Assembly: GCF_006345805.1 (NCBI RefSeq)
Contig: NC_043001.1
Coordinates: forward strand, 49,414,001 to 49,478,000
Reading direction: 5' to 3'
Source: Octopus sinensis
Lineage: Eukaryota
DNA: 64,000 nucleotides
Positions within the stretch are counted from its first letter, which is position 1. Each line of letters opens with the position of its first letter. Below are positions 1-64,000 of the stretch, one piece after another. The position numbers were made by a program, and so were the translations under genes. The notes beneath the pieces are model-generated. The model was not told the origin of the DNA. It was given only the letters and a program-made list of their open reading frames with translations, and ran no database searches.

Positions 1-190
1 TGTTATAATCATTGGACTGCGACCATACAGGGGCACCACTTTGAAAGGTTTGACTGAACAAATTGACTTCAATACATTTTTTTTAAGCCTAATATTTATT
101 CTAAGTGTCTCTCTTTTGCCAAACCGATATGTTACGAGACGTAAACAAACCAATACTGGCTGTCATGCGGCGGTTGGAGACAAACACGCA
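1..190 (-). mobile_element. 3' part of SINE family A (degenerate)
   Basis: Reverse complement resembles the 3' half of the SINE copies at 29485-29975 and 33248-33665. Confidence 0.6.
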
Positions 191-332
191 CAACACATAA
201 GACACTCACACACACACTCACTCACTCACACACACACACACACACACACCACACACACAGATATGTTTATTATTCTTAAAAAAGAATATTTTATCAGTGA
301 CTTCGAAGTTTTGGCCAGTTGAGCCAACGTCG

Positions 333-371
<39 letters not shown>

Positions 372-375
372 CATA

Positions 376-1261
376 CAGTACCATGCAAAAGTTTTCAGCC
401 ACTTTAAACTATAGTAAATTTCTACTAATTGCCGACTTGTAAGTGAATGTTTCGCATTGCGTTTTTTCACTGATGAAACATTGGTCCTGTTGGAGTCATT
501 TCCATATCTAATCATTATATTTTGTAGTAGGGGTTCTGAATGAGAGGGGAAGACGCGAGACGACCACCAAAAATGGCCGTGCAAAAGTTTTCGGTCACCT
601 CACATAAACCAATCAAGTTACAGTGTTTTTAAACAGAAAAATGTCTATAATGGAAATTAATTTCTAGAAGTTATTATACATTGTTAATATTTCATGTGGC
701 TTCTCTAAGCTTGAATAATTGCTTCAATATACCTGGGAAGAGATACGTACAATTCGTTCACCATATTCACAGGTATGAGATGCCATTATGTGTGCCTGAG
801 CTCCCACAACTCTTCAAGATTGCGTGGATTCTTCTGACAAACTCTTCTCTTTAGTTCTGTCCACATTTGCTCGATGCTATTTAAGTCAGGGCTCTGAGCT
901 GGCCAATCTTTCAATACAGTAACACCTTCATCAGTCAGACTCTGTTGTATTGTACGCAATCTGAGACATAGAGCTCCGTCATGCTGAAAAAGTCTGGTAT
1001 CAAATTGTCCTATTCAAGTTAGTTGCAATTATAACCAATTTTCTTGGACCATCACATTTTATGTATCCCCAAAGCATCAGACTCTTACCCCAAAACTTCA
1101 GTGTTTTCGTCGTGTAACGTGGGTCGTTTCGCTTTCCTGCAGGCCTTCTGACAAATTCTCGCTTATTAGTAAAAAAACGCAATGCGAAACATTCACTAAC
1201 AAGTTGGTAAGTTGTAGAAATTTAAAATAATTTAAAGTGGCCGAAGACTTTCGCACGGTAC
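376..1261 (-). mobile_element. Internally deleted Tc1-like transposon with long TIRs (IR-DR type)
   Basis: The left end cagtaccatgcaaaagttttcagccactttaa matches the reverse complement of ttaaagtggccgaagactttcgcacggtac (1232-1261), and the homology extends about 100 bp. An inner repeat of the terminal motif lies at about 575-600. The minus strand gives a Tc1 transposase remnant (FVRRPAGKRNDPRYTTKTLK..SLMLWG; FQHDGA; WPAQSPDLNSIEQMW). Confidence 0.8.
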
Positions 1262-1523
1262 ACACACACACACACCCAAACACACAAACACATATATATA
1301 GAGAGAGAGAGAGAGAGGGAGGAAGAGAGAGAAAGAGGCTAAAATATTTCGTTGAAAAAAGCGGGATAAATGTTGGCACATTCACCAAACCGTGATATCT
1401 TTGCCACATACTAATTGGTCAAAATACAGTTCGTAGGATTCAGCCTGATGGGGCCTATCGGAATATATTTAAAGGACAAATTTAATCATCTCACTATCAT
1501 TGTCAATTGTGGAATACGACTGT

Positions 1524-1599
<76 letters not shown>

Positions 1600-2069
1600 A
1601 CTACTACTACTACTACACTACTACTACTACATGCGTAACGCCTGAAAGTACAAGTTTTATCACAATAAATATATAATATTGTAAACTTGTAAAAGTTGTA
1701 AATAGTAAAACGTGAAAACCAGACCAGGTCGGAATTTTATTGATTAATATTCTTCTATACATAACCATACAAATTCATAAGAACGTACACAGTGAATGTA
1801 CTAGGTTGACCCTCAGTTTAAGACGGAAAAAAGAGGTGGGGTGGTGTGTAAGGTTTTGAGCATGACTCTTCATCAGAAAGGGAATAGCGGAAAGGTCCGT
1901 GCCATCTTAAGGCATTAGAACACTGGGCAGTTGCCCTGAAGCTCCGCGGGTCTAGGGACCCAATTCTGATCTATGTCTGTTGTAGCTTGCTGTCAATAAA
2001 TAGATATTACATGGCCCAGTACATTAATGTTCCCAGGGGCCTACTATGCTGCTAAGGTGTCTCTGACGA

Positions 2070-2220
2070 TGATTGTTTTCAGTTTCCATCTCCCAAATCC
2101 ACTCACAAGGCTTTATTTAGTTGACCTGGGTCTATAGTAGAAGACACTTTCCCAAGATGCCACTCAGTGAGACTTAACCCAACATAGTTTGGAGGCAGAG
2201 TCTCAACCATACAACCAGGA
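2070..2220 (-). mobile_element. 5' part of SINE family A (degenerate)
   Basis: tttcagtttcc...aaatccactcacaaggcttt...agaagacactt is the reverse complement of the family A head. Confidence 0.6.
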
Positions 2221-2254
2221 GTATCTGTGGAATACTCAGGTACTTATGCGTTAA

Positions 2255-3043
2255 TTGGAAGACCTCTGCTCGTACTGACACGTGGTGCATCTTTGTTTTG
2301 CAGTGCTTCTCCCTTTTTAGTCAATTTTTGCGATTACTGAAACGAAGGAACAGCGTGCTTCTGTGAGCTTCTGTTTTCTGCTGGAGAAAACGGCAGCCGA
2401 AACAACTGTCATGCCTCCAACAGCTTACAAGGACGCTGCCATGAACAAAATACAAGTTTACAAGTGGTTTACACGTTTTAAGAATGGTCACTTATCGCTT
2501 GAAGATCAACCTCGTTCAGAGGAACCATCGACCTCCTAAAGAAATGAAAACATCATGAAAATTCCTGAGCTGATCTTGGAGGACAGTCACTGAAAAATTG
2601 ACGAACTTGTTGATATGACTGGTGTGCCCTGGAGCTCCTATCAACGAATTTTGAGCGAGGAATTGTAAATGAAAAGAGTTGCAGCAAAATTTGTGCCTCT
2701 CTTGCTCACGGAAGATCAAAAGCAGTCACGACTGAATGCTTGTTGTGAACTGAAAGGACAGCTGGAAGTCGATCCGGACCTGTTTTCAAAGGTCATCATT
2801 GGTGACGAAAACTGGTCCTACAGAATTTGGAGATGTGGAAGAGGTGAAGAAAAAAACGACAGAGGCATTAAAAGGCATCACTTCGAGGAATTTCCAGCAC
2901 TGCTTCAAAAAGTGGAAAATGCATCTGGACCAATGAATTGCTTCAAATGAAGAATACTTTGAAGGCGATAAAAGTGTAGAGATGTAAAACTAAATGAATA
3001 AAATAATATTGCAAAATTCTGGTTTCTTTTGGGTACCCCCTCG
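2255..3043 (+). mobile_element. Degenerate, internally deleted mariner transposon
   Basis: Transposase remnants EQRASV..CFLLEKTAAET..QVYKWFTRFKNG and MKRVAAKFVPLLLTEDQKQSRL..VIIGDENW. The right end ggtaccccctcg is followed by TA, a typical mariner terminus. Confidence 0.8.
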
Positions 3044-3439
3044 TATGTAGGTGTGTGTGTGTGTATGTATATATGTATGTATGTATATACGAGGAGTATT
3101 TGTGTATCTCGTATGTATGTATGTATGTATGTATGTATGTATGTATGTATGTATGTATGTATGTATGTATGTATGTATGTATGTATGTATGTATGTATGT
3201 ATGTATGTATGTCAGTTATTATTCAGTTTTATTTCAAGATTTCTTGCCAATAAAGAAAGAGCTGGTTTCTAACCAAGATTCAAGGCTCCTTCATCGGGGT
3301 TTCAACAACAGCGTATTTGAGCATGTATCCGTGTATATGTTCCGTATTTGGAGTCAGTGCCTATGTAGGTTTGAATGTTTTCTTCTATGTATGTATTTTC
3401 GTGCACTTATTTGCACGTCTAGACATGCGCGTATACACT

Positions 3440-3890
3440 TAAATGCTAAACTTCTAGAAAGTTTTACAGATTTTTACAGTTTCGTTGATGACTTGGATCC
3501 GTATTTTTTCGAATCAGCTTTTTGCTTTCTGGTTTTGAGAAGCCTAATTTCTCAAGATTGATATTTAGGCAGTGTGTTACATTACCCAGTGTTCCAATAA
3601 TTACAAATATAAATCTGAAAGTGTAACTCGGGTAGAGTAACTGTAGATTTCTCAGTAATTAATCGTAGGTGTTTTCTTTTTCACTAATCTTTAGCTTTAT
3701 ATTTACATCTGCTGGGCAGCTGATTTCCACGACTGTACACAGTTTCTCTTCTCTGTCTTAAATCACTGTCTGGTCCATTATTTTGCATTTTATTGAAGTT
3801 TTCTCTGAGACATTCCACCAATACTCCTCATTATGAGACGTTTTGGTCTCTACCATATTGTGGGTTATTGTTTCTTTGGTCTCATGATTA
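3440..3890 (-). pseudogene. R4/Dong-clade non-LTR retrotransposon 3' relic (restriction-like endonuclease)
   Basis: Minus strand reads EYWWNVS..GPDSVI*DREEKLCTVVEISCPADVNIKLKISEKENTY..LLRNLQLLYP..IIGTLG, with stops. It is homologous to the relic at 56800-57480. Confidence 0.65.
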
Positions 3891-3970
3891 TCCTTCGCTT
3901 TTCTCATCGTGGCTTAAACTGTAGAGGCTAACACAGTTTCCAGTCAGTGAGTTGTGACCATACAGTGCTG

Positions 3971-4113
3971 CACTAGCGCAGCTAGGGTCGGTAGGGGCAC
4001 TTTTAAAAGGGTGGTACTTTTGGGTCTGCTGTAGGCAATATGTTTTTTGTGGTGTCCCGGGGCGGCAAACGGAAGGGCCGCCTCGTGTGGCACACACCCT
4101 AGCTACGCTAGTG
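3971..4113. mobile_element. Short MITE, possibly hAT-type
   Basis: 17-bp TIRs cactagcgcagctaggg / ccctagctacgctagtg. The flanking 8-mers cagtgctg and ctatgctg match at 6/8 positions, a possible decayed 8-bp TSD. Confidence 0.55.
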
Positions 4114-4358
4114 CTATGCTGGGATACATTAAAAAATGTAACTCGTATATTTTTATACTACTTCTATCTAAATTTTATTTATTTCAAATTTTCACACATA
4201 TAAACACTAGACTGTCACTTACATACCTTTGTATTTTCACTTCATGAGTGTTTACTGTTCATATCCTTACTATTTCGGTGCTGTGCATTTTTCAGCCGGC
4301 AAAACATTTCTGTCTAAACATTATACCTTTTTCTATGTTCTTTTTTTTCTTTACGCAG

Positions 4359-4711
4359 ATCCATTTGTGAAGGTAACTCTGACCATCAATGACAAGATCA
4401 TGAAATGTAAGAAAACTACCTGTAAAAAAAATACAATTGACCCAGTTTTCAATGAGTCGATCAACTTCAATGTATCGCCTCGTCAGCTGGCGAATGCAAG
4501 TCTAGTTGTGTCCGTGTGGGATTATAACTCGAAGAGCAAGGACGATTTCGTTGGACGTATTGTTCTCGGTAAGATGGCTACAGGTCCGCATGAAATTACG
4601 CATTGGTCTCGTATGGTACAGTCACAGCGTTCGGCCATCGCTCAGTGGCATTCACTGCGCACGCGCCAAGAATGTGATGCCGTCTCAGCTGCATCAATTG
4701 CTGTCCCTTGA
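4359..4711 (+). CDS. SYT17: Terminal coding exon of a synaptotagmin-17-like (B/K) gene, C2B domain
   Basis: A polypyrimidine tract and cag acceptor end at 4358. The exon reads DPFVKVTL..KKTTCKKNTIDPVFNES..ASLVVSVWDYNSKSKDDFVGRIVLG..HWSRMVQSQRSAIAQWHSLRTRQECDAVSAASIAVP*. The tail closely resembles vertebrate SYT17 as I recall it (QWHSLRSRAECDRVSPASL). Upstream exons lie before the window. Confidence 0.85.
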
Positions 4712-5407
4712 GACTTAGAAGACATTGAAACTGTTTGTAATTGCACGTCCAGAAATCATACTGATATATATAAACACAAATAGACTAAAACACACACATG
4801 CATATATACATGCACTCTCTCTTTTTCTCTCTCCTTCACCTTCTCTCTCTCTCTCTCACTCTCTCTCTCTCTCTCACTCTCTCTCTCTCTCTGCTTAAGC
4901 TATCTTAATAATATATGGCACTAAGGACATACCCATCAAACAACTACTAAAACTATCACCTATACCTCAAAAGAGCAGTAACACGGTCATTAAAACTATC
5001 ACTTATACAACACCATTAAAGTAACCTCTAAAACTATGACCAATACAATAACAGAACTACTACACCAACTCAATCGCCAAACTACCACCTATAGAACACT
5101 AAAGCATCACCATTAACACGGTCATTAAGACTACAACATCACTACTAAAACTACCGCCTACACAATGACTGAACTACTACTATATAGTAACACAACTACT
5201 AATACTGTCACCTACGCAATAACGTTGCAACACCACTAGTACAGTTAATCCAACCTATACAACAGAACAACTACAGCACTGACTGCAACACTACTTCCCT
5301 CCACACCCACAACACCAATACCTCTACTTCTAACACCACCACCACCACCACCACTGCTGCTGCTACTACCACCACTACTACTACTACAACAACAACTACT
5401 GCTGCTG

Positions 5408-5444
<37 letters not shown>

Positions 5445-5949
5445 CACTACTGTCAGCAACAACAATAACAGCAAATATAACATGTATAATCAACACCATA
5501 GTAGTATGAGCAACTTCAAAAATGTGTGTCAATATATATTTCAATGTTTGTGAGACCTTCTTGCTCTCCCCCTCCTCCCCACTCTAGTTAGCCCTCACCT
5601 ATCTAGTCTCCCTACATTCATATGTTGAGTTAGCTCCTCCTTGCTGTAGTTATCTAAACTCTCCTTTTAATATATTCAGAATGAATCTCGTATCCTGTAT
5701 TTCCCTGTATTTATATTCCTTGTGGCTTTCTCAATCTGTTGGTCACACAAAAGCTGAAACGTGGGCAGGTATTTTACCTGCCAAAATATATGGTCAGTCA
5801 TTTCATTTGCCAAAGATAACAAAGCACTCCCTAAATACCCTGCAGTCTTAAAAATCTCAAATAGCAAAAAGATATAAGCTATAATCAGGCTTTTCCCTAA
5901 ACATGTAAATCAACCTTAAGAGATTGCTTCTTAATTTCTTGCAATTATA

Positions 5950-6150
5950 AGGTGGCAAGCTGGCAAAATCGTTAGCACGCCAGGCAAAATGCTTAGTGGC
6001 ATTTCGTCTGTCTGCACATTCTGGGTTCAAATTGTTTTTCATCATTTTGAGGGCTCAATAAATTAAGTACCAATTGACCACTGAGGTCAATGTAATCGGC
6101 TAGCACCCCCCCCCCAAAATTCCTGGCCTTGTGTCAAAATTTGAAACCAA
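5950..6150 (+). mobile_element. SINE family B copy
   Basis: ggtggcaagctggcaaaatcgttagcacgcc... matches the copies at 35870 and 41237. Confidence 0.7.
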
Positions 6151-8051
6151 TTTCATGCAATTATCTCCCCTTTTTCTTTGAGAGTCACTAACTATTGCTG
6201 TCAGAATATTCTTTTCTGTGCCCGACTAAGAGGGAAATTTTCCAATAATTAAGAGCTTTTGGTATATGACATACTGCATTAATACATCACTCCTAAAGTT
6301 ATTAGTCTTAGATACATTATATCTAAATAAAATAGGATGGTCACAGGTGAAAACTTTTGATCATAGGATTGTTTGATCAGGACTGACCTGGGACTAATTA
6401 ACTACAATTTCCTCCCTGGATATTATTTCTGTCTCCTCTCTGTTAATTGCATTGCTTGTTCATTGCTTCTGCCTCAGCTCTTTTAATTCATTAGTGGCAT
6501 TACTGTTTACTTGATACTAACACCAGATCATTTTAACTGTTTCACATCTCATAGAATTAACACCATTCCTTCACTCACCACACTTAATTCAAAATGGTGG
6601 TTATGTTGCTGTTTGTTCATTTCTACTCCTAGTTTATTCAACTTTGGTCACAAGTTGGTGAGAGAGAACTTCTTTATTGTCATTTGACTTGTTCAATATA
6701 ATCATCCGAAATGTCCTTTCACAAACTCCCTTCCATAAGTTTTAAGCCCTAAATATCAAAACAACATATGGTGAGGATATAAGAATGAAAAAATGGCAAA
6801 AAAGAAAAACCAAAAAACAAAACAGCAAAGGAATCAAACAAGACTGCAACTCAGTTTCAAACATGGATAGAAAATTGTTCACATTACTTACACTGCTAAT
6901 ATTCTTGTGAAATGCATGAATGTCTTAACTTCATATTTACTGGCTACTCAAAGATATAAAGCTTTTGTTCTAGCAAAAAGAAAATAATACTCTCATAGCA
7001 TATGATGAGTGACGTAGAGAAGAAGATAAAATACACATTTCGTGACTATACAATGCAGGTTCTATCGGTGGTTGAGAAATATTTTACGCTATTTCATAAA
7101 TCTTTTACATTTTTGGAAAAAGCACAATTTTGTCTCCTCAGCCAAAAAAGAAATCAATTTTACAACAGCAACTTTTACACTTAAAAAGCAGGATGACATA
7201 AAGAATAAAGAATAAACTATGAGAAAACTAAAGAAAATTTGACCCAAATTCATTTGACTTCTGCTAAGCATGAAATAATCTTTGATTGTTGGGTCTTAGA
7301 TTGCTCTTGGATTACTTGTTTAACCACCTCCACGGACATGTGTCATGTATTCCAAGCAGAAATAAGTGAAGGAACCTAACACGAATAACAACAACATCAA
7401 CAAAAATACGAGGCCAGTCAAGTTACAAAATATTTTCTCATTCTGAGAGGTTATTCAGCTACAACCTGTTTTATTAGTAAACATGTTCATAAGATTTTTT
7501 TCCTTGATTCTAGCTCCAGGCTGTCTCTGGTGCATGGTGAAATACACCAGTTGTTCAGCAGTGATAAGTGCATTTAAAAACATATTTTCATTTTAAAACT
7601 GCATTTACCAATTGCTGGAAATATATTTATTTATTTTCTTATTTATTTTTTTACTTTGGCATAAGACCAAGAAACATGCAGGGCAAGTGTAATGATGGTT
7701 CTGATTACCCATTACCTTTATGTGGGTAGAATTCTATTTTATTAGTTCTGGAGAAAAGAAAAGTAAAGCAGACCCTATTAGGAATTGAACTCACAAATCA
7801 CAATGTTATTACTAAATTATGTAAATACTTTGGTTTGTTGGTTTACTGAATGATATATTTGTCTCACCACTGCTTTTCATCTCACAGAAGGAAAAAAGCT
7901 GAAGCAAAAGATTCACATACATACATATACATACATACATATATGTACGTACATGCCTATATATATACATGAATATACATACATATATATATGTATATAT
8001 ATATATCAATTATATATATAATATATATGCTATATATATGTACATATATAC

Positions 8052-8085
<34 letters not shown>

Positions 8086-9038
8086 GCCTATCTATCTATC
8101 ACTTTCGCTCTCTTTCTCTCTCTATATATATATATATGTATATATATCATATATATATATATATATATATACATATATATATAATATATATATATATACA
8201 TACATATATACATACATATATATATATATGTGTGTGTGTGTGTGTATGTGTGTGTGTGTGTTAACGAAAGTAGCTGTACGCAAAATAAAACCAAAAAGGA
8301 AAAAATCCATTGTCACTAACTGTGACTAAAGGTGAAGGGTAACACCTACATTGCTAGAAGTAAGAGTTAAAAAACCTTAGAGCCGCAAGGAAATATTTTC
8401 CATACACTGACAGGGGATATAACCACCCCACAGCGAACAAGATCACTATACTAGTCTAGTTTCGCTTAAAATTAAAGCTTATATATATATATATAAGCAT
8501 ATACTCATTCATATACATGTTTATATGTATAATCTCATAGTATTTCTATGGTATGTATATGTGGTGTGTATATTCTCAAAACATCTGTAAAAAGAAAACA
8601 AAACGACTAATCAGATGCCACAGAGGGATCTTGAATATATATCTTACATCAACAGATAATATTAGCTATTCAAAAATCATCAGAAGAATAGTTTCCTTAG
8701 TTCCACAGAAAATATTTCGTGCTACCATCTAAACAGCGTATGCGTGTGTGTGTATTCTCGTGTGCGTATGTGTGTGCGCGCATGTGAGTGTGCATCTGTG
8801 TGTATGCGATCATTGATTGATTACTAAGAGAGTCTAAAGAGTGTACCCTTTTCCCTACACTATCTTGAAGAACGATGTATTTTATATTACTATCACTGTC
8901 ATTTTAAGTCATGACAGAAAACCTATTTTATTACAATCTACAATAATTACTTATTTATATATAAGACATATATTTATACATAGTTATAATATATAATACA
9001 TATGTTTATTTAAATAAATTCATATATAATACATATAC

Positions 9039-9073
<35 letters not shown>

Positions 9074-9100
9074 TATATACATATATACATATATATATAT

Positions 9101-9114
<14 letters not shown>

Positions 9115-9174
<60 letters not shown>

Positions 9175-10556
9175 ATCAAAATAAGCAACAAGAATGACTC
9201 CGGTAGTTTGGTACGATCGTTTCGTACTACATCGTACCAAATTACGGGAGTCATTCCTGTTGCTTATTTTGATTATAATCACCCCACGGATTTTTATGGA
9301 TAACACCATACAAAATTCTGGTGCATCTAAATTAAGTACCATATTCATTTGAATCTAAATTTTTGCTGAACTTATATATATATATATATATATAAATTAC
9401 AAAGAGAGATACAATTGACAATCCAATAATTTATTATATTACAATATATCATAAAATACTATGAATATAATATAACATAATATAACATAAACAATTATTA
9501 AAACATCAAAAAGCCAACATTTTGTTTCGACTTATATTACATTTTGTTATTTATACATAATCCCCTTATATATAAGTCTCACCAGAGCCAGAGTTTAAAG
9601 ATAGACGAAATTTCACGTGAAAGGACGGCTGGACTGTAAAAAATTAATTCAAATGCCTATAGGGTATTTAAGTTATAGTGTTTACACCCATGAGTTTATT
9701 TTCATATTTATTACGGAATTCTCCTTACGATAAATTAAGTATACAAAGAAAATTTTTTTATCAGGTTTCTATTCATATTTATTACAGAATTATCCCTCCG
9801 ATAAACAATAACTACAGAACATTCCTATTATTTACTTTTAACAATATATTTTTATATCAAAAACTATAAAATAAATAGAAGAGTTATATATTAAAGATAT
9901 AATTATCATTTATATTTTTTAACGTTTTATACGGTTCTAGATAAAGCAAGACCCTGATAATTATATACGCATATATATTATTGTTGTATGTTATAATAGC
10001 GAAAGATTCTCTTGGACATAAACGAGTTCGGATCAATATCATTTGAGATAAATAGAAATACATTTTGATAGTTGTAAATTACACTTACTTTATATTTTTG
10101 TTCGTTAAAATTTTTTGTTGTTTTTAGTTATTAATATGTAATTGAATAGCTAATGTTCACGCTCATAAAACATAGGCATTTGAATTAATTTGTTTATATA
10201 TAAGAAAATGTATATAAGTCGAAACAAATTGTTGGCCTTTTGATGTTTTAATAATTGTTTATGTTATCTTATATTATGCTATATTTTAGTCATACTATAT
10301 TATAATACTAGCAGAGATACCCGGCCTTGCTCGGGATTAAAATGGCATAATTTTTTTTATTGTTTTACTTCTTTCAGTAATGTGACTGTGACCATGCTGG
10401 AGCACCACCTTTGGTCGAAAAAATCGACCACAGGATTTATTCTTTGTAAATCTAGTACTTATTTTACCAGTGTCTTTTGCCGAAGCGCTAAGTTATGGGA
10501 ATGTAAACACAGCAACATCGGTTGTCAAGCAATGGTCGGGGTACAAATACAAACAA

Positions 10557-10610
<54 letters not shown>

Positions 10611-12005
10611 TATATATATAATCAAAATAAGCAACAAGAATGACTCCGGTAGTTTGGTACGATCGTTTCGTACTACATCGTACCAAATTACGGGAGTCAT
10701 TCCTGTTGCTTATTTTGATTATAATCACCCCACGGATTTTTATGGATAACACCATACAAAATTCTGGTGCATCTAAATTAAGTACCATATTCATTTGAAT
10801 CTAAATTTTTGCTGAACTTATATATATATATATATATATAAATTACAAAGAGAGATACAATGACAATCCAATAATTTATTATATTACAATATATCATAAA
10901 ATACTATGAATATAATATAACATAATATAACATAAACAATTATTAAAACATCAAAAAGCCAACATTTTGTTTCGACTTATATTACATTTTGTTATTTATA
11001 CATAATCCCCTATATATAAGTCTCACCAGAGCCAGAGTTTAAAGATAGACGAAATTTCACGTGAAAGGACGGCTGGACTGTAAAAAATTAATTCAAATGC
11101 CTATAGGGTATTTAAGTTATAGTGTTTACACCCATGAGTTTATTTTCATATTTATTACGGAATTCTCCTTACGATAAATTAAGTATACAAAGAAAATTTT
11201 TTTATCAGGTTTCTATTCATATTTATTACAGAATTATCCCTCCGATAAACAATAACTACAGAACATTCCTATTATTTACTTTTAACAATATATTTTTATA
11301 TCAAAAACTATAAAATAAATAGAAGAGTTATATATTAAAGATATAATTATCATTTATATTTTTTAACGTTTTATACGGTTCTAGATAAAGCAAGACCCTG
11401 ATAATTATATACGCATATATATTATTGTTGTATGTTATAATAGCGAAAGATTCTCTTGGACATAAACGAGTTCGGATCAATATCATTTGAGATAAATAGA
11501 AATACATTTTGATAGTTGTAAATTACACTTACTTTATATTTTTGTTCGTTAAAATTTTTTGTTGTTTTTAGTTATTAATATGTAATTGAATAGCTAATGT
11601 TCACGCTCATAAAACATAGGCATTTGAATTAATTTGTTTATATATAAGAAAATGTATATAAGTCGAAACAAATTGTTGGCCTTTTGATGTTTTAATAATT
11701 GTTTATGTTATCTTATATTATGCTATATTTTAGTCATACTATATTATAATACTAGCAGAGATACCCGGCCTTGCTCGGGATTAAAATGGCATAATTTTTT
11801 TTATTGTTTTACTTCTTTCAGTAATGTGACTGTGACCATGCTGGAGCACCACCTTTGGTCGAAAAAATCGACCACAGGATTTATTCTTTGTAAATCTAGT
11901 ACTTATTTTACCAGTGTCTTTTGCCGAAGCGCTAAGTTATGGGAATGTAAACACAGCAACATCGGTTGTCAAGCAATGGTCGGGGTACAAATACAAACAA
12001 ACACA
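9115..12005. repeat. Near-identical tandem duplication, unit about 1444-1446 bp
   Basis: Identical ORFs at 9678/11122 and matching ORF starts at 10382/11826 (offset 1444). Breakpoints lie in (CA)n/(TA)n tracts. Confidence 0.9.
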
Positions 12006-12315
12006 CACACACACACACACGCACACACACATATATATATAAATACATACATACATATGCATACGGAAACTGTAAGAGATAAGAGATCGCTCCCGGCTCG
12101 CATTAGGCAAGAAGTTGAAAATTTTTTTGGCCCATGACACTGCATGGACCCTTAGTAAGGCATGTGTACAATTTAAATGAAATCTGTTGGGTAGTTCTCG
12201 AGTTTTAGTGATGCACACATACAGACAGACACACATTCTCAGTTTTATATATATAGATAAATAAATTAATGGATTGTCAATTGTATCTCTCTATTTAATT
12301 TTATCTTTGTAATTT
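10840..12315. mobile_element. AT-rich long-TIR MITE or foldback element, interrupted by a Helitron
   Basis: The left arm aattacaaagagagatacaa..gacaatcc..aaacaattattaaaacatcaaaa..tgtttcgacttata..aattcaaatgcctat is inverted at about 11615-11750 and 12260-12315. Confidence 0.7.
11752..12257 (-). mobile_element. Non-autonomous Helitron containing a SINE fragment
   Basis: Minus strand reads A|TCTATATATATAAAA...(ctgt)-type repeat...hairpin cccgagcaaggccggg + CTAG|T. This gives canonical 5'-TC and 3'-CTAG ends, an A|T insertion site and no TSD. A truncated duplicate starts at 10308. Confidence 0.8.
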
Positions 12316-12619
12316 GCTTTATACCCATATTTATATGGTATTCAACTGAAGTACCAGTGAACTGGATGTTTCATACACCCCTTTGAAGGAATTATTTTCC
12401 TTAGTTTGTTAATCTATCTATCTATCTATATATATATATATATGTGTGTGTGCGTGTGTGTGTGTGTGTGTCTGTGTGTCTGTGTGTGTCTGTGTGTGTG
12501 TGTATGTACGTATGTATGTATAAACCTGCCTTCGTCTTTTGTCTATTTTCATAAGCTTCCCGTTATATGTATGTATAATATTTTATAAATAAACATATTT
12601 GTATATCATAGATATAATA

Positions 12620-12650
<31 letters not shown>

Positions 12651-13594
12651 TCAATTATATATCTAATGACAAAAATACATCTATATTTATATATATAAAT
12701 ATATTTAAATATATATACATATACATATACACACATACATATACACACACATACACACACACGCACGCACACACACACATATACCACACACACACATATA
12801 CCACACACACACACACACACACAAATATATAGTCTAAGAAAGTCAAATATGTTTTTCTCATAATTGCCATCTCTGAAGTGTATTTGATGTTATATAACCA
12901 TGCTGTTATCAAATATCCAGTTATTTTATACCCAGTGTGAAACATATCCCTAAGATTATTTGAAATGTTTGTCTAATATTGAATACTCATATATATATAT
13001 ATATATATATGTCTGTATATGTATTCTATTATTTATAAAGGTGAGACGATATTACTTACCACAGAAAATAATTATTACTACTAATTTTATTAGTACTAAA
13101 AGACAAAACTGAACTCATTATAGTGTCTTACAATATCAAGTTTTTAATAGGACATGACTTTTAGAACCTGGTCCATAAAACTTAAAATATCAAGCTTTCC
13201 TTTCTGTATCAACCAACCAACCAACCAACCATACAAGCCAACAAGGAAGTTACAAAGTAGTTGCTCATTCAACTAGAAATAGCTGCCAAATTTTCCTTTA
13301 ATCATATGCTTTCATTTTATCTGCCTGAGACATCTTTAATTACAGGTCTGGTCAACCTGCACTGCTCTGATGTCTGAAGAACAACAGCAAGTGGTACCCA
13401 CAAATATTTCAATAATAGCAACAACAACAACAACAATGATGATGATGATGACTATGATGATGATGCTTTGTAACTTAGGCACAAGGTTATCAAATTGAGC
13501 AAGGACATTAGTTTATACTAGCAACGATGTTTTATTCTATAATCCAAAAAGGATGAGAGGCAAAGTTGAATCTTTAGTGGGATTTGAATCCAGA

Positions 13595-13619
13595 ATAATA
13601 ATAATAATAATAATAATAA

Positions 13620-13660
<41 letters not shown>

Positions 13661-13698
13661 AAATAAAAATCATAATAATAATAATGATAATAATAATG

Positions 13699-13755
<57 letters not shown>

Positions 13756-14081
13756 GTCTCTACAGTCATCGGAGCATTGGGTTCAATACCACCCAACCTG
13801 AAGAAACATCTGGGAACTATAGGAATCCCTACAATCTAGGTGTATTGCCAGAATCAGCATTACTTGGAACAGCATGCATATTGTGTAAAATACTGTCTGT
13901 TTGAGGCCCTTATTGTGACTTGACAGACAGTACAAATCCCTGGTACACACAATATCTTCAATCAACAACATCACAATATTGGGTACTGTGCAACGTCTTA
14001 AATGATAATAATAATAATAATAATGATAATAATAATAATAACAGCAACAACTGCAATAAGAATGACAATAACAAAACAATA

Positions 14082-14167
<86 letters not shown>

Positions 14168-14320
14168 GATAATAATAATAGGACCTTTTAAGCAGGATGG
14201 GCTTAAAACAATCATAATAATAACAATCATAATAATAATAATGATAGTAATAATAATAATGATGATGATGATGATGATGATGAAGATGACGACAGTGAGG
14301 AATATGATGATGAAGATGAT
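13595..14320. repeat. Compound (TAA)n/(TGA)n microsatellite array
   Basis: Seen directly in the sequence. Confidence 0.95.
13755..14001 (+). mobile_element. 5'-truncated Dong/R4-clade retrotransposon 3' end inside (TAA)n
   Basis: Reads VIGALGSIPPNLKKHLGTIGIP, then after frameshifts SALLGTACILCKILSV*, the C-terminus of the R4/Dong RLE. TAA repeats flank both sides. Confidence 0.7.
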
Positions 14321-14959
14321 TCTTAAAAGACACGTATTGTGGCCTTCTATAAAAGTGCCATTTCCTATCCTTGAATTCTGCAAGAATCCTGGGAAAAATT
14401 CTTTACGTTTTGAAAACACTTGTCACCAAACCTGAAGGTAACTTCTCTATTAATTAAACTAGCATGTCTTAACTGGTTGTTGATGATGACAATGACAATG
14501 ACGACGACGACAATGATGACGACGACGATGATGATGATGGTTTCCTTTCATTTAACCAGTGTGTGCAATGACATTCAATTCTGTTTCTGCAAACAAAATT
14601 TGAAATATGAAAACAGGGGAGCTTTAAAAACTTGCAAGACAGGACAAACAAGTAATGTAAAAATAAAGTTAAATGGTTAAAGATATTATGCAACAGATGC
14701 TTATATAATCAGTGATATGTAATATATATTATATGATAGATCTTGTATATTAGTTTTTTGGAATAATTTAAAACATTTCTTTAACTCTTTAGCATTTAAA
14801 CCAACCATATCCAAACCAAAATATTCTACCTGTTTAACATTCAAACTGACTAGATCGATGCTCAGCAACCTTTTTCCACTTATGTTACATTTATTTTCCT
14901 TTCAAAATTAGGAAGCACACCTGAATTAAAAGTATTATTTTCAGGTTATACTGTAGCAG

Positions 14960-15220
14960 GTGGAGGCGCAATGGACCAGTGGTTAGAGCAGTGGACTCGT
15001 GGTCAGGGGATCACGGTTTTGATTCCCAGACCAGGTGTTGTGTGTGTTTATTGAACAAAAACACCCAAAACTCCATGAGGCTCCGGCAGGGGGTGGTGGC
15101 GATCCCTGTTGTACTCTTTCGCCCCAACTTTCTCTCACTCTTTCTTCCTGTTTCTTGAGTAACGCTGCGATGGACTTGCGTCCCATCCAGCTGGGGGGAA
15201 CACATACACCACAGAAACCA
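14960..15220 (+). mobile_element. tRNA-derived SINE family C
   Basis: ggtggaggcgcaatggaccagtggttagagc...gattcccagacc head with A-box and B-box-like motifs. Homologous to 46737-46975. Confidence 0.75.
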
Positions 15221-16448
15221 GAAAGATTGCATAAATAAATACTGTAGCACACATAGCATCACTTGAAGCTTCAAGATGATACATAATTAATTCTAAACAA
15301 TGTGAATAAATAAGCAACACATTTGACAGAGTAATCTAACCACTAAATAATTTTAAAAAACTATTTGGTAAATGAAAATGAAAACTGAAAGAAATCTGTC
15401 ATACATATTGGTGTATATATATGTGTGTGTGTGTGTGTGTTGTGTGTGTGTGTGTGTGTTGTGTGTGTGTGTGTTTGTGTGTGTGTATGTGTGTGTGTGC
15501 GTGCGTGTGTATGTACGTATGTATATATATATATATATGTATATGCCTGATGTATATCTACTTGTATCACTTCTACAAATCTGCATGTCTTATATCCATA
15601 TACCTACCTATGTTGCATACTGAAATCTTTAGTTCATCTATCAACCTTATATTAGATATGTGTGTATGTATGTCATCTGTCTACATTACATCTGTTTTAG
15701 ATATGTACTGTATTATATCTGCAAAGTTTTGGTTGATCAGCTTGTATTATATTTTTATAACATCTAGAAGTCTTTAGTTGATGTATCTGTATTATAGCTC
15801 TAAATCTACTAATATATTAGATATGTACTATTTTACATATATAGGTCATTAGTTCATCTACCTGTATAACATTTTCAAATCTTAATTTCACTTGCCTGTA
15901 TAACATCTCCAAATCTTTCTGTCATCTGTCTATACTACATATGTACGTCATTAGTTCATCTGCTTCTATTACATTTATCTGTTGTAAAAGAACAATCTTA
16001 AACTACATATATGTTTGTTGTACATCAGTATGTGTGCATAGTACATCTCCAAGTCTGTAATACAATTGTAATACTGTGTTTATAGTGCATTTGTGCAACA
16101 TTTCCAATTGTCTCTACTGAATTTCTTTTTTGCATCTCTGTGAAATATATGTCTTAAATACATTTATACACATACACACATGCTTGCACATTAGCATGTG
16201 TGTGTCTTTGTGTGTGTGTGTGTGTGTGTGTGCATGGGAGTGTGTGTGTAGTACATGTATATGTCTGTAGTATAGACTTAGATGAACTGATGTAGTCATG
16301 GTTAATAAGTATAGTTTAATTATATGTATGCATATGTGTATGTCTGTATACAGATTTGGGGTTTGATGATACATAAGGCCAAACCCCTTATGGATGGGAA
16401 ACCCTAGGTAACCTCAGAAACCGGCCTCCCCCATTATTGTATATATAT

Positions 16449-16479
<31 letters not shown>

Positions 16480-16529
16480 GTATATATAGATATGTGGGTG
16501 TGTGTATAAATATATATATATATATTATA

Positions 16530-18230
16530 TATATATACACACACACACAGATGCATACTCTCACACACACACACACACTCTTAAACTAGCAGTTTGGTGA
16601 AAGAGACTGATGGAATAAGTAGTTGGCTGAAAAAAACAGTCCTAGGGTCGATTGGTTCCACTAAATCCCTCCAAGTCGATGCCCCAGCATGGCTGCAATC
16701 AAATGACTGAAACATGTAGAAGAATAAACGAATAAAAGAAAGGGGTCCATAGATAAAGTAAAAATGGTTGAGAACCACTGATCTAAATGTATATACATGT
16801 TATTACACAGCCATGTGTATGTGTATGAGTGCGTGTGAATATGTGACCATCCTCTGTAGGTTCATATGTACATATGTGAGTGCTACTTGTGAGTACAAGT
16901 ATGTGTATGTGAGAAAGTGGGGTGTATGTGATTGCAAGTGTGTGTGTATGTGTTTGTGTGTGTATATATTTATTTATATTCTTATTAAATCTAACAATTA
17001 AAAAAGTGTCACTTAGTGGTAAAATATACCAATACATATATATTTTCTCCCTACCCCCACTCCATGTTACCCAAGTAGAGCAAAAAAATATAGAAAGAAA
17101 AAAATAAACAAAAAGAACCCTAGAATTGTTTTATTACAGCCTCTGGAGAATTCTACATTAGATATAGAAATATTTACATGACAAACATAAAGTAATGTCC
17201 CGTGAATAAAGAAGTAGTTGTGGATGAAGAGGTACTGCATGGTTAAGTAACTTGCTTTTCAATCACAAGGTCTCTGGTTCAGACTAACTGCAAGACATCT
17301 CAGGCAAATGCTTTATTCTTTTTTATCACAGCCTCAAGATTTGCCCAAATCTTGTGAGTGAAAATGAAGAAACAGTGGAAGTCCATTGGATGGATTGTGC
17401 CAACAATCCAAAAGTTTAGCTTTGTTACATATCTTGTGCTTTGCTGCTTTTGCCTGGTACATGTATCTATGGAATACTCAACTACCTGTATGCTAACATC
17501 TAATAAGCAGGGAGTTCAATTGATTGAACAACTGTCTATTCAATATTAAAACGAACAGAGACTGATCTGCTTAATTACATAAGAGGTAAGCACTATCTCT
17601 CTTAAAGCTCTACACATCTTGTGAATTGGACAGATAGCAAATGTTACTAATTAACAAAATACTTCTTAGTTATTCAGTGCTATTGTTGTCTGCTGCATTA
17701 AACTTTAAATGTTCCATGGTACCCATCTATCACTTCTAGATTGTTAGTTCTCTGTCACTGCATAGAGAGGGTACCCAGAGAGGGCTTGTGAATCATGAAG
17801 TACCACATCTACCTCATTTTACCAGTTTTCAAACACCTTCTCTATCCACCCGATCACAATGGACACTCATATATATATAGTTAAATATTCGAGTGCACAT
17901 TATAATTCAAAAAATAATTTTAAAAAACCAACAAATATATGTGTGTATTTATAAACAATTAATGGAAAAAAAAATGCAAAATCTAAAAAAATATATAAGT
18001 CCTCTCCTTAGATTTACAAAGGAAAAAGGGACTAGGTTGCTCACATGCACATCAATTTTTGTATATGGTGATGGTGTCGAAATGTGGGGTGGTCTGTATA
18101 AAATTAGATAGCAAAGCTGCTTTTTTTTTGTTGGAGTAAAAAAGCAGTAAGTAGATGTGTTTGTATGGGCATATGAGAATGTGTGTAGGTGTAAGAGTGG
18201 TATGTGAGTGTGTGTATCTGTCTGTCTATC

Positions 18231-18261
<31 letters not shown>

Positions 18262-18279
18262 CTATACATATGTATATGC

Positions 18280-18310
<31 letters not shown>

Positions 18311-19987
18311 GATGCATACTCTCACACACACACACACTCTTAAACTAGCAGTTTGGTGAAAGAGACTGATGGAATAAGTAGTTGGCTGAAAAAAACAGTC
18401 CTAGGGTCGATTGGTTCCACTAAATCCCTCCAAGTCGATGCCCCAGCATGGCTGCAATCAAATGACTGAAACATGTAGAAGAATAAACGAATAAAAGAAA
18501 GGGGTCCATAGATAAAGTAAAAATGGTTGAGAACCACTGATCTAAATGTATATACATGTTATTACACAGCCATGTGTATGTGTATGAGTGCGTGTGAATA
18601 TGTGACCATCCTCTGTAGGTTCATATGTACATATGTGAGTGCTACTTGTGAGTACAAGTATGTGTATGTGAGAAAGTGGGGTGTATGTGATTGCAAGTGT
18701 GTGTGTATGTGTTTGTGTGTGTATATTTATTTATATTCTTATTAAATCTAACAATTAAAAAAGTGTCACTTAGTGGTAAAATATACCAATACATATATAT
18801 TTTCTCCTACCCCCACTCCATGTTACCAAGTAGAGCAAAAAAAAATATAGAAAGAAAAAAATAAACAAAAAGAACCCTAGAATTGTTTTATTACAGCCTC
18901 TGGAGAATTCTACATTAGATATAGAAATATTTACATGACAAACATAAAGTAATGTCCCGTGAATAAAGAAGTAGTTGTGGATGAAGAGGTACTGCATGGT
19001 TAAGTAACTTGCTTTTCAATCACAAGGTCTCTGGTTCAGACTAACTGCAAGACATCTCAGGCAAATGCTTTATTCTTTTTTATCATAGCCTCAAGATTTG
19101 CCCAAATCTTGTGAGTGAAAATGAAGAAACAGTGGAAGTCCATTGGATGGATTGTGCCAATAATCCAAAAGTTTAGCTTTGTTACATATCTTGTGCTTTG
19201 CTGCTTTTGCCTGGTACATGTATCTATGGAATACTCAACTACCTGTATGCTAACATCTAATAAGCAGGGAGTTCAATTGATTGAACAACTGTCTATTCAA
19301 TATTAAAACGAACAGAGACTGATCTGCTTAATTACATGAGAGGTAAGCACTATCTCTCTTAAAGCTCTACACATCTTGTGAATTGGACAGATAGCAAATG
19401 TTACTAATTAACAAAATACTTCTTAGTTATTCAGTGCTATTGTTGTCTGCTGCATTAAACTTTAAATGTTCCATGGTACCCATCTATCACTTCTAGATTG
19501 TTAGTTCTCTGTCACTGCATAGAGAGGGTACCCAGAGAGGGCTTGTGAATCATGAAGTACCACATCTACCTCATTTTAACAGTTTTCAAACACCTTCTCT
19601 ATCCACCCGATCACAATGGACACTCATATATATATAGTTAAATATTTGAGTGCACATTATAATTCAAAAAATAATTTTAAAAAACCAACAAATATATGTG
19701 TGTATTTATAAACAATTAATGGAAAAAAAAATGCAAAATCTAAAAAAATATATAAGTCCTCTCCTTAGATTTACAAAGGAAAAAGGGACTAGGTTGCTCA
19801 CATGCACATCAATTTTTGTATATGGTGATGGTGTCGAAATGTGGGGTGGTCTGTATAAAATTAGATAGCAAAGCTGCTTTTTTTTTGTTGGAGTAAAAAA
19901 GCAGTAAGTAGATGTGTTTGTATGGGCATATGAGAATGTGTGTAGGTGTAAGAGTGGTATGTGAGTGTGTGTATCTGTCTGTCTATC

Positions 19988-20018
<31 letters not shown>

Positions 20019-20050
20019 CTATACATATGTATATGCATATATATATATAT
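16530..20050. repeat. Near-identical tandem duplication, unit about 1757-1761 bp
   Basis: Repeated ORFs at 16581/18340, 17358/19115, 17893/19650 and 18155/19912. Ends lie in (TA)n/(CA)n tracts. Confidence 0.9.
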
Positions 20051-20215
20051 ATGTGGGTGTGTGTGTGTGTGTGTATGTGTGTGTGTGTGTATGTGTGTGT
20101 GTGTGTGTATGTGTGTGTGTGTACATAGACATATATCCATATTACACCCACACACTCATATTTATACATATTCATATGCACACTTAAATATATGTATTTA
20201 TATAAATATATACAT

Positions 20216-20276
<61 letters not shown>

Positions 20277-20289
20277 TACACATATGCAT

Positions 20290-20334
<45 letters not shown>

Positions 20335-20854
20335 CATATGTGTGTGTATACATACGTATATGAATATATATATATGTATATACATTACATATATATGCAT
20401 ATATGTGTGTGTGTGTGAGCATGTATCTGAGTGTGTGTGTGTGTGTGTGTGTAAGTGTATGTGAGAGAGAGAGAGTGTGTGTATTTGTATGTATGAGTGT
20501 ATGTTTGCATGTACATGAATATTGATGTAGATACATGTTAGTGCATTAGCAGAAGTGTGAGGTAGACACACAAAATACCTTGACGTGTTTATGTATAGCA
20601 CTCTACACCCTGAGTTCAAATCTCACTGAAGCCACCTTTGCCTTTCCTGCTTCCACGTGTGATAAAATATTATCAAGCAAGTACTCAATATAATTAAATG
20701 CTCCCTACCTACAAAGAAATCAGTAGGGGTGATTAGATGTGGATGGATCTCTTCGACCACTGAAAGGTGAATTAATTAGCTCCATTTATCCTAATTACTT
20801 ATGCATGTATAAATTCATAGTAATAATCTGTATATACGTAAGTCTATCTATCTG

Positions 20855-20913
<59 letters not shown>

Positions 20914-21892
20914 GTCTGTCTGTCTGTCTGTCTCTCCATCTGTCTGTCTGTCTGCCTGCTTGCCTATCTGTCTGTCTGGCAAAGTGTATTGCTATATTAT
21001 TAACAAATAATGTGTGTAACAATACATTGTATCAGTATTATTATAGTACCAACTCATCAGGTTTATGTGTAAAATCCATTTGCTGGATGAACTTGCATTT
21101 TCAAGAATATATAACTGCGTCCAAGATGTTCATATCACTTCATTTGAATATCATAGTTAATGCAGAAAAACAAATACATAATAAACCACAAATTCAAATT
21201 AACTGGTCAAGAAGTAGGATGAATCAAAGAGAACAAACGAATAGGATAAACAAATAAATGAACATGTAAATGAGAGATGAAATAGAACATAAGAGATTTT
21301 TCTGTCTCCAGAGCCATGTGTCTATTGATAGACAGTCATTGCTCTGATGTTATTAAGGAGGCCGGATGCACAATACCCTGTCTATTATGTAATTTAATAT
21401 TACTGTCTTATCTAGAGTTAATGGTTAAACATTTTTGCTGACATAGAATTAAATTTGAATTACTAGCAGAATCATCTATCATGCTCCACCACTCTCTCAG
21501 ACATATAGAGTGAGACATTTTTATAGGTAGATAAAACTAAGTTATTTCTATGTCAAAATGGTATTTCTTCTCTAGTAATAAATGAATCAGGAGATTGACT
21601 AAGGAGATTTAGAAGGTCCAGAGAATCCAAAATTAATTCTCATGTCATTATGTGTGTGTGTGTGTGTGTGTGCATGCGTGTGTGTGTGCATGTGTGTGTA
21701 TGTGTGGTGTGTGTGTATACTATCAAAAATAATAAGTAATTTAGAACAATTATGTATATATATATACACATGCACATATGTGTATACACATATATACACA
21801 CACCTATACAGATATATGTAGGTATACACATTAAGGTATGTACTGATATAGATACACATTAAATACATCCATACATACATACATATATATAC

Positions 21893-21968
<76 letters not shown>

Positions 21969-22740
21969 TTGACATGGGCGATTCTTTCTAATCTTGGGAT
22001 TCACAGTCAAACTGCTGGGCGCAAAAAATTACTCAGATGTGTGGAATGATCTGGTGGTGATGCTGTGCTTTGTATTGTTTTCATAGCTCCCATGGTTACC
22101 GAGATAATCTACTATAATAATACTCTTGTGTTTATGAATGAGAAAGGAAGGGGTGATAGGTGAACAAGGAAGGAAGGGGTGATGTCATACTTGGTAGTGT
22201 ACGCTGAAAAAATAAATCAAACAGCATTTCAACTCTCTGTGAATATATGTGTGTGTATGTAAAGGAGGGTATGTGAATGTGTGTGTGTGTGTACATGTGT
22301 GTGTGTGTGTGTGCATGTGCGCATGCAATGGAAGTGGGATGGTTCATCTTTGTTCGCTTAGTATTTGGGTTTATTTTTTGATTTGGTTGAATCTTGGTTG
22401 GTTTTTTTTTTTTTGTTGGTCAGTTATTTTTAGTGTTTTGACAGAAAAACGTCATTCTAAAATTGTTTGTTATTGAAAGCGTGCCCAAACAAGTCGAATG
22501 CTTACACAGAGCAGGTTTTACAGCCACATCTTCCAAACTGACAGGGTGAAACCAGGCTTAGCTGCTAGTGCATATATAGAGTTGTGCAGAAGCTTCTACA
22601 TTTATTAAATATAACCAAAGTTAGATCCAACTCCAAGATTAAAATCTAAATTAAATTTATGCATATACATATACATACATATATATATACATGCATACAG
22701 ATATATATATGTATGTATGTGAATATATATATATGTATTA

Positions 22741-22940
22741 TATATATATATACTTATACATATATACATATTCACGTACATATATATATATGTATATGTG
22801 TAAATATGCACAGAATAATTGTATGATAATATATATATATATATATACTTATACATATATACATATTCACGTACATATATATATATGTATATGTGTAAAT
22901 ATGCACAGAATAATTGTATGATAATATATATATATATATA
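22741..22940. repeat. Two-copy tandem repeat of about 94 bp within TA-rich sequence
   Basis: tacttatacatatatacatattcacgtac...aaatatgcacagaataattgtatgataat occurs twice. Confidence 0.85.
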
Positions 22941-23776
22941 TAGAAATTTGTATTAAGGTTTATTCATTTATGCATGTATGTTTATTCAAATGTATATATC
23001 TAGGTGTAAATGTTGTAAATGTATCAATATGCATATGGGTTACATGTATGAATAAAAACACTGCATCTATATTAATAGTTAGTAACTTGTCTGTATATAT
23101 ATTGATGCATATAAGAGATAAATGTATTAGATATATTAATATATAAAAATATAATCGCTTTTGTTTAGTAGTAATTAAAATCTTTGTAATTAAAATCTGT
23201 GTTTCAAGAAAAAAAAAAAAACCTTGTGATGCTTTTAGTAATTAACAAGGATGTGACCCTCCTTTTTATCATGAAGGAGTTTTGAAACAAGTAAGAAGAT
23301 TTCTCTCTTGTACAGTAAGATGGCAGGATCTTGTACCACCTTATTCTTGTAGATGATGTCTCCATTAGCAGCTGCAGACCTCCTTACTTCTTCTATGGCA
23401 GGTGAGGAGGAAGTAGCATAAAGTATGGGGTTTGCGTAAAAGGATGTCTCGCCTTGTATTGTAAAAGGTTTGCATATCTTGTACTAGGAAATTCAATTCC
23501 CCTTCGATTAAAAGAGAAGGAAAATCATCAAGTTCCTTATGTGATATATGTTCAGTGCATAGTTAAGGTATTCTGTTGAAACTACTATATTTCCTATATG
23601 CATGCAATGCTTATTGTACAATTATATTTAAAGTAATCTTAATAATATATGTGCAGTTTTTAGTTGTATTTTATGTATAAAATTTTGCAAAGTGAAATAA
23701 ATTAGTTGTGTATGTAAGTCCTGGAGTTTTGTTAATATCTCAGTATACATCACACTTATTATCAACATCATGTATG

Positions 23777-24225
23777 AAGGTGACAAGCTGCCAAAATCAT
23801 TAGCACACCAGGCAAAATACTTAACGGTATTTCATCTGTCGCTATGTTCTGAGTTCAAATTCCACCGAGGTCGACTTTGCCTTTTATCCTTCCAGGGTCG
23901 ATAAATTAAGTACCAGTTGCATACTGGGGTTGATCTAATCAATTGGTCCCTCCCAGAAAATTTCAGGCCTTGTGCCTTTAGTAGAAAGAATTATTAATGT
24001 CATGTATAAGGCACTGAGCTGGCAGAATCATTAACATGCTGAGCAAAATGAGTATTAGCATTTCGTCCATCTTTATGTTCTGAGTTCAAATTCTGCCAAG
24101 GTTGACTTTGCTTTTCATCCTTTCAGAGTTGATGAATTAAGTATCAGTGAAACACTGGGGTCAATGTAATCTTCTGTATTCCCTCCCCACAAATCTCAGG
24201 CCTTGTGCTTATTGTAGAAAGGTAT
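23777..24225 (+). mobile_element. Two tandem SINE family B copies, CpG-decayed
   Basis: Both contain the gttctgagttcaaatt..gactttgc.ttt.atcctt core. Confidence 0.75.
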
Positions 24226-24716
24226 ATTATTAATATTATGTATGGTAGAATCATTGCAACAGAGGATAAAATGCCTTGTGACTGTGTTAGAAATATTCAT
24301 TATGATACAACAAATTATTATAATTATGGTTGTTGTTATTTGGTACTAATATTTTAGATGGAATTGGCATTAAGTTGGTAGAATCAATAGCATAGCAGAC
24401 AAAATGCCTTTCATCCCTTTTGGAGTTGATAAAATAAGTACCAGTTGAAAACAGGTAATAGACATGCAGTTCTATATTTACATTTATTTACAATTGACGG
24501 ATATTTGTTCTCATCTTGTTTGTTGTTAACACAAAGTTTCGGCTGATAAAATTTGAAACCAATGTCTTCGATGGAATTGATCAAGAAACATCTATGTGAG
24601 TTTTGTCTTTTATTTCATCTTGAGCTCTGTTGCCAAACTATTTATATAAATATACACCTATATTTTTGTGTACGTCAGCATATGTGCACTATATATATAT
24701 GCATATATATATACAT

Positions 24717-24752
<36 letters not shown>

Positions 24753-24800
24753 GTATGTATGTACATATATATATATATACATACATTTATATTTATACAT

Positions 24801-24872
<72 letters not shown>

Positions 24873-24901
24873 GTATATATATATATTTATTATATAGAAG
24901 G

Positions 24902-24952
24902 AGCTTCTACAGGACTAGAACTGTTTCATTCAAGAGAAATCTTCAGGAAGCT
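24902..24952 (-). ncRNA. Candidate type I hammerhead ribozyme
   Basis: Minus strand: agcttc CUGAAGA uuuc-ucuu-gaau GAA acag-uucuaguc-cugu A gaagcu. Stem I has 6 bp, the core is intact, stem III has 4 bp, and the cleavage triplet is GUA. The stem II closing pair is a U-U mismatch. Confidence 0.6.
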
Positions 24953-25290
24953 AGTTAACAAGAATTGTATTGGCATTTATACATTTAGGCAGGTTTAAAG
25001 GGGTGTTGGTGGGGGACTTTTTGGGGGTAGGCATAGCGCAAAATATCATACTTGGGGGAGTGGTCAAGGAGTCAGTGTTAAATTAGATAGAAGAATAAAA
25101 ATAAAAAAATAAAAAATAAAAAAATAAAAAAATCTATATATAAAAAAAGGGGAATAGAGTTTTAGGTAAATAAGGAGATTCTCACTTATACCTATGCACA
25201 CATGTATACATACATACACACACATACAAACATATATACATATACATACACACATACATACACATATATATATATATATGTATATATATA

Positions 25291-25329
<39 letters not shown>

Positions 25330-25334
25330 ATATA

Positions 25335-25366
<32 letters not shown>

Positions 25367-27289
25367 ATATATATATATATAATATATATATATATGTATA
25401 TATATATATGTATATATATGTATATATATATTGAAAGTTTATACAACACTCCTTTAAGTTTTGTTCTGGACAGAGCTGTTTACAATGGTATGTTTAGCAA
25501 TGTTTTACATACGAGAATAAACATTTGTTATGCTTGATTGCTTTCATCTTATATGTGCATCCTATACATATTTGTATGTGAATCTATATACAGGCACTGC
25601 AGCTTTATAAGAATCATAAATATCTTCATCATAATTCAGTTTAATCAGTTTACTTGTTAATATATTTATATATGAGAAAAGAAGACAATGTACAACAAAA
25701 GAAGAAATAGCTTCTCTAATCTTACAACCTTTGACCACAACTTTGATGAACATATTAATGTATGCCTATACATGCAGATTTGAAAAAGAAAGCATAATGA
25801 TACACATGGGGGGAGGCAATATATTAACAGACAATCTAGAACATGAGAAGTTGTCTGACTTTGTGAGTATTTGCTTGTATAATAAAATAAATAATAAGTA
25901 TAAGAAAACTTTGGATGTTTTATGCCATCAATAATGACCCAGTGCTGTCTTGAGACACAGGAAGACAGTGCTGTTTTAAGACATGGGAACACCAGGCATT
26001 TTTCTAGGGGACCCACAAGTCTGGTGGGCCAACACTGATGTATGTATTTTATGGCTTGGTTTTATTAAATAAAAGATATAAGCTTCAGTTCATTGCTTTG
26101 TCTGGAGGGCAGGGGTTTATATTGTTTTAAGGCAACCAAACAACAGTGTTCCATGGAAGGTCTGTTAGAAATATCAGCCAAATTTCCCTTGAAATCACAA
26201 CATGTCTTCTTGAAAAGGAAGAACAAAAAATGCCTGGAAATATGATGGGATGGTTACAACTAGAGAACCTAAACAACACCAACTACAACAACCAAACACT
26301 GTTGAAACAGAAAATTGAATGACCAATTTGTATTTTCTGTACTAATTAAACCTACTGTGTGTTTTAAAATAGTAGAGAATTATTCCACATCTAATCAACC
26401 GAATTGTATTTCATTACAGTTAAAATTTCATTAATGCTTGACAAAGATGTGTCTCAAATCATCAAAGTACTCCACAGAACAACAACCAAAAAAAAAAAAA
26501 AAAGAGCAAATGAAAAAAAAAAAAGCAAACAAAACTCAAATCATTCGATACTCAGAAAAAAATGTCAAAATAATACATCAAGTATATAATCAAAACTATA
26601 TTTCAGAACAATTATGAAAAATACCTTCAATATGTTTTGGCATTGTGACAACTGTACCCTATGAACTGTTACCCTTATTATTTTAAAGATGTACTCAACC
26701 ATGATTAATTCTCATATTTCGTTTTACCTTTCCACCCTCCCTGCAATATATAGACCATTTTAGCTGAAAGCAATGTAGCTATGTAGCTATAGCATGCTAA
26801 TCGCTTCAAAAGTATATGTATTGTATATATATTGTAACAATTGTGTATATATATTGTGAGAATATTATAAATATATGATAATTTGGTAGAATAAATAAAG
26901 AAATAAAAATATTCTTCAACAAAACATGTTTATTTCTCCATTCTGTTATTCTATTAAATAGTTTTCAACCATTGGACTGCAAATATGGTAAGGTATCGTT
27001 TTTCAAAGGATTTAGTTTATTATATCGGTTAAATTAATCTTCTGTACTTTACCTGGTATTTTGTTGAGCTTGTGAGAGACTAGAGGCCAGAGACTTTTAC
27101 AGTAACTTGGATGTAACTCTGATACAGCTAAACATCATAAAAGTTTTGTGTTTCATCCACTGAATTTGATCATCCCATAGTACTATGTATGTATGTATGC
27201 ATGTATGTGATTAGAGAGACTTAGTCATTTTAATATTTCTATTATTGAAAACAAGTGGATGTATTCCACTGAAACTAGGTAAATAGATT

Positions 27290-27422
27290 CTTCGAACAGG
27301 GACAGTCAGTAGCGACACCTGCTGGGTTTGACTACGCTGCATTGATAAAGGGCAAATACCCTGAAACATATCTGCAGCTGTCTGACTGGCAGGATGAAGC
27401 GGCTGACCTTCCCTGTTCGAAG
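27290..27422 (+). ncRNA. Degenerate type I hammerhead at the apex of a long hairpin
   Basis: gctgca-ttgataa-aggg caaata ccct-gaaac atatc-tgcagc, enclosed by a perfect 13-bp pair cttcgaacaggga / tccctgttcgaag. The core differs from CUGAUGA at two positions. Confidence 0.5.
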
Positions 27423-27973
27423 GTTTATAATGGACGCATATTGTGTGTCAAATAGCTAGCTTGAGGCGGTGGCCTCTTGGAGCTAATCAGCGACAGCTTT
27501 AGTCTTATATTTATAAGACTGCCATATTAGTATAGTGATAACTATTAATTTCCAGTAACGCTGCCGTAATCTCCTTATATATATATGCACATGCGTTAAG
27601 CAGATCATCAAGCTGCAGAAACCCTATCAAAACAGACAAATGGAATCTAGTGCGGCTGCTGGCCTTCCCAGCTCCTGACAAGCCGTCAAACCCATGGCAG
27701 CATAGAAAATGGACGTTTAAATGAAGATGAGGATGTTGATGTTGTGGATGTAAATGTCACCTTACTATACAAGTACGTGCTTCATTACTGCTTATGTGTA
27801 TTCTAAATGCACATTTTGCAGCATGCATGTATTTAGTCCAGGAATCTTAAATAAAGTACCTCTGGAATGATTTTCAAATCTCCACTGTATTTCTTTTGAA
27901 TTTATTAAACTTTTTTTTTACCTTTATAGATTTCCAGCCAGTAACTAATTCGGTGACTAAATATATTGTTTTG

Positions 27974-28005
<32 letters not shown>

Positions 28006-28289
28006 TGTATGTATGTATGTATGTATGTATGTATGTGTATGCTTATTGCGCACTTTTGTCCGTGTGTGTGTGTACGTGCGCGCGTGTATGAGTGTATGTG
28101 ATGGCTGGCTGGCTGGCTAGATGCATGGATGGGATTTATAGGTATGGTTGCGCCTTTGAAAACTTTGGTGGGAGCAACAATGTACTCGACTGTGACTGGT
28201 ACTGAACCCCTGAGTAACGCTACCCACTTCTCGATACCAAAATAACATTGAAACATATTAAAGTGTTCAGTACTTGAATGTCGAGCTCA

Positions 28290-28700
28290 TTGAAAATAGG
28301 TTTACAAAATAGAAATCCTTTGTTCATACGTGTTTCATGTATGTTAACAATCATCAGTAAGGGTGAAAATGCAGTTGACTGAAGAAAGATATTGTAATTA
28401 TTATAGGCTCAAAAAACAACGATGTTTACATCCATTATTAGCACGTTCCTGTACATTCGAACACACAAATAGCTTTTCCCTATTGGATATTGTCTCAGAG
28501 ATCGACCTTTCCCAGTATATGATATGTGCAAACACCACACACGCTCTAGGTGAAATCAGACACCAGTGTTTCGGTGTAACTGCACCTCTTTAGTGATAGA
28601 CATCTCCCGGTCCTTTAGAATTAAACAGGAACAACTATTTGTATTTAATTAAATCAGAAAACAAAGTATTTACTGACACAGGGGAGGGCTTTTCCCATTG
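28290..28700 (-). mobile_element. Penelope-like 3' relic with a hammerhead-like motif
   Basis: Minus strand has ctgatga..tgt/aca..gaaacacgta at 28327-28357, preceded by a weak NGCKHR motif similar to the Penelope C-terminal CRH. Confidence 0.35.
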
Positions 28701-28849
28701 ATATTAAATTATTAAAGCCAAGCAGAACTATATGATTCAAAATAACGATGCGTACTTTCACAATACGTTTCTACACATTCAAACGTGTATTAAAAAATTG
28801 CTAGTACGTGGTGATTGCTTGTTAAATATTTTATGAGAAATTAATATAT

Positions 28850-31420
<2,571 letters not shown>

Positions 31421-32205
31421 CTCTCACGCGCGCGAACTCTTTCTGCTTCTGTCTGTCTCTGTTTATCTGTCTGTCTTTCTCTGTCTCTGTCTCTGTCTGT
31501 CTGTCTGTCTGTCTGTCTCTGTCTCTCTCTCTCTCTCTCTCTCTCATACACACACTACGCTGTTCAGTTTATAGCATCTATACAGTGACTCTACAATGTT
31601 TCGCGACACACTACAAATATACCTTATCTTACATATAACATATAACTTACACAATAAACACACATATAACACATGCCTTTTCCCGCTCATGAATGTATGT
31701 GCACACAAGAAGCACACCTACACATAAACACTTATACACATACACACACACACAAAGAAACACACACATGTATGCAAATGGTTTAACCTATTGACTTCCT
31801 TTGTAACCTCCCTTTACAATCGCTCTTTTAGCAATACTTCACTTTCTCTGTCTACCTCTTTCACTTACAATTCATTTCACGTCTCTTCCATCAATTAATC
31901 ATTGGATGAACTGTTTTGTTCCCTGGAGTTTTCTTTCTCTTCTCATTCTTCTTTCAGTTGTATTTTCTTCTCTGCTTTTCTTTGATGAAGGGCTACATTT
32001 CTAAACGTTAACCTCGTCCATCTGACAGTAGAACTTTTCAGTTCTTTTCTCTTTCTTCAAGTGTCAGACTAATATTAGATATTTTGTATTTTCCTTGTTT
32101 GTTTTATTTTTCCCAAACACCCCCCCTCTCTCTCTCTCTCACTATATATATGTATGAGTGTATGTGTGTGTAACTATATATGTATGTGTGTATACACACA
32201 CATAC

Positions 32206-32240
<35 letters not shown>

Positions 32241-32416
32241 CACACACACATATATATATACATACACACACACATATATATATACATACACACATAAATC
32301 ATATATGCTTTTGTACATGTGTAAGAATATATACATATATATTCAAGACATACGCAATATACATGCATATATACACACATATATACATATACATATACAA
32401 TACACACCACATACAC

Positions 32417-32447
<31 letters not shown>

Positions 32448-32707
32448 TGTATGTATGTATGTATGTATGTATGTATGTATGTATGTATGTATGTATGTAT
32501 GTATATTGCTTATGTGTGTGTGTATGGGTATCTGTGTATTCTTGTTTATAAAACAGTAACAGTAAGAAATTTCTAACCTTCGCAGCTGCAGTATTTTACT
32601 ATTTCATACAAGTAACTACTTAAAGCCATTTGATTTTGTATAGGAGATTTTGTGATTTTTATATCTTCAGCCGTATCATTTGCTATACCATATCTTTTTA
32701 TATACGG

Positions 32708-33102
32708 CTAGCAGTATCGCCCGGCGTTGCTCGGGCTTGTAAGGGAAAAACTATATAAGCATTTTTAGAGAGTTATAGCCAAAAAATAACAAAAAAATGC
32801 ATTAAAAATGGAAAAAAATTATGGTAAATTTTTTTTAAATCGTTGACTCACCGTAGATTTTTTAGAGAGTTACTTCCCTTATATAATAGCGAAAAATGCA
32901 TTAAAATGGAAAAAAATTATGGTAATTTTTTTTTTTTAAATCGTAGACTCATCGCAGACGCGCGCTAATACCCAGAAGGGCTTGATATGAATCACGACTA
33001 TAAGATACCCGGTTTTGGTTACACTGCACCGCAAAATGTGTGAGTAGTTAGGAATCTAAATCGTAGGAGATAGACACACAACTTCACTTTTATATATAAA
33101 GA
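32708..33102 (-). mobile_element. Non-autonomous Helitron
   Basis: Minus strand has 5' TCTTTATATATAAAAGTG and a 3' hairpin cccgagcaacgccggg followed by CTAG. It carries an internal duplicated segment and is related to 11752-12257. Confidence 0.75.
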
Positions 33103-33247
33103 TGAATTGCATTAAGAGTAAAGCTTATTTAAGACGTTCTTCGTACAATGATTTCTAATTACGATCCATGTAGTTTCATTTTTGTATCTTGTCATATGAC
33201 AAAACAAATCTGAATGAAAGTTTTTTTTTTAATCCCAACACTCCTGC

Positions 33248-33411
33248 AGGCGCAGGAGTGGCTGTGTGGTAAGTAGCTTGCTAACCAACCACATGGTTCC
33301 GGGTTCAGTCCTACTGCGTGGCATCTTGGGCAAGTGTCTTCTGCTATAGCCCCGGCCCGAACAATGCCTTGTGAGTGGATTTGGTAGACGGAAACTGAAA
33401 GAAGCCTGTCG

Positions 33412-33473
<62 letters not shown>

Positions 33474-33665
33474 TCTCCCTAGCGTTGCTTGACAACCGAT
33501 GCTGGTGTGTTTACGTCCCCGTCACTTAGCGGTTCGGCAAAAGAGACTGATAGAATAAGTACTGGGCTTACAAAGAATAAGTCCCGGGGTCGATTTGCTC
33601 GACTAAAGGCGGTGCTCCAGCATGGCCGCAGTCAAATGACTGAAACAAGCAAAAGAGTAATAAAA
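33248..33665 (+). mobile_element. Full-length SINE family A
   Basis: Same head and tail as 29485-29975. Confidence 0.85.
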
Positions 33666-33814
33666 GAGAGGTAATAATCACATATATAACACGTATGTAT
33701 ATGATTCATATATAATACTAAGCCACATTAAAATACAAATCCCAAACCGAAGAAAGCGCAAACATTAGCGAAGCAGAGGAAAAGAGGAAGAAAGAAAAAG
33801 GTCGCACACCACAA

Positions 33815-34130
33815 GGTTCAATGGAACCTATTGAAGCAAGCCAACATGCTTGTGGCATAACCACGGGCGATGACGAGGCTAAGGCGTTGGAACAGCCAAG
33901 CACCCTCACGGGTATCACCTGACACCTCGGTAAGGCGTACCGCCAACGATGACAAGAACTTCGCCGTTAGCGGCCAAGCCCTTCCAAACGTCTCAAACGC
34001 CACAGGCTTGAAGAAATGGTTCACTAGTAAGTCCCAATACTTAAGGCTACAGAATCTGGATTCTCTTAACATTCAAAGTACTTTCTGCGTAAATAACGCA
34101 GCAGTTTTGAACCTGAATGTTTTGTCATAA
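33815..34130 (-). pseudogene. CRE-clade-like non-LTR retrotransposon C-terminal relic
   Basis: LKYWDL..HFFKPVAFETFGRAWP..AKFLSSLAVRLTEVSGDTREGAWLFQRLSLVIARG matches the F.P.A.ET.G and LFQRLS...RGN pattern of RLE-type retrotransposon C-termini. Confidence 0.7.
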
Positions 34131-34541
34131 AAAAAGTATTCCTTCCCGACGTTTATGATAATCGCTCGATCACTATCATATGGGTAGCAAAAGTTTGCCT
34201 GAATTCCAGCTTACTCAAGAAAAGAGATATAAGTTTTATTTTCTATACTGTCGAACCATAGGATAATAGCGGTGCTGCAGACCCATTGTGCTTATATCGT
34301 GCTGTTGTTTTTAATTCTGAGGGTAATCGAATTGAGTATAAATTTATTAACTACACGAATGTCATCTTTCAGAATACATATATCTAGGTTATAGAACGGA
34401 TGTGAAATTTCAATTGAAGTTTTATGTTATCGTTTATAACTATTGTTCTCGTTACATGTAGAATGTTCGAATAAAAAAAACAAAAAACTATGGCATGTAT
34501 TGAGTACTATCTCTGTGTGGTTGCAAACGTGTGTATGAGTG

Positions 34542-34576
<35 letters not shown>

Positions 34577-34654
34577 GCGTGTATGTGTGTGTGCATACAT
34601 GCTCACACACACATACATACATCATACATACACACATGTATATATATATATATA

Positions 34655-34830
34655 CGTAAAAAGCACCCACTACACTCACAGAGTGGTTGGCGTTAGGAAG
34701 GGCATCCAGCTGTAGAAATATTGCCAGATAAGACTTGAGTCTGGTGCAGCCTTCTCGCTTCCCAGATCCCCGGTCGAACCGTCCAACCCATGCTAGCATG
34801 GAGAACGGACGTTAAACGATGATGATGATA
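34655..34830 (+). mobile_element. 3' part of an RTE-related SINE/LINE with a (GAT)n tail
   Basis: ggcgttaggaagggcatccagctgtagaa...aacccatgctagcatgga..ggacgttaaacgatgatgatga. Confidence 0.55.
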
Positions 34831-35869
34831 TATATATATATATATAAATGTGTGTGTGTGTATACACACGCAGGTGAAATTTTATTAGCGACTAGGCTGG
34901 AGTTGTAGGATGAAATGACTTCGCGGCTTCTAGTATACAACATACTATCTAGAAATACATCAAAATTGACCATATCTGTATATATGGATATTTTTTTTAA
35001 TGGCTATTATGACTCTTACCCAGTATGATCGCTCTAGTTTTGACATGCAATCTCAAATAAAATGATATTCAACAATACTTTTTATTTTTCATCGATGCAA
35101 CACACATTTTTACCATACATCATTCTGTATACTTCTGGGTACATCATCAGTAATGTTTCCCTGGTGTCATAACGTACTTTAGGTCTTTCAACATCGGACA
35201 TATGTTACAAATACTAGCCGAATCGCCCGTAAGTCAAATTATACCGACTCACAAAAACAAAAAGAACACATTAAATAATGTATTCTAGGAGATACGAAAA
35301 GATGCACAGAATGTCGTAGGTGTTACTTATGTTAATTAATAATAATAAATGACATGACTTGGCATTGAATCACAAGAAGAAAATGAAATTATTTCAACAA
35401 AGGTCAGTTGGGTATGATAAACTAAAAACTTATTCAGAGACTGGATTTACATGACCCTAAAAAAAAGAAAAAGAACCAATTTCAAAATGCTAATCACCTC
35501 AGAACATATGTAACAAGACACGTTAAATGCTTTGAAAACACGTATAGGAAATCGTCTGGCTAGCTGCCCTTCTCTACAAGAGAGTCTGCAGTAATGTTGA
35601 TATTTTAGAGAACATGGTTCTGAGCTGTGTACAACATTAGCTAACCAAAATTATTCCTAGACAAATATATTTACTAGGAAAACTAGAAGAATCTTCCACC
35701 AAGATAGCGTCAGAAAAAAATAGCCAAACTACTGGGAACGACGCCAACGTCTAGAACTCTAAACATTAGCACGCAGAAGGGAAGCATACACATCATCTAT
35801 ATCTGGAAGATTCTGGGTGGTAAAATATCAAACTTTTGTATACATTATTGAATAAACAGAAAGGCAGAA

Positions 35870-36270
35870 AGGTGGCGCGCTGGCAGAATCGTTAGCACGC
35901 CGGGCGAAATGCTTAGAGGTATTTCGTCTGCCGTTACGTTCTGAGTTTAAATTCCACCGAGGTCGACTTTGTCTTTCACCCTTTCGGGGTCGATAAATTA
36001 AGTACCAGTTACGCACTGGAGTTGATGTAATCGACTTAATCCCTTTGTCTGTCCTTGTTCGTCTCCTTTTTTGTTTAGCCCCTTGTGGGTAATAAAGAAA
36101 TAGGTATTTCGTCTCTTTACGTTCTGAGTTCACATTCCGCCGAGGTCGACTTTGCCTTTTATCCTTTGGGAACGATCAAATATGTACCGATTGAGTACTG
36201 GGATCGTTGTAATCAACTACCCCTTCCCCCAAATTTAGGCCTTGTGCCTATAGTAGAGAGGATTATTGAA
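35870..36270 (+). mobile_element. SINE family B, one full copy plus a partial second unit
   Basis: CpG-rich near-consensus copy ggcagaatcgttagcacgccgggcgaaatg...gaggtcgacttt. Confidence 0.8.
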
Positions 36271-36722
36271 TAAATAAAAGCGTAGAAAGATTCCCTCTTA
36301 AACTGCTAAAATCGCATCAGGTGAAAATTAATAAAAACAGTCTTATTAAGAGAGTCTTACATTGAGAAAATGTTTGGTATTTAATTATTTACATAAAGAA
36401 ATAAGGAATAGGATGAAGGCCTCAGAATCTTTATTTTCCAAGCCCTAATTTAAGCCAGTTTTACTTAGTAATAGGTAAAGCGAATTCCATTGACTCACTG
36501 AGTCACCAATTACAAACATACACATGTATGCGCATTGAAATAGCAAAGACCTGAACACAAGCTATTGAGAATAATGCAAAGTTTCAGTATGGCCAGAACT
36601 CAAACTTGAAGACATAGAAAATGGAACCATCTATATTAAATATACGTGTCAAAACTTTTGATTAATCGCACGCACTAGCGTACTTATACATGTGCGAGTC
36701 TGTATATTTGCATACGCATACA

Positions 36723-36763
<41 letters not shown>

Positions 36764-36867
36764 ATTTGTGGGTGGCATTAAAAAGAATGTTCAAAGCGAA
36801 AAACCATGTATTCTTGCTGTTGCGAACTTTTTATAAATTCTTCGAAATAAACATTTTCTGTAGAAGA

Positions 36868-38154
36868 TCAACGATCTTCTGTTGAATCCGACGATTTAAA
36901 TTCGTTTCGATCTAAATTGTATTCTAGAAAAGCCTTTAACCAATTTGTAAACATCAAAATTTCCTTCATGTTACACGCAATCAGTTTATTAACTCGGATA
37001 ACTTTATCTATTTTGTGGTGGATGAAGGCGGCTTGGAGCAGACGATAATTTTGTAGGAAACCTGATGCATCTGCTTTGGCTTTAATCTTGTATCTCGGTA
37101 GCACTATCGGATCTAAATGGTTCATTAGAAGACAAAAAACAATACCATCAGACAACTGATTTAAATCGTTGATGTCAACTGCGAGAGTTCTCCTGATCCA
37201 GTTTATAAGTGTTTTTCTTCCGTACATGCCAACCCGCTTCGGTTTAATCAACCGTGGCAAGAAATTGGGTGTCGTTTGGGGGTCTATCGCTGAATGACAT
37301 TTCTCAGTTTCCAAACCGTGCTTGATACGACTTTGAGGTTTTAAGCATTTAATTTCTGGTGTATCCCCGTGACCATATTTTATTAGAGCGTTATTTAAAG
37401 ATGGTATCAGGACAGAACTTTGTGATTGAGCTTTTGATTGGCTCTTAGAGTTTTCTAAATCATGTCTTTCTAGCATATCGGTATCGCTTTCATAAGCATC
37501 ACTAAGTATACTTGATGAATATACCTGATTGTTTGAGAGAAACTCTTCGCGGAGGTCGTCATTCAAGTTCGCCTCAAAGAAAGATTTAAGCCAATTTGTG
37601 AAGATAAGAATTTCTTTCAAATTTTTATCTTTAATTTTTTTAGGTATAAGTTTGTCGATTTTCAGTTCGTAAAATGCTTTTTCCAAAAGTTTAAAATTGT
37701 AATCATATGCTTCAGCCTTCTTTTCAAATTTAATTTTCTTTTTGGGAATAATATTTGGGGCTAAAATATCCAATAAAAAGCAATAGTGAATTCCGCTAGA
37801 AAGTTCTCCTATATCCAATAATTGTGTCTGTAATTGATCATTCACCCATTTTATGAGGGTTTTACGACCACACGAAGAAATTCGTTTAGGCTTATTCCAC
37901 TCAATTTTTGTTCCCTTCGGTCTATTATATATACGGTTTACCATAGATCTCCAAGTAAAACTTTCGTTAGAAGGAAATTTGGGAACGAAACTTTTTTGAA
38001 AAATAGTCTGTAATGTTTGAAAAACATCAGGACTCAGTTCAAGCATCATTGTCCAATCTGCATTGAATGAGACATATGATTCCTCAGATTTCCCTTCATT
38101 TTTGCTCCCTTCTTTTGCATGGAAGGATTCAGAAAGTGGTGTAATGCGAACCAT
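36868..38154 (-). CDS. Intronless EB1/MAPRE-like protein with two tandem calponin-homology domains (428 aa)
   Basis: Uninterrupted non-repetitive ORF. aa about 96-197 (GRKTLIKWVN..ELSSGIHYCFLLD..KKIKF..YNFKLLEKAF..IDKLIP..FTNWLKSFFEAN) and about 312-414 each follow the EB1 CH pattern (R..L.W.N..L.SG..YC..D...KK.KF..NFK.LQ..F...DK.IP..F..W.K.FF.AN). AATAAA lies on the minus strand at 36761-36766. Confidence 0.8.
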   Translation of the reverse strand: MVRITPLSESFHAKEGSKNEGKSEESYVSFNADWTMMLELSPDVFQTLQTIFQKSFVPKFPSNESFTWRSMVNRIYNRPKGTKIEWNKPKRISSCGRKTLIKWVNDQLQTQLLDIGELSSGIHYCFLLDILAPNIIPKKKIKFEKKAEAYDYNFKLLEKAFYELKIDKLIPKKIKDKNLKEILIFTNWLKSFFEANLNDDLREEFLSNNQVYSSSILSDAYESDTDMLERHDLENSKSQSKAQSQSSVLIPSLNNALIKYGHGDTPEIKCLKPQSRIKHGLETEKCHSAIDPQTTPNFLPRLIKPKRVGMYGRKTLINWIRRTLAVDINDLNQLSDGIVFCLLMNHLDPIVLPRYKIKAKADASGFLQNYRLLQAAFIHHKIDKVIRVNKLIACNMKEILMFTNWLKAFLEYNLDRNEFKSSDSTEDR

Positions 38155-38239
38155 TTTTAAATATCGAAAATGTTTTGGTTCGCTACAAATTCAGAAAAAA
38201 ATAGAAACTAAAAGTTGAAACTAAAAAGAAAATCATTTT

Positions 38240-38290
38240 ATATGACGAGGAGAAAACGGTTGCATGACGTCTGAGATACTTGTGACGTAG
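38240..38290 (-). promoter_or_regulatory. Cluster of CRE/ATF-like TGACG(T) motifs upstream of the EB1-like ATG
   Basis: tgacg at 38243, tgacgtc at 38265 and tgacgt at 38283, i.e. 90-135 bp upstream of the start codon. Confidence 0.35.
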
Positions 38291-41029
38291 AAAGCTAAAA
38301 ACAAGCACCTCGACTTTTACAGAAACGTATCGATGTTATTTTGAAGTTCAAGTTAACGACGAAAGAAGTATATGCTATTTAATGAAGTATCAAAAATATG
38401 TCCAGCCGTAGCCTCGTACTTTCAATATTCTATTTATTCAAAAGCAGACGACACCTAATGACAGATGACAATTTCCCTTCCCCAAACAGCTTTAACGAAT
38501 AACAATTATAATTCGATTGTTCCTTACTTGACTTTTACGAAGAAAAAATGAGACATTGACTGAACTGATTTTTTTTTTTATCATCAATGTCTTTTGAATT
38601 CCTTTGTATCGAAGAATATCCTACGCTGGTTGGTACTGATTACGTTTACTAGGTTTTCTTACAATCAATTATGTAGAACGAGTGGAACGCAACTGAACCA
38701 TTGTTATTGAAATGGTGATATATAGTTTCTCTTGTTGAACCATATGAGTTCCATGCGCAATAAAATTTATGCAAATATTTCATTCATGATTTCTCCATTT
38801 GTGATAACTTCCTGATATACAGAGCAAATAAAGAAATATTTATGCGGTCTTTCGACTTGCTAGAAACATCAGCCGAATCACCTGGAGGTTAAATTATACC
38901 AACATAGAAAAACAGAAAGAACACATTGGATAAAGAATACATTGTATTCCCGGGGATACAAAAAGACGAGATGGTCACGATAGAAAAGCCTCTGACTATA
39001 GAAATCTGCTGAGTCAGGTTGAGAAAGGCGCTTAACAATAACAACAGCAACTTTCCAGGATACATGTTGGAATACTTAACGTACTAGAATCATCTTACCA
39101 GTAGCTTCTTAGCGTAATCTAGCCACCACATTAAAATTTAGCTTTCTTGCTATAGGATTATTACATTTCCGATACCGAAATTCTATTAAGCTGGTTACCT
39201 TTTTCGTTAGAGGGGCATGGGGTAAAGTGTTTCTTTATAATTTATTCATTACCAATTATTAGCTACGTGAAGACACGCGTCTTGGGGGTTAGGGTGTTGA
39301 TTTTACTATCATAAAGTCGTGGAGTCGATTTCAGGACCAGGTGGCGCAGGGCGTTTCATTTCACGTTGGTCTTATCTCCTCAACCAAAAATAAGTGTCAG
39401 CTGACTACTAGTGCAGCTTTCTCTCCTCCAACTGTCATATCCTCGATGTTCCGCTCGGTTAAGGATTGGAAGATCGAGAGGGAGAGTCTATGTCCATTCA
39501 TGACTAGGTACCAAAGACAACTAATGAAAGCATCAGGTCATACTCACGAGCAACCGAGAGCTAAAATTTTGATTAACGTTGCATTACTGATTTAAGTCTA
39601 TAGTTCCAATCACATACTTTCCATACATTTATAATAATCTGGTGGTCATCGAGGCCCATGGACTCCTATATTTGATGATTGAGTTAAGTATAGGTAACAT
39701 GCTTATTATCTATATTTCAACTGTATCCATAGGACCCAAAGATATTTTTTGTTAAAGTAATGAGTACAAGCATGACTGTGTGTTAGAAGTTGGGTTCGCA
39801 ATTAACTGGTTTCGAGTTCAATCTCACTGCACGACACCTTTGATAAATGGCTTTTGCTATAGCTTCGGATTGACCAGTCCCATGTAAGAAAGATTTTGGC
39901 GGACGAAAACTCCGTGGAAGCCCAGCGTTGGACTGTTCTTGTTTCGGGGAGGTTAGACTTAATCAATCTCCCGGTCTAACATCACCATCTGGTCTTTGCG
40001 CACCTTTAACAGTGCATTCTGTCGCAAGTATTCAGTACATGTTTTCAGTCTGAGGATAATGCTGTTCCTTTTTCAAGGTATGTTTATCGTATGTGTTCCC
40101 ACATTTCAGCATCTTCAGTTAAACGATAAAAGCGCTGTTCCATCTATGTGTTTTTGTTTTTTTGGTTAATTCTAAAATATGAAACAAATGAGACTTTCTA
40201 CTCTGATTGAATTGCAGTTCACTGAATCTGCACAATCAGTTTATTAGCTAATTGTGGTGTAGAATTTACACATCTCGATTCTTTTACTAAACTTGATTTT
40301 TTTGGATTAGATGCTTGATGCCAAGTCAACAGAAAGTAAAATGTATCATTCAAAATAACAGAAATTTCTGCAACATGTCGTTCAATGATACACAATTAGT
40401 TCGAGTTTTCACTTCATTTCAAGACTGCATTCTGTCACAGCTGCTGAGTTTGTTGGTACTTATGGAAGAAGCTTTTGCAAAATTTCGCTGAAAATGATAC
40501 TAATTGTCAATGTAACGGAAAAATTACAAGAATAATTGATAATGAACTCAGTACGCACGAAGAGATGGTGCGTTGTAAATGCCAAGCACCTTAGAAGCTA
40601 TCAACCCCAGCAGCAGATGCTCATTATGACATTCTGCAGGGCAGCAGATAGTGTCCGTCTTCCATTAACTCCCAGAGCACCCTCATCTGTTACAAATACT
40701 AGCCGAATCGCCCGTAAGTCAAATTATACCGACTCACAAAAACAAAAAGAACACATTAAATAATGTATTCTAGGAGATACGAAAAGACTAGATGGTCACG
40801 ACAGTAAAAAAGCCTTTACTATAAGAAATCTGTTGGCTCAGGCTGGCAAAGGTGCTAAATAATAACAGCAACTTTCTAGAATATATGTTGGAATACATGA
40901 TATACCAGAATCATCTTAGCAGAAGCATCCGCGTTCTTGACGTAATCCAGCCACCACCACCTATCACACTGCAGTCGGCATTATTTGTGGTGATTACGTA
41001 CCGTACCTCAATATTATTGCATTCTTTAA

Positions 41030-41450
41030 GACGGCGAGCTGGCAGAATTGTTCAGCAGCATTTCGTCCGTCTTCACGTTCTGAGTTAGAATTCCGCCGAG
41101 GTTGACGTTGTTTTTCATCCTTTCGGGGTCGATAAATTAAGTATCATTCAAGCACTGGGTCGATGTAATCGACTAATTTCTTCCCCCGTAATTCTAGGAC
41201 TTGTGCCTATTATAGAAAGAATTATCATTATTATTAAGGCGGCGAGCTGGCAGAATCGTTAGCACGCCGGGCAAAATGCTTTGTGGCATTTCGTCTATCT
41301 TCACGTTGTGAGTTCAAATTCCGCTGAGGTCGACTTTGCCTTTCATCCTCTCGGGATTCGATAAAATAAGTACCGGTTGAACACTGAGGCCGATGTAATC
41401 GACTTACCCACTATTGCGAAATTGCTGGCATTGTTCCAAAATTTGTATTC
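41030..41450 (+). mobile_element. Two tandem SINE family B copies
   Basis: cggcgagctggcagaat heads at about 41030 and 41237. Confidence 0.8.
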
Positions 41451-41731
41451 AATATTACTGTATTCTTTTTTTATTCCCTAATGTGTTTCTCTTCAAAAGT
41501 TTTGATGCATACTAATACATGATTTTTATGAATACAGATGTACGATGTGAGTTTAAAAATCAGTATTTTTATGCATTTTTGTTTGTTTTAGCATTTGCTT
41601 TTCGAAAAATATTCTCTAGGAACAGATCTCAGTTTATAATATGAAATTCGGTGGCAAAAGAGATTTCATGTTACCGAATTCAGCGTACCGAAAAGGCCTT
41701 TTAGATACAAGACATTCCGAAATGTGAGGGA

Positions 41732-41789
<58 letters not shown>

Positions 41790-41954
41790 GACAATCATTT
41801 AATTGTCATTATAAAATTCAGAGTTTCGGATGTCGGGGCTGAAGTGCTCCGCATCTCTGATTGCCCTATATTATATTTATAGATAAATTTCTCTATTTAC
41901 ATAACATCGAAGTCTCATTCATTCTTTTGTTGTTACATTATTAATATATATAAA

Positions 41955-42198
41955 TGCGCCCTTTTAAAGCCTAGCTAGACTCATGGGCCCGGTTTCCCGG
42001 TTTATATGGCGTATGTGTTCCCCAGCTGGACGGAACGCCAGTCCATCGCAGCGTTACTCATTTTTGCCAGCAGAGTGGACTGCAGCAATGTGAAATGAAG
42101 TGTTTTGCTCAAGAACACAACGCATCGCCCGGTCTAGGAATCGAAACCACAATCTTACGATCATGATGCTGACACCTTAACCACTAAGCCACGCGCCT

Positions 42199-42200
<2 letters not shown>
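41955..42200 (-). mobile_element. SINE related to family C
   Basis: The reverse complement starts ggaggcgcgtggcttagtggttaagg...gtttcgattcc, a tRNA-like head. Confidence 0.65.
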
Positions 42201-42249
<49 letters not shown>

Positions 42250-42575
42250 ATATGGGGGTTTAGTTCACTGCTGATTTAAACGAATAGGTACGCTGGGTAA
42301 GCTCTGTAACGGATTATCATGGTTCCAAGCTCGTAATTGAGACGTGAGCTATTGATCCATTTTCAGTTTCCGATTTAGCAGATATATATTTGTGAAAGAG
42401 GACAACAAGCATCTCAATCCATATACATTATTTTAAGAATAATATAAAATAATGTATATGAATTGAGATGCTTGTTATGCCTCGGTGTTTGTTATCCTCT
42501 TTCACAAGTATATATATATATTTACACGCACGCACATACACATATGTATATATATATATATATATATAATAATAT

Positions 42576-42608
<33 letters not shown>

Positions 42609-42616
42609 GTAGGTAA

Positions 42617-42727
<111 letters not shown>

Positions 42728-42729
42728 TA

Positions 42730-43191
42730 AACCGGCAACCCCACCAAGCTTGCTTGGTGAGGAGGGTGTTTATTGGACACCCTGCGGGTGTCCAAAAGGG
42801 CGGAGGAACTCTTGAGAGGCAACGGCCATCCAATAAATGTCTTAAGGCTCAATCATGCGTGGGGACATAGAAATAATCGGTCTGAATACCCGATCGCGCG
42901 GTTAAACCATTGGGAGTGAAGGACTCCTAGCCTTCGTTAGGGCATCCTTCTAGGAGAAGGCAACTCAGGTAACTGGGATAACTCCGACATAAAACCTGCG
43001 GGTCAGTGGTTACCGATGATGTTGACTTGTTCTTCTTTTCGGATTATGGCTGCTGTTGCTTAGTGAGTGGGATCGACTCAGTGCACAGCTTTTCCTCACT
43101 ATAAAAAAAATCTTCTTGTACAGGCATTGCACGATAACAACATTGATTAAGCTTCGTGCAATGGCCATATTCGATAACGAGGGGGCAGCCA

Positions 43192-43195
<4 letters not shown>
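42730..43195 (+). repeat. GC-rich interspersed repeat between (TA)n tracts, possibly derived from an RTE-LINE 5' region
   Basis: Composition contrasts with the flanks. The motif gttagggcatccttctaggagaagg..aaacc recalls RTE 5' UTRs. The family assignment is uncertain. Confidence 0.35.
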
Positions 43196-43243
<48 letters not shown>

Positions 43244-43258
43244 GTATACATTGTGTGC

Positions 43259-43292
<34 letters not shown>

Positions 43293-43438
43293 GCACACAT
43301 ATGTATGTATATGTATGTGCATGTAGCTATATATACGTATAAGTATATTTATATCTATATATATGTATATGTATATGTAAAGGCGGTGCTCCAGCATGGC
43401 CGCAATCAAATGACTGAAACTTGTAAAATAGTAAAAGA

Positions 43439-43474
<36 letters not shown>

Positions 43475-43695
43475 AATCAATTCATCTATCGGCTTATAAA
43501 AGTCTTTCACCATACAACAATGACTTTATCAATGTTTTCTTCTGTAAACATATTTCCTTCCTTCCTTAAGTCGTTTCAGTTATCAGACTGCGGCCATAAA
43601 ACGGGGTACCACCTTGATCACTTTTAGTCGAATGAATTGACCCTAGAACTTCTTTTGAGGTTGGTACTTATTCTTTCCACACAACTATGCCTGCG

Positions 43696-43801
<106 letters not shown>

Positions 43802-45095
43802 CGAGGGACGTTCAATAAGTAATGTAATGCCCTGACCCACTTGCAGTTGTTTGATCTAGCTGAAATTTTGCATGTGCAATCGTTTCTATCTCTATAGAGT
43901 AAGTGGAAAATTACAGCTCTGAATTAATTGTGGTTTCTGATTTACAGGTGTTTGAACCGAGTCAAGTGTGAAATGGAGCCTGTTGAGTGTCGAGCAGTGA
44001 TCTGGTTTTTGTATTTGAAAGGACGTACACCACGGGAGACTTTTGATGAAATGAAAGTAACTTATGGTGATGATGCCCCATCATATGACCTTGTAAAACG
44101 CTGGCATCGTGAATTCAAACATGGTCGGAACTCTGTGGAAACAGCTCCCAGATCTGGTCGCCCCCTTCTGCCATTGATGAGGCATCTGTCCGTCAAGTTG
44201 AGGCTCCCATTTTGGAAGATCGACGCATAACTATTCGCCAAATAGCCCATGAGGTCAAGATTAGTACCGGATCTATGGAAACTATCATTCATGACCATTT
44301 GCATATGCAAAAGGTGTCTGCCAGATGGATTCCCAGGTTGCTCACGCCTTTCCAGAAGCAAGAACGCGTCGAGTGCTCGAGGGTGAATTTGGAGATGTGC
44401 CAAGAAGATGAGTCAAAATTTTTCAAAAGACTGATTACACAGGATGAAACCCGGATCCATCACGATGATCCAGAGACCAAAGCCCAGTCAATGAAGTGGA
44501 AGCACCGTGACTCACCCCCTCCAAAGAAGGCAAGGGTGCAGCCCTCCGTTGGCAAGGTCATGCTCACAGTCTTCTGGGACCAGGACGGAGTAGTGATGAC
44601 AGATTTCCTGGCAAAGGGTACCACAATTGCAGGAGCCTATTATGCTTCACTTTTGAGGAAATTAAGAAAAGTTATCAAAATCAAGAGGCGGGGCAAGATC
44701 AGCAAAGGCATCCTCCTCCTGCAGGACAACGCTCCGGTCCACAACTCGCTTGTCGCCAGATCAGAAGCACAGGCGTATGGCTATGAACTCCTCCCCATCC
44801 CCCCTACTTTCCTGACCTTGCACCCTCTGATTTTCACCTCTTCCCAATCATGAAGTTGTTTTTGAAAGGAAAGCGTTTCCCAGATGATGCAGCCTTGATT
44901 TCTGAAGTCACGTTGAGGTTGGAGGACCAAGTTGGGTCCTTCTACAAAAACGGTCTCCAGAGCCGCATCAAACGATGGGAGAAATGCGTAACTCTGGGTG
45001 GTTCCTATGTAGAAAAAGACTAATAACTGTGCCAAGTTTCGTTGCTCTACTGCTATAGGAAGTGGGTCAGGGGCATTACTTATTGAACGCCCATC

Positions 45096-45096
<1 letters not shown>
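43802..45096 (+). mobile_element. Full-length mariner transposon; transposase 43973-45023 with two frameshifts
   Basis: TIRs cgagggacgttcaataagtaatg..ccctgacccactt / aagtgggtcaggggcattacttattgaacgcccatcg with TA TSD. Transposase motifs WIPRLL, ITQDET, LLQDNAPVH and a frameshifted PPY.PDLAPSDF. Confidence 0.95.
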
Positions 45097-45152
<56 letters not shown>

Positions 45153-45438
45153 ATATATACATTATTAATAGTTAGGGAATATAATAATTCCAAGTCAACA
45201 GGGAAAAAATTCAATTTAGCACACTAAATCAAAAATTCACAATATATTATATGTATATATATAGAATTTAGAGAAAAACCGCTATTTAATTATTCCATCA
45301 ATAATGAAACGGTATGATCTATAATAACCACATAGAAATTAATTAAATATCTTATAATTATTATTCTAAAATATGTTGGTTATTATAGATAATATCGTTT
45401 CACTATTGATGGAATAACTAAATAGCGGTTTGTCTCTA

Positions 45439-45542
<104 letters not shown>

Positions 45543-46177
45543 ATATATCTGTAAATGTAATATGTAACAATTATTCGGTTGCCATGATTCAGACAATCTC
45601 TACCTAGGAATAGATTATCGAATGTCTTCCTTTTTCTTAATATAAGGCATTCGGTGTGCGATTTGAAAGGGAGATTTGACTGCTATTTTTAGCATATTGA
45701 GTGACTATATAAATGCTTTCCATTTGATTGATTCTAAGGTTCAAATATAGACGACAAAGATGAGAACGCGACGTTCCCTTGTACGTTACGGAAATCGGAA
45801 CATCAAGACTTGGGGCTACTGTTTCATACACGAATCTTCTTTAATCTGACTTCCTTTTTAAACGCAATGTACAGTCTTTCTGGTAAATATATTGGTTCCC
45901 CTCTGTGTATTTATTGAACGTTATTTCAAAAGGAAGCCACAGAGAAAAAGACCGAGAAAGAGAGAGAGAGGAAAAAGAAAAGAAATGAGCTAGTGACCTC
46001 ATTTAAAAAAATGGCGACATTCCGTGTAAATTCCGTACAATTATGTATTGGTATTCATACACGTTTGTAGAAAGAGAATGTGTCTGTTAGCTTCTGAGTG
46101 TATGTAATTTAGCGCGTGAGATTATGTGCCTGTCTGTTTATTTATTCGTTTTTATGTATGTATGTATGTATGTATGT

Positions 46178-46575
46178 ATGTGTGGTAAGTAGCTTGCTAA
46201 CCAATCACATGGTTCCGGGTTCAGTCCCACTGCGTGGCATCTTGGGCAAGTGTCTTTGCTATAGCCCCGGGCCGACCAATGCCATGTGAGTGGATTTGGT
46301 AGACGGAAACTGAAAGAAGCCTGTCTTATATATGTATATATATATATGTGTGTGTGTATGTGTTTGTGTGTCTGTGTTTGTCCCCCTAGCATTGCTTGAC
46401 AACCGATGCTGGTGTGTTTACGTCCCCGTTACTTAGCGGTTCGGCAAAAGAGACCGATAAAATAAGTACTGAGCTTACAAAGAATAAGTCCCGGGGTCGA
46501 TTTGCTCGACTAAAAGGTGGTGCTCCAGCATGGCCGCAGTCAAATGACTGAAACAAGTAAAAGAGTAAAAGAGAA
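46178..46575 (+). mobile_element. SINE family A, slightly 5'-truncated
   Basis: Matches the copy at 33248-33665. Confidence 0.8.
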
Positions 46576-46578
46576 AGA

Positions 46579-46616
<38 letters not shown>

Positions 46617-46736
46617 TGGGTACGTGTGTATGTGTAGATTGTACAAATTGTAAAAGTGATGGACACAGCATGGTTGAATGGTTAAGTTCTCTTATTTTGT
46701 TAAGGTTATGTCTACAGATATTCTATAAAAATTATG

Positions 46737-47197
46737 GTGGAGGCGCAACGACTCAGTGGCTAGGGTAACGGACTCGCGGTCGTAGGATCGCGGTTTCGAT
46801 TCTCAGACCGGGTGTTGTGAGTGCTTATTGAGCGAAAACGCTTAAAGCTCCTCGAGGCTCCGGCAGGGGTTGTGGCGAACCTTGCCGTACTCTTTCACCA
46901 CAACCTTCTCTCACTCTTTGTTTCTGTTGTACCTGTATTTCAAAGGACCAACCTTGTCACACTCTATGTCACGATGTTTTCCACACCATAGTGGGTTACA
47001 CCATGGTTCCTCTGCTTTGTGGCAGAAATAGGAAGAAAAAATGAGAGAATTTTGTGGTGAAAGAGTACAGCGGGGAGCTTCGTGGAACTTTGGTGTTTTT
47101 GCTCAATGAACACTCACAATGCTCAGTCTGGGAATCGAAACCGCGCTCTTACGACCGCGAGTCCGCTGCCCTAACCACTGGGCCATTGTGCCTCCAC
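46737..47197. mobile_element. Inverted (tail-to-tail) pair of SINE family C copies
   Basis: Plus-strand copy at 46737-46975 and minus-strand copy at 47035-47197 (gggaatcgaaaccgcg...ccactgggccattgtgcctcca). Confidence 0.75.
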
Positions 47198-47546
47198 AGC
47201 TACTGTTGTTACTCCTTTTCAGCTGAGTAGACTGGAATAATGAGATGCAAAGTGCCTTTCACTAAGACACAACGCGCATCCCAGAACGGCAATCGAACCC
47301 ACGATCGAAAGCCTTGTTGCTTAACTTTCAGACCCTAGTCTAGATTGCGAATCCTCTGTACCCCAGGATGGTTCAGCTCTCCACCCGTTTACGGAATGAG
47401 GATAACAACGTAGCTTTCGCACCCGTGCAACTGCCAGTCTACCGCGTGTGGTGGGTGGATCTTCAATTTGCCACACGCATTCTTAGTAGCTTAGAGTAGG
47501 CTCGAATTAGAGATTATTCTTTGTGGCTAATGGCGTGAGTCCTGAT

Positions 47547-47577
47547 TGGAAGAAGAAGAAGAAGAAGAAGGAAGAAA

Positions 47578-47608
<31 letters not shown>

Positions 47609-47652
47609 AAGAGAAGAAGAGAAGAAGAAGAAGAAGAAGAAGAAGAAGAAGA
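47547..47652. repeat. (GAA)n microsatellite
   Basis: Seen directly in the sequence. Confidence 0.95.
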
Positions 47653-48239
47653 GACAGCAGTAGCTGACGGAGTTGGTGCCAACTGGCGTCCCATTCAGGG
47701 ACAAGAAAATATGGTACCTTGTGTCACTATTTCCTATTTATAATTCTACCTTTACGGTGCTTTATTCTGCTGGAAAATAATATCATTGTATTGTAATAAT
47801 ATTTATGTTTCATATATAAAACTTTTCACTGATCTCGTTCTGTTTATGGCTGGGGCTATTGGCCGAGCATACAGGCGTTGATGTAGCAGATATTTTAAAT
47901 TTAGTCTTTTCGGTAGACGTAGCCGATGAAGACCAAATGGTTTTACTATAACAAACGCATTCTGAAAAATTCGAAACTCGAGAACTAGGTTGTTCATTTC
48001 TCTGGCGTTCTTCCTGGAGATAAGACGAACATTTTTATATTCGCCGCCCGCACACATCTTTGCTTCTATACATACAGTGAAGCTCTATCTAACGTCGAAC
48101 GGTTATCGACTGCTATTTACAGCAAAAATTGGTACCTTGTTGTGCCACTATTTCCTATTTATAATTCTACCTTTACGGTGCTTTATTTCGCTGAAAAATA
48201 TTGTATTGTACTAATATATATATATATATATTAGAGATG

Positions 48240-48309
48240 GCCAGATAACCGAAGAGATGGTGTTGTGGATTTCCACCTCGGCATCCGAAACTCAGAGTTT
48301 TATCTTGGC
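48240..48309 (+). ncRNA. Candidate type I hammerhead with a CCGAAGA core variant
   Basis: gccagataa-ccgaaga-gatg...catcc-gaaa-ctcagag-tt-ttatcttggc. Confidence 0.5.
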
Positions 48310-48343
48310 TATTGAATAATTGTGTCACATATTATTTTACAGA

Positions 48344-48379
<36 letters not shown>

Positions 48380-48415
48380 TGTATGTATGTATGTATGTAT
48401 GTATGTATATATGTA

Positions 48416-48446
<31 letters not shown>

Positions 48447-51038
48447 ATGTATGTATGTATGTATGGATGTATGTATGTATGGATGGATGGATGGATGTAT
48501 GGATGGATGTATATACGCTAGGCATAACAACTACTTAAAATGGGGCGTGGATTCAGCTGTAAGCCGTGTCTACCTTGAATGTTGAATCGCTGCCTTTCTT
48601 TGACAAAGAAAAGCAAGTAGTCTTGTGCTGCCTGGTGGCAATGGTAAATGATGTTACATCGTGAACAGACTCGAAAATTTTGAATATAGTTTTACCTTTC
48701 AGATGAAGCCCATAATGATTTCTTTAAGTGAAGGTAAAGATGAAGCTTTTACCCCAGTAAGTATGATCAAAGGAGAGTGAGAGTGGCGAAACTGGCGCGG
48801 TTAACTGGTTCTACACTAACTATGACTGAGGCGTGCCGTAAAAACTGGAAGAAGTCACTTTCCAGAGTAATCCGGAGTTGTGTTGTGCCTCATTCCCACT
48901 ATACAGTTGCTCTTTTCCTTTTTAGGAGATCCTTTTCTTGTTTTTATTTTTGCTGTATTTATGGCAACCTAGTCTATATTACTGTTACGCGAAAACTCAG
49001 TTACCGCGGCCGGTCTCGGAACCAATCTACCGCGATAAACGAGGGATCATTGTATTGAACTCACCTTTTTGCTCAACGTAACCGCATACCCACTTTTTCT
49101 TTCCTATGTTTTTTTTTCTGTTCATTTCTCTTTTGTAATGTCCCCAATGTCCAGGCAGCTAAAGTGACAATGTGGTTAGTGTGTCTTCCTAAACATCACA
49201 TATTATGTAGTTAGTTCATTACATGCTTTCGCTAGTTTCTGGTTGTAAGGTCTTTGATCATCGTCACAGCCAAAAAGCATCCGGTTTTAACTTTTAACGT
49301 CGTTCTTCTTCTTTAGCTAGTGTTGTAATTTTTCTTTATCGATTTCCTTCCAGTTCAGTTTTCTTGGCCGTGTTAAGGTTTTTCTTAAATCAGTTAAACC
49401 TTCTGTATCTCCATTTTTGCTTTGTTGTGAAATTTCTATAAAACAATTTCTGTTGTTTCTCCTTTCAAAGAACGAAAAAGAAGTAAATACATTCATGTTC
49501 ATATCCTTTCCCTCTCCCTTTCTATCTTTCCCCTCTGTCCCTCTCACTCTATTTCTCGTACTACTTTATGTTCCCTCTCTCTCTCTCTCTTCTCCCTCTC
49601 CTTCTTTCTTCTTTTCTGTCACCTCTCTCCCACCCACTCTCTCCACCTTTCTTCCTCTCCATCCTTCTCCTCCTCTCTCATTTTCCTTTTCGCTCTCCCC
49701 TCTCTCCCTTCCTTTCTGCCTTCCTCCCTCTCATTTCCTTTCCTTCCGTTCATTTTCCTTCTCTCTCTATATGATAACAATATGGGCCAAAGCGACACTT
49801 CCACCGAACATTTCAAAGAAGCAGACGATCAACATGTTTCTCGTTCAAGCTAAATACAACATCAACAATTCTTATCCTGTCTTTCACATTTTTTCTCATC
49901 TAAATGTAGATGTTTATCTTCTTTTTTTTTAAGATGACAAACTTTAACAACTGTCACTCGTCACTCTTCAAACTACAGAATGACTGAGCCAGATGATAAT
50001 AGAGTGGGGGAACGGAGGGTCACTTACATCAACCATCAACCTCACGTCTCTCACCACTTTTACTAATCAAACGACATTCTTAGAATGTTAGAGACGCAAA
50101 TGTCTCTTTGCAGTAGCTTTGTTGACAAAAAATAGCTTGCTTATATAGTATACATACATACATACATACATACATACATACATACATACATACATACATA
50201 CATACATACATACATACATAATACATACATACATACATGCATACATACATACATACACACATACACATAATGTATGTATGTATGTATGTATGTATGTAGT
50301 ATGTATGTATGTATGTATGTATGTATGTATGCATGTATGTATGTGTAAAACAAAATATATTTACATACAATCCTAATACTCTTAGTTCTATATTCTGACA
50401 TAAGCATGTTCCTCTGAACATGTAATCCTTGGGTTCATAGTATGTTTGTATATACATACGTATGTATATATATGTATGTATGCTTGTATACATGTATGCA
50501 TGTATGTATGTGAATACGCACACACACACACACACGCACACAAACACAAACATATATATATATATATATATATATATACTTACATACACATACACATATA
50601 GGTTAGTCATAAGGATTTCTTAAGAATCAAGGCACATTAACATGTAAGACGCCAGAAAATGGCATGGTACAAACACATAGAACTCGCAGTGAAATAAAAC
50701 GACGATGTAGACATAAGTGCCGGAAAGATACTGTAGATATGTAGGTACCAAATCCAATTTGCAGCCAACGACACGACGTATCAGAGGTACCTTGGTGTGA
50801 CGTTGGTATGAAAGAGTAAACACGAATAGCATTGAAAATTTATGGCAGCTTTTTCGGCAGAATTGTATTTAATGTAGTCGTAAGAAAATGCTTTCGTTTT
50901 AAATGTTGCCTAATTATGGCGCATTGTATATTATGAAAAGCACTTTTGTGAATACATCAAATAAAACGCTACTGAAACAGCAGTAGTAAAGTTTAAATGT
51001 CGTTCGTCTTTACTATCATATATCTACCCGTGCGCACG

Positions 51039-51071
<33 letters not shown>

Positions 51072-51351
51072 GGGATTAAAGCAATTTCGCACATCTCCTT
51101 GAAAAATGCATGTTTTTTAAAAAAAATTTTTCGGATTCCTACGTTTTAGATGTCGGAGATTACGAATATGAAAAAAAAACAAAAATAAATTAACCCTCTA
51201 CACCACACTACCATCAACCCCCCCCCCCCATTTAAAATTTTGAACTTTTTCGAAATTTTTTTCCCTTATGTTTTAGATGATGGAGATTCCGGACATGCAA
51301 GAAGCCACGTTTTCAAAATTTTAAATTCAATAACCATATATCTATATGTGT

Positions 51352-51411
<60 letters not shown>

Positions 51412-51931
51412 GAATGTCTTCCTGGGGCTAAAAGCAACAGTAACACCGTCTTCTATAGGACCGCCACATTTAGTTGACAAATATATTTTTTGAATAAACG
51501 GACATGGATAAATAGATAGACAGACAAATAAATTAATGGATGAAAAAGTTCAAAATTTAAAATTGGTGGCGGGGTGAAATTTGAGCCCCTTATTAATCTT
51601 TATAACATTAATTATTAAACATCAATGTTTGTTTCTCATAAAATGGCGTATATTTTACTTTATATTATCATTTACGATTATTTAAGGCAAACACAATAAA
51701 ATGCAAATTCTTTTCACTTTAATGTTTTTGTCTGTATCTAATTTCGATTTGCATATATATGTTCGTCAATTTAAAGTAAACAAGATCAAAAATTTCTATT
51801 GGGGTGGGGTGGGGTGAAATAAAATTTTTTTGCATATTGGTACTCTCCTACATGTAAAACGTAGGGATCCGAAAAAATTTTTTTTTTTAAAATGCATTTT
51901 TCAAGGAGCGGTGCGAAACTGCATTAGCTCC
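51072..51931. mobile_element. MITE with TIRs of about 100 bp
   Basis: gcaatttcgcacatctccttgaaaaatgcat..ttcggattcctacgtttta is inverted at 51833-51931 (taaaacgtagggatccgaa..atgcatttttcaaggagcggtgcgaaactgc). Confidence 0.75.
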
Positions 51932-51934
51932 ATT

Positions 51935-51967
<33 letters not shown>

Positions 51968-52152
51968 AAGAGAGAGAGAGAGAGAGAGAGAACAATGAAA
52001 ATGAGTGCTCAGCGTCACATTGGTGAATAGATATTCATTTGTGTATTAAGTCTACCTTTGGTTTCATGTTAAGAAATATCTCAACAATTATTCAAGCCCC
52101 AATCACATAGAAAAATTGGTGTTTGTCTCAATTTTGAATTAAAACACTGTAT

Positions 52153-52202
<50 letters not shown>

Positions 52203-52269
52203 GGAGTAAACACATAAATGTGAAACAAGGTGGAAAAAAGAGTACTCAAATACCAGTGGTAGAGTAAAA

Positions 52270-52307
52270 CTGTCCGATGAACGGCAACAGGAAACTCAGA
52301 GTAACAG
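52270..52307 (+). ncRNA. Candidate minimal type I hammerhead with a CCGAUGA core variant
   Basis: ctgt-ccgatga-acggcaacag-gaaa-ctcagag-ta-acag, inside a 140-bp insert (52201-52340) between (TA)n tracts. Stem II is weak. Confidence 0.45.
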
Positions 52308-53747
52308 GTCTTGTTGAATTTTCTGCTGCTTTAAATAAAGTATATATATATATATATATACATACTTATGTATACACAGGTATATACGTATATGATATGT
52401 ATGTAAGTCTGTGTATTTATATATGTATATCCTAGCATGTATGTATATGTGTTTGTCTACAGTTCACTGTACTCTGCGTTTGGTCTGCCCACATAATTCT
52501 CAAAGGACCCTGCTGTAACTATACGTGTAATTCTCTTCTTCCACTTTCTCTTATATACACATTGTGTGTGTGTGTGAGAGAGAGAGAGAGAGTTTGTTTG
52601 GTTCTGTGGGACAGAGAGAAAGGGTTAAAGTGATAGATTTCAGGAGAATGGAGTTGCAGTAACAGGAAAATATCCTTGGTGTAAGAGCTGTAGGAATTTG
52701 AAGAAAAGATTCCCAAGATGTTAGGAATGTGTGACGGATAAAGACTAGGATGTCTGAGAGGTAAAGGGGCTTACGTGGTAATCCCACGGGTAGAGGAACC
52801 TGATATGTTAATGTATTGGTGAGTCGCTGTGTAAGCATATTGATATGTTTGTCAAGAAATGTGTGTAGTTGGATAGCTGTGAATAAGTTCGTATGTAGGG
52901 ACGTGTGTGCATGTGTGTGCATGTGTGTGTGTGTGTGTGTGTGTGTTGTGTGTGTGTGTGTGTGTGTGTGTGTAGTTGTGTGTTTAGCCGGGGGACGATG
53001 GAGTCGGAGTGCAATCACCAGTGGTCAAATATGTCTGAAGTATTCGAGATATGTGAAAATAGACTCGTGGCACGGGTAGGTGTAGCTGAATGACGACGAC
53101 TATGATGATGTTGATGCAAGGCGTAGTGGTGGTGGTGGTGGTGTATACGTGTGCTTGTGTGTGTGTGTGCCATTGTGAGCATCTATTTGTGTAGAAAGGT
53201 TTCGGTATTGGTGGGTAGGGTCCGAGAAACGTAAGGGGTCTGTAGTGCAGCTAAACACATTGACTCTTGTGAATTTTTTGACTGAAATACGATGGTCTTC
53301 CCTTCTTTCTTTCTTTTTTTCCTTTTTTTCTTTCTTTCTTTCCTTTTCTTTCTTTCTTTCTTTCTTTCTCTCTTGTGGTCAGGCGTTCGCACTAGAGAGA
53401 GATGGGGATTTAGGACTGTTGGTTTATACACACACACACACGCACACGCACACACACATATGCACATGTACACATGTATGAGCACATACACACATACATG
53501 CAATATACACATACACATACATATATACATACCCATATACGTAAGCACACATATGAGAACATACACGCAAATACACATGCACTTACGCGCACGCATACAC
53601 GAGCTCATGTACGTATATACGCATACATGTATGTACATTAAGATACGCACACGTATGCACAGCTTTAAACATATGCGCATACACATACATACACATGCAA
53701 ACACATACACATACACACACACATACACATACACATATATGCTCAGT

Positions 53748-53869
<122 letters not shown>

Positions 53870-54045
53870 TGCATATGCATACACATATACCACAAGGAGA
53901 GGGGAGAAGTTAGGGACGACGCTTTGGGGAGGCGAGGTGAGTCGGGGGCAACGGAATTAGGACTAACAGTCCAGAATACCTGAAACGTTGCAGGAGTTTG
54001 GAAGGGCGATACGTCAACTAGTTTTCTGGATGTTATAGTGTCTGA

Positions 54046-54111
<66 letters not shown>

Positions 54112-54696
54112 GCTACCGCCGCCGCCGCAGCCGCCACCACCACCACCACCACACCACCACCACCACCACCACCACCACTAGTACTATCACCACCACTACC
54201 ACCACTACTACTACCACCACCACCACTACCACCAAGAACCACTCCGGCCATCTCGGACGGTAATCACAGAACTGACCACTTCGAATAACGATAACATTAA
54301 CCAATACTAACATTGAGCGTTGCAAACAACGGTAACAGCTGCAAGGATCATTCTGATCACCACGGACAGTAATCGCTCCAATACTGACCACCTCAAATAA
54401 CAGCAGTTGCCAAAATTTACTAGACCACTAAAATATAAAAAAAATAACTATAGCAAGAACACCATTCCCACCACAACCACCACCACCATCAACTATAACT
54501 CGAACAGCAACAACATCAACTACAGCAACAACAATAGCTACAACAGCAACAACAACTAAAACTAGAACACTACCAAGAACAACAATATCGACAGCACCAA
54601 CAACAATTATTACGTTTATTAAATCCGTTATAATGAAAGCCGTGGCTACTGTTTTAACATATTGGAGCATAACGTCTCTGTTGATGTTGTGTGTAG

Positions 54697-54888
54697 CTGA
54701 CAGGGCCCCAGCAAACCCTTGTATGTTTGTCGCCAACCAAACCACATTTCTAGCTGACCCCGACGGTAACTGTTCTACCTTCTATGTCTGTTCGAATGGT
54801 CACTCACTTCAGCTTTCATGCCAACCGGCAGGAGTCTGGAACGAAGAAACTTCGGCCTGCGTACCCCGATATTCAGTATTCGACCACT
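54697..54888 (+). CDS. Internal exon of a chitin-binding type 2 (CBM14/peritrophin-A) protein
   Basis: Acceptor tag| and donor |gtaagt, phase 1-1, 192 bp. Encodes NPCMFVANQTTFLADPDGNCSTFYVCSNGHSLQLSCQPAGVWNEETSACVPRYSVFDH(C), with CBM14 cysteine spacing. Confidence 0.8.
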
Positions 54889-54959
54889 GTAAGTGTCCTT
54901 TCTTTTCTTTTCTTTTCTCTTCTTTTCGTTTCATTTCTTTCTTTCCTTCTTTCTTTCCT

Positions 54960-54991
<32 letters not shown>

Positions 54992-55049
54992 TTTGTCGTC
55001 GTCGTCATCATCATTGTCATCTTCATCATCATCATTATCACCACCACTA

Positions 55050-55278
55050 CCTATTTCTTTACTACCCACATGGGGCTAAACACAGAGAGGACAAACAAGG
55101 ACAGACAAACGGATTCAGTCGATTATTACGACCCCAGTGCGTAACTGGTACTTATTTAATCGACCCCGAAAGGATGAAAGGCAAAGTCGACCTCGGCGGA
55201 ATTTGAACTCAGAACGTAGCGGCAGACGAAATACCGCTAACCATTTCGTCCGGTGTGCTAACGTTTCTACCAGCTCAC
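55050..55278 (-). mobile_element. SINE family B
   Basis: Reverse complement of the 35870 copy. Confidence 0.8.
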
Positions 55279-55357
55279 CACCACTACCAACGCTGCCACC
55301 ACCATCAACACTGAAGACGCCCTCTCCATCGCCGCGCCACAATCATCGTCGTCGTCG

Positions 55358-55389
<32 letters not shown>

Positions 55390-56799
55390 GTCATCATCAT
55401 CATCATCATCGTCATCATCTTCATCATCATCATCTTCATCTCTCTGGAGTCGAGTAAAATAAGCACCTGCCACAACAGGTTAGTCGATTATACACCAACC
55501 CGAATATGTCCACCTGCAACCGCATGGAGATACAATTTGTATGCTAGAGGCTACGACTGACAACCCAACATTCTGTCATATTACAGACGAGGACTTAACG
55601 CAGCAGTTCTCAAACCGACAAATTCTATCCTCCATTGTCAGACATTAAATATATTGGAACTTCCCCAATTTCTATTGATGAAATGACGAAATAGAATTTT
55701 TTTCTTTATAATAGTTTTTTCTTCACCAAAGTTGGATAATATCTTAATTTTATAAAGCATTAATGTTTTTCTCCCTGCTTTTTAATCTTTCACAACCTGT
55801 GAAGAAAACTGATCTATGCATCTTTTAATTTTAAGCACATATTTCTGGAACGTTTCTGCTGATGGCTTATTTTCTTAAAAGACTTTGATGCTGTGATGTA
55901 ATCAGAAAATTTATTTCCTTTCAGGTCTTAGAATTTTCAGTAATTAAAGGATGTTCCCCTTATTTCTCATTGCTTGACTAATGAGTTTATCCAAACCTTT
56001 AAGAAAGCAATCATTCTGAAGTTCAGTTTTCGATTGATTGTCATTATGCTTTCTTAATCCTTTTATCGAAAGTTCTTTTTCGTAATGTTTGATTCCTTAG
56101 CGGCTTTCATTTATATATTTCTCTTTGAACAAATATATAATTGTACATCAACCATTGAAAATGCTTGTTAATATATGGGTTCCTTTATTGATTAACGTAT
56201 CTGGTTGGTTTGACAGTATAGTTGTATGCATTCAGAATTGTATGTATAGCTGTATATATACAGAACTTTCTGCTACAGAACTGGCGCATGTATGTCTTTT
56301 TACTGAGGCCGGTCAAAGAAGAAATTTGTGTGATGTCTGTAAAGTGATGTCTGTCAGATATCGATAATTGATATTTGTGAGTATTTCGTTGGTTTTTGCT
56401 GTAGCTAGTCAATTCACAAATTTTAGAAATACTTGTAAGACATCTTACAGTCAAGTTTCCCGTTTGTGTCGGCTATCTTACTATGCTACTCTTCACATTG
56501 GATAAGCCAAATTATTGTGTCGGTTATCATATTACATCAACTACCACATTCTGTCAAACATTCGGTTGTATAAGTCTCTACATTATGTCAACCACTATAA
56601 GATCTCAAACATCTTAATGTGGTTTTTCTACCGTAATGCAGTGACCTTGTTTTCGTGTTATCTTAAATATTTCTTTCATCTTTTACTTGTTTCAGTCATT
56701 GGACGGCAGCCATGATGGGGCGCTGCCTTGAAGTGTTTAGTAGAGCAAATCAACCTTAGAACTTATGTTTTTGAAATCTGTTATTTATTCTATGTGTCT

Positions 56800-57480
56800 T
56801 TTTGAGGACTAATAAGTTTGTGACTTCCCACTTCAAAGGCTTCTTCCATGCAATTCAAGAACAAGATATATCCACTAAGGACCTACAGCATAAAAAACAG
56901 AAAACGTTACGTCGACTGACTACAAATGTAAGCTGTGCAAAACCAAGACTGAAAACGTCGACTACATTATTGCCAACCGTGAGAGAATGTCTTCCAGGTA
57001 TTGCCTTCCCATGAGGTATGACGCAACGGCCAGAACAGGATATCAAAAACAAAACTACAGACAAAGTTACTATATTGAGACCCATGGGTCAAAAGAATAT
57101 TGGTGGAAGTTAAAAATTGAAACAGCCAAGAAGTTAAAACACAACTGGCCAGATGTTGTGTGGGACCACAAGAAAAAGTTATGTTCTTTTATGGAAGTCT
57201 GCTGCATTTTGGACACCAATATGGTTAGAAAAATACAAGAGAAAGAGGACATCTATGAATCATTTATAAGGATTTTGCAAATCCAGTACCCAATTTACAC
57301 TTTCAGTTCCATACTTATTATTATTGGAGCAACAAGATATATACTAACCCGTCTAGAGCAAAGTCTAGTTGAACTTAGGTACTTGGAGAGGGAACACAGA
57401 TCCTTAATACCATACCATACAAATGATCTCGATATCTGGGACTATAAAAATCTACAAGAACTTCTCAAGATATAAAGGAT
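56800..57480 (+). pseudogene. R4/Dong-clade retrotransposon relic (CCHC region plus RLE)
   Basis: GFFHAIQEQDI..CKLCKTKTENVDYII..YWWKLKI..KHNWPDVVWDHKKKLC..EVCC..D.N...K..EK..Y..IIIGA. Confidence 0.7.
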
Positions 57481-57651
57481 GATGAACAAGGATGGTTTCC
57501 TTCACAATCTTGCAACCAAACAGGTGGCCGGTGGAAATTTATACTAAATTAAAAACAAAAAGAGAAGAATATACATATCTGCATATCTCTCCATATGTAC
57601 TTATATATATATACATACATACATACATACATACATACATACATACATACA

Positions 57652-57718
<67 letters not shown>

Positions 57719-57721
<3 letters not shown>

Positions 57722-58790
57722 GCATATATCGACTTAAGTCGTTCTCGATTATTCGTCGGTATTCAAAAATAATATATGGAAAAAATAAAAATCAGGTTAA
57801 GTCCTTTTATTCGACTTTACGTCTGTCGGCCACAAATATTGGAATTGTAAAATCATTAGAAAACCGTTAAAAGCACATAAAATCGTGTTACTGTACAATA
57901 AATAAGAATAAAAGCATGTAAAATCATATTAAAATACGTACGGTAAATGTTAAGATACACACCATAAAGTAGTGTAGCTTAGTAAACAAAATCATGAAAT
58001 CAGCTGTGTTGTCTTATTTATCAGTCTTTCAGAGATCATATTGCACTGTTGTTCCAATATCTATGGTTAGGCGTTCCTGCCACTTCTGATTCCTGCGGTT
58101 GTTTTGAATTCAGATATGCTTACGTCCGTTTATCAGCTACTTTCTCATTCTCATTCATTTCTGACTTTATCTTTTGCTCCCATGGCTCCTAAGAAAATTC
58201 ATAGTGAAAGTGCTAAGCGTCATGCTATAAAACTGGAAGATAAATTGGCTATGATAAAGTTAAAAAAGTAGTAGCAATTGCACGATCTTTTGAGATGAGT
58301 TGGACAACTGTATCGACGATTGTATATAATAAGGACAAGATTTTAGCACATAGCAAATTTGAAGCCGCAGGGATGAAGAACACTGTCATCAATAAGAAAA
58401 GAGGCAAAATCTTTGAAGAAATGGAAAGTTTTCTTTCTCTTTGGATTATTGGGTTGAATCGTCAGCGTGCTACTATTAGTCAAGAAATCACCCAAGAGAA
58501 TGCGTTGTCTTTGTTTGATGACCCGAAGAAAAAATATCCAGATGAGAAAGATGTAGATTCAAGGCAAGTCAAGGATGGTTCATGAAATTTAAGGAGCGAA
58601 GAAGTTATCACTCCATTAAGAAGCAAGGTGAAAGTGCATCAGCTGACGAACAAGCAGCAGGGGAATTTCCTAATGGATTAAAGAAAATCATCGAAGAAAA
58701 CAGATTTTAACGTAGACGAAACTAGATTGTATTGGAAAAAATACAAAGTCCAGAGAAAGTTAATTCGACTTAAGTCATGTCTCCTGGAAC
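57719..58790 (+). mobile_element. Deleted Tigger/pogo-like DNA transposon
   Basis: MAPKK..KRHAIKLEDKLAMIK..IARSFEMSWTTVSTIV..MESFLSLWI..QEITQENALSLF..GWF, then IFNVDETRLYWK (CENP-B-type HTH plus DDE start). The motif cgacttaagtc occurs near both ends. Confidence 0.75.
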
Positions 58791-58842
58791 CAATTCTTCC
58801 AACTGTTAACGACGTAGGGTGAGGTGTGCCTGAGTCCTGTTT

Positions 58843-60020
58843 GTGTTACGAATTTTGATCCTCCGCAAAATCCCAAATTTTGTTTAATTTGCTTTGCGGG
58901 AGCAACTGTTTTATCGAAAGCGTATATTGTTGTTAAATGCTCGAAAACTGCCAACAACTGATGAAGGGTCGTTTTTTATGTTGTTTATCTTGTTTTCTAT
59001 TTGTGTCTCGTTGTTCGAAAAAATAGTTCATATTCCATGTACTCCTACTTAGTATTTTTTGTTGTACACGTTTCATGACGTCCTGCGCCCACATATGCAC
59101 ATATTTATACGTATAGATGTAAGTATGTACTTATACGTATGTATATATGCATATATATAGATAATTAATATATTATTATATGAATGAACGCCACGCATCC
59201 TCTTCGAAGTAAGTTTTATCGTAATAATTCTGATGCACACTCTATACAATCTTTTTACTCTTTCGTTTCTCTCTCTCTCTCTCTCTTATTCTTTTACCTC
59301 CTCTTCTCCCACTATTTTATCCTATTACTCTGTCACTCTCTCTCTCTCACTACTCCTCCCAAACTCACGTGGCTTTCACGTGACCATCGGCCATCTTTCT
59401 TTCTTCTCCTAACTTGTGTTTCTTTCTTTATCTCCTTTGTAGCTGGAACAAAGAAGACGTGGTCTTGTCTGTCTCATGTCCAAGCTTGATTTACACGTTC
59501 ACCACCACAACTTCGTTTAGGCTTATCAGCCCTTTCTGTTTGTTTTCACTACCTTGATTGTGTTACCAATTTTGACCCTCCGCAAAATCCCTAATTCTAT
59601 TTAATTTGGCTTGCGGGAACAACTGTTTTCTTAAAAGCGTATATTGTTGTTAAATGCTCGAAATACAAGAGTAGAAAAACAACCAACAACTGATTAAACG
59701 TCGATCTTTATGTTATTTGCTTTGTTTTCCATTTGTGCCTTTCGTTGTTCGAAAAAATAGTTCATATTCCATATGCTCGTGCTTCGTATCTTTTTGTGGT
59801 ACACATTTCGTGATGTCCCGTGCACACATATACATATATATAAACGTATAGATGTAAGTATGTACATATACGTATGCATATATTCTTTTATTCTTTTACC
59901 TCCTCTTCTCCCACTATTTTATATATAATATTTAATATATATAATATTTATATATATATATTATTTATATTATTATATGATTGAACGCCACACATCCTCT
60001 TCCAAGTAAGTTTTATCTAT
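58843..60020 (+). repeat. Diverged direct repeats of about 380-460 bp (58843-59220 and 59561-60020), resembling a Penelope pLTR or retrozyme
   Basis: Both copies start tgttac.aattttga.cctccgcaaaatccc and end tgaacgccac.catcctcttc.aagtaagttttatc. Each carries caacaactgat(ga), a truncated hammerhead-like core. Confidence 0.6.
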
Positions 60021-60031
60021 CTATCGTTATA

Positions 60032-60090
<59 letters not shown>

Positions 60091-60119
60091 GTGTGTGTGT
60101 GTATGTATGTATGTATATA

Positions 60120-62648
60120 CAGGGGTTGGACAAAATAATGGAAACACCTAGCATCATAACATCATAATTTTGAAATATCTATAAAACCATCAAAAGCTTG
60201 TCTATTTTTATGTTTGTTGATTTATTATTAGTGTTGAATAATCTGATTTGCTAAAGCTGCTGTTTCTTTTCAGATATCATCAGAAAAAGGCAATTAAAAT
60301 TCATTAAAATGACAAATCTATCGGACTTTCAGAGAAGTCAAATTGTTGGTGCTCGTATGGCAGGCGCTAGCGTAACGATAACAGCCGAAATGCTTGGTGT
60401 AGCAAGAAGTACGAGGGGGCGTTCAATAAGTAATGCCCCTGATCCACTTCCCATAGCAGTAGAGCAACGACACTTGGCACAGTTATTAGTCTTTTCCTAC
60501 ATAGGAACTACCCAGAGTTATGCATTTCTCCCATCGTTTGATACAGCTCTGGAGACCGTTTTTGTAGAAGACCCCAGCTTGGTCCTCCAACTACGACGTG
60601 ACTTGAGAAATCAAGGCTGCATCATCTGGGAAACGCTTTCCTTTCAAAATCAACTTCATGGCTGGGAAGAGGTGAAAATCAGAGGGTGCAAGGGGAGGAG
60701 TTCATAGCTGTACGCCTGTGCTTCTGATCTGGCGACACGCGAGTTGTGGACCGGAGCGTTGTCCTGCAGGAGGAGGATGCCTTTGCTGATCTTGCCCCGC
60801 CTCTTGATTTTGATAGCTTCTCTTAATTTCCTCAAAAGTGAAGCATAATAGGCTCCTGTAATTGTGGTACCCTTTGCCAGGAAATCTGTCATCACTACTC
60901 CGTCCTGGTCCCAGAAGACTGTGAGCATAACCTTGTCAGCAGAGGGCTGCACCCTTGCCTTCTTTGGAGGAGGTGAGTCACGGTGCTTTCACTGCATTGA
61001 CTGGGCTTTGGTCTATGGATCATAGTGATGGACCCAGGTTTTATCCTGTGTGATCAGTCTTTTGAAAAATTTTGACTCATCTTCTTGGCACATCTCCAAA
61101 TTCATCCTCGAGCACTCAACGCGTTCTTGCTTCTGGAAAGGTGTGAGCAACCTGGAAATCCATCTGGCAGACACCTTTTGCATATGCAAATGGTCATGAA
61201 TGATAGTTTCCACAGACCCGGTACTAATCTTGACCTTATGGGCTATTTGGCGAATAGTTATGCGTTGACCTTCCAAAATGGCAGCCTCAACTTGACGGAC
61301 AGACGTCTCATCAACGGCAGAAGGGGGCGACCAGATCTGGGAGCTGTTTCCACAGAGTTCCGACTATGTTTGAATTCACAATGCCAGCGTTTTACAAGGT
61401 CATATGATGGGGCATCATCACCATAAGTTACTTTCATTTCATCAAAAGTCTCCCGTGGTGTGCGTCCTTTCAAATACAAAAACCAGATCACTGCTCGACA
61501 CTCAACAGGCTCCATTTCACACTTGACTCAGTTCAAACACCTGTAAATCAGAAACCACAATTAGTTCAGAGCTGTAATTTTCCACTTACTCTATAGAGGT
61601 ATAAATAAGTGCACATGCAAAATTTCAGCTAGATCAAACAACTGCAAGTGGGTCAGGGGCATTACTTATTGAACGCCATTCGTACTGTCTCGAAAGTAAT
61701 GACAGCCTTTGAGAAAGAGGGAAAAACTTCCTCGTCGAAACAAAACTCCGGAAAAAAACCAAAACTTTCAGATAGGGACCGTCGGACTCTTACGCGAATT
61801 GTTAGAAAGGATCACAGAAGTACAGCTCCCAAAATTACTGCAGAGCTTAATGACCACCTCGAGAACCCAGTTTCCACGAAAACTGTTCGCTGGAAGCTGC
61901 ACAAAGCCGGATCTCACGGGAGGGCTGTAATCAGAAAACCACTACTTTCAAAAACAAACGTTGCAAAGTATTTAGAGTGGAGTAAAAACCCATAGAATTG
62001 GTCCCCAGAGCAGCGGAAGAATGTTATTTTCTTGGATGAGTCATCCTTTACCTTATTTCCGACCACCGGCCGAGTATACGTGTGGAGACAGCCAAAAGAA
62101 GCATTTGACCCAGGCTGCCTTCTTCCAACTGTTAAACATGGAGGAGGATGTGTGATGATCTGGGGGAGGGCTATATCTCGGAAATCCACCGGCCCAATGG
62201 TTTCCCTTCATGGCAGAATTAATAGTCAAGACTATTAAAGCATTTTATCTTATCAGATTCATTCTATGGTTGCAGAACTGTTTCCGGAGGGAAACAATAT
62301 TTCAGGATGATAATGCACCAATTCACACAGTTAAAGTTGTTACTGAATGGCACGAGGAATTTCTAGTGAAGTTGAACATTTTATCTGGCTACAACAATCC
62401 CCAGATCTCAACATTATTGAACATTTATGGTACATTTAAAAAAAAGAAACAAGTAAGGAGTCGATATCCTCCACTGTCATTACTACAACTGGAGACTGTT
62501 TTAGCTGAATAATGGACAAAAATTCCTTTGGAAGCAATTCAAACTTTGTACGAGTCCACACCTCGTAGAATTCAAGCTGGTCCTACCCTATATTAAAATA
62601 AATTTGTTTGAAATTTTAAGATGTTTCTATTATTTTGTCCAACGTGTG
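60120..62648 (+). mobile_element. Tc1-like transposon interrupted by a mariner insertion
   Basis: TIRs caggggttggacaaaataatggaaaca / tgtttctattattttgtccaac with TA flanks. Transposase MTNLSDFQRSQIVGAR..ARS|TVSKVM..DESSF..TVKHGGG..FQDDNAPIH, with stops and frameshifts. Confidence 0.9.
60412..61682 (-). mobile_element. Full-length mariner copy (same family as 43802-45096) inserted at a TA in the Tc1 transposase
   Basis: Same TIRs, with TA duplicated at 60410-60411 and 61683-61684. Removing it restores gca aga agt act gtc (ARSTV). Confidence 0.95.
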
Positions 62649-62905
62649 TATATATATATATATATATACACACATATCTGTCGGTCCGTACTTAATCACA
62701 TGACTATTTGTCCAAACTTGTTCATGTTCTTCCGTCCATACCAACCTACATGTCTCGAAATGTAGTAACGGTATCATCTCTGCCTTTCTCTCTCTCACTT
62801 CCCCCTGTTTGTCTATTTATCTGTCTCGCTCTCTCTCTCTCTCTCTCTCGCTCTCTTTATGTATGTATCTGTTTGACAGTCTATCAATCAATCTATCTAT
62901 CTATG

Positions 62906-62984
<79 letters not shown>

Positions 62985-63015
62985 TTATCTATCTGTCTGT
63001 CTGTCTGTCTTTCAG

Positions 63016-63252
63016 GCAGCCGGAAGCATACACATGAAGCTGTCTTCTGTGAGGAAGGCCTGAACGGCACCAATCCCTACCAAGACAACTGTGCTCATTA
63101 TTTCGATTGCCATCCCATATCTTCAAATGGAGGCCGCCTGTTGAAACGTTCGGGTGAGTGCCCTTATCCAATGTTGTTCAACAGCGGCACTCGGAGATGT
63201 GAGCCTTATCGATTTGTCCAGTGTGGTCCACGCTATGAACCAACCGAACCAT
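63016..63252 (+). CDS. Next internal exon of the CBM14 chitin-binding protein
   Basis: Acceptor ctttcag| and donor |gtgagg, 237 bp, phase 1-1. Encodes (C)[65 protein letters not shown](C) and joins in frame with 54697-54888. Confidence 0.85.
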
Positions 63253-63435
63253 GTGAGGCTTTTGCTTTGTTATCTTATCTCCACCATATATTACACCCCT
63301 CACACACACACATGCACACGCAGGTGCTCACACTCGCACGCTCATGCGCACACAGTGATGCACGCGTACACACTCACTCAAACATGTACACAAACACACG
63401 CGGTTACATCGCAACGCATTCACTATTAACTAATA

Positions 63436-64000
63436 CACAGGATGCGTAAGGTATTTGAGGACATACTTTTTGTGAGTCATCGCTGCATTTTTTGCTAACG
63501 CTGTATAATCTTTGTTTCAGAAATAATGGCAGACCCTCAGCTTACTCAAGAAATGAAGAGGCATCCTGTTATTGTGGTTATAAAGGCTGAGCATAGCGAT
63601 TTAGAAATATCTCGATTTTTTAAAAGTTGCCAGATCTTTCGTCTACAAAGTTTGTAAGGAGCTAAAGACTGAAGATGGAAACGTATCACCAGTATCAGAG
63701 TATAAAAAGCATTCTAAACGGTCTGAAATCATCAGAACACCTGAATTTATCCATCAAGTTTAACAGACCATTGATTACAATCCCAGAAATTCCATGAGAC
63801 CAACCGCAAAAGATCTCTATGTGTTAGAAGGAACATTCAGAAATGTTGTCCACGAAGACATCAGATATAAGTCTTGTATGATGAGGAAATGTCAATTCGT
63901 CAGAAAAAGCAGAAGAAAATCACTACATCAGATCAAAAAGACTCTTAAACAATCTGAAAAATACAGTAGAAGATTTGATTTGATTTTTCTCAAATGAGAT
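63436..64000 (+). mobile_element. 5' part of a decayed Tc1/mariner-superfamily transposon
   Basis: MADPQLTQEMKRHPVIVVIKAEHSDLEISRF..KVARSFVYKV (HTH), then NPRNSMRPTAKDLYV..RNVVHEDIRYKS. It runs off the window end. Confidence 0.65.

Follow-up and report, generated by a model that had tools for sequence, protein, structure and literature searches.

An intronless, EB1-derived octopus gene encodes two EB-type calponin-homology domains in one chain and is predicted to bind the microtubule lattice

Canonical EB1/MAPRE proteins contain one calponin-homology (CH) domain and dimerise through the EBH domain, which also recruits SxIP partners, and a C-terminal acidic-aromatic EEY/F tail is a family-defining feature. 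A genome is usually said to encode between one and three EB proteins, all of them highly conserved, dimeric and tip-tracking. A stretch of 64,000 nucleotides of Octopus sinensis DNA (hereafter the window) contains an intronless frame that was proposed, in a preliminary description, to encode an EB1-like protein with two tandem CH domains and no EBH domain. This raises the question of whether the locus is a genuine gene and how such a protein would engage the microtubule.

The frame, designated P0001, is a single-exon ORF of 428 aa on the minus strand (36868..38154), defined by the frame itself and by its orthologs. It comprises 428 codons without an internal stop, with the ATG at 38154 and the stop at 36870-36868. 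When the region was shuffled 2000 times, no open frame exceeded 161 aa, and the intact 428-aa ORF reported earlier is therefore beyond chance. A candidate polyadenylation signal (AATAAA, 36761..36766, minus strand) is located approximately 100 nt 3' of the stop, and a second AATAAA is present beyond the stop at 36435-36430. Proteins of this type are named 'RP/EB family member 1', 'CH domain-containing' or 'hypothetical' in the databases. P0001 is a genuine gene.

The gene is probably transcribed without splicing. Unspliced single high-depth contigs from three probable RNA runs (36777..38225, strand not applicable) were found in three studies, each covering both CH domains and the stop with no joint among those listed: X4 spans 36777-38225, X17 spans 36777-38176, and X6 spans 36813-38124, starting 30 nt within the frame. 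The depths of the X4, X17 and X6 contigs were 80, 963 and 1683, respectively, whereas most single-copy bins of the flanks had 0-11; these depths do not measure expression, and the assignment of the three runs to RNA is the tool's guess. In a fourth run, X1, most of the frame was recovered in three low-depth pieces. The gene was not covered in runs X11 and X21, and almost no words were shared by X21-X24; neither result is taken as evidence of tissue restriction.

Full-length orthologs were found in Octopus vulgaris (1 residue different), O. bimaculoides (LOC106883474; 93%) and a Logan protein (89%), and the Argonauta hians ortholog of 415 aa was 51-52% identical, with both CH domains and the same end point. 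The frame is open and colinear across the four Octopus-type proteins and Argonauta. Identity to the Argonauta protein was 77/111 (69%) in the first CH domain (CH1), 65/111 (59%) in the second (CH2) and 29/105 (28%) in the linker between them. In word-indexed searches, the two-CH gene was found only in Octopus, one Logan record and Argonauta, which is weak evidence of its absence from squid, cuttlefish and Nautilus. The X4 contig was used as the reference for dN/dS, and the 58 listed differences within the frame corresponded to 27.5 synonymous and 30.5 non-synonymous changes. The unweighted dN/dS was 0.28 overall, 0.15 in the CH domains and 0.39 elsewhere, with p 4e-6 against neutral evolution for the unweighted count, and transition weighting gave 0.34-0.41. 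Five of the 64 X4-contig differences were not listed; when all five were counted as non-synonymous, dN/dS was at most 0.48. The long-term selection suggested in the preliminary description is supported by dN/dS of 0.28-0.48 under all weightings tried, and both EB-fold domains are under purifying selection. Signs of a processed pseudogene (a broken frame or dN/dS near 1) were not found for P0001.

The protein begins with an extension of 87 residues (aa 1-87; 37894..38154, minus strand, as for all parts below), which was absent from the preliminary description. This extension is conserved, with 40/87 residues (46%) identical in Argonauta, and is without known family; no other copy was found in the genome searched, and no ESM Atlas match was found for aa 25-95. 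A basic KPKR motif (aa 88-91; 37882..37893) precedes CH1 (aa 95-198; 37561..37872), which is followed by the inter-domain linker (aa 199-303; 37246..37560), another KPKR motif (aa 304-307; 37234..37245) and CH2 (aa 312-416; 36907..37221). The two KPKR motifs, which had been placed ahead of each CH domain, are also present in Argonauta, and a PKR motif is found in the paralog L002. The linker, which had been described as Ser-rich and about 115 aa long, is there, but its Ser content is modest, at 15/105 (14%). It is the fastest-evolving part of the protein (pN 0.061) and is acidic in Octopus (pI 5.2), while the CH domains are basic (pI 9.6 and 10.0).

Pfam PF00307 matched two stretches of P0001 (E 8.5e-17), the best being aa 313-402. 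The best PDB matches were EB1, EB3, Bim1 and Mal3 for both CH1 (phmmer E 2.4e-18) and CH2 (phmmer E 8e-15), and the two domains are identical at 52/119 positions. The Pfam and PDB boundaries agree within a few codons with those first proposed for two diverged EB1-type CH domains. An AF2 model of CH1, made with the 12-domain family alignment, showed a pLDDT of 89.7 and an rmsd of 1.4 Å to EB1/EB3 by Foldseek (EB1, E 4e-7). All 14 matches at E<=0.001 were above the first non-EB fold, parvin (E 0.023), and actin-type CH domains matched the CH1 fold at E>=0.02. The fold evidence covers CH1, and CH2 was assigned by sequence. A full-length AF2 model with a 3-sequence alignment was discarded (pLDDT 38). 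The ESM Atlas neighbours of P0001 were generic CH clusters, including CH_2 sperm-protein clusters, all of which scored below 0.9 and are leads only.

No Pfam match to PF03271 (EBH) was found in P0001 at E<=1. With a home-built EBH profile, P0001 was not among the matches, and 3/4 orthologs gave E 0.2-1.2, compared with 1.6e-17 for the canonical EBH exon. No EBH-like exon was found in the 64-kb window, where the best of 2711 frames reached E 0.13 (control exon, E 1.6e-17), and none of the 7 genome PF03271 matches is near the gene. An EEY/F tail was not found either; the last residue of the three Octopus-type proteins is an Arg preceded by an acidic stretch, and that of the Argonauta ortholog is a Phe without an EE motif. 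The HMMER/Pfam search thus returned two CH stretches and no EB1 C-terminal motif, and the claimed lack of an EBH region and EEY tail is borne out by Pfam, the EBH profile and the C-termini. Splicing to a downstream EBH exon had also been considered; the contigs cross the stop unspliced, and the window holds no such exon.

The gene was compared with other EB-like loci of the O. sinensis genome. The canonical EB1 gene, on another contig (C10), has three GT-AG introns inside its CH domain, whereas the P0001 gene (C5) has none, in agreement with the retrocopy origin claimed earlier. A genome search revealed 12 matches at 11 loci, in which the CH domain always lay within a single open frame (146-763 aa); among these loci, L003 extends into a gap of the assembly, and two others, L004 and L011, are short. 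The genome thus contains at least 11 EB-like loci with an intronless CH domain, P0001 being one of them, and a second search added broken EB-like copies. Because the canonical EB1 gene keeps its three CH introns, the intronless copies are best read as retrocopy-derived, with precise intron loss as the alternative. Any poly-A remnant or target-site duplication would probably have been erased by now, given that Argonauta also has the gene. A tree of 29 rows was built without L011, whose helix motif was off pattern and which was also outside alignment A2; the broken copies L030, L031, L041 and L042 and a tandem array on C7 were left out of both alignment A2 and the tree. One clade (100/99) comprised CH1, CH2 and L002, a paralog with a single CH domain, and another (100/99) comprised the remaining intronless copies, with long branches meeting between the two. 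A single origin of all intronless copies had support of 57/13 and was neither shown nor rejected.

The arrangement of CH1, CH2 and L002 was a three-way tie (p-AU 0.505 for CH1 with CH2 and 0.466 for CH1 with L002; support 52/0 for CH2 with L002), and no arrangement was rejected. A KEIL-x-F-x-NW motif is common to CH1 and CH2 and absent from L002, and the CH1 and CH2 halves of the gene share a 35-nt DNA match of 83%. Since these two features favour internal duplication, the CH pair quite probably arose in this way; the earlier claim gains the motif and the DNA match, while the tree leaves the tie with L002. The doubling is older than the Octopus-Argonauta split. L002, the closest paralog (G000:C2:185.69 Mb), encodes 494 aa with one CH domain and a long acidic tail without EBH. 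A second tandem-CH gene, L006/L012 (G000:C3:64.04 Mb), is intronless and encodes 441 aa with two EB-type CH domains, with conservation across three Octopus species (O. vulgaris, O. sinensis and O. bimaculoides). The hypothesis that both tandem-CH genes go back to one origin was rejected (p-AU 5e-5), as was pairing of their first domains (p-AU 1e-22), and the tree indicates that the L006 two-CH gene is a separate duplication.

The microtubule-binding face was compared using EB1 numbering by alignment; the helix Trp fixed the register, which in CH2 followed EB1 without gaps. At the position of EB1 Q102 (Mal3 Q89), CH1 contains Lys180 (37615..37617, minus strand; alignment) and CH2 contains Lys397 (36964..36966, minus strand; ungapped HMMER alignment to EB1); by match ends (5mjs_D), both correspond to Mal3 residue 89, provided that no gap falls within the last 15 residues. 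This position is Lys in 8/8 CH domains of the four orthologs and Gln in 4/4 canonical EBs of the tree. It is Arg in L002, Lys in both L006 domains and Gln in the L008 clade, and 11/12 intronless domains of alignment A2 have a residue other than Gln there (8 Lys, 1 Arg, 1 Ala, 1 Leu and 1 Gln). All 4 CH domains of P0001 and the Argonauta protein retain R17, K60, K76 (K or R), K89 and K112, and the four sequences of alignment A3 do not vary at R17, K76, K89 and K112. Several other contacts were changed: the K100 equivalent is Asn in 8/8 CH domains of the four orthologs, the K66-H69 loop differs, being shorter by one residue and without H69, K98 is lost, and D103/N104 are replaced by Glu/Ile. K59 and K66 are both kept in CH1 of P0001 only, and K59 is Tyr in CH2. 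Overall, the P0001 CH domains are only 24-31% identical to the octopus canonical CH domain.

Published mutants give these positions a functional context. Gln89 of Mal3 is reported to contact β-tubulin H3, with Q89E impairing tracking and Q89A binding the entire microtubule more tightly (PMC3368265); for Q89R, enhanced lattice binding and lost end tracking are cited in PMC3368265 and repeated in PMC6459531. Charge inversion of Mal3 K63/K76, equivalent to EB1 K76/K89 by a 13-residue offset, is reported to weaken binding, and Y56A to reduce it strongly (PMC3368265). Mutation of K100 together with Q102 is reported to impair binding (PMC5042579). The Gln has been called conserved in all eukaryotic EB1s on the basis of a seven-species alignment (bioRxiv 10.1101/2023.01.29.525995). 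For Bim1, reported Kd values are 0.2 µM for the dimer and 3.5 µM for the monomer, and the basic linker is described as needed for full binding and tracking (PMC2728395).

We propose, at a rough probability of 0.55, that the P0001 protein is a monomer that uses the two heads of its single chain to bind the lattice or to cross-link, and that it does not act as a +TIP hub, a proposal that draws on sequence comparison and on analogy with the EBs above. Like EBs, each head would bind at the four-tubulin corner, because the R17, K76 and K89 equivalents are kept and both CH domains are strongly basic. Judging from the Mal3 mutants, Lys at the Q102/Q89 position would weaken the preference for the GTP cap. 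The second head would supply the avidity that EBH dimerisation gives normal EBs, the linker of approximately 110 aa could bridge two sites or two microtubules, and the KPKR motifs possibly stand in for the basic EB linker. Microtubules would be stabilised or cross-linked, and growing ends would not be tracked. As the protein has no EBH, recruitment of SxIP partners is not expected. Of the earlier reading, loss of the EBH site for SxIP partners is supported, and the prediction moves from a pseudo-dimer that tracks tips toward lattice binding because both domains are without the tip-sensing Gln. Q89K itself is absent from the Mal3 mutants compared, the analogy resting on Q89A and Q89R, and it is imperfect because K100, a contact next to this position, is missing; rather than gaining a positive charge, the binding face may have had one shifted from the K100 to the Q102 position. 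The acidic linker, the altered K66-H69 loop, for which Mal3 Y56A is the relevant mutant, and the changes at K59, K98, D103 and N104 count against the lattice reading. The Q102 position is not the sole switch, because Plasmodium EB1 binds the lattice with its Gln kept; among the paralogs, the L008 clade has Gln as well.

The same evidence was weighed for other readings. The single chain might instead track plus ends and compete there with canonical EB1 without recruiting +TIPs, as the EB fold and several contact residues are kept and the Q102K change may be compensated by the loss of K100; according to work cited in PMC2728395, artificially dimerised constructs can track tips, and the EB3 CH domain on its own becomes enriched at ends. 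We consider this unlikely, since the H3-sensing Gln is replaced in 8/8 domains at a position where Mal3 changes impair end specificity, and since Bim1 tracking needs a basic linker whereas that of P0001 is acidic. It also seems doubtful that the CH fold was kept with poor lattice binding, as a scaffold for another partner such as free tubulin, axonemal or manchette proteins, actin or chromatin, possibly via the conserved N-terminal segment. The low identity to canonical CH domains, the changes at K100, H69, K98 and D103/N104, the 87-aa segment without known relative and the CH_2 sperm-protein clusters among the Atlas neighbours (below 0.9, leads only) all point that way, but the invariance of R17, K76, K89 and K112 on the EB binding face in alignment A3 and the distance of actin-type CH domains by Foldseek argue against it.

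It is very improbable that the locus is a retro-pseudogene that is transcribed, or that it is the opening exon of a longer gene with an EBH. Broken EB-like copies do exist in the genome, and the X4, X17 and X6 contigs are only probably RNA; however, the frame is open in all four Octopus-type proteins and Argonauta with a dN/dS of 0.28-0.48 under all weightings tried, the contigs run unspliced past the stop, and neither an EBH-like exon in the window nor a nearby PF03271 match was found. This explanation is largely refuted.

Comparison with known systems revealed both likenesses and differences. P0001 resembles human EB1/EB3, Mal3 and Bim1 in the EB-type CH sequence of both domains, the fold of CH1, descent from an EB gene and the R17, K76 and K89 equivalents. 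In contrast to them, each chain has a second CH domain and the 87-aa N-terminal extension, Q102 and K100 are replaced by Lys and Asn, respectively, and the coiled coil, EBH, EEY tail and introns are absent; because the EBH, the tail, the single CH domain and Q102 are all missing, it is better called EB1-derived than EB1. The Mal3 Q89A and Q89R mutants (PMC3368265, PMC6459531) are changed at the same position contacting β-tubulin H3, and L002 carries Arg there. In P0001, by contrast, the change is natural and fixed, is to Lys rather than Arg or Ala, and lies in a background approximately 30% identical to EB1 in which K100 is lost. The actin-binding tandem CH proteins (alpha-actinin, filamin, utrophin and fimbrin) also have two CH domains per chain, but they matched only at Foldseek E>=0.08, compared with 4e-7 for EB1, and the P0001 domains are both EB-type and approximately 113 aa apart, not a type 1 and type 2 pair with a short linker. 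The paralog L006 (XP_036356937.1, XP_052822784.1) shares the intronless structure, two EB-type CH domains and Lys at both Q102 positions, and differs in its separate clade and duplication and its degenerate EBH-like end (E 1e-5).

Doublecortin has two binding domains in one chain and stabilises the lattice. By analogy, the P0001 protein may work like doublecortin or Plasmodium EB1. Doublecortin is reported to bind the same four-tubulin corner (PMC3368265); its fold is unrelated, and the analogy is functional only. Plasmodium EB1 is described as a divergent EB that binds the lattice, does not track tips and acts in male gametogenesis (bioRxiv 10.1101/2023.01.29.525995). Unlike P0001, it is reported to keep the Gln, one CH domain and the coiled coil, with a linker that contributes to binding (same preprint).

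Our guess for P0001, again by analogy, is a role in the male germline, because retrogenes are generally testis-biased in expression and Drosophila has testis-expressed EB1 paralogs. More broadly, and tentatively, the EB1 retrocopies might constitute an octopod family of approximately ten microtubule-wall proteins in which the cap-sensing Gln was mostly swapped (for Lys, Arg, Ala or Leu) and the CH domain was doubled independently in two lineages, in one of them without a dimerisation domain, giving a doublecortin-like single-chain cross-linker for a stable array specific to cephalopods, such as the spermatid manchette or sperm tail. Among the literature matches listed, judged from titles and abstract openings, nothing described the P0001 gene, a naturally occurring EB with two CH domains or an expansion of EB genes in octopods. 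The repeated CH doubling, the fixed change of the cap-sensing residue and the family expansion are unexpected, although the parts are familiar and the function is a prediction. In the octopod lineage, the Q102 residue change was fixed and a two-headed chain evolved twice. These proteins are natural, easily expressed reagents for questions so far studied with engineered mutants, namely which features give a CH domain its preference for the GTP cap and whether avidity by itself is a sufficient substitute for dimerisation through EBH.

Several further EB-like loci were observed. L052 (G000:C3:170.347 Mb) and L005 (C3:170.386 Mb) are neighbours, both EB-like and without introns; their coiled-coil-like regions are much longer than usual (760 and 377 aa), and they have Leu and Ala, respectively, at Q102. 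The array at G000:C7:31013441-31020663 (L047, L048) comprises 14 head-to-tail copies of a 520-bp unit, 92-98% alike, in which the 5' part of a decayed EB-like CH domain lies beside an open-frame fragment that we take to resemble a LINE-type open frame. Four 275-aa proteins (P0009, P0010, P0017 and P0018) keep the Gln and are sister to the Octopus/Argonauta L008 clade (99/99); they are possibly from more distant cephalopods, in which case the intronless EB family predates octopods. A MAPRE1-like gene is reported among the non-Hox genes of the giant squid Hox cluster (PMC6962438) and could be a decapod member of this family. EBH-bearing EB1 genes were found on the unplaced contigs C8693, C10363, C13333, C12762 and C10288 (L014-L018). 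The three examined (L014, L015 and L017) are compact, with very short introns (one of 25 nt) and no microsatellites in the loci, and the contigs are probably from a co-assembled parasite, perhaps a dicyemid. In the Aedes and Diploptera EB1 models (P0014/P0015), the final third of the CH domain occurs twice, as if the annotation had joined alternative exons.

Elsewhere in the window, an open frame at 4211-4711 (plus strand) is last-exon-like and of the C2-domain type, presumably resembling the last exon of a synaptotagmin-type C2-domain gene. Cys-rich exons like chitin-binding peritrophin domains, with a Thr-rich stretch, are present at 54432-55079 and 62877-63449 (both plus strand), and broken transposase copies, which we take to be mariner/Tc1-like, are located at 43928-44853 and 60656-62512.
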